From NCBI GenBank assembly GCA_038046605.1, contig JBBSVW010000013.1:1-36248 (forward strand): DNA of 36,248 nucleotides, given 5' to 3'. Shown here one piece after another: positions 1 through 36,248 of this stretch. Origin of the DNA: Candidatus Micrarchaeota archaeon (GTDB taxonomy: Archaea > Micrarchaeota > Micrarchaeia > Norongarragalinales > SBBD01). A program made the translations under genes and the position numbers. The notes under the pieces are model-generated. The model did not search any database, was not told the origin of the DNA, and saw only the letters and a list, made by a program, of their open reading frames with translations. The stretch's first letter is position 1. The number at the start of each line of letters is the position of its first letter.

Positions 1-167
1 TAAAAACAGCTGAAAAGTAGTTAAATTGGTGCGTTTTTTAAGCAATCACCTATTTAATTGAGGCAGGCGCCTTGGATCCATGCCGGGATTGTCTTGGGAT
101 TGCGGGCTTGCCATGGCCCCAAACGATATGCTTATTAGAAAAGATGGGCAAAGGGAGTTGATAAGGA

Positions 168-440
168 ATGGCAACCGACGAGGAAATATTGCAATTGTGG
201 GAGAAACTCCCAAAGAAAAAAGAACGGGCGCAGGACATAGTCCGCCTTTACCGCCTAGCTGAAAGTGCAGGCAGGCAGGAAGCTGTTTTGGCGCTTGAAA
301 AGGAACTTTTATTGGATGCCACAATTGAATCCGCCCTTAAGACCTTTGGATGGGGCAGGAACAGCAGAGCGAGCATAATTACAACAAGGGCGCTTCTCAG
401 GGAGGCGGCAAGGATTGCTATAATGAAAGTTGGGAAATGA
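168..440 (+). CDS. Small hypothetical helical protein (90 aa)
   Basis: ATG ORF with purine-rich upstream sequence and protein-like composition; no motif recognised. Confidence 0.6.
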   Translation: MATDEEILQLWEKLPKKKERAQDIVRLYRLAESAGRQEAVLALEKELLLDATIESALKTFGWGRNSRASIITTRALLREAARIAIMKVGK

Positions 441-490
441 AGCAAGCCAAAATCCGGCGGCAAACTGCCAAATTATCATAGATTATAAGT

Positions 491-559
491 ATCAGTCCGT
501 CCACAAACTGTAAAGTGCCCTGCCTGACCGCCGAAGCACACGTAGTTTCCGAGGAAATG
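491..559. repeat. Repeat family A, copy 1 (intergenic ~70 bp)
   Basis: ATCAGTCCGTCC...CTGACCGCCGAAGCACACGTAGTTTCCGAGGAAATG; 61/69 identical to 2794-2862; ends 11 nt from the ATPase stop codon. Confidence 0.95.
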
Positions 560-570
560 AAGCGGTTCAG

Positions 571-1605
571 TCATACGAGGTAGGTTGCTTTAAGGAAAAG
601 CGGATCCGACAAGTAATATTTTTGGTTCCTTTTTTCAATGAACGAATAGGCAACCAGTTTTTCCAATGCAAAATTGAACAAGTTTGGATTAAGCTGTTTC
701 CCGATAGTTTTGCCCGCCATATTGCGCAATTCGTCCCAGCTTATCCCTCCGGCATTCCGCAATATGGCCAGATAAAGTTTCCTGTTTTTTGTTTTCTTTA
801 AGAAATGAACCAGTTCGGAAGCGGCGATGCGCGCCGCACTTTCGCTTGTTTTTTTCAGAGCGTCCCTATTTTTCCTGATTCCCTTTTCATAGCCGTACAG
901 GGTCAGCCAGCCAATTAAGCCGTCCAGCTCGGCTTGCGCTTCGGCGATCTCTTCATCAGACGCCTTGAACCCGACCTGCGAAAACCCTTTTTTCAGATAA
1001 TCCATGGAAGCGTTCCGGTCAAGCCGGTTCATTACCACCTTAATGATCTCACGGCCAAAAAGGGGGTGGTCCGAATCCTCCTCCCCAAGGATCTCCTCCA
1101 CAAGCCCTATCTCGCTTCCGGATATGACAAAGGAGATTTGGGGAAACCGGTCGTAAAAGTAGGATAATACGTCAGCCAAATCGCTTTTTTTCATGCGCTG
1201 GACCTCGTCAATGAATACGCAGATGCGCCCGGCTTTCATTATCCTTCGTTCTATCTCACTTTGGCTTTCAGAACCGAGTTTTATATCGAACCCCACCCCA
1301 AACGCAGAAACATTGAGGCTTTCAATTTTTCCGAATATTTTCGGCTTCCCAAATTTTGCGGTTTCATAAATCGCCCCGAAAATTTCCTTTTTCGGATCGT
1401 TCACTATCCTTCCGTCAAGCCATAGTTTCAAGCCGTTTGCTTCATTGTAGACCAAATTGAGCAAACTGGTCTTTCCCACGCGCCTGATTCCCACAACGGC
1501 AATGATTTTCTCTTTTCTCTCGAGGGCTTTCTTAACCTGCCCGTACTCGTAATCATAGTTGTAAAAATCCGCTTTCCTGCTTTTGGGCTCAATTTCAAAG
1601 TACAT
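571..1605 (-). CDS. Archaeal-type P-loop ATPase (ATPase_2/AAA family) with probable C-terminal winged helix
   Basis: Walker A GIRRVGKT, Walker B VFIDEVQ, SGSE and LFGR motifs; TTTATAAA box at 1627-1634. Confidence 0.85.
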   Translation of the reverse strand: MYFEIEPKSRKADFYNYDYEYGQVKKALERKEKIIAVVGIRRVGKTSLLNLVYNEANGLKLWLDGRIVNDPKKEIFGAIYETAKFGKPKIFGKIESLNVSAFGVGFDIKLGSESQSEIERRIMKAGRICVFIDEVQRMKKSDLADVLSYFYDRFPQISFVISGSEIGLVEEILGEEDSDHPLFGREIIKVVMNRLDRNASMDYLKKGFSQVGFKASDEEIAEAQAELDGLIGWLTLYGYEKGIRKNRDALKKTSESAARIAASELVHFLKKTKNRKLYLAILRNAGGISWDELRNMAGKTIGKQLNPNLFNFALEKLVAYSFIEKRNQKYYLSDPLFLKATYLV

Positions 1606-1626
1606 GCCATCCTTTCAACGCGCATG

Positions 1627-1672
1627 TTTATAAAGTTAAGTATATTGCCATTTTGATTAACTTAAGTTAAGT
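1627..1672. promoter_or_regulatory. TATA box plus palindromic putative operator of the ATPase gene
   Basis: TTTATAAA 1627-1634; AAGTTAAGT at 1633-1641 and 1664-1672; perfect palindrome TTAACTTAAGTTAA 1657-1670. Confidence 0.55.
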
Positions 1673-1738
1673 GGACGCTGGGTGAAAGTTATCCTATCTG
1701 ACCGCCAAAAGACAGGTCATTTCCGAGGAAATGGGGTG
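1672..1738. repeat. Repeat family A, copy 2 (diverged)
   Basis: TGGACGCTGGGTG-N13-CTGACCGCC...CATTTCCGAGGAAATGGGGTG; anchors GGTG, CTGACC and TTTCCGAGGAAATG have the same spacing as in copy 3; abuts the Fic stop codon at 1740. Confidence 0.85.
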
Positions 1739-1739
1739 A

Positions 1740-2702
1740 CTACAAAGTTGCTTTCCGTAGTCCCCTCTTTTTCAGCAGCTTTTTCAATTCACGATACTCC
1801 TTCAGCATCAGTTCGATAGTGGATCGCAAATTATACTCGCGCTCATATGCCTGCAAGGATGCGTAATACTCGTGCCGGTGTTTATACTCTATGTTAAGCG
1901 GAGGTAGATTATGCTTCAGCAGTATATTGTTGAGCAATAGTCTTCCCACTCTGCCGTTACCGTCTTGGAAGGGATGGATATTCTCGAATTGGTTGTGAAC
2001 TACCGCGGCTAAAACCAAAGGCGGATATTTTTTCTTGTTTTTGCCATACCAAACCACCAACTCCTCCAAAAGGCTTTTGACCTGGGTCGAAGGCGCTCCC
2101 CGATGGATGATGTTCCCAAACTGGTCTGATACAACTACTTCCACTCCTCTTGGCCGTACCGTGCCTGCGTAGGATTTGGAATTTTCGAAAACGATCCGGT
2201 GAAGCGCCAGGATCAGTTCAAGCGATACGTGCTCCTTGGTTTTTCTGATATAATCCACCGCCTTGGCAACGCCGTACGTTTCGGAAATATCCTCCTTGGG
2301 CTTGTTCGGCCACTTGTCCTTCTCCAGAATGCCGCTAACTTCCCGTTCCTCTAGAGACGACCCCTCGATTGCATTGGTGTTGTAGGTAAATGCTTCCGTG
2401 AATTTTTGCCAATCCTCTTCCGAAAGATGCGTTATTTTGAGGGCTATTCCCGCCTCCAAAGATTTTAACTCCGCCAGCTCTTCCTTTGAAACAACGGTTT
2501 TGAACGGGTCATGGATGAAACGGCTTGCATTGATCCTTTCAAAGAGTTTGGCTTTGATTTCTTTCTCGCGCTGCAGCAGTTCTTCCCTACTTAGGTTTGC
2601 ACCCAAATAAACTCGCAATTTCCGGACTTTCCCTCCCTTCCGGTAAGAGTGTGCCAAGTAGAACTTCCTTCCTCCTTTTCCTTTCCGGACTTCAACGTGC
2701 AT
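1740..2702 (-). CDS. Fic-domain protein (AMPylase-type) with basic N-terminal extension
   Basis: Canonical HPFQDGNGRVGR motif; N-terminal inhibitory-type motif TNAIEG. Confidence 0.92.
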   Translation of the reverse strand: MHVEVRKGKGGRKFYLAHSYRKGGKVRKLRVYLGANLSREELLQREKEIKAKLFERINASRFIHDPFKTVVSKEELAELKSLEAGIALKITHLSEEDWQKFTEAFTYNTNAIEGSSLEEREVSGILEKDKWPNKPKEDISETYGVAKAVDYIRKTKEHVSLELILALHRIVFENSKSYAGTVRPRGVEVVVSDQFGNIIHRGAPSTQVKSLLEELVVWYGKNKKKYPPLVLAAVVHNQFENIHPFQDGNGRVGRLLLNNILLKHNLPPLNIEYKHRHEYYASLQAYEREYNLRSTIELMLKEYRELKKLLKKRGLRKATL

Positions 2703-2713
2703 GGTTCAATTAG

Positions 2714-2753
2714 GTGACTACAATTTATAAATATTTGCATTAAATGTGACTAC
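2714..2753. promoter_or_regulatory. TATA box flanked by GTGACTAC direct repeats upstream of Fic gene 1
   Basis: GTGACTAC at 2714-2721 and 2746-2753; TTTATAAA at 2724-2731. Confidence 0.5.
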
Positions 2754-2793
2754 GCCTATTTAAACCTTGCTCCGGTCGTCTAACTAAAGTTGC

Positions 2794-2867
2794 ATCAGTC
2801 CGTCCGCTAGGTGTGAAGTGCTCTGCCTGACCGCTGAAGCACACGTTGTTTCCGAGGAAATGGGGTG
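2794..2867. repeat. Repeat family A, copy 3
   Basis: ATCAGTCCGTCCGCTAGGTGTGAAGTGCTCTGCCTGACCGCTGAAGCACACGTTGTTTCCGAGGAAATGGGGTG; directly abuts the stop codon at 2868-2870. Confidence 0.95.
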
Positions 2868-3800
2868 TCAGATGCTTTCCATGAAAAAGCCGTATACAAA
2901 CCGGACGAAAGGCCGCTCGTCCTTGTTTTCCACGGATCCCACCAGCGCATCAAAATACGCCCTAGGATCCTTGGAAATGTTCAATAGTGGATAGTTATTG
3001 TCGAAAAGCGCCTTGTTCAGGAGCAGGCGTGAAACCCGCTTATTGCCGTCCTCGAAGGGATGGATCATGTAGAAGCGTAGATGGAATAGGGCGGCCAGTT
3101 CTATGGCGTTAAGTTTCCCCAGATTGGCGCCGTACCATTCAATGAGCTCCGCTATTTTCTTCCCAATTTCTGCAGGTGCCAAAGGCCTGAAGCCTATTTC
3201 TTCCGTTTTCTCATAGCTCTTAAGGTAAATGTGGGCTTGATTTCTGCGGAAGCTGCCGGGGCTTTTTTCCCCATATCCTGCCATGATAATACTGTGGAGC
3301 TCGAGCATGAAATCCTTGCCGATGCCTTTCTTGCTTTCTTTGACAAACCGGAGTCCCTTTATCATATCCAGCGCAACTCGCAGGTTTTCGTCCCTTAGGC
3401 TTTTTGCATTTTGAAGGCTGAACCTATAGGCCAGCTCAGCATCCTGCTTGGTAATCGGGACTCCTTCTGTAGAAAGGGTGGTATAAACGAAGTTCACTGT
3501 ATCGATTTCGTCTTTCTCGTCCCGAGCGGATTTTCCGAGGTTTTGAATTTTGGCGAGATAGCGCCTCCGCCTCTTTTCCGCTTCGATGAGTTCTTCCTTT
3601 GAAAGGTAAATTCTTGAAGCATCGTTCAGAAGATCGCCGTATATTTTATCAAATAACTCGGCATTTTTCCTTTGGAGGATGCCTTTAGAGGGAATTCTTT
3701 TACCAAGAAAAATCGAATAGACTTTAGGCTTCTCCAGCCGGATCGATTCCTCCAAATAGTAGTACTGCTGCCCGTTGACCAGTTTCCTGCGGATGCCCAT
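2868..3800 (-). CDS. Fic/Doc-domain protein with basic N-terminal extension
   Basis: HPFEDGNKRVSR motif; TLSTEG inhibitory-type motif; same architecture as 1740-2702. Confidence 0.9.
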   Translation of the reverse strand: MGIRRKLVNGQQYYYLEESIRLEKPKVYSIFLGKRIPSKGILQRKNAELFDKIYGDLLNDASRIYLSKEELIEAEKRRRRYLAKIQNLGKSARDEKDEIDTVNFVYTTLSTEGVPITKQDAELAYRFSLQNAKSLRDENLRVALDMIKGLRFVKESKKGIGKDFMLELHSIIMAGYGEKSPGSFRRNQAHIYLKSYEKTEEIGFRPLAPAEIGKKIAELIEWYGANLGKLNAIELAALFHLRFYMIHPFEDGNKRVSRLLLNKALFDNNYPLLNISKDPRAYFDALVGSVENKDERPFVRFVYGFFMESI

Positions 3801-3820
3801 GCTACTCTTTGGATGGCAAG

Positions 3821-3916
3821 ATTATTAAACTTATCTTACATTTCAAAGCCAAAATGTATGCCTAAAAAATACGAGCCTAGGTTTTATCTTACATCTGTTA
3901 AACAAATTGTAAGATA
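3821..3916. promoter_or_regulatory. Promoter region of Fic gene 2 with repeated TATCTTACA boxes
   Basis: TTATCTTACAT at 3831-3841 and 3884-3894; inverted TGTAAGATA at 3908-3916; AT-rich TATA-like tract at 3821-3829. Confidence 0.5.
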
Positions 3917-3922
3917 TGAGTT

Positions 3923-3982
3923 TGGACGCTAGGTGTGAAGTGCTTGGACTGACCGGTGAAGCACACGTCGTTTGCAGGAAAT
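3923..3982. repeat. Repeat family A, copy 4
   Basis: TGGACGCTAGGTGTGAAGTGCTTGGACTGACCGGTGAAGCACACGTCGTTTGCAGGAAAT; shares CGCTAGGTGTGAAGTGCT and TGAAGCACACGT exactly with copy 3. Confidence 0.9.
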
Positions 3983-4183
3983 TCAAATTCAACTTCGGGA
4001 AGCCAACCAGGAAACAGAAGCAAAAATCCCGAATTGAATTGGAGGAGGCAAAGAAAACCACAAATAAGCTCGAATGGGGCAGGAATTACAATATAAGTGT
4101 TGAGTTCTCCTACAACAAAGGGGGTTACTGCAGGAGGATCGTTTTCAGCCTGCATTTTAAGTCTTTTGCTCAACTATTAATGT

Positions 4184-5350
4184 ATGATTCCTGAAAAGAT
4201 TGCTGAAGGACTAAAACACGGAAAAACCCCCTTTGGAATGCATCCAATATATTCTCACACTTCAGTTAGGGCGCTCATCAATGAAGAATTCACACACCAA
4301 ATTGATGTGGCAAATGATGCTGCAAGGAAACTTGGTTTTGACATCAGGCTTAGCGCAACAGATGAACCAAGAGACATTATTGCCAAATCAGGGAAGGCGT
4401 TCGTAGAAACTCACGAGCATATAAAGCGGGCTGAACGGGGCCACGAAACAGAACTGATTGAACTTGCAAAAAAGGCAGTTATAGATCTTCAAGGGACAAC
4501 ACCTTCGCAAGTCGAATCATTATTTGGAAGCAGGGTTGAAAAAAGAGAACTCCCGGATACCCCTAATGACGATCCCCTCGAAACACCTAAGGAAAAAAAA
4601 AGCGGATTAGGAAGCTTGCTTGGAAAATTTAAAAGGAAGAAGCCTAACATAAAGTTAGCTGCGTGGATTAGAAAAAGGCAAACCCATGACTTGCTAACCC
4701 AAGGTGTTGCCATAAGCCATTTGACGGGCGGGCCAATAACTGTTGAAGCTGATCTTAGGAAAATCGATCCCAGATTACCGGAATTATACCGGCTGCATAC
4801 AAGCTTGGCTCAATTGAGCAATTTCGTTCATTTGACGGTACCGCCTAACTTTAGGCAGCCGCCGCGAACATATGGAGGAAGATCCGGATTGAAATGGAGG
4901 GAAGGCGAAGTCCAGGCAGAAGTTAAAGCAACCGATTTCCCAACCCTCGTCCATGAAATGTCCAAAGGCGTTGTTGAAGCCAACATGGCTCATGCACTTC
5001 CCCGCGAAGGGGACCTTAAGCCTGACGAAGTAGACATATTCAATAAACATACAAAAAACAGGGATGCGGAGATTTGGCAATTTCTTCTCGGCCCTGCATT
5101 TGCAAGAAGGATTGAGGCCGCAATAAGACAAACCGACCTGCCTATTCCGGACGCAAAAAATCCCGAGCAAGCGCATCTGCATAGGAGAGTACTGTTCTCC
5201 TTAATTTCCGAAAGGGAATTGCATTCCATTGCACCACAACTTATATCATCCAAACAGGGAAGCCTAGAATGGGAGGCAGCAGTTGTTAATCTTAAAGAGG
5301 CGATGCTACGCGCTAAAGAAAGATTCGAAGGTGGAAAGAGATGGGTGTGA
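4184..5350 (+). CDS. Hypothetical protein (388 aa) with zincin-like HExxK..E segment
   Basis: Long ORF; FPTLVHEMSKGVVE motif; function not recognised. Confidence 0.8.
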   Translation: MIPEKIAEGLKHGKTPFGMHPIYSHTSVRALINEEFTHQIDVANDAARKLGFDIRLSATDEPRDIIAKSGKAFVETHEHIKRAERGHETELIELAKKAVIDLQGTTPSQVESLFGSRVEKRELPDTPNDDPLETPKEKKSGLGSLLGKFKRKKPNIKLAAWIRKRQTHDLLTQGVAISHLTGGPITVEADLRKIDPRLPELYRLHTSLAQLSNFVHLTVPPNFRQPPRTYGGRSGLKWREGEVQAEVKATDFPTLVHEMSKGVVEANMAHALPREGDLKPDEVDIFNKHTKNRDAEIWQFLLGPAFARRIEAAIRQTDLPIPDAKNPEQAHLHRRVLFSLISERELHSIAPQLISSKQGSLEWEAAVVNLKEAMLRAKERFEGGKRWV

Positions 5351-5634
5351 CAATAAGGGCACGGCGGCCATTTGGCCCTCCAGAACCGGAACCTCAACCG
5401 CAAAGAATACCTGAAAGACAACCGGCAAAGCCAGTAAGAACATTGCCTCCTGGCGCTCCCGAACCTGTTGAGCCCTGGAAACAACCTCAACCCGTGCCGG
5501 AAAGGAAACCCAGAAGAAGAATTCAACCCCTAAGCCCACCCAAACCCGCCCCTACAACCGAGCCTGAAAAGGACCATTGGAATGAAAGAGTATATGCGTA
5601 CATGGCATTAATCCGCAGAATGAAAAGAAATTAG
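5341..5634 (+). CDS. Small proline-rich hypothetical protein
   Basis: Overlaps upstream stop by 10 nt, AGGTGG upstream; PEPEPQP low-complexity region then a short basic helix. Confidence 0.6.
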   Translation: MGVTIRARRPFGPPEPEPQPQRIPERQPAKPVRTLPPGAPEPVEPWKQPQPVPERKPRRRIQPLSPPKPAPTTEPEKDHWNERVYAYMALIRRMKRN

Positions 5635-8177
5635 GCGGCTTTCAGAAGATAATGCCCTGAGGAACTTAGCGATTCAAAACGCTTATTTCGTACACTTTCC
5701 GGAAAACTGATGGCAACTTTTTCTGAATTGCCATAATTTTTAAGAAAACCATCCCGGACGCTTGGATGGTTGCTTATATAGAAAGGAGTCGCATTCGAAG
5801 TAAGAGCCGTAAAGCCAGCTCCCCTTGCTCGCTCCCATAATTTCTCGATAAATTCCTTAGTAAAGTGCTCCATATCCACATTTATAGGGGTCTGTATTGC
5901 ATCAATATGGAGGGTTTTCCCATGTTGCGTCCGGCCTTCAATCAAGTATACATTGCCGACCCAGTTTGGCCCAAGAAAAACTTTCAGGTTATGCGCTTCG
6001 GGAATTGCAAACCTGTCGGGGGAGTATTGCCCGCAATCTTTTGAGGTGCCCCGGGTAGTAATATCTTCGGGGCTAGGCGTCGGATCGAAAATATAATTCA
6101 ACTGCTTTCCAGATGAGCTGCTTGTTGTTTTCTTGTAAAGATCTTCAATTTCAGTCTGCTTTTTTCTAGTTATCGGATTGGCTCCCCGGAGTTCGTCCAG
6201 CAAATTTTGGAATAGCTTTTTTCTCACATCGCCTTCCCCGGCGTATGTTTTCATTTCGGCAATACGCGCTCCATATTCTCGCTTTAACTCGGCCAATTGC
6301 GCGGAGGTTTCTGCAATCGCAGCTGATTTCCCCTCAGAAGAGGATAATGCATTTACTTTTCTTGTACCCTCCTCTTTGGCCATATCAATAAGCTGCTGAT
6401 ATTCTGTCTGCAAATCCGCTGCGATTTTTTCTGGAGAGGCCCTTTGAGAATAATAGGATTCAAGCATACCAAACGATGGCTCGAGATGGCTTTCTATGCC
6501 GCTTTCTATTAAAATTTTCCCATGCTTGGCGATAAGATGCTTTAGCCGCTTGCTATCTGAAAGTGTCTCGGTCTTTATGTGCATCATCCTATCCGAATAG
6601 AGCTGGTAGAGACCCGCCAGCACCTGTTGAGGTTCATCAGAGCGTAATTCGTTTCGTACTATTGGGTCTTGCTCAATAGCGATCAGTTCATGAACGTCAT
6701 GCAAAAGATATCGGTTATCCTTGCCCTCGTCCTGCTTCTGCTGTAGATCAAGTGCAACCTCCTTTAGCAGGCCAATTCCAATCGTTTTCATCGCCAAAGC
6801 CTTCGCAGCTTTGAGCTTCAGAAGGGGCGATAGCTCGGAAATTGCCTGCCCCAGAAAAGAAGCGGCGCTTTTGCCCTTTAAGGCATCCGCATGAAATCTT
6901 ACTGCGTCTGCAACAGTTTTAGGAAATGTGAGTTTTTCCACAACAGCTGTAACTGCAAAGGGATTGAATGGAGTGGGTTTTCGATCCCAATACCCCCGGT
7001 ATCGATGGGCTGCAATCTGGGACCGCCTCATTTCGCGGAACAAGTCCGATTCCAATTCGTCCTCAAGGTTAGAATTGCCGCTCTCGACATTTTGGCTGGC
7101 AATAGGCAATTTTTTCAGAAGGGCTGAAGGCTCCGGATGATTCAGATACATCTTTGTTACATATGGCGTATTTGGTGCTCCCGCCCTAAGTAAATCGGAC
7201 TGGACAGCGGCAAGCTTGCTGAAATCACTTCCTGTTTCACTTAATGATGAAAAAAAGTTGCCTATGGAAGCAGTGGCGGATATTCCGTTTTTCATGCCTA
7301 AACTTACGATTCTTGATAGGCTCTTCAAATCTTCAGGCGAGGTTATCTTGTGCACCCCTATAACTGTTGCAGCATTGGCAGTACCAGCAACTTTTTCTAG
7401 CCCAGCAACCGCTTCGATTTTTTTAGGGATATCGTCATAGTTCTCCACGCGGGTATTGGAAACGATATCCGAAAGATATCTTAATGTTTGAACCGGCAGC
7501 CCAACCTCGGGGGTAGTTTGTTTTATGACATTCTTAACTAAACCAGCCACCCGTTCAACATGTGAAACATTGGTACTTCCCCCACTAAAAGGAACGGCAA
7601 ATATGGGGAGAAAAACCGCTTCGGCATCCTTTTTTGGTGCTCCGAAAACGGAGGCTGCTTTTGCGAGTTGGTCTATCTGGTCCCAGATTGCGCCCCTGAC
7701 ATCGTCCCTTGAAAAGCCCCTTTCTATGAAAAATCCGCTTACCGCTTTAGCATTCTGGGAAAGCCGCCATGCGCGCCATCTCCTCCCAAACGGCATCTGC
7801 TCTGCAGAGGGCCTTTCACGGCGAGGCCCCATGATTTCATTACTGAGCCTGGACAAATTATCTGCTGGAAATGCGCCAGTATTTTTTTCCAATATTTCGC
7901 GCACTTGAGCGCTGACCTGGGCCACCCGTTCCACCGTTACATCATGGGGGCCTAATGCTACAGAAAGTATTGGTGACAATGCTTCAGCCAATTGCCCCCG
8001 AGAAAGATCATGCATGCGATCCGCAAGCTTATAGGTACGGCGCAACTCCGGCCATACTTGCGTTCGCACCGCTTTATCGGAAAGCCCTCGTTCCAGGAAA
8101 ATGCCGCTTCCCCTAATTGCATGATCGAGCACGCTTGGAAATAAAAGCCCTTCAAGTGCTTTTCCTGCCCTAGCCAT
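5631..8177 (-). CDS. Large hypothetical protein (848 aa): helical/coiled-coil body and C-terminal alpha/beta (possibly GNAT-like) domain
   Basis: Long ORF with GGCGGT upstream; C-terminal RGTSKDC...VGNVYL...LHIDAIQ...LWERARGAGF pattern. Confidence 0.8.
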   Translation of the reverse strand: MARAGKALEGLLFPSVLDHAIRGSGIFLERGLSDKAVRTQVWPELRRTYKLADRMHDLSRGQLAEALSPILSVALGPHDVTVERVAQVSAQVREILEKNTGAFPADNLSRLSNEIMGPRRERPSAEQMPFGRRWRAWRLSQNAKAVSGFFIERGFSRDDVRGAIWDQIDQLAKAASVFGAPKKDAEAVFLPIFAVPFSGGSTNVSHVERVAGLVKNVIKQTTPEVGLPVQTLRYLSDIVSNTRVENYDDIPKKIEAVAGLEKVAGTANAATVIGVHKITSPEDLKSLSRIVSLGMKNGISATASIGNFFSSLSETGSDFSKLAAVQSDLLRAGAPNTPYVTKMYLNHPEPSALLKKLPIASQNVESGNSNLEDELESDLFREMRRSQIAAHRYRGYWDRKPTPFNPFAVTAVVEKLTFPKTVADAVRFHADALKGKSAASFLGQAISELSPLLKLKAAKALAMKTIGIGLLKEVALDLQQKQDEGKDNRYLLHDVHELIAIEQDPIVRNELRSDEPQQVLAGLYQLYSDRMMHIKTETLSDSKRLKHLIAKHGKILIESGIESHLEPSFGMLESYYSQRASPEKIAADLQTEYQQLIDMAKEEGTRKVNALSSSEGKSAAIAETSAQLAELKREYGARIAEMKTYAGEGDVRKKLFQNLLDELRGANPITRKKQTEIEDLYKKTTSSSSGKQLNYIFDPTPSPEDITTRGTSKDCGQYSPDRFAIPEAHNLKVFLGPNWVGNVYLIEGRTQHGKTLHIDAIQTPINVDMEHFTKEFIEKLWERARGAGFTALTSNATPFYISNHPSVRDGFLKNYGNSEKVAISFPESVRNKRFESLSSSGHYLLKAA

Positions 8178-8242
8178 TTATACTACCGCCCAGAAGAATA
8201 TTCCTGCTTACTTTATTATATTTAACAGGTAACTAATAAGGT

Positions 8243-9025
8243 ATGGACGAGCGCATACTCCGTTTTTTCGAGCAGCAACGGATCAAGGAGGATCGCACTC
8301 TTGGCTTTGATCTCGACCATTACCATGAGGAGCGTAATTTGGGAGGGGTAATGCTTCACGGACGTTTCAATACGATTGTTCCTGGGTGGGGACCGAGAAC
8401 GGAAATAGAAGGGCTCTCAAATTGGGTAAAAATCAACCATCATATAGCAATTCCATTCAAACTCGGTCGATGGAGGATTGGCAAGAGCCCGGCACAAAAG
8501 ATTTTCGATGCACTTTTCTCCGACCCAAACTTCGAACCGGCAAGGATGGGGCATAGCGGCAATTACGAGCCGATAAGGGATGTCGGGGAAATCAAGGCAA
8601 TTAAGAAGGCTGCGCCGAGGCAAATTAAGGATGCTCCACCAGGCCAGCCCGTTGAATTCGATTTGCTGTATTTTGCAAAACGTAACCAAGAGGCAACTCA
8701 TAGGATATTGGTGGAAATTGTGCCTAAATCGAAAGAGGATGCTTTGGGAAAAGGCATGGGATGGGTAAGGCTTCGGATTGTAAGGCCGATGCCCATTGAA
8801 CCTAGAATCAAAACAATGTCCGGCGGAATAATTGGTTCAAGGAGTTCTTTTCCTATTGCTGATTACGTTAATGGCAACCAGCATAACATTGAAAGCGAAA
8901 GGCAGACCATTTCTAGAATTATTAGCCATGTCAAGGAGGCTTTGAAGAAGCATGGCATTCCGACCGAAAATGTTTGGGAAAAGGAAGTTCATTATTTTGG
9001 GAACAAGGAAGAGGCGTATACTTAG
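8243..9025 (+). CDS. Hypothetical protein (260 aa)
   Basis: ORF divergent from 5631-8177 across an AT-rich TATA-containing spacer; no motif recognised. Confidence 0.75.
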   Translation: MDERILRFFEQQRIKEDRTLGFDLDHYHEERNLGGVMLHGRFNTIVPGWGPRTEIEGLSNWVKINHHIAIPFKLGRWRIGKSPAQKIFDALFSDPNFEPARMGHSGNYEPIRDVGEIKAIKKAAPRQIKDAPPGQPVEFDLLYFAKRNQEATHRILVEIVPKSKEDALGKGMGWVRLRIVRPMPIEPRIKTMSGGIIGSRSSFPIADYVNGNQHNIESERQTISRIISHVKEALKKHGIPTENVWEKEVHYFGNKEEAYT

Positions 9026-9212
9026 TAAACCGAATACTAGCTTCTGGCTTGTTGTTAAGCCCGGTCCTCGAATATGAAATCGATGCGGTTGCCTTCCCGA
9101 TGCATTCCAAGATCCTGAGGCAACTCTAGCGTGCTATTCCAGTTCAAATACCTTTAATGGCATTAGCTTCTCTTCGATTTGCACTTGGCTTTTGATGTGA
9201 ATAAAGGATATA

Positions 9213-9226
9213 CATCAGTCCGTCCG
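9213..9226. repeat. Repeat family A, isolated left arm (14 bp)
   Basis: CATCAGTCCGTCCG identical to 2793-2806; the 12-mer core also occurs at 491-502. Confidence 0.7.
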
Positions 9227-9297
9227 TCATTCCTCATCGCGTGAGCTCGGGAAACAGATTTTCATCATCTGGAAGAATTTATTCACAAAAGTAATTA

Positions 9298-9422
9298 AAG
9301 GGGTAGAGGCGACAACAAGGAGGGTTATGCAACATCAAACCTGTTTGGATGTTAGTATAGCAAAGCTCTACGTAACCCGGCAGGGCGATCATTCTCCCTT
9401 GGGGTTGGGGGTTACTCCCTTA
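9298..9422. repeat. Structured intergenic element, possible diverged copy of repeat family B
   Basis: AAGGGGTAGAGGCGACA matches the reverse complement of 10269-10285 at 14/17; TATGC-hairpin-TTAGTAT; CTCCCTTGGGGTTGG resembles 30627-30642. Confidence 0.4.
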
Positions 9423-9485
9423 GAGGTGTCAAATACTAATGCTTAAATATCGGGTTTGAGTAGGTAGTTAAGAGGTGTATTTTGA

Positions 9486-10184
9486 ATGGCAGATATTGCA
9501 GGTACATTCAGTTCTCCGGAGGCATTCATGCAGGGAATCACAGATGTGATCTGGAACTTTGTTGGGATGATGATCAATTTCATACCCAATCTCATCATGG
9601 CGGCAATCATCTTCGTGATTGGCTACCTGATTGCAATCGTGCTATCCAATGTCCTAAAGAAGGCGCTGGAGGCGGTGAAGTTTGAAAAATTGCTATCGCA
9701 GCACAAGATGGAGGATGCGCTATGGGGGGTCAAGATATCGCCCATATTCGTCAGGGTGTTCAAGTTCTACATCCTGCTAATCTTCCTCCAGGCGGCGGTT
9801 TCAAAATTGCAGCTTGGGACATTGACGGAATTCATCAACACGGTATTGCTTTACGCTCCGGCATACGTTGGCGCGTTTGTAATGCTTGTGATTGCGGCAA
9901 TGGTTGGCGAACTGGTGAAGGAAACCATCAAGGGAGTTGACGGAAAGTCGCGCTGGGTGGTTTTCATCGCTAGGGGCATGAAGTTTGTTGTGGTGTTCTT
10001 TGGGCTTGTTATGGGCCTAGGAGCAGTTGGCTTTAGGACTAGCCTTCTTGAGAACACATTCATAACAATCCTTCAAGCGTTCGCATACGGCATTGCGCTT
10101 GCAATTGGAATCGCTTTTGGGCTTGGCGGCCAGGAGGAGGCAAAGGCGATCGTTTCGGATGTGAAGAAGAAGGTCAATAAGTAA
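9486..10184 (+). CDS. CmpX-like / MscS-related TM-helix repeat membrane protein
   Basis: Repeated IPNLIMAAIIFVIG / YAPAYVGAFVML helices; C-terminal GIALAIGIAFGLGGQE; GAGGTG RBS. Confidence 0.8.
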   Translation: MADIAGTFSSPEAFMQGITDVIWNFVGMMINFIPNLIMAAIIFVIGYLIAIVLSNVLKKALEAVKFEKLLSQHKMEDALWGVKISPIFVRVFKFYILLIFLQAAVSKLQLGTLTEFINTVLLYAPAYVGAFVMLVIAAMVGELVKETIKGVDGKSRWVVFIARGMKFVVVFFGLVMGLGAVGFRTSLLENTFITILQAFAYGIALAIGIAFGLGGQEEAKAIVSDVKKKVNK

Positions 10185-10185
10185 C

Positions 10186-10285
10186 ACCCCTGGGGGGCTA
10201 AGCCCCCTATGCACCAGAAACTTCGGGTTTCTGGGCATGCTAAGAACCTTAGGGGTTCTGACGCATCGTGTTGCCTGTGCCCCCT
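10186..10285 (+). repeat. Repeat family B, copy 1: triple-palindrome element
   Basis: GGGGGC-TAA-GCCCCC; CCAGAAAC-N5-GTTTCTGG (10214-10234); AGAACC-N5-GGTTCT (10243-10259); inverted copy at 30535-30641. Confidence 0.92.
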
Positions 10286-10611
10286 TATTTTGTTTGCGAA
10301 TTTGGGGCGGCGACCTTTTCCCTTCTTTTTTCTTTTTATTTTATTTTTTTGGTATGGATTATGATTTTTACCCATTGGCCTGCTTTTTCCACATTGTTCA
10401 TTTAGAGGGGGAACGAGCGATCGGCTCAAGGGGGGATGCGTCCCCCGTCGCCGATTAAGGAAGCTTTATATATTTTTGCGGCATTAACTGTTTTACCTTC
10501 GAGTGCAATCATTTGGCTATTACGCTTGTTTATTTTTACCTATGGAGCGCTGCACATTTACATTCGGCAATTTTCGCATTCTTTCATGATTAACTATAAA
10601 AGGGCGATGCT

Positions 10612-11238
10612 ATGTCTGATGAGGAAAAGAAGATTTTCAAGGGGACCACAACTGTTGGCGTTAGCTTTAATGGCGGAGTGGTTGTTGCTGCCGATAAGCG
10701 CGCAACTTTTGGCTCGTTCATAGCCTCAAAGGATGTTGAGAAGATCACGATGATTGATGACCGCATGGCAATGACCATTGCGGGCGGAGTTGGGGATGCG
10801 CAGGCACTTGTGCGTTTCATCAAGGCGGAAGTCGACTTATACAAATACACAAATGGCCAGAATATGACGGTGCAGGGCGCGGCAACCCTTCTTGCAAACA
10901 TTCTCCAGGGGAACAAATACTTCCCATACCTGGTGCAGTTAATCATTGCCGGAGTCGATGAAAAGCCCCGCATATTTGATTTGGACCCTTTCGGAGGCCT
11001 TATGGAGGAAAAATACGTCTCAACGGGCTCGGGAAGCGTTGTTGCCTACGGGATTTTGGATGATATGTTCAAGGATGGCCTGACCGAAAATGAGGCAATA
11101 AAGATTGCGGCAAAGGCTGTTGCTGCTGCAATGAAGCGCGATAGCGCAACTGGCGAAGGGATCGATCTCATCTCGATTACCAGCGACAAGGTTAAGCGCC
11201 TGACAAAGGATCAGGTACTGACCGTTTTGAATGGTTGA
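10612..11238 (+). CDS. psmB: Proteasome subunit beta
   Basis: Propeptide followed by G|TTTVG, AADKRAT, AGGVGDAQ, STGSGS, KRDSATG. Confidence 0.97.
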   Translation: MSDEEKKIFKGTTTVGVSFNGGVVVAADKRATFGSFIASKDVEKITMIDDRMAMTIAGGVGDAQALVRFIKAEVDLYKYTNGQNMTVQGAATLLANILQGNKYFPYLVQLIIAGVDEKPRIFDLDPFGGLMEEKYVSTGSGSVVAYGILDDMFKDGLTENEAIKIAAKAVAAAMKRDSATGEGIDLISITSDKVKRLTKDQVLTVLNG

Positions 11239-11353
11239 AATGCAAATTGAACAAAGGGGAATTTTCGTATTTTATTTGAATAAGCGAGGTTAGCTTAGGC
11301 TACCCCCTTGCAAAATAATATCTTTGAATCCACATTTTGAGGTAAAAACAATT

Positions 11354-14300
11354 ATGGCTATAAGCAATCACCTAAAGGAACTGCAATTAAAGGTCGAGGA
11401 GGTGCTCCCAAAGGAGTGCGACCTAACCAAGATTGAAATAGAAGGGCCGCAGGTGGTCCTATATTTGAAGAACATGCGTGCATTCACAAACGATGAGAAT
11501 TTGATCACAAGGATTGCCTCGCACATCAGGAAAAAGGTCCTCCTAAGGAGCGATTCATCTGTTTTGATGTCTCCGGAAAAGGCAATGGAAGTGCTAAAGC
11601 AGCTTATTCCAAAGGAGGCGGGCGTAATGGATATCAGGTTCGATGCAACGTTTAATGAGGTAAATATCGAGGCGATGAAGCCGGGAGTCGTAATTGGGAA
11701 GAATGGATCCGTGTTAAAGAGCATTATTTTGGAAACCGCCTGGAGCCCTAAAGTTCTCCGCGCGCCCACATCCCCATCCGAAGTTGAAAAGGCAATACGC
11801 GCAGCCCTGCTAAATAACGCCGAGGACCGCAAAAAATTCCTCAATACCCTTGGGAAGAAGATGATGCAGGATGAGGCAAATCCGGAGTGGGTAAAAATCA
11901 CCGCCCTTGGGGGCTTTAAGGAAGTTGGAAGGAGCTGCATCCTATTGCAGACGAACAATAGCAATATCCTTCTTGATGTGGGGCTCAACGTAGACACTTC
12001 GGATAGCTCAAAATCCTACCCATACCTGAATGCCATGGGCCTTCAATTGGATCAGATTGATGCGGTTATCATTTCACATGCCCATCTCGACCACCAGGGA
12101 TTCTTGCCTTACCTTTATGCCTACGGGTATGAAGGGCCAACCTATTGCACGCCGCCAACAAGGGATTTGATGGTGCTTCTGCAGCAGGATTGTGTCAATG
12201 TCATTGCAAAGGAAGGAAGGACCCCGCCCTATACGGAAAAGGACATTAAGAAAATGCTAAATCATGTGATCGTGCGAAAATTTGGGGAGGTAACTGATAT
12301 CACTCCCAAGGTTCGATTCACATTCCATAATGCGGGCCATATTCTTGGAAGCGCCATGGTGCACTTGCATATTGGCGATGGTTTGCACAATCTCGTTTAT
12401 TCACTCGACTGGAAGACTCCGGTAACAGTAATAGATCCGCAAGATAATTTAAAGATCGTCGAAATAGGCAAGCTTTCCGACGAATTGATGGAAAAGAATG
12501 GATTTGAGGGGGATTACGTAGAACGATTGCAAAACCCGGGTGGATGGAGGACTATTGCATTCGACCCGCAAACCTATCAGCCAAAGGTAGTTCCCATTAC
12601 TTCTTTCATGAGGCATCCAATCAACGAAGCACTTTTTGAAATCACTACGAAGACTGGCCGGAAGGCGGTTGTGACTGCATCCCACAGCGTCTTTGCAGCT
12701 AAGGATGGGAAAATCGAGGCTGCAAAAGTTAAGGAGTTAAAAGTAGGGGATAGCATCATCGCACTTTCAAATGCTTCGGGGTTGCATGTTAAAGAGCCAA
12801 TAGTTGAATTGAACGAGACTGAATTCAATGTTTATTATAATAATAAATCAAAGTTGAATAGGCGCATTGGAGAGCTCGAAATCCAAGCCAAGTCATCCTT
12901 CCAAAATTGGGAGGAAGTAATGGTTTGGGTAAAGGACAGATATGAGAAAGGGCTTTATAAAAGCGAAATCGCAAAGCAGAGGCATTGCAAAGTTGCCCGC
13001 GTATCCTTAGCTTTTGCAAAATTAGGCATCCCTCAGCCGCCAAGAGTTGCCGCTATCCTTCCACAGGAATTCGAGGTTACTTCCGAATTTTCAAAATTCC
13101 TTGGATATTTTGCTTCCGAAGGAAGCACTAATGGAAATTCGGTTGTGATAACTAATGACGACCAAAAGGTGTTAGATTTCTGCGAAGGGGCAATAGCGCC
13201 TTTGTTCAATTGCGGCATTTCGAAGTTGGATGGGGAAACTCGCTTTCACTCAAAATCTTTGAAGAAATTAATCACGGTGCTTGGCGGCATGGGCACCGCG
13301 CATACCAAACGAGTGCCAGCAACTATCCTCTCTGCGCCGGATAAGGTAAAATCCGCATTTTTGGAAGGCTATTTCGACGGCGATGGCTGCTTTAGCATAA
13401 GATCAAGCGGCCAATCCATAAGCTGCACTTCAAAGAACAAATGGTTAATTGAAGACGTTGGCTACATGCTTCTTAGCCTTGGAATGCCTGCAACTTACCA
13501 GTTTAACAAAACCAACACGATGCATACCCTTTCCATTTACGGCCGCGAGGCAATGAATAAATTCGTCGAGAAAATAAAGGTTGGGAATTGGGAAAACGCC
13601 TTGCATGCCATACCCCAAATAGGCTCAAAAAGTGCATTTTGGGGGAAAGTGCCTATTGTTTCACTTTCCCAAGATACGCAGGCACAGCTTAGGCATACTT
13701 CTTACAGAGCGGCGAGGAGCATAGGATTAAGCAGGCCGGAATTGCAGGTTGCAACATTTCTTGAAAAACAAATGCTTGCTGCACCTTTCTTGTTCGAAGA
13801 AATCACATCTATAAAGGAAGTGGAATCCTCTTCGAAATATGTTTATGATTTCTCAGTTGAAGGATATGAGAATTTCCTAGGTGGATTTGGGGGACTTTTC
13901 CTTCACAATACCGGCGACATCAAATTCGGAAGGACGAACCTTTTTGATCCGGCGGATATCAGGTTCCCGCGCGTGGATACAATCATGATGGAAAGCACTT
14001 ATGGGGGGCCCATGGATGCAAAGCCAAGGCTTGAGGAAAGCGAGCAGAAACTGGTGAATGCGATCCGTGAAACAATTGCAAACCGCGGGAAGGTTTTGAT
14101 TCCGGTATTGGCCGTTGGAAGGGCGCAGGAAGTCATGCTCATAATGGAAAAATACATGCGCAACGAGGATGTGCCAATTTACATCGACGGGATGGTTAGG
14201 GAAGCTTCCGCAATCCATACGGTTTATCCGGAGTATTTGCGCAGGGATGTGCAAAGGAGGATTTTGCAGAATGATTCACCCTTTGATAAGCCAATGTTTC

Positions 14301-14758
14301 GAAGCGCAATTGGAATGGATAGGCAAAGCATCGTCGAATCCGATGATCCGGCGATAATAATTGCAACATCGGGAATGCTTTCAGGCGGGCCATCGGTGGA
14401 ATTCCTTAAAATGATGGCTCCAGACCCTAAGAATTCATTGATATTCGTAGGATACCAAGCCCCGCTTAGCCTGGGGAGAAAACTTTTAAACGGCGATAAG
14501 GAAGTGCCAATACTAAAAAACAATAAATTGGATAAGCTTATTGTCAACTTGAAGGTCGCAAATGTGGATGGGTTTTCGGGGCACTCGGACCGCACGCAAT
14601 TGATCAACTTCGCGCGCGCAATCAAGCCCCGCCCCTCGAAATTCTTCATGCTTCATGGGGAGGAGAGCAAGTGCGAGGATCTTGCAAGAACCATTGGGAA
14701 GATGCTGCATGTTGAAAGCCGCGCCCCGCAGGTGCTTGATTCGATGAGATTGAAGTGA
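11354..14758 (+). CDS. fttA: Beta-CASP ribonuclease aCPSF1 / transcription termination factor FttA, intein-containing
   Basis: N-terminal KH domains, LGGFKEVGRS, SHAHLDH, NAGHILGS, MESTYG, FSGHSD, HGE; GAGGT RBS favours ATG 11354; 631 aa after intein removal; follows psmB. Confidence 0.96.
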   Translation: MAISNHLKELQLKVEEVLPKECDLTKIEIEGPQVVLYLKNMRAFTNDENLITRIASHIRKKVLLRSDSSVLMSPEKAMEVLKQLIPKEAGVMDIRFDATFNEVNIEAMKPGVVIGKNGSVLKSIILETAWSPKVLRAPTSPSEVEKAIRAALLNNAEDRKKFLNTLGKKMMQDEANPEWVKITALGGFKEVGRSCILLQTNNSNILLDVGLNVDTSDSSKSYPYLNAMGLQLDQIDAVIISHAHLDHQGFLPYLYAYGYEGPTYCTPPTRDLMVLLQQDCVNVIAKEGRTPPYTEKDIKKMLNHVIVRKFGEVTDITPKVRFTFHNAGHILGSAMVHLHIGDGLHNLVYSLDWKTPVTVIDPQDNLKIVEIGKLSDELMEKNGFEGDYVERLQNPGGWRTIAFDPQTYQPKVVPITSFMRHPINEALFEITTKTGRKAVVTASHSVFAAKDGKIEAAKVKELKVGDSIIALSNASGLHVKEPIVELNETEFNVYYNNKSKLNRRIGELEIQAKSSFQNWEEVMVWVKDRYEKGLYKSEIAKQRHCKVARVSLAFAKLGIPQPPRVAAILPQEFEVTSEFSKFLGYFASEGSTNGNSVVITNDDQKVLDFCEGAIAPLFNCGISKLDGETRFHSKSLKKLITVLGGMGTAHTKRVPATILSAPDKVKSAFLEGYFDGDGCFSIRSSGQSISCTSKNKWLIEDVGYMLLSLGMPATYQFNKTNTMHTLSIYGREAMNKFVEKIKVGNWENALHAIPQIGSKSAFWGKVPIVSLSQDTQAQLRHTSYRAARSIGLSRPELQVATFLEKQMLAAPFLFEEITSIKEVESSSKYVYDFSVEGYENFLGGFGGLFLHNTGDIKFGRTNLFDPADIRFPRVDTIMMESTYGGPMDAKPRLEESEQKLVNAIRETIANRGKVLIPVLAVGRAQEVMLIMEKYMRNEDVPIYIDGMVREASAIHTVYPEYLRRDVQRRILQNDSPFDKPMFRSAIGMDRQSIVESDDPAIIIATSGMLSGGPSVEFLKMMAPDPKNSLIFVGYQAPLSLGRKLLNGDKEVPILKNNKLDKLIVNLKVANVDGFSGHSDRTQLINFARAIKPRPSKFFMLHGEESKCEDLARTIGKMLHVESRAPQVLDSMRLK
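12401..13909 (+). mobile_element. Intein (503 aa) with LAGLIDADG homing endonuclease
   Basis: Interrupts HNLVY|TGDIKF; starts SLDWKTP; block B VTASHSVF; FLGYFASEG and FLEGYFDGDG; block F VYDFSV; ends LHN before Thr. Confidence 0.95.
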
Positions 14759-14776
14759 TTCGTGTAAGCTGTTGTT

Positions 14777-15244
14777 TTATTTTTTGTATCTAGAATGAGC
14801 ATCTACGTGAGGATATGCCGTTAAGACTGCTTGGACGAAATCGCCACTAATTCTGACAACAGCAGGATCGCTGCGCCGCCTTCCTTTGGCTTTACCCAAT
14901 GGCTCATCATAATGAGTAGTGGTTTTATATTCGGGCAACCCACCATGGCTAGAAGCATATAGTTGAACATCTCCAGGAATTACCTCCAAGATGCCCTTCT
15001 TTACAAGGCTTTCAATAATTCCGTGATCGAATCTCTCCTTCTCGGATACTGCCGGAAAAGGCAGGATTGGCGTCTTCCCATATGATCTTTCGGGGATAAC
15101 TGGTGGCGCTTTACTGAATTCCTTATCGCCCCTCACACCCAATGGCACATTTAGTTCGCCTTTTTCCAAAATTCGTTCAATCATTTGATGCTGGTAAATG
15201 GTCAATTCCTTTGGACTGAATGCTTTTATGCCACGTTCTGCCAT
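14777..15244 (-). CDS. Hypothetical protein
   Basis: ORF; GGTGGT RBS-like sequence before ATG 15244; no motif recognised. Confidence 0.65.
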   Translation of the reverse strand: MAERGIKAFSPKELTIYQHQMIERILEKGELNVPLGVRGDKEFSKAPPVIPERSYGKTPILPFPAVSEKERFDHGIIESLVKKGILEVIPGDVQLYASSHGGLPEYKTTTHYDEPLGKAKGRRRSDPAVVRISGDFVQAVLTAYPHVDAHSRYKK

Positions 15245-15425
15245 ATTACCACCCAAAATAATATTATTTGAAAATGGCGCCAACAATTAATAAATAGTAG
15301 CTAAGATGAAAAATGCCAAAACGGTTTTCTCCCTCGTATTTAGCTCGTAAACAGCGATAGCCTTATAAACCAACCCTCCCTCGTAAATGCGTCTGTTTTT
15401 ATTGAGGGGAAAAGGGGTGACAAGC

Positions 15426-15578
15426 ATGGTACGAAAAGCGTTCGGAGGCATGAAGATCGGCTTCAAGGGCTCTGACGACTCTTTGGAGGATGTGTTCGGC
15501 GGCACGCCAATTTCACCTTCAGAGATGACAAAGAAGCTCTGGGTCTACATCAAGAAGAAAGGGCTAATGAAGATGTAA
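15426..15578 (+). CDS. Small (50 aa) SWIB/MDM2-like protein
   Basis: GGGGTGA RBS; LEDVFGGTPISPSEMTKKLWVYIKKKGL matches the first half of the SWIB domain pattern; T-rich tract downstream. Confidence 0.7.
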   Translation: MVRKAFGGMKIGFKGSDDSLEDVFGGTPISPSEMTKKLWVYIKKKGLMKM

Positions 15579-15788
15579 GTGCTTTAATGCAAGGCACCCA
15601 TTGTCTTTTTCCTTTTTTTCCATTTTATTTTTTTTTAAATAATAGCAAAAATATTCTTTTCTAATTGTAGCAAGGGGCATATTATTCCAACTTAAACTCT
15701 CCACCAGCACTGTTTTTCCTTTAATCAGGCAGCACATTTGCTGGTTAATCTTATAAAGCGCAAAGCCCAATCCTATCTTGATAGCATT

Positions 15789-17270
15789 ATGGCCGATCTT
15801 GATTTGGCGCACGGGCCTTGGAAGAGGATAGTTTCCGCCACCTGGGGGAATTTCCCGGTGCAGATATACCAAAATCCCGAGAAGGTGCTATTGATTTCCC
15901 TATTCGAAAAAAAGGACGATGAAATAACCGGGGTTTTGGTGCTCGAAAGGCGGGCGCTTATTGTGGAGGGGGATATTTCGAATTTCCTTTTGCAGCAAAA
16001 GCGGGAAATGACACTGATTGAAAAAATTACGAGGGAAAACCGCTACAAGTACGTGATGGTCGATTCAACGCCGGCATTCATCCCCTATTCCGAAAGCGAG
16101 CTGTCCAACGAGGTCGCAAAGCAGTATGAGGAGCTTGACGCCCTTTTGAAAATCACAAAAAAGGGGCTTGAGGCCTCGCCCGATGTGAAAACACGCGAGC
16201 TGAAAAGCGGGACAGACGAGGAGGTGGAAAACCTTTTGGGGGATCCGGTTTCAATCCTATCATTCACAAGGAAAAGCGTGCTTGTGAGGGAGATGCAAGG
16301 CGGCCATCGCGAAAGCACGGCAAAGGCGCTTCTTGGGCTGGATAGGGACGGGCAGAAGGTGGAGGTCGCGCTCAAATCGCTCTTTTCGGCAATCGTGCTT
16401 GGCGATAGCAAGGAAAAGCGCCTTCACCTATTGCACATCATAATCGAGGATGTGCTGCTAAACAGCATCCCGGTTGTCGTATTTGATTCGCAGAATTCAT
16501 TTTCGGGCCTTGCCAGCCCAAGCAAGAGCAAGGAGGAATACGAGAAATATTCCATGAAACCTATTCCGATTGGTTTTACGCTTAAGCAATTTGAAATAGG
16601 CAAGAGCCTCTTTGTCGACCTTAGCATGATTGATTCGGACCTTTTCCTATCGGCCTTTAGCCTCGAAAAGGCGGAGGTTGCTCCTCTTATCAAGAAAATC
16701 TTTGATGAGAAGCGCGAAAAGATTTCAGTCCTTGGTGATATCATCTCCGAAATTTCGGCGTTCAAGGAAACAAAGGAATTTAACAGGTTCAATATTTTGC
16801 GCGCCTCAAGGATCATTGCGGTTTTGCAAAAATCAAACCCGATGCTTTTTGGGAAGAACATTTCGGAGGAATTGGCCTCGCCCTGGAAGGATGGGATGGG
16901 AAAAGTGATCTATGTGCCGCTTCTCTCCCAGAGGGATGAGGTGAAGCGGCTCGTTGTCAATGCCGTAATGAAAACGGTCACGCCAAGCCCCTTCAATCCA
17001 AACAGCGTGCTTTTTGTTTTCGAGCCCAATGTTTCGCAGCTAAAAGATGAGATAGTAAAGCAATTGCCCGGCTTCCCAAAGAACGGGAAGGGATTTGCAT
17101 TGCAAGCGGATCACGAAATAGAGCTGACCGCTTTTGCGGATACGGCCCTTAAGCTCGAGATTGTCGGAAATGAGGTGATCGTTTCCGAGGGGAGCGAACC
17201 CAAGAGGAGGTTTACGGTAAGGCCTGCGTATAGCACATGCAGCGAATTCACGGCGATGCCGGCGAAATGA
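15789..17270 (+). CDS. HerA/DUF87-like P-loop protein with degenerate Walker A
   Basis: LLGLDRDGQKV...AIVLGDSKEKR...IIEDVLLNSIPVVVFD..FSGL follows the HerA N-terminal pattern but lacks GxGK[ST]. Confidence 0.65.
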   Translation: MADLDLAHGPWKRIVSATWGNFPVQIYQNPEKVLLISLFEKKDDEITGVLVLERRALIVEGDISNFLLQQKREMTLIEKITRENRYKYVMVDSTPAFIPYSESELSNEVAKQYEELDALLKITKKGLEASPDVKTRELKSGTDEEVENLLGDPVSILSFTRKSVLVREMQGGHRESTAKALLGLDRDGQKVEVALKSLFSAIVLGDSKEKRLHLLHIIIEDVLLNSIPVVVFDSQNSFSGLASPSKSKEEYEKYSMKPIPIGFTLKQFEIGKSLFVDLSMIDSDLFLSAFSLEKAEVAPLIKKIFDEKREKISVLGDIISEISAFKETKEFNRFNILRASRIIAVLQKSNPMLFGKNISEELASPWKDGMGKVIYVPLLSQRDEVKRLVVNAVMKTVTPSPFNPNSVLFVFEPNVSQLKDEIVKQLPGFPKNGKGFALQADHEIELTAFADTALKLEIVGNEVIVSEGSEPKRRFTVRPAYSTCSEFTAMPAK

Positions 17271-17910
17271 AATTGCGCCATTTCTCTTTTATCTTCGGAT
17301 TACTCGTACCTATTAAATCAAACCATTTTATGACGTTTTTTATACCATAGATGCACAAATAGTTTTTCGTGTACTTTTGCCCATTCCTCTTGTCGATATA
17401 TTCCTGATCGACAACCAAACTGCTACTAATTCCGTATTTATTGATGAATATTGCAATGCTGCCAAGCAATACTTTATTCTTCATTCCAAATTCTATGCAG
17501 GGGTAGTAGGGTACTTTTCGGTATCTTTTCTTGATAGTAAAGCAGCCATCCGTATCAAACACTCCCCGTATAAAAGCAGCGGTCAACTCTTTGGATGCTA
17601 AAAAGCAGGTAGGTATATCCGCAAAGTTTAGCTTATCTTTCGGGATGCCAATTTGTCCGATGCATAAAGCTAATTCCTTTGAGCAAAAGCGTATACCAAT
17701 ACTCCTGCCTTTATCCATTAGTGAAGGACATATTTGCCTGCCAAGTAAATTGCTCGCTAATTTCGATACCCGTTCAAAATAATAAGGAAATTCGTCTTTA
17801 GGATTCCCGACGAATTTAAAATCAAATTCTGCTTTTTCTGGTCGCACATGTAAAGATCCGTCACCTACAAATATCCCTAAAAATTCCGCATTTTCAATAG
17901 TTAAGTCCAT
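17248..17910 (-). CDS. Free-standing double-motif LAGLIDADG endonuclease
   Basis: AEFLGIFVGDGS and AFIRGVFDTDGC; no intein splicing motifs; AT-rich; overlaps the convergent gene end by 23 nt. Confidence 0.9.
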   Translation of the reverse strand: MDLTIENAEFLGIFVGDGSLHVRPEKAEFDFKFVGNPKDEFPYYFERVSKLASNLLGRQICPSLMDKGRSIGIRFCSKELALCIGQIGIPKDKLNFADIPTCFLASKELTAAFIRGVFDTDGCFTIKKRYRKVPYYPCIEFGMKNKVLLGSIAIFINKYGISSSLVVDQEYIDKRNGQKYTKNYLCIYGIKNVIKWFDLIGTSNPKIKEKWRNFISPASP

Positions 17911-17977
17911 AAGGCTTATTGCGAAAATTGAGTATATATTTATTGCCAGGGGTGGTTTCGGGTGGAAAAAGAAAAAA

Positions 17978-18093
17978 TAGCGGAGGGTGGATTTGAACCA
18001 CCGGTCTTTACCCGAGGAAAGAACTAATAAAAATCAGTTCCGCCCTCTCCGGGTTATGAGCCCAGCGGGCACTCCTGGCTACCCTACCCCGCT
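17978..18093 (-). tRNA. Initiator tRNA-Met(CAT) with 41-nt intron at position 43/44
   Basis: Acceptor AGCGGGG/CTCCGCT with A1-U72; anticodon arm CTGGG-CTCATAA-CCCGG with 3 G-C pairs; T arm GGTGG-TTCAAAT-CCACC; 75 nt after intron removal. Confidence 0.95.
18008..18048 (-). other. tRNA intron with relaxed bulge-helix-bulge junction
   Basis: ACCC/GGGT central helix, bulges GG^A and AA^A, GAGG/CCTC intron helix, internal hairpin GGAACTGAT-TTTT-ATTAGTTCT. Confidence 0.88.
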
Positions 18094-18230
18094 ATTAGAA
18101 GGATTGTTATGGGCAAAACCGATTATAAACGGTTTGGTTGCGGCTTAGAGGGAAAAAACAGCAATGGATGGTGGAAATTAGAGGGAAAAAACCATAAATG
18201 GTAAAAAATAATTCCAAACAAAAAAATCGG

Positions 18231-18800
18231 CTAATACATGTTGCGTGTAAAGCGGTCGCGGTCTGGAAGTTCCCCTCTTGCGGAGAGGATTTTTTCTATC
18301 GCATTGATCCGGATTTCCGCCTTCTTTAGCTCATCTTGCGTATCGAGGTATTTCATGTCGGATGAGCATGTGGGGCAGCGGAACTTGTTTTCCATTGCCG
18401 TATCGAAATGGAATTTTGAGCAGCCCTTGCGGCAGCGGTAAATGAGCGCGCCCTCGCTTGCCTCAACGCCCTCGCGAAGCCGCTCGACTTCCTTCTTTTT
18501 TATCATGAGGAAATTCTGCATCGCGCGATCCACATTGACCTTCCAGGTGTAGGTGAACCAACCGTTTTGCATGTTCTTTTCCCTCGAGTATTCGACAAAG
18601 CCATAGGAGTGGAGGTGGTTTAAAATTGACCTGATCTCGGCGATCTTGAGCTTGGTTTTTTGCTCTATGATCTCATCAGTTGCGCCCTCGCCCATGGAAA
18701 GGAGGATTGCAAGGCCCTTGTTGCCTATGCTCTCAAGCACGAATTCGTGGAGGTACTTGACGAAATCAGGCCCCTTGGGGCGCCCTATGACTTTGCGCAT
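18231..18800 (-). CDS. tfe: Transcription factor E (TFE alpha)
   Basis: wHTH with TDEII...EIRSILNHL...GWFTYTW; Zn ribbon CRKGC...FRCPTC. Confidence 0.92.
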   Translation of the reverse strand: MRKVIGRPKGPDFVKYLHEFVLESIGNKGLAILLSMGEGATDEIIEQKTKLKIAEIRSILNHLHSYGFVEYSREKNMQNGWFTYTWKVNVDRAMQNFLMIKKKEVERLREGVEASEGALIYRCRKGCSKFHFDTAMENKFRCPTCSSDMKYLDTQDELKKAEIRINAIEKILSARGELPDRDRFTRNMY

Positions 18801-18958
18801 ATGCTTGCTATACTCAGGGAAAATATATATATCCCTCCGAAAGAATCCGCAATGAGAAAAGGAATAAAAAGATTATTTTCGAGGGGGAAAATGGGCATTA
18901 TTCAGGGAAAAGATTGCCAAACAGGGCATTAATATTTACCAGATGCATCTTGTTTATC

Positions 18959-19390
18959 ATGGATTTTGGAAAAATCTCCCCGTGGAAAATTGCAATTGTG
19001 GTTTTGATTGTCATTAGCGCAGTAGGCTATTTGCTTATTGCCAAAGAGCTCGATCCTAGATGCAGCGGACAGATAAGGCTGCAAAACGGTTGCGACTGCA
19101 ATTATTATTTTACTGGGGAAACAATCATGTATAAATTATTTGGGAGGATCGGGAACCCATTTAGGGCCGAATTTATGGCGCCACAAAATCCGCTTGCAAT
19201 TTGCAAGGCAAAACTTGCTATGATTGGAGAGTGCTATTCTACTACCGATGGAAAATGGCTAGAAGGGAAAGCAGGGGTTAAGATGCCTGTTTGCGACCAG
19301 TATTACGTGGAGTCGTGCTCTAAACGGCTCAAGGGCACAAGCTGGTATGACTCGGAAAGTACATTCAATTGCGGAAAAATGCCAGTGTAG
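18959..19390 (+). CDS. Cys-rich membrane-anchored/secreted hypothetical protein
   Basis: N-terminal hydrophobic helix IAIVVLIVISAVGYLLIA followed by 8 Cys. Confidence 0.65.
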   Translation: MDFGKISPWKIAIVVLIVISAVGYLLIAKELDPRCSGQIRLQNGCDCNYYFTGETIMYKLFGRIGNPFRAEFMAPQNPLAICKAKLAMIGECYSTTDGKWLEGKAGVKMPVCDQYYVESCSKRLKGTSWYDSESTFNCGKMPV

Positions 19391-19424
19391 AGGTAATTGA
19401 TCGCCCCCAATGCTTCTACTGATT

Positions 19425-19877
19425 TTATTCCAGCATCGAAACGATTGATTTTTCGATGAGCAGATCCTCAAGGCCGTATTTTTCGAGCGCTTTTGGGGGA
19501 ATGGAATATTCAGATGCGATATTTTGCAAAGCAGTTTTTGAATTTGAATATTTTATGGGCAAGCCCATTTTCGAAAGCACGCTTTTGGGCAGGGGGTTTT
19601 CGCTTGCAATGCCAACAACATCCCCCTTTGGCATAACAAAATCGAGCGCCTGATTGATGTTCCTTTTGCATGCAATGCGGCAGATCCATTGCACCGCAAA
19701 ATCATTGGCTACGTTTTCATGCCTGGAAAAATCCGCCTTTGCGGCTAAAAGTGCGGCAGAAATAAAGCCTTTTAAGGAGGCCAAATCGGGCCGTATTGAT
19801 ATGGCTTTATATTCCTTGATGGAGCTAATTATCTCCTTGTTTTTCAGGCGCGTTTTAATGAAATAAAAGTTGGGCAT
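19425..19877 (-). CDS. cgi121: KEOPS subunit Cgi121-like protein
   Basis: About 150 aa; NVANDFAVQWICRIACKRNINQAL resembles the Cgi121 core; C-terminal LEDLLIEK. Confidence 0.6.
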   Translation of the reverse strand: MPNFYFIKTRLKNKEIISSIKEYKAISIRPDLASLKGFISAALLAAKADFSRHENVANDFAVQWICRIACKRNINQALDFVMPKGDVVGIASENPLPKSVLSKMGLPIKYSNSKTALQNIASEYSIPPKALEKYGLEDLLIEKSIVSMLE

Positions 19878-19938
19878 AAGCCTTCCTTTGGATCTGCCTG
19901 GAATAATAAAGTTGTCATCAAACTAGGGTGTTTTATGC

Positions 19939-20331
19939 ATGGTGCAATATCACGCGGCGTTCAAAACCAAGAATTCGGGGACGGGCGCAAAGAAGCGGGC
20001 GAATCGGGATAAGATATTGGCAAATATGGGGGGCTTTTTTGCAAGGCCAAGGCTTGAAAAGGAATCGGGCAAGGAGGTCCGCGAGGTAAAGAAGGGCAAG
20101 GGCGGAAACATGAAGGTGCGCCTGAAGTCTGCCGTCTTTGCAAACGTTGTCCTGAAGGATGGGAAGATGAAGAAGGTCAAGATCACAAATGTTGCGCAAA
20201 GCCCGGATAACCGCCACTATGCATCGGAAAATACCATAACAAAGGGCGCAATCATTGAAACCGAAGCGGGCAAGGCGCGTGTCATGAGCAGGCCTTCGCA
20301 GCACGGAGTTGTGAATGCGGTGCTTGTCTGA
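19939..20331 (+). CDS. rps8e: 30S ribosomal protein S8e
   Basis: GKGGNMKVRL, ANV, NRHYASENTITKGAIIETEAGKARVMSRPSQHGVVNAVL. Confidence 0.97.
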   Translation: MVQYHAAFKTKNSGTGAKKRANRDKILANMGGFFARPRLEKESGKEVREVKKGKGGNMKVRLKSAVFANVVLKDGKMKKVKITNVAQSPDNRHYASENTITKGAIIETEAGKARVMSRPSQHGVVNAVLV

Positions 20332-20575
20332 TTTTTTAAATTCCCGCATTTATTTTAATGGTTAGCGGATGCTTTGAAAAAGGGGCATTGGCATTCAAGA
20401 TTAGTCGGTCTGGATTTCCGCGACCTAAACCCTACCATCATATTTTCGATAGCGCAAAATTGAGCGCCATCACAACAAACACAATTACAACCACCTTGAC
20501 CGCGGGCTAATAGATGGATGCAGCATTTAATGGCATTTCAAGAGTATAGGAGTTTTTATTGGCCAGCCATTAAAC

Positions 20576-21931
20576 TCAACCCGAGGGTATATCTATCAGG
20601 AGCTCCCGGCGCATCATCCGCTCAACCTCATCTTCAAGCTCCTCCGCCGCTTCCAGGGCCAAATCCCGGGCCATTTCCTCAGAAAGCCTATCCCCCTTTT
20701 CCCATCCGAGTTTTTTTGCCCGATCTAGGATTTCATCAGACTTGGTTTTCCTTGTTGAAAGGATCCGTTTAATCCTATCCACTCCCGGATCCCGCTTGTG
20801 CGGAACGGATTTAAGGCATGCTGCTGCGAATGCCTTCGAGTACCTATATACTAGGGGATCATCCATTCCCTCAATTGCCGACCTTGCCTGCAGGACATCA
20901 TTGACATAGGAAAAGGGAGGAACATACAAGTAATTCCCCTCGACTTTGAAAGGCTCCCTAATGCCAATATCCGACGGCCTTACCTCCAGGTGCTCTTCCC
21001 TTATCCTCTTCATCAAATATTTCATGAGCAGGCTGGTCCCCACAATATGGGATGGCAGGTTCATATCTAGTCCCCGGTATTCGAACGTACCCACCTTGTT
21101 GATCCGCAAAGGCCCCCAATTGAACTGCAAGGGATGCCGTTCCCCAACAATATCCTCATAAACAGGGCACCTTTCGGTTACGAGCTCTTTCCAGGTGGCA
21201 TACCTGTGCTCGGTCAGCATGATCACATCCGACAGGCCTGCGGCATACCTTGGCAAGCCGCCAAATAGGCTGTAATCGGAATAAAGGCCAACATAGTCTG
21301 CATTGCCGCGCAGCCTCATATCGCGGTATATCATAATTCGCGAATCCTTCACATGGTGCATGCCGTCGAGGAACGGGGAGGATTCCATGAAATTTGTGAC
21401 CGCGGGATCCATGGCAATCATAATATTGTACAAATTGAGGAAATCCTCCTTGTATTTTGACCTGAAAAGTTGCCGAAGGAGGCGTTTTTTGCTGTCAAAC
21501 ACACCATAGGGTAGGCAGTAATGGAAATGGAAGCCTGCAACCCTGCCTGTCGACATGGCATATTTTGCCGGGCCCAGGACGGATTCACACATCCGGTAAT
21601 AATCATCCTGCCTGGCAGTTGGAATATGGTTCCCGAAATATGTCCCGTAGGGGAATAGCCGAATATCCATCCGCTTCCCAAGCTCTATTAGCTTTTCAAT
21701 GGTTTCAAGCCACGACCATGCGCCCTTCCTTACCCTGAAATTGGCTACACTTGCAATTTCAACCATATTGTGCGTGTATTCCTTGTGGATTGGGTATTTT
21801 AACCGGAGTTTATTCCCCGCCTCCAAAAAATCATCTGCCCTTGAAGATATCGCGCCGTTGTCCTCGAGCAAAAAAAGCTCGGTCTCGAACCCCACTAGGT
21901 GCTTTTTACGGGGCATTTGCAGTTTTTTCAT
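20576..21931 (-). CDS. Glutamate-cysteine ligase family 2 (GCS2/YbdK-like) carboxylate-amine ligase
   Basis: VGFETELFL, EYTHNMVEIAS, GFHFHY, SSPF, WGPLRINKVGTFEYRGLD. Confidence 0.85.
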   Translation of the reverse strand: MKKLQMPRKKHLVGFETELFLLEDNGAISSRADDFLEAGNKLRLKYPIHKEYTHNMVEIASVANFRVRKGAWSWLETIEKLIELGKRMDIRLFPYGTYFGNHIPTARQDDYYRMCESVLGPAKYAMSTGRVAGFHFHYCLPYGVFDSKKRLLRQLFRSKYKEDFLNLYNIMIAMDPAVTNFMESSPFLDGMHHVKDSRIMIYRDMRLRGNADYVGLYSDYSLFGGLPRYAAGLSDVIMLTEHRYATWKELVTERCPVYEDIVGERHPLQFNWGPLRINKVGTFEYRGLDMNLPSHIVGTSLLMKYLMKRIREEHLEVRPSDIGIREPFKVEGNYLYVPPFSYVNDVLQARSAIEGMDDPLVYRYSKAFAAACLKSVPHKRDPGVDRIKRILSTRKTKSDEILDRAKKLGWEKGDRLSEEMARDLALEAAEELEDEVERMMRRELLIDIPSG

Positions 21932-22854
21932 TTTGTGTCGACCCCTTTTCTAATAGCCTCCGCCATCATTTTGGGGACATCCGCACCGGCTTTGGCATAC
22001 ATTTCCGGGTAAAGGCCGGGGAACGCATTGACATCCACGACATAGGGCGGTCCATCATTCGCGGTAATGATGTCGACACCAACCCAGCTCATTCTTAGGT
22101 TTTCCGCCACATCCTCCGCGTATCCAATGTATTCTTCCGGCGGATCGGCAAGGAGCATTTTGCCCCCGATGCGACTTCGGTCCCAAACTTTCCAGCCCCC
22201 TTTGAAGCTGGATTCGCTTTTTGCATAGGCATAAGCATATTCCCCGCCGATTATGTTAATCCCGACCCAATCTTTCGGGGAATTGAGGATGTATCTTTCC
22301 GCATAATGGATGGATGGGGGCATATAGTCGCAATAATCCACCAGATCCGCGGGAGAATCGATTTTTACAATGCCTATGCCGTAGCCCCCCCACCTTGGCT
22401 TAAGCAGGACTCCGGCCCATCCATCCATCCGCTTGGCTGCTTGTTCAACATTGGAGGGATCGAATAGGACATATTCCGGTGAGGGGATTTTTTTTTGTTT
22501 CAGGAATTTTGCGGTCGCATATTTGTCCATTGCGGTCGCATACCCGTTTGAGGGATTGAATAATTTGCATTTCTCCTCGATGCCCCTTAGCACTTCAAGG
22601 CCATATTCCCGGCGGTGGCCGGAACCAAGGTCGCCAAACCAAGCAAGGGCGATATATTCGCCGGCAATAGCAGCGTCTTGAGGTAAAATATTGCTGCGCA
22701 AATCCCCTACCTCAATTACCTCATCAAACAGCTTGCCAAGTTCCGAAAGCAAACCGTCCCGAACCTCGCGAAGCAAGAACCCCGGAGCATCGGCGCTAAC
22801 GCTAGTCATCGATTCCCTGAAGGGAAGCCAATATGCAACTGATTCCTTACCCAT
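21928..22854 (-). CDS. RimK/GshB-like ATP-grasp ligase
   Basis: MDKYAT, LLKPRWGGYGIGIVK, ERYI, WVGVDII, VDVNAFPG; ATGA overlap with the GCS2 gene. Confidence 0.87.
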   Translation of the reverse strand: MGKESVAYWLPFRESMTSVSADAPGFLLREVRDGLLSELGKLFDEVIEVGDLRSNILPQDAAIAGEYIALAWFGDLGSGHRREYGLEVLRGIEEKCKLFNPSNGYATAMDKYATAKFLKQKKIPSPEYVLFDPSNVEQAAKRMDGWAGVLLKPRWGGYGIGIVKIDSPADLVDYCDYMPPSIHYAERYILNSPKDWVGINIIGGEYAYAYAKSESSFKGGWKVWDRSRIGGKMLLADPPEEYIGYAEDVAENLRMSWVGVDIITANDGPPYVVDVNAFPGLYPEMYAKAGADVPKMMAEAIRKGVDTK

Positions 22855-22879
22855 AAACCGACATCGCCGCTATTTGCAT

Positions 22880-23944
22880 TTACCTCCTGATATAAACATC
22901 CCTTTTGGGGTAGGGTATTTCTATGCGCTCCTTTTTGAACCTCGTATGCAATGACTTGATGAATAGATGTTTCATCGGAAACTGCGCACCAAACTCACTT
23001 GCCCCAAGGATTACTGCAAAACCTATCCCCGAATCCGCAAACGTATGGAATCTCAAAATAGGGGCAAAATCCCTAACCGCGCCCTGCGCCGTCTTCTGGA
23101 TGCGCAAGGCCTCCTCTAGTGCAACCTTCTCGACTTTTTCCAGGTTCGAATCATAGCTGACAAAAGCCTGCACGGAAAATGATAGCTGCCTGTCGGGTGC
23201 ATTGAAATTCGTCATGATGCTTTGGGCAAGCTTTGAATTGGGCACTACAACAACATTATTTTGGAGCGTAAGTAGCTGGGCGCTCCGCCAGCCTATTTTC
23301 GCCACCTTCCCCTCGTCGCCCGATTCGAGCTTGATGTAATCTCCGGTCTTGATTGGCCGATCAGCTGTAATGTAGATCCCCGCAAAGAAATTGCTTAGGG
23401 TGTCCTGGAATGCAAGCGCAACAGCAAGCCCCGCTATCCCAAGGCTGGCAAGAAGGGGCGAAATCTCCACGCCGAAATTGTCAAGGATCATCATTAGGGC
23501 AACAAGTACGACAACCACGCGCATTATGCGCCGTATTGTCGGGAAAATCTCGTTAGCCATCGTCCTTGTTTTTGGAGCAATTTCCTCCGCGTACCAATTA
23601 AGGAACGAATTGAAAATTCGCATTACCGAGAACGCGCCGAGGGAAATCCATATTACCGAAAAAATTCTGTCCAATTGCTGCCGGAAAGGTAAAAGGAGGG
23701 AGAACTGGCCAATTGCTGCATAAAGCCCTACAGCGACAACAAAAAGGAAAATGGGCGTTTCGGATGCTTCAACCAGCCTGTCGTCCAGGGTGTTATGGGT
23801 TTTTTTTGTGAGCCCCTGGATATATTTCTTGATGAACCAGTAGAGCAGCTTTGCCAGAATGAAAGATGCTAGCATTATGCCGCAGGCCAGCATCAATTCG
23901 TAGCCTGTGCCCTCAGAAATTCCAAATGCCATTGCAATCCCCAA
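22880..23944 (-). CDS. mscS: Small-conductance mechanosensitive channel (MscS family)
   Basis: LLASLGIAGLAVALAFQDTLSNFFAG, RPIKTGDYI, VPNSKL, IEIPYP; start may be TTG 23944 or ATG 23932. Confidence 0.93.
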   Translation of the reverse strand: MGIAMAFGISEGTGYELMLACGIMLASFILAKLLYWFIKKYIQGLTKKTHNTLDDRLVEASETPIFLFVVAVGLYAAIGQFSLLLPFRQQLDRIFSVIWISLGAFSVMRIFNSFLNWYAEEIAPKTRTMANEIFPTIRRIMRVVVVLVALMMILDNFGVEISPLLASLGIAGLAVALAFQDTLSNFFAGIYITADRPIKTGDYIKLESGDEGKVAKIGWRSAQLLTLQNNVVVVPNSKLAQSIMTNFNAPDRQLSFSVQAFVSYDSNLEKVEKVALEEALRIQKTAQGAVRDFAPILRFHTFADSGIGFAVILGASEFGAQFPMKHLFIKSLHTRFKKERIEIPYPKRDVYIRR

Positions 23945-24084
23945 CCTATCCTCAGCAGGCTTATTAAATCCTTCAAAATATCATTGGCAATCGTGGAACA
24001 TCAAGTCCACAATTGTCGTAATATGGGGCACTTTTTCAGGCATATTTTTAATCACTCCGGGCATCATTTAGTGAGTGCATCAAT

Positions 24085-25332
24085 ATGTCTCAGGAATTCT
24101 TCCTAATGGGAGCAATAATTGTCATAGGATTCTTTTCCATGATATTCTTCGAGAGGACGAAAATACCAGATGTGCTCTTCCTCATGCTCCTTGGGGTGCT
24201 GCTTGGGCCGGTATTTGGGATTGTCGATACTTCGGAAGCCTCGTTGATATTCAGCCTTGCGCCCTTTGTTGGGACGCTGGCGCTTATCATCCTTCTTTTC
24301 GACGGCGGGATCAACCTCAACATATTCAAGGTGGTAAAGGAGCTGGGGAAGGCAACGTCCTATACGCTTGTCGTATTCATAATTACAGTTGCTGCAATAG
24401 GCTTTGCCATGAAGATGCTCCTTGGCTGGCAGCTTGCGGAAGGGCTTTTGCTTGGGGCAGTAATTGGCGGGGCCTCCTCCGCCATAGTAATACCAATTTT
24501 GTCGGGGATTGCCGTGCGGGATGAAAGCAAAACTCTCCTTACGCTAGAATCCGCCATGACAGATGCCCTTTCAATCATACTGGCATTCCTTTTGATAGAG
24601 ATAATAATTTCCAAAACCGTCAACCTCTCAAGCGTTGGGAACCAGGTCGCATCCGCTTTTTCGATTGCTTTTTTCATCGCAATAATCTTTGCCATCATCT
24701 GGATAGTGCTATTGCGAAGGCTCTATGGCAAGCCCTTTGGGTACCTTCTGACAATTGCCGTCCTTTTCATCCTTTATTCCTCCGTGGAGGCATTGAGGGG
24801 GAATGGCGCAATTGCAGTCCTGGTGTTTGGGATCCTTCTTAGCAGCATGAAGGAACTTGCAAAATTCCTCAAGGTTCCGGGGGATTTTGGGTTGGAGGAC
24901 AAGCTTAGGGAATTCCAAACGGAGGTCTCGTTTTTCGTTAGGACATTCTTTTTTGTGTACATGGGGCTTATCATAAGCCTTGAGAATGTGGTGTTCCAGG
25001 TCGTATTCATTTCGGGCATTCTCCTAGCGCTGATGCTCGCCTCAAGGATTGCGGGGATCAAGCTGCTTGGGCACAATTTCCCGGACAGCCATCAGAACCT
25101 GCTTATTGTTTCCATGCTCCCACGGGGCCTTGCTTCGGCCGTGCTTGCATTCCTCCCGCTCCAGTTCGGGATAAATCTGGAATATTTCACGGAACTGGTG
25201 TTCCTCTCAATTGTGCTGACAAACATTGCGGCAACAGTTGGCGTTTTCTACTATGCGAAGGATAGCGCATTTGGCAGGCCAAGGATAATTGCCCCATCGG
25301 AGCAAAAATACCCGTATGTAAAAAAGAAGTGA
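24085..25332 (+). CDS. Cation/proton antiporter, CPA1 (NhaP-like)
   Basis: Polytopic; IPDVLFLMLLGVLLGP, LFDGG, LESAMTD, FFVRTFFFVYMG, PRGLASAVLA. Confidence 0.92.
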   Translation: MSQEFFLMGAIIVIGFFSMIFFERTKIPDVLFLMLLGVLLGPVFGIVDTSEASLIFSLAPFVGTLALIILLFDGGINLNIFKVVKELGKATSYTLVVFIITVAAIGFAMKMLLGWQLAEGLLLGAVIGGASSAIVIPILSGIAVRDESKTLLTLESAMTDALSIILAFLLIEIIISKTVNLSSVGNQVASAFSIAFFIAIIFAIIWIVLLRRLYGKPFGYLLTIAVLFILYSSVEALRGNGAIAVLVFGILLSSMKELAKFLKVPGDFGLEDKLREFQTEVSFFVRTFFFVYMGLIISLENVVFQVVFISGILLALMLASRIAGIKLLGHNFPDSHQNLLIVSMLPRGLASAVLAFLPLQFGINLEYFTELVFLSIVLTNIAATVGVFYYAKDSAFGRPRIIAPSEQKYPYVKKK

Positions 25333-25339
25333 TATCGGA

Positions 25340-26278
25340 ATGCTGGAATGGCTTTACCCCTTGGCATTTGTGCTCGGAGGGATGGTCCTGATTTTCAAGG
25401 CTGCTGAAAAAAGCACGGAGAATGCGCTTACCATCTCCCGGATGCTGGGCATCAGCGAACTTGCCATCGGATTCGTCCTGCTGTCCATATCCACATCGCT
25501 CCCGGAGCTTGTAATTTCCGTATCGGCAGCCCTTAGGGGAAGCTCGGATCTGTCAGTTGGGAATGTCTTTGGCGCGAACATCACGGATGTCACGCTCGTG
25601 CTTGGAGTGGCGGCAATCCTGGGAGTCGTTACGGTAAAGCGCCAGAACCTTAAGGAACTGGTGATGGTACTGCTTGCAACAAGCGTGATTTCCCTCCTTT
25701 TTGTGATTTACCAGCCGGGCAGGGTTACGGGAGCGATTCTTTTTGGGATATTCCTGGCATACACCTATTGGCTGCTTTCGAGCAAAAGCAGGTCCGGAAA
25801 AAGCCATTTAAGGCTAAGGTTCACAAGGAAAATGGCTGCGCCGTTGTTTGGGTTTAGCATCTTCATCACACTCGTGATCATATCCGCGCAGCTAGTGGTT
25901 GAGAATGCGATAAAGCTTAGCGGAATGCTGGGGCTTGCGGAAACTGTCATTGGCGCAACAATCATATCGGTAGGTACAACCCTGCCGGAGCTGTCGGTGA
26001 GCATCAGCGCCGCCAGGAGGAATCACGAAAAAATGGCCGTTGGTAACGCCGTCGGAAGCTCGATTATGAATTTGACGCTGGTTTTTGGGACGGCTCTTAT
26101 GATCAACCCGCAGATAACCTTTGAGCCGGCTGAAAAGCTAATTGTCATTTCGGTAATTGCGAACATGGTGCTGCTGTACCTGATAACAATCCGCGGGGGC
26201 CTTACGAAAAAGGACGGCGTGGGGCTTGCGCTTGGGTATTTGGCATTCCTTGCGATATTCGGCCTTGGCAACCTATAG
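25340..26278 (+). CDS. Ca2+/Na+ antiporter (CaCA, YrbG-like)
   Basis: Alpha repeats STSLPEL...GNVFGAN and GTTLPEL...GNAVGSS. Confidence 0.92.
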   Translation: MLEWLYPLAFVLGGMVLIFKAAEKSTENALTISRMLGISELAIGFVLLSISTSLPELVISVSAALRGSSDLSVGNVFGANITDVTLVLGVAAILGVVTVKRQNLKELVMVLLATSVISLLFVIYQPGRVTGAILFGIFLAYTYWLLSSKSRSGKSHLRLRFTRKMAAPLFGFSIFITLVIISAQLVVENAIKLSGMLGLAETVIGATIISVGTTLPELSVSISAARRNHEKMAVGNAVGSSIMNLTLVFGTALMINPQITFEPAEKLIVISVIANMVLLYLITIRGGLTKKDGVGLALGYLAFLAIFGLGNL

Positions 26279-26279
26279 A

Positions 26280-26465
26280 TCAGGCGCGCTCCCAGGCCTT
26301 GCGCCTTGGCATCTTGCCCCAGCAGTCCTTGCAAATGGTCAGCCTTACTGTTTTGCTTGCGGTTTTTGAGGCCTTCTGGCAGCTTTTGCAGATGTAGCGC
26401 AGGCAGCCCATGCACTTTTCAATGTAGTGGGCATCCTTGTTGCAGCGCTGGCATTTTGTAACCAA
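26280..26465 (-). CDS. Small zinc-finger protein (four CxxC)
   Basis: CQRC, CMGC, CKSC, CKDC; AGGTGA RBS before TTG start. Confidence 0.75.
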   Translation of the reverse strand: MVTKCQRCNKDAHYIEKCMGCLRYICKSCQKASKTASKTVRLTICKDCWGKMPRRKAWERA

Positions 26466-26559
26466 AGTAGTTTCACCTATTAGAAAGGAAGCAGATTATG
26501 CCGGGTAGCTTTTATAAGGGTTTTCCCAATAAGGTATTGCTATTTCGTGAGGGGATGAC

Positions 26560-27855
26560 ATGCCGGGTTTAGCTATTATTGGGGCGCAGTTCGGGGACGA
26601 GGGGAAGGGCAAAATTGTCGACTTCCTAGCTGAGGATGCGGATGCAATTGTCCGGTTCAACGGGGGCAACAATGCGGGGCATACCGTGAAGATTGGCGAA
26701 AAGGAATTCAAGCAGCATTTGCTCCCATCGGGCGTCTTCCATAGGGGAAAGGTCAATTTGATCGCATCAAATGTTGTGATCAACCCCAAAGTGATGATAT
26801 CCGAAATCGAAAGCCTTAGGAAAAATGGCGTTACACTCAACCCAAAAAACCTCCGTGTCGATCTCCGGGCACACCTCATCATGCCATGGCATATTTTGCA
26901 GGAAGGGGGGGGGAATTCAGCGAAAATTGGAACCACCCAGCGGGGGATTGGGCCGTGCTATGAGGATAAGGCAGCGCGCACGGGCATTAGGTTTGAGGAT
27001 TTGCTATCATCCGCTAGCCTCACGGATAAAATAAAGGCGCAGTATGAAAGGAAAGTTAAGGCGCTGACCGGCATGGGGATTAGGCTCCCGATGGATTTTA
27101 GTTTTGCTTCCGTCCTTTCAGAATATCTGGCGTATTCTAGAGTGCTGAAAGGATTTGCAGCGGACGTATCAATGGAACTTAACGAAATCAATGCGCAGAA
27201 AAAAAACATACTTTACGAGGGGGCGCAAGGGGTCTTTTTGGACAATAATTTTGGCACTTATCCGTATGTGACATCATCAAATTGCATTTCTGCAAGCGCG
27301 GCTGTTAGCTGCGGGGTTGCGCCATCATTCATTACAAAATCGGAAGGGGTTGTGAAAGCATACACCACAAGGGTTGGGAACGGAATTTTCCCAACGGAAA
27401 TTGAAGGTGAGTTGGGGGGGGAAATCAGGATGATGGGAAAGGAATTTGGGACAACAACCGGAAGGGCAAGAAGGATTGGATGGCTGGATTTGCCTATGCT
27501 TAGGACATCCATTATGCTGAATGGGTTTTCGGGTATGCACCTCACCAAAATGGATGTGCTTGGGGGGCTGAAGGAAATCAAGGTGGCAACGCATTACCAA
27601 TCAAAGGGGAAAACCTTGACGCATTTCCCGGCGGATACGAATTCCCGTAATAATCTGACACCGGTTTACAAAACGTTTAAAGGGTTTGAGGCGCAGAACT
27701 GGAAGAAGGTGGCAAATGCTGGAAAGAAGATTAAATTGAAGGCGCTGCCTAAAGAAGCTCTTGCATTCCTGAAATTTGTGGAAAAGGAGCTTGATGTGCC
27801 ATTTGTTTCGGTTTCGGTTGGTCCGGAGCGCAATGAAATCATTTTTCTGAGGTGA
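26560..27855 (+). CDS. purA: Adenylosuccinate synthetase
   Basis: GAQFGDEGKGK, GGNNAGHT, EGAQG, TYPYVTSS, EFGTTTGRARR. Confidence 0.98.
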   Translation: MPGLAIIGAQFGDEGKGKIVDFLAEDADAIVRFNGGNNAGHTVKIGEKEFKQHLLPSGVFHRGKVNLIASNVVINPKVMISEIESLRKNGVTLNPKNLRVDLRAHLIMPWHILQEGGGNSAKIGTTQRGIGPCYEDKAARTGIRFEDLLSSASLTDKIKAQYERKVKALTGMGIRLPMDFSFASVLSEYLAYSRVLKGFAADVSMELNEINAQKKNILYEGAQGVFLDNNFGTYPYVTSSNCISASAAVSCGVAPSFITKSEGVVKAYTTRVGNGIFPTEIEGELGGEIRMMGKEFGTTTGRARRIGWLDLPMLRTSIMLNGFSGMHLTKMDVLGGLKEIKVATHYQSKGKTLTHFPADTNSRNNLTPVYKTFKGFEAQNWKKVANAGKKIKLKALPKEALAFLKFVEKELDVPFVSVSVGPERNEIIFLR

Positions 27856-27863
27856 ATTTTTTT

Positions 27864-28592
27864 ATGAATCTTGGAGCGAAAATCGCAGAAGGCAAAACCA
27901 AAGTCATCTATCAGGATTTGGGAAGCGCGGATAATGCCGTGCTGTTCTTCAAGGATGATATTACCGCCGGGGATGGGGCAAAGCACGATATTTTGGCGGG
28001 GAAGGGGAAGTACGATTGGGAGACGACAAAAAACTGCTTTGAACTTTTGAAAAGGAACGGGATCCCAACGCATTACATTTCCGCGCCGGAGGATAATTAC
28101 ATGGTCGTTAGGAAGATGAAAATGATCCCGCTTGAGTGCGTGACAAGGCGGATTGCAACAGGGTCCATTTTGAGGAGGCTGCCATTCAAGGAAGGGACTA
28201 TTTTCAATCCGCTGCTTTTCGAGCTTTTTTTGAAGGATGATGTGCTGCATGACCCGTTCATAAATGATGATCATGCAATTGCCCTTAAGGTGGCAAACCA
28301 AAAGGAGATTGACGAGATCAGGAATACCACAAAGCGGATTTTTACGGTGCTGGAAAAAGCTTTTGCAAAGCAAGGCATCGCACTAGTTGATTTGAAATTG
28401 GAGTACGGAAGGGATGCTGCGGGCAAATTGATGGTCGCAGATGACATCACAAATAATGCCTGGCGCATCTGGCCGGAAGGGAAGAAGGAATTGATGCTTG
28501 ATAAGCAGCTTTACCGCGAAGGAAAGGTCGGGATGGAGGCGGTCTTGGAAGGGTTTAGGATTGCAAATGAGATTTCAAGAAAGTTTGTGTGA
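27864..28592 (+). CDS. purC: SAICAR synthetase
   Basis: EGKTK, KDDITAGDG, MIPLECVTRRIATGS, KDDVLHDP, LVDLKLEYG, DKQLYR; GAGGTGA RBS. Confidence 0.96.
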   Translation: MNLGAKIAEGKTKVIYQDLGSADNAVLFFKDDITAGDGAKHDILAGKGKYDWETTKNCFELLKRNGIPTHYISAPEDNYMVVRKMKMIPLECVTRRIATGSILRRLPFKEGTIFNPLLFELFLKDDVLHDPFINDDHAIALKVANQKEIDEIRNTTKRIFTVLEKAFAKQGIALVDLKLEYGRDAAGKLMVADDITNNAWRIWPEGKKELMLDKQLYREGKVGMEAVLEGFRIANEISRKFV

Positions 28593-28636
28593 GAATAGGA
28601 ACGGCTAAAAATTGTTAGATCGAGTAATGTAACCAT

Positions 28637-29212
28637 ATGGGAAAAATCAAGGATTGGCTTCTTAAGCAAACTAGAAGGGAAGGGCAAGAGTGGGCTTACA
28701 AGCAATATAGTGGGATATCTGGATTATACAAGGATATCATATGGAGCTTCTCGAATGCGCCTTTTCGCGTAGTATTGAAAATCCCACAAAACCACTTGAA
28801 TCGAAAGGCGGGGCTTTTGAGGGCGGTTTCGGAGGCAGGAAAGGATAGCCCCGGACTGATCAAAATGCCGCAAGTCCATCCGGATGCATTGGCTTTCCAC
28901 GATTTTGAAAAAAATATCATCCGGGCCAGCTCCATTGGGGGGGTGCACGAGCTTGTGGATAAGGGGGAGCGTCCAAATACTCCGGGAATTTGGCTGGCAT
29001 TTGGGAATAATCTTTCGATACATAGGAAATCCGCGTATAATGAAAGGAGCGTCCAGGCAACGCATTTGTTTCCACTAAAAGGAGGAGGCGCAATTTTGGT
29101 GCAGGAAAGGCAGCCTGGATATTTCAAACAAATGCAAGCAGCAAACCTTAATGAGGCGGCAAATCCTAAACCCAAAAAACGGGCAAGGCCTCGCCCTGAA
29201 AGGCCAAAGTAA
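28637..29212 (+). CDS. Hypothetical basic protein (191 aa)
   Basis: ORF with K/R/P-rich tail; no motif recognised. Confidence 0.65.
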   Translation: MGKIKDWLLKQTRREGQEWAYKQYSGISGLYKDIIWSFSNAPFRVVLKIPQNHLNRKAGLLRAVSEAGKDSPGLIKMPQVHPDALAFHDFEKNIIRASSIGGVHELVDKGERPNTPGIWLAFGNNLSIHRKSAYNERSVQATHLFPLKGGGAILVQERQPGYFKQMQAANLNEAANPKPKKRARPRPERPK

Positions 29213-29274
29213 GGGGGATGGGACAGTGGATTTGCGTTTATATTCGCCCTCTTCCTTGTTTTTTTGGTGTTTTG

Positions 29275-29592
29275 ATGCTTCCAGTAGGGAAATTCCTCGA
29301 GCCGAACTATGGAAAGTTGATTCCCTTCATCGGGCTTTTGATACTGATTTTTTACCTCGCATATCCGGACCTATCCGAGCAGTGCCATTACGCTGAGCAG
29401 GGGGAAAGGTGCAAAATCGGGACGCCATCTTGCGTGAATTCGGTTTATGATGCGCTATCGGTTTGCGAGAGGACCAAAGCGCTTTATTCGCTTGGATTTA
29501 CGGCACTTTCCTACATAATTTCCTGCTTATTCTTCCTTGGGTTCAAGGTTATTCGAAACGAGGCGTATTCGTATTATTATGAGCAGGGATGA
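29275..29592 (+). CDS. Small membrane protein
   Basis: KFLEPNYGKLI then TM helix, four-Cys loop, second TM helix SYIISCL. Confidence 0.65.
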   Translation: MLPVGKFLEPNYGKLIPFIGLLILIFYLAYPDLSEQCHYAEQGERCKIGTPSCVNSVYDALSVCERTKALYSLGFTALSYIISCLFFLGFKVIRNEAYSYYYEQG

Positions 29593-29692
29593 ACTGCACG
29601 GATTTGGAAAAATGAACGGGCGGATTTTGAAAATCAGATGGGCGAATGCGGATAAACGATTTGGCGTATTGAAAAAATTGAGGCGAATTAAG

Positions 29693-29965
29693 ATGAACTG
29701 GAAACTGTTCCTGAAGCCAACGCTTGGGAAGGTGCTGCTTTTGGCGCTTTTCCTATTGATCCCCCTGCCCTTTCCAAGGGAAACTACGGAACTGTTCAAT
29801 GCTAAGTACGCGCCTATCGTTTTGCTGCCCTTCCTGAAAACATCCACCATTTGGGCGTATGTGATTTTGGCGCTAATTGCGCTTTGCTTTTACATCCTGG
29901 CATGCCTCGTGAGCAATCTTTACCATAGGTTTGTGCTGGTGCCGCCGGTTAAAAGGAAAAAATAA
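29693..29965 (+). CDS. Small membrane protein, probable paralogue of 29275-29592
   Basis: MNWKLFLKPTLGKVL...FYILACL; GAGGCG RBS. Confidence 0.7.
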   Translation: MNWKLFLKPTLGKVLLLALFLLIPLPFPRETTELFNAKYAPIVLLPFLKTSTIWAYVILALIALCFYILACLVSNLYHRFVLVPPVKRKK

Positions 29966-30055
29966 GAGGAAAACTGAAGGGATTTGCGGCAATAATATTA
30001 AACTAGCGTTTACATATTTTCATTATGGCAATATCATGCTTGTTGGGTGATTTTG

Positions 30056-30517
30056 ATGAAGGAATTGGTTCCGATCATATTGGGATCGAAGAGCGACGAG
30101 GAGCATGCGAGGAAAATTGAGGCGCACCTGAAGGAATTTGGCGTTGAATCGCAAATAAAAGTGTGCAGCGCGCACAAGGCGCCAAAGGAATTGCTGGAGT
30201 TGATCCATAATTACGACAAAATTGGAAGGCCAATTGTTTACATCGCAGTCGCAGGCAGGAGCAACGCGCTTGGGGGAGTGATTGATGGGGCAAGTACAAA
30301 TCCGGTGATCAACAACCCACCCAATTTGGATAAATTTGGCGGAATGGATATACTTTCATCCCTTAGGATGCCATCTGGAATTGTGCCAGCTACTGTTTTG
30401 GAGCCGGAGAATGCGGCGCTTTTTGCAGTCAAGCTGTTTGCAATGAATAATCCGGAGTTGAGGAAGAAATTGGAGGAGCATAAGAAAAAATTGGCGAATG
30501 CGGCGGCGCCGAAATAA
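30056..30517 (+). CDS. purE: AIR carboxylase PurE (class II-like)
   Basis: IILGSKSD, SAHK, IAVAGRSNALGG, SSLRMPSG, PENAAL; GGGTGA RBS. Confidence 0.95.
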   Translation: MKELVPIILGSKSDEEHARKIEAHLKEFGVESQIKVCSAHKAPKELLELIHNYDKIGRPIVYIAVAGRSNALGGVIDGASTNPVINNPPNLDKFGGMDILSSLRMPSGIVPATVLEPENAALFAVKLFAMNNPELRKKLEEHKKKLANAAAPK

Positions 30518-30534
30518 AAAAATAGTATTTGCAA

Positions 30535-30641
30535 AAGGGGGGTTTGGGCATCCGACCAAACTATGCGTCAGAACCTACAAGGTTCTTAGCATGCCCAGAC
30601 ACTTTGGGTGTCTGGTGCAAGGGGGTCTCCCCCTTGGGTTG
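30535..30641 (-). repeat. Repeat family B, copy 2 (inverted relative to copy 1)
   Basis: 57-nt core 30563-30619 matches the reverse complement of 10210-10266 at 45/47 non-loop positions; GGGGG-TCT-CCCCC hairpin at 30621-30633. Confidence 0.92.
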
Positions 30642-30646
30642 GTCAT

Positions 30647-32116
30647 CTAATTTATCTCCTTCGAATCCCGCTTTTCTGATTTTGTGAGTTCGGATGCCGT
30701 TGCGCGCCACACACTGCCGTATTTTTCCTTCAATTGCTCTTCAATGTTGCGGTTGCGCTTGATTGCCTCCTTGACGAATCCCGGCTCGATGAACTGCGCA
30801 TTCTCGTGAACTGCAATGTCGCCGGCAAGGCGGATGGCGCCGCTCAAGTCGCGCAGGCGCAATGTGAGTGCATTGGCGGCATTATCATTCAGGTTGGCGC
30901 GCCTTCTGCCTTCCTCAATGATTTCGTTCGCAGCTTCGAGCGTGGCGTGGGGTATCTTGCCGTCTTTCCTGATTTCCTGCGCGATGAACTGCAGCATCTT
31001 GGCGCGGTTATCGGGAGTGTCGGGCATGTGCGTATCCAGCAGCACTTCATAACCGTTTCCGACGATGCGCGAGCGCAAGGGCGGCAGGATGTAATGCAAA
31101 TCGTTGATGTTGCTTGCGGCAATGAGGATGAAATCGCATGGGACATCGTCAACTCTTACGGATGCCCCGGTGCTTTGGGGGTTCCTTCCAACAATTGGGT
31201 ATTTCTTATCCTGAATTGCGGAGAACAGGAAACGCTGCAAATAGCTAAGGGTGCTTAATTCATCGATGAACAGCACTCCTTCGTGCGCCTCGTGGATGGC
31301 GCCGACCATCACCCTTTCGTAAGGGTGGGAGCCGATAAACCCCCCGGAAGGCGTTTGGCTCCTTCCGCCATAGGGCTCGTGGCGCACATCCCCAAGGAAT
31401 TCGGTTTCGGATGCGCCGGTGCCGATGATGAAATTCTTGCGCGTGAGGGGAAGGATGATTTTTCGGGGCTTTTGCTGCTTTAGCATGTCGATTTTTTCGA
31501 GCATGCGCTGATCAAGCACCTTGATTTTTTCCCCCAGGCGCTCATAAACAATGATCTCCTCCTTTCCGCCCTCGGTCATCTTGGTCGTATGCACCCTATC
31601 GGCTTTTTGCGCTGAAAAATAATCGGTAAGAAGATCGCCAAAGGGGGAGTACTCGCGCCTGAATTTTTCCGTGCCGCAATTGGGGCATGAGGCATCGCTA
31701 GCCTTGCTTAATCGGTTGCATTTTCGGCAGCGGAAGCCCAGTTTTTCGGCAACAAATGAGGGCACATCTCGCGGCTCGACCACCTTGCTTTGGAGCTCCT
31801 TTTCAAGCGTTTTTTCCTTTTGCAAATCAAGCGCGTTTTTGGTTTCAACAATTGGGCGCTCCGGATTTTCAGGGTTGTGGAGGATGGAAATTTCCTCCTT
31901 TGGCCTTGGGATGTGGTAGGCGATGCTTTGCGCAATCAGCGATTTGCCTATTCCGGGCGGGCCGACAAGTAGGAGATGGCGTTTTTGGCGCGCCGCAAGC
32001 TTGGAGATGCGAACGGCCTCGTCCTGCCCAATCACCTGTTCCAAGGGATCTTTTGGGATTGGTATCTGGGAGGTATTTTCCACGGAAAAGGGGGCATCAA
32101 GCAGTGCGGTTTTCAT
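30647..32116 (-). CDS. LonB-related AAA+ ATPase lacking the protease domain
   Basis: PLEQVIGQ, GPPGIGKS, GAIHEAHEGVLFIDE, LRSRI, LRLRDL; CRKC/CPNC insert; ends without a Lon protease domain. Confidence 0.88.
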   Translation of the reverse strand: MKTALLDAPFSVENTSQIPIPKDPLEQVIGQDEAVRISKLAARQKRHLLLVGPPGIGKSLIAQSIAYHIPRPKEEISILHNPENPERPIVETKNALDLQKEKTLEKELQSKVVEPRDVPSFVAEKLGFRCRKCNRLSKASDASCPNCGTEKFRREYSPFGDLLTDYFSAQKADRVHTTKMTEGGKEEIIVYERLGEKIKVLDQRMLEKIDMLKQQKPRKIILPLTRKNFIIGTGASETEFLGDVRHEPYGGRSQTPSGGFIGSHPYERVMVGAIHEAHEGVLFIDELSTLSYLQRFLFSAIQDKKYPIVGRNPQSTGASVRVDDVPCDFILIAASNINDLHYILPPLRSRIVGNGYEVLLDTHMPDTPDNRAKMLQFIAQEIRKDGKIPHATLEAANEIIEEGRRRANLNDNAANALTLRLRDLSGAIRLAGDIAVHENAQFIEPGFVKEAIKRNRNIEEQLKEKYGSVWRATASELTKSEKRDSKEIN

Positions 32117-32409
32117 TTGAATCCTACCTATTCCTGCCTTGGAATTAATAAAAGGTTGGTTTTAATCCGCAGTTTTGGGCAAATAAGGCGCCGGAATGCA
32201 AAATAAGCGGGTTCTTTTGCTGCGAGGGGGATTTTTTTGTTTTTGAAATATAGTCCTGGGGATGCGAACGGCTTAACTGGCAAAAAAAGGCATGCCTTTA
32301 GGAATGATAAAATATACTGCGGGGCATTTCTGTTTCCAAAAAAAATGCAAAATGGTGCGAATTTAAACCAAATTGCGCTACTTTATCCGTCTTCTTAAGG
32401 GGGAGCCGG

Positions 32410-35385
32410 ATGGGAAATAAGCGTTTAGTGCTGGTGTCAGTGTTATTTTGCCTGGTTAGCCTATCCGATTCCGCCACGGTTTTGCGCCAATTCAACGCTT
32501 CCGACTATGTTTTGAAAAACGGCACGGTTTATTCCGGCACAATAAGCGACACGAACGTTTCGGATGCCGCATCATTTGGCATTTTGGAGGCGGCGTATGC
32601 GAATTCTACGGGCGGAATGGCAAGTTTCCAGTTGAGCGCGAGCGCCACAATCGCGCAATACCAAAGGTGGCTGGGGAACGGCTGGACAAGCACGGCAGCG
32701 GCGAGCACACCGGCTACTGCGGGAACACTGCGTTACCTTGTTGTCAAGGCCAATCCCATAAGGGATGAAAAGATTTTAGCCACGCTAGACAGCAATAGCG
32801 ACGTTGATGCGCAGGTATGGAACGGCAGCGAATGGAGCGCGACAACGGAAATGACCGCGATTGCTTCCATCGCAACGAAGCGCGCGTTCGATGTCGCCTT
32901 CGAACAGCTGTCAGGAAGGGGTTTGGTTGTGTATGCAAACACGACAACGGCAACAATTGCCTATAGGATTTGGAATGGGAGCGGGTTCTCTGCGCAGGGC
33001 GGGTTGGGAATCGGGACTGCTGGAGTGACTAATAGGATAATAGATTTGATTGCGAAGTCGGATAGCAATCAAATAATGCTTTTGGTATCGGAAGGAAGCG
33101 CTACTCCCGATCTGCGGGCGATACTTTGGAATGGCACCGAGTTCAACACTTCGACGCAGGTGACGATCACTACCGAATTGGATACCACCAGCGACGAGCA
33201 AAGCTATAGCGGCGATTGGGAGGAGAGCAGCGGCGATTTCAACGTGTTCTATGGGAACGATGCCTCACTAACTATCCTTAAGAACACATTTTCGAATGGC
33301 GTATGGGTAGGCCAGAGCACTGGTGCATCGGGCGGGGATGGTGATGTAAGGTACGTCAAGGTCGCAACATTTCCGGGAACGGATAGGCAAATGGTGTGCT
33401 GGAAGGAATGGACTGCAGGGGATGTGAACTGCCAATCTTGGGATGGGAGCAATTTCCAAGGGACGGGAAATGACAATGCTACGGAGGTGGGGGCGGTGGG
33501 CAGGAATTTCGATGTGGCGCCTATGCTGGGCAGCAACGGCGGATTCGTGCTGATGTATGGTGACCTGAATGATGATTGGTTCGATTTCATGGTATGCACT
33601 TCTGGTGCGAATTGCGATTCCGCCACATGGGCTACCAGGACGTTATGGGCCACTACGCAATTGGGGGGCGTGGATACGAGGTGGGGGCAGATTTATGCGG
33701 ATCCGTATAATTTTGGAAATTTCACGCTGCTGGGTGTTTCGCAAACTGCGGCGAACGGCTGGTTCAGGGCGAGAATTTTCTGCGATGCAGCCGCATGCTC
33801 GCTAACGGAGGCATGGACGAATTTTGGAGGGACCACTTCGGTGGTTTTTGAATCGGCGTTCCTAACATTCGACAAGCACAAATTTTACAGGGGGGAGGTG
33901 TGGCACAATTCCACAAGAACGGCAGTGACGGTACCGGCTTCCAAAATCCCCAATTTCATCAACGTGACCGCAAGAATCAATGCAACCGTAACCGCAAATT
34001 ATTCGCTGAACATTTACGATTGGGTGAATGCGAACTGGAATGTGTGCACCCAGCAGATTTTGCAGCCGAACGTGTTCTCCAGCTTGGTGTGCAACATCAC
34101 CTCCTCTCCTGCAAACTACCGGTCGCAGGACGCGGATAGGTATGTGAGGATTGCAATTAATGGCACTTACAATCACACGGTGCAGGCAGTTTTGGAGGAT
34201 GATTTCCTGCAGTTTTATTTGGGATTTGGGGACGATCCGCCGTATTATGATTTTTCCGCAGGGAAATTGGGGGTGACGAACTCGACGCCGATGCCGGGGC
34301 AGAATATCACATTTTATTCGCTTTGGTATGATGATACGAGCTTGGGCCAATTCTGGCTGGAGCATAACGGGAGCGGCACATTCGTGAATGAGGCACCGCT
34401 CGCATTCCCAGCGGCAAATGATTCCTGGGGAAACTATTCGCTGATTGTGCCGGGTTCTGCTGAAGGGAAGCAATTTAGCGCCAGAATTTGGGCGAATGAT
34501 TCGGTTGGAGGGCTTAATTTGACGAGCAATTTCACCATCACAGTTGAGAACGTAAAGCCGGCAGTGGGGAATACGACGGTGAACGCAACAACTGCAGCGC
34601 CCTGGCAGTCCGTTTGCGTGAATGCGTCCGCAACTGATGTCGGGATTGGGATAAATGTGACGTGGGCCCTTGTGACTTACCCCAACGGCACAACAAGCAA
34701 CATCACTTTGAGCGATACGGGCTGCAATGCGGGAATCGCTGGCGATGGCAGGTACGGCGCGCTGATAAATGTTTCGGGGATTGAGGGCAATTTCACCGTG
34801 AACACGACGTTTGCAAATGATTCACGCAACAACCTCAATATGCAATCGCCTTTCCCTCAATTGGGGGTCATGGTAAGGCTGCCGCCAAACCCCATTGGAG
34901 GAAGCAATTTTTACGTCGGATTTTACGGCAATGCGACAGGCAGGGTTGTGAACAAGACGGCGGGCCCGCTGACGCTTTATGAGAATAAAATCCCAAATGG
35001 CACCTTGTATGTTGCCAAGGAAGGGGCGGTTGTCTCCTGGGGAAGGCTGAAAGTGGCTTCAAACGTGACGGACATGCCGAATATGGATGTGGATTTGGAC
35101 TTGACTGCGAGCACGGATAAACTGGAGACAAATTACAACCTGAACATCAGCGCCACTTGCGGCATCCAGAATCTCTTTTTCCTGAACTCAACCGACGGGA
35201 ATTTCCATATCGGCTTGCTGTACTCTGATGAGAATTCAAACGACATCTACAACACCGGGGATAATATTATATTCTGCACCGACTTCAACCCTAACAGCAT
35301 CAACTACCTGGGCGATAGGTCGGATTACGAAATTGTGTTCCCAAGGAGCTTTGCTTCTACGGTCGATGTTTATTTTGATGCATAA
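32410..35385 (+). CDS. Large secreted/surface glycoprotein (991 aa), beta-rich
   Basis: Signal peptide; repeated W[ND]G[ST]x[WF] motifs; many N-x-S/T sequons; Ig-like segments. Confidence 0.85.
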   Translation: MGNKRLVLVSVLFCLVSLSDSATVLRQFNASDYVLKNGTVYSGTISDTNVSDAASFGILEAAYANSTGGMASFQLSASATIAQYQRWLGNGWTSTAAASTPATAGTLRYLVVKANPIRDEKILATLDSNSDVDAQVWNGSEWSATTEMTAIASIATKRAFDVAFEQLSGRGLVVYANTTTATIAYRIWNGSGFSAQGGLGIGTAGVTNRIIDLIAKSDSNQIMLLVSEGSATPDLRAILWNGTEFNTSTQVTITTELDTTSDEQSYSGDWEESSGDFNVFYGNDASLTILKNTFSNGVWVGQSTGASGGDGDVRYVKVATFPGTDRQMVCWKEWTAGDVNCQSWDGSNFQGTGNDNATEVGAVGRNFDVAPMLGSNGGFVLMYGDLNDDWFDFMVCTSGANCDSATWATRTLWATTQLGGVDTRWGQIYADPYNFGNFTLLGVSQTAANGWFRARIFCDAAACSLTEAWTNFGGTTSVVFESAFLTFDKHKFYRGEVWHNSTRTAVTVPASKIPNFINVTARINATVTANYSLNIYDWVNANWNVCTQQILQPNVFSSLVCNITSSPANYRSQDADRYVRIAINGTYNHTVQAVLEDDFLQFYLGFGDDPPYYDFSAGKLGVTNSTPMPGQNITFYSLWYDDTSLGQFWLEHNGSGTFVNEAPLAFPAANDSWGNYSLIVPGSAEGKQFSARIWANDSVGGLNLTSNFTITVENVKPAVGNTTVNATTAAPWQSVCVNASATDVGIGINVTWALVTYPNGTTSNITLSDTGCNAGIAGDGRYGALINVSGIEGNFTVNTTFANDSRNNLNMQSPFPQLGVMVRLPPNPIGGSNFYVGFYGNATGRVVNKTAGPLTLYENKIPNGTLYVAKEGAVVSWGRLKVASNVTDMPNMDVDLDLTASTDKLETNYNLNISATCGIQNLFFLNSTDGNFHIGLLYSDENSNDIYNTGDNIIFCTDFNPNSINYLGDRSDYEIVFPRSFASTVDVYFDA

Positions 35386-35400
35386 CAGGATGAAATTGAA

Positions 35401-36248
35401 ATGGAGATCAATAAATTTTGCGCTGTTGCCTTATTTTGCCTAATCATTTTTCCGCAAATATCCGCGGAGGATAGCGTCATACCGGGCTTGACGGACCTAA
35501 CTGGCCAGCGCTCGATGGTTTTGATAAATTCAAACAAGTGGCAGGATGCATATCTTGCCAGCATCTATGGGAACATCGAGAATTTGCCACTGCGCTACAT
35601 TCAAGACCCCTTCCAGACGGGCAATTTCATGCAGGAATTGACAACAAACAAGCTTCAAAAGGTATACTTGTTTTCCTCGAAAACAAGCGTTGTGCCCTCG
35701 CTGACATACAGGCTTCATTCCCAGAACCTGGATGTGCGGGAAACGGTTTATGAGGACCATTTCGATTTATCGGCTAAGATGCTTGGGCTCATCCCATCAA
35801 GCAAGGTGATCATTGTCAGGGATGATTTTGCATTCGATGCCCTTTCCGCAAAATACCTCTCATACAAATTAAAAGCGCCGGTTATCTTTTCCAAAGGCCC
35901 CGAGGATATGGATGAACGGGTGATGAACGCCCTACTTGCGGTTTTGCCCTCAGAAATATACCTTGTGGGAAGGCCAGAGCCGAAATTGGAGGAGAAGCTT
36001 TCGCAATTCAAGCTAATCAAGCTCCAGGGGAGGGATGAATTTGACACCAACAATATTGTGAATAGGCATTTGCAAGGGCCCGTGGAGTACAACCAGGGGC
36101 TTATCACAACGGGGGATATTTTGGAGCTTGCGATAATGAACATCAAGAACCAGCCGGTTTTCTTGGTGCCGGACTACGGGGCGTATTCAATGCCTGGAAC
36201 TGCGGCAATAATTGAGGATTCGGGCCTTAAGCATCTCCTTGTAATTGG
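35401..36248 (+). CDS. Secreted protein with cell-wall-binding repeat 2-like motifs (truncated by window end)
   Basis: Open frame from ATG 35401 (MEINKFCAVALFCLIIFP...) to the end; DALSAKYLSYKLKAPVIF and LQGRDEFDTN; absent from the ORF track because no stop is present. Confidence 0.75.
   Translation, partial: MEINKFCAVALFCLIIFPQISAEDSVIPGLTDLTGQRSMVLINSNKWQDAYLASIYGNIENLPLRYIQDPFQTGNFMQELTTNKLQKVYLFSSKTSVVPSLTYRLHSQNLDVRETVYEDHFDLSAKMLGLIPSSKVIIVRDDFAFDALSAKYLSYKLKAPVIFSKGPEDMDERVMNALLAVLPSEIYLVGRPEPKLEEKLSQFKLIKLQGRDEFDTNNIVNRHLQGPVEYNQGLITTGDILELAIMNIKNQPVFLVPDYGAYSMPGTAAIIEDSGLKHLLVI

Follow-up and report, generated by a model that had tools for sequence, protein, structure and literature searches.

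The locus raises the question of what a non-coding repeat of ~75-80 nt is, and does, that occurs four times on the same strand, alternating with genes for an AAA ATPase and two Fic proteins, in a small groundwater archaeon (Candidatus Micrarchaeota archaeon, GCA_038046605.1, contig JBBSVW010000013.1). The window is the whole stretch of DNA analysed, 36,248 nt in length; its own assembly (G000) comprises 1.64 Mb in 106 contigs and is 90.7% complete. A first-pass annotation had described four same-orientation copies alternating with these minus-strand genes, and a repeat search of the window recovered the same arrangement as a 69-nt direct-repeat family of four members (491-559, 1665-1733, 2794-2862, 3916-3984) spaced by 1174, 1129, and 1122 nt. 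The identities of the last three members are 61%, 88% (61/69), and 67%; the second of these reproduces the 61/69 claimed earlier for copies 1 and 3. A 36-nt pattern drawn from copies 1 and 3 gave two matches vs. 0.00 expected in 100 shuffles, and a profile including copies from relatives detected the four copies with E = 1e-12 to 4e-22.

All copies read on the plus strand. Copy 1 (486-566; profile match 486-564, E = 1.3e-18) has a core at 491-504 (ATCAGTCCGTCCAC, one mismatch), an arm of ~62 nt, and a terminal TTTCC-GA-GGAAA palindrome. In copy 2 (1665-1739, E = 1.2e-13) the core is degenerate, the arm intact and the palindrome perfect over 7+7 nt around a 2-nt centre. Copy 3 (2791-2868, E = 1.3e-22), the best in the window, combines a perfect core (2794-2807) with the arm and the palindrome, and copy 4 (3911-3984, E = 5.2e-16) has a degenerate core and a palindrome damaged by the loss of 1 nt, so that two of the four cores are degenerate. 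As first described, CTGACC stays in register in all four copies, the state of the palindrome differs from copy to copy in the way just given, and a GTGC...GCAC pair occurs in copies 1, 3, and 4; relatives do not retain it. The right end of the repeat lies 10, 5, and 4 nt from the convergent stop codon by the profile ends, or 11, 1, and 0 nt by the coordinates of the first-pass annotation. Among 36 copies whose arm end is intact, such a stop falls within 15 nt in 17 and within 60 nt in 25. Elsewhere in the 1.64-Mb assembly no further full copy was found, and the profile gave one partial copy (G000:C43:34740-34804, E = 1.2e-6). With four copies at one locus plus this partial one, all direct repeats, a MITE or IS end was rejected, as were a canonical attC, a coding fragment and a structured RNA; the repeat is neither a dispersed element end nor a generic terminator.

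The site consists of two parts, a core of 13-14 bp and an arm of ~60 bp. The core, the left 13-14 nt of the repeat (CATCAGTCCGTCCG), is reverse-complementary to the 3′ terminus of a conserved C/D-box sRNA gene; it comprises the last part of the D guide, then the D box CUGA and one further base. The arm, which holds a second box of the form C(A/T)GAC(C)G and the palindrome TTCC-NN-GGAA, directly adjoins the cargo stop codon. The sRNA gene itself lies at 9213-9272 on the minus strand (C box ATGATGA, D′ CGAG, C′ ATGAGGA, D box CTGA) with a 12-nt guide, ATGACGGACGGA. A TATA-like octamer, TTTAATTA, which belongs to a promoter motif found 14 times in the genome, is located ~23 nt upstream of the C box (9292-9299, minus strand). 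By alignment, the four boxes and the 12-nt D guide are present in 12 genomes, and a model of the sRNA finds it in 49 of the 68 genomes of the order, including 19 of the 22 high-quality ones. The best Rfam match is full-length to sR19 (30 bits, E = 1.4e-5, gathering score of 45 not reached); the sRNA also aligns over its full length to sR2, sR1, and sR3, all below the Rfam thresholds, and a scan at gathering scores gave no hit. The guide has no match in the LSU and SSU rRNA of G003, G007, and G024 (two mismatches at most, or G-U pairs plus one mismatch), nor in the eight tRNAs of G000 predicted by aragorn, a set that does not cover intron-bearing tRNAs.

The core recurs alone at 9214-9227 on the plus strand (ATCAGTCCGTCCGT), opposite the 3′ end of the sRNA gene, where the left end of the repeat continues into sequence conserved in G001, G005, and G004. 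This is the attB-like end of the array. It is a fifth site, missed by the first-pass annotation, at the sRNA gene's own terminus, and it sets the true extent of the feature: the array continues 5.2 kb beyond the right border first drawn, and the variable region therefore runs from 491 or before to 9227. The array is not free-floating: its anchor is the 3′ terminus of an sRNA gene, the last 13-14 nt of which recur as the left end of every repeat. From copy 4 to the sRNA gene, the innermost segment (3985-9213) encodes ORFs of 388, 97, 848, and 260 aa without Pfam, NCBIfam, or PADLOC matches, and no internal repeat was found within it. On the other side lies a conserved chromosomal flank, an MscS-like gene (232 aa, 9486-10184, plus strand) followed by a 208-aa gene and FttA, which is syntenic in G001, G005, G004, G003, and G006.

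Relatives, all Micrarchaeota and, like G000, all metagenome bins, in which repeats are prone to assembly error, show the same layout. Within the order, 19 of 68 genomes contain the repeat; of 151 genomes sampled from the class, 27 do. The sRNA is present on 14 of 24 repeat-bearing contigs, always on the predicted side and strand (3′ side, one orientation) with no exceptions; of the other ten, eight are short or end nearby and two (G056:C15, G060:C60) are long. Three of 11 further stretches from other orders also have the sRNA beside the array, and none has it placed otherwise. Moreover, the core co-varies with the sRNA: in family f1 it is CGGACGGACTGAT in sRNA and repeats alike, in the f11 genomes G032, G045, and G062 it is CGGACGGTCTGAC in both, and the exceptions are single sRNA-repeat mismatches in G036, G057, and G060. 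One pair of genomes captures an empty and an occupied site. G040 has a 324-aa gene directly after the sRNA; in G062, a Fic gene, a repeat and a duplicated core lie inside flanks common to G040 (59, 51, and 72% aa identity), with ~95 extra nt between the duplicated core and the common flank. The empty/occupied comparison rests on this one pair.

The cargo fits the toxin/defence character first attributed to it. Cargo 1 (571-1605, minus strand) is an ATPase of 344 aa with ATPase_2 and AAA_14 domain matches and the PADLOC candidates PDC-S01/S27; cargo 2 (1740-2702, minus strand) and cargo 3 (2868-3800, minus strand) are Fic proteins of 320 and 310 aa that PADLOC assigns to SoFic/PDC-S04. A TATA-like octamer 22-23 nt ahead of each ATG bears out the proposal of promoter-bearing cassettes. 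That of cargo 2 (2724-2731) has GTAGTCAC repeats on its flanks, and TTATCTTACA repeats occur in the promoter region of cargo 3. Units of the arrays are compact, 0.65-1.2 kb with a gene and its own promoter, and their content is not fixed in relatives: each of the five congeneric genomes compared (G000, G001, G005, G004, G003) has a different cassette adjoining the sRNA gene, and in G182 the two Fic genes are in reversed order relative to the sRNA. At the same time, cargo is shared widely. The ATPase shares 74.7% identity with a gene flanked by repeats in G009, of a different genus; the cargo 2 Fic is 86% identical to its counterpart in G001 and 74% to those in G045 and G182, and the cargo 3 Fic 68% to those in G055 and G061 and 67% to that in G182. 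Between orders, cargo identities are 74-88% (81-88% for G152 vs. G001, G009, G045, and G062 and for G143 vs. G009 and G061), whereas the window's PurA shares 39-47% identity with that of the other-order set (G182, G152, G143); within the order, cargo at 68-75% compares with 50-53% for PurA and 65-76% for FttA. Turnover in close relatives together with cargo common to distant ones upholds the original idea of a cassette-type array of accessory genes.

With a probability of roughly 0.68, the best explanation of the repeats is that they are attachment-type sites for cassettes lined up in tandem where a conserved C/D-box sRNA gene has its 3′ end. On the sequence evidence, the best reading is that the cassettes were probably inserted serially at this end by site-specific recombination. 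We infer that the donor would be a circular cassette comprising core, arm, and cargo with its own promoter, whose core would recombine conservatively with the copy of the core that terminates the sRNA gene; this gene would remain intact, the core would be duplicated and older cassettes would be displaced outward. The recombinase would be supplied in trans, and the arm could be the binding platform for it or for its helpers. From the earlier interpretation the cassette array is retained, while anchoring, extent and crossover site have changed: the 2-nt-centred palindrome had been put forward as a crossover or binding site, and the core is the better crossover candidate, the palindrome more likely being a binding site. 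In its simple form, the idea that each cassette carries its own site does not predict the likeness of repeats within a genome (0.73 vs. 0.64, reached by none of 2000 label shuffles). When repeats next to homologous cargo are compared between genomes, they resemble each other no more than background pairs do, either upstream or downstream. Likeness by genome and not by cargo calls for an additional process, homogenisation or local cassette formation.

In the alternative that survives best, an unlikely one, the repeats are leftover att sites with no present function and no dedicated cassette system: integrase-bearing elements integrated serially at the sRNA gene and then lost their integrases and most of their genes. 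For tRNA-anchored islands, decay after tandem integration has been documented (bioRxiv 10.1101/2020.12.28.424599; PMC8371274), and two window cores and many copies elsewhere are degenerate. As the first-pass annotation had stated for the window, recombinase domains are absent (PF00239 and PF00589, 0 matches), and this holds for the whole assembly as well, which agrees with such loss. One relative, G052, has an integrase adjoining a site copy: 190 nt upstream of a gene for a 389-aa protein with Phage_integrase, SAM-like N and zinc ribbon domains, there is a degenerate copy with core, GCCTGA box and TTTCC..GGAAA palindrome. This tyrosine integrase of ~390 aa is the sole candidate enzyme seen. 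A relative of it in G060 adjoins an apparent tRNA 3′ end (read by eye). Among 20 integrase-bearing stretches scanned, only two contain the repeat or the core. Against decay, the arm of ~60 bp is kept across orders whose PurA identity is no more than 39-47%, pointing to continuing constraint; compact units with a stop codon so close to the arm are not expected from random deletion; the same single-gene units are found again in different orders; and no recombinase domain was detected in the array ORFs scanned, including 10 ORFs in five arrays from other orders. Serial insertion of cassettes is therefore preferred. With no recombinase gene found in G000 and two of the four cores there degenerate, the array of this genome may have become static.

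Islands formed through tandem site-specific integration at tRNA and tmRNA 3′ ends, such as Prochlorococcus tycheposons and att-flanked, integrase-less cis-mobilisable elements, are close in anatomy. As in these, an intact small-RNA gene borders one side, every unit is bounded by a short duplicate of that gene's 3′ end, newer units adjoin the RNA gene, relatives have empty sites (here one pair), the accessory cargo is variable and some units lack an integrase; here, an element-encoded integrase was found neither in the window nor in the genome. The target there is a tRNA and here a C/D-box sRNA gene, and the word 'sRNA' is absent from the available portion of a review of archaeal tyrosine recombinases (PMC8371274). 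Unlike those islands, the units here are mostly single genes of ~1 kb, a conserved arm of ~60 bp is fixed beside the stop codon in each, and integrase remnants were not found in the ORFs scanned across the arrays examined.

A second alternative, distinctly improbable, takes the repeat as a termination, RNA-stability, or insulator module following autoregulated defence genes, its likeness to the sRNA end reflecting shared 3′-end formation and not recombination. It is in keeping with the position of the repeat directly after stop codons, with a T-rich stretch that often follows the core on the cargo strand (by eye), and with operator-like repeats at each cargo gene, next to which insulation could matter. 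However, no stable structure is formed (MFE -5.7 to -8.5 kcal/mol, z -0.40 to +1.40 in eight folds), RNAalifold predicts no consensus base pairs in 18 copies, the covariation score is reached by 119 of 500 shuffles, and the repeats have no Rfam match. The placement beside the sRNA alone, the co-variation of the core and the empty/occupied pair would also be left unexplained.

The array is integron-like in layout; site and target differ. With integrons, above all sedentary chromosomal integrons and CALINs and among them the archaeal ones (PMC9668308), it shares a gene-plus-site array in one orientation at one chromosomal platform, frequent toxin/defence cargo, sites homogenised within a genome and a recombinase outside the cassette. 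Integrons insert at attI beside intI, whereas insertion here is at an sRNA gene end into an array whose cassettes have their own promoters, and no IntI-type recombinase was found beside it (PF00589 absent from the assembly, no recombinase domain in the array ORFs scanned). It is very improbable that the array is a canonical integron remnant, a cluster of attC sites without an integrase of the kind reported from archaeal metagenome bins (PMC9668308), despite the gene-plus-downstream-site layout in a single orientation, the toxin- and defence-type cargo, and the likeness of the sites within a genome, which that paper treats as a hallmark of attCs. The site has no R″/R′ boxes and no hairpin potential, none of 18 copies has RYYYAAC and GTTRRRY at the expected ends, in agreement with the first-pass annotation, and the genome has no tyrosine recombinase. 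Its primary sequence is conserved across orders, unlike that of attC sites.

An ORB-like element, at which palindrome and adjacent G/C run would recruit an Orc1/Cdc6 initiator or Orc1-type regulator to each cassette, is scarcely credible: all copies are direct, ~1 kb apart and inside a gene array, a setting unlike that of known origins, and no similar repeats adjoin the sole orc1/cdc6-like gene identified in the assembly (G000:C81:168-1310). The cargo-strand repeat end, CACCCC-ATTTCC-TC-GGAAA, recalls Pyrococcus ORBs (CCCCC..ATTTCCACTGGAA, with 'TTCC' and 'GAA' perfectly conserved; PMC1904270), but the dyad centre is 2 nt and not 3, and the C run is adjacent and not 8 nt off.

Other small, site-bounded modules without their own recombinase are the pdif modules of Acinetobacter plasmids and further Xer-exploiting elements. 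The pdif sites are 28-bp Xer sites of 11-6-11 structure in alternating orientation; unlike these, the present repeats are direct, ~75 nt long and located in a genome without a detectable Xer-type recombinase. Within a limited literature search, the system is undescribed, as had been supposed. The cassette array at the sRNA gene suggests that in these archaea the end of a conserved C/D-box sRNA gene serves as a docking point, where genes are inserted and through which they are swapped between distant relatives.

A repeat search recovered the four same-orientation copies of the first-pass annotation as a single family, at 491-559, 1665-1733, 2794-2862 and 3916-3984, with a copy-to-copy spacing of 1174, 1129 and 1122 nt. 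Identity to copy 1 is 61% for copy 2, 88% for copy 3 and 67% for copy 4, and the 36-nt pattern common to copies 1 and 3 has 0.00 expected chance matches (100 shuffles). The three co-oriented cargo genes were also found: minus-strand genes for a 344-aa ATPase (ATPase_2/AAA_14) and for two Fic proteins of 320 and 310 aa (Fic320, Fic310) lie between the copies. The cargo stop codons fall 4-10 nt from the end of the repeat profile, in agreement with the closeness first described. Every cargo gene has a TATA-like A/T-rich octamer 22-23 nt before its ATG (1628-1635, 2724-2731, 3823-3829), the position expected for archaeal promoters of leaderless genes. Two occurrences of the motif GTAGTCAC(C) surround the Fic320 TATA-like box and a third spans the Fic320 stop codon (1730-1745, 2708-2723, 2741-2750); the motif is kept in the relative G001 and may be an autoregulatory operator. 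As the window starts at the first nucleotide of its contig, the array begins 490 nt from the contig end, which cuts its outer border. At positions 1-55, contigs from the source run are 2-4 times deeper over the first ~50 nt (36 and 17 vs. 8.4) and branch there, and the contig probably ends in a further repeated sequence.

The left 14 nt of the repeat recur once, at 9214-9227, just upstream of an MscS-like gene (9486-10184). The non-coding stretch starting there is conserved in three relatives (G001, G005, G004) and, judged by its boxes, its minus strand is a C/D-box sRNA gene (9213-9272), with C box ATGATGA, a 12-nt guide, D′ box CGAG, C′ box ATGAGGA, a second 12-nt guide (ATGACGGACGGA) and D box CTGA. 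The D′ box is CTGA in G005, G004 and G003. A TATA-like TTTAATTA is located ~23 nt upstream, and an Rfam scan of 9150-9400 gave a full-length alignment to sR19 (30 bits, E = 1.4e-5, gathering score 45) as well as alignments to sR2, sR1 and sR3. The guide at the D box is invariant; no target for it was found in the LSU and SSU rRNA of three relatives, nor among the 8 tRNAs that aragorn found in the genome of the window. A ~40-nt stretch upstream of the sRNA gene (9276-9320, ATTTATTCACAAAAGTAATTAAAGGGGTAG) has 14 matches in the same genome and several in each congeneric genome, and is probably a strong promoter common to small RNA genes. Since the left end of the repeat is the sRNA end, the repeat divides into a core, the reverse complement of the last 13-14 nt of the sRNA, and an arm of ~60 nt that carries the TTTCC-GA-GGAAA palindrome. 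The variable region thus delimited extends from 491 or before to 9227; its innermost 5.2 kb, from the last repeat to the sRNA gene, form one block. This block (3985-9213) contains four ORFs of 388, 97, 848 and 260 aa, none of which matches a Pfam, NCBIfam or PADLOC family, and may be the remains of a bigger integrated element.

The close relatives are Micrarchaeota of the order Norongarragalinales. The repeat model finds 19 of 68 genomes of the order (6/10 in family f1, 11/26 in f11, 1/12 in f9), mostly with 1-8 copies each, and 27 of 151 genomes of a class sample that includes other orders. The sRNA model finds 49 of the 68, and 19 of the 22 high-quality genomes. Layout was counted on 24 repeat-bearing contigs (39 copies, E < 1e-5): the sRNA gene is present on 14, always (14/14) on the predicted side and on the strand opposite the repeats. 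The other ten contigs comprise eight that are short or end nearby and two long ones (G056:C15, G060:C60). In other orders the sRNA gene was found on 3 of 11 further repeat stretches, each time in the predicted layout. The core also matches the resident sRNA, both having CGGACGGACTGAT in family f1 and both CGGACGGTCTGAC in three f11 genomes (G032, G045, G062), with single mismatches in G036, G057 and G060. One genome pair, with flanking genes in common at 59, 51 and 72% aa identity, provides an empty and an occupied site: the downstream gene directly follows the sRNA gene in G040, and the two are separated in G062 by a Fic gene and a repeat, with the core on either side and ~95 unexplained nt. 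All genomes compared are metagenome bins.

Within the genus of the window, the flank is syntenic (aa identity 83-91% for FttA, 83-88% for a 208-aa gene, 56-79% for the MscS-like gene). The window FttA/aCPSF1, a transcription termination factor (11324-14758, plus strand), has 1144 aa owing to a LAGLIDADG-containing intein (residues ~410-862); its orthologues in G001, G005, G004, G003 and G006 have 631-640 aa and no intein. A 116-nt tRNA gene at 17978-18093 (minus strand), matched by Rfam and missed by ARAGORN, presumably has an intron.

The comparison of the orthologous locus that had been proposed as a check shows that the cassettes after the sRNA gene differ among relatives. The window has the ORFan block, Fic310, Fic320 and the ATPase; G001 has a short unit, Fic320, a reversed Fic, a 92+121-aa pair and an aldehyde dehydrogenase/GTP cyclohydrolase II/TrmB-like group; G005 has ORFs of 105 aa (in an ArsR-type HTH cluster) and 173 aa; G004 has a UvrA-like ABC ATPase; and G003 has two weak repeats and a 149-aa ORF. 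Among the cargo of other arrays are ten Fic genes, all in one BLAST cluster, AAA_14/DUF4143 ATPases, a racemase, metallo-beta-lactamase-fold proteins, a flavodiiron-like protein, VapB-like small pairs and several ORFs without a family. Aa identity to the window's cargo is 74% for Fic320 in G045, 68% for Fic310 in G055/G061 and 74.7% for the ATPase in G009. Across different orders, small ORFs of G152 are 85-88% identical to those of G001, G009 and G045; the Fic of G152 is 83% identical to that of G062, and the ATPase of G143 81-82% to those of G009 and G061. The housekeeping yardstick gives 50-53% (PurA) and 65-76% (FttA) for within-order pairs, and the window PurA is just 39-47% identical to those of other-order genomes. 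In G182, the two Fic types occur in reversed order relative to the sRNA gene. These identities and this gene order are taken as evidence that cassettes moved horizontally.

The repeats themselves follow the host and not the cargo, which complicates the simplest cassette model. Where different genomes have homologous cargo, the repeats next to it, upstream or downstream, are no more alike than 1491 inter-locus background pairs, and repeat similarity is 0.73 within vs. 0.64 between genomes, a difference reached by 0 of 2000 label shuffles. Either the repeats must have been homogenized after insertion or else the cassettes must have been assembled locally. Homologous cassettes give only a blurred map of the cassette borders, because all repeats are ~64% alike. 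The likeness within a genome parallels that of attC sites, which are similar within a genome in chromosomal and archaeal integrons according to the archaeal integron paper (PMC9668308).

The array resembles an integron in layout. As a canonical integron it nevertheless fails: consistent attC ends had been reported absent, and attC core boxes occur in 0 of 18 copies. Nor does the repeat behave as an attC hairpin or a structured RNA, given that eight single-strand folds have -5.7 to -8.5 kcal/mol (z -0.40 to +1.40), RNAalifold finds no consensus base pairs in 18 copies from six genomes, covariation of the palindrome and of the GTGC/GCAC pair is not above shuffles, and the repeats have no Rfam match. 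A dispersed IS, MITE or terminator would recur elsewhere, and no other full copy exists in the own assembly (1.64 Mb in 106 contigs, 90.7% complete). One partial arm copy, without core, lies on contig C43 after a 351-aa DUF6880-like gene, in an island (G000:C43:31800-37900) that also holds AbiEi/AbiEii, a ParE toxin and a DDE transposase. A strict repeat pattern hit nine stretches in the genome-contig collection (six from Micrarchaeota-type bins and three bacterial ones without a profile match), six in the metagenome-contig collection (two true and one the window's own record) and none in viral contigs. A coding fragment was considered, since a 92-aa ORF opens at copy 4 and one reading frame seemed to be conserved, and was rejected: averaged by codon position, identity shows no three-base period (0.783/0.786/0.786), both strands have several open frames, and copy 2 is interrupted by stops. 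A tRNA fragment (none found by aragorn in the window or in 23 loci near repeats) and an ORB-like element are not supported.

The statement that the window holds no recombinase extends to the whole assembly: no Phage_integrase or Resolvase domain was found in it, nor any recombinase domain in the array ORFs scanned. The CC-GA-GG centre of the palindrome is gix/hix-like, which suggested a serine recombinase; PF00239 occurs in 8 of 68 genomes, is absent from that of the window and does not lie beside arrays. Among 20 stretches of relatives that bear an integrase, two contain the repeat site. In G052, a 389-aa tyrosine integrase with a C-terminal zinc ribbon is immediately preceded by a degenerate copy, whose core, GCCTGA box and TTTCC..GGAAA palindrome are spread over ~170 nt, and in G062 a homologue of this integrase lies 4 kb from the sRNA gene. 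In G060, a member of the same ~400-aa integrase group adjoins an apparent tRNA 3′ end (read by eye), so the group includes ordinary RNA-gene-targeting integrases. The one adjacency makes the G052 integrase a candidate for the array enzyme and not a demonstration of it; no relatives of it were found in viral contigs. The 388-aa ORF after copy 4 is placed like the G052 integrase and was therefore considered as an unrecognized integrase, but was rejected (BLASTP vs. the G052 integrase E = 0.048 over 37 residues, no Pfam match at E up to 1, protein atlas score ≤0.81, the noise level). The integrases of G092 were likewise set aside: three exact tandem 25,989-bp copies (G092:C1:340996-418977), each with one 398-aa tyrosine integrase, form a separate structure 18 kb from the sRNA array of that genome, with no core at the borders. 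Two readings fit this structure: tandem integration of an element, or a circular element that the assembly joined to the chromosome. The contigs of four public runs, compared with window positions 1-9600, yielded no reported joints, a result neutral with respect to excision; two runs of another study have loose ends at 2792 and 2832, which are other repeat copies in related organisms.

The best-supported mechanism, as far as sequence comparison reaches, is conservative site-specific recombination of the cassettes through the core at the 3′ end of the sRNA gene. New cassettes would enter beside the sRNA gene, displacing older ones outward, and the arm would be a platform for protein binding. 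In its anchoring, the array resembles tRNA-gene islands with tandem accretion, as described in two sources (10.1101/2020.12.28.424599; PMC8371274). The wider reading, to which a probability of about 0.4 is given, is that Micrarchaeota possess an integron analogue of independent origin, with an sRNA dock, promoter-bearing single-gene cassettes, a double-stranded ~75-bp site of core and arm, an enzyme other than an integron integrase, homogenization of sites within genomes and trade of cargo between orders. If so, the invariance of the D guide might owe as much to DNA attachment as to RNA guiding. In a narrow literature search, which does not establish priority, no description of integration into a C/D-box sRNA gene was found: the archaeal tyrosine-recombinase review does not mention sRNA (PMC8371274), the Pyrobaculum sRNA paper does not mention integration, and the main text of the archaeal integron paper does not mention Micrarchaeota (PMC9668308).

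Accessory genes, those of defence type among them, turn over from species to species at a hotspot marked by one conserved small-RNA gene, and the same cargo genes also occur in different orders. The genomes of DPANN archaea are tiny, and little is understood of how these archaea gain genes. The core and arm, together with the sRNA end, are concrete substrates for a recombination assay. If the mechanism holds, the sRNA end and the ~75-bp site would be a simple search handle for accessory gene pools in metagenomes, one that could also lead to the missing recombinase. C/D-box sRNA genes would then be integration targets in archaea, alongside tRNA genes, and cassette capture would have a second, non-attC solution.
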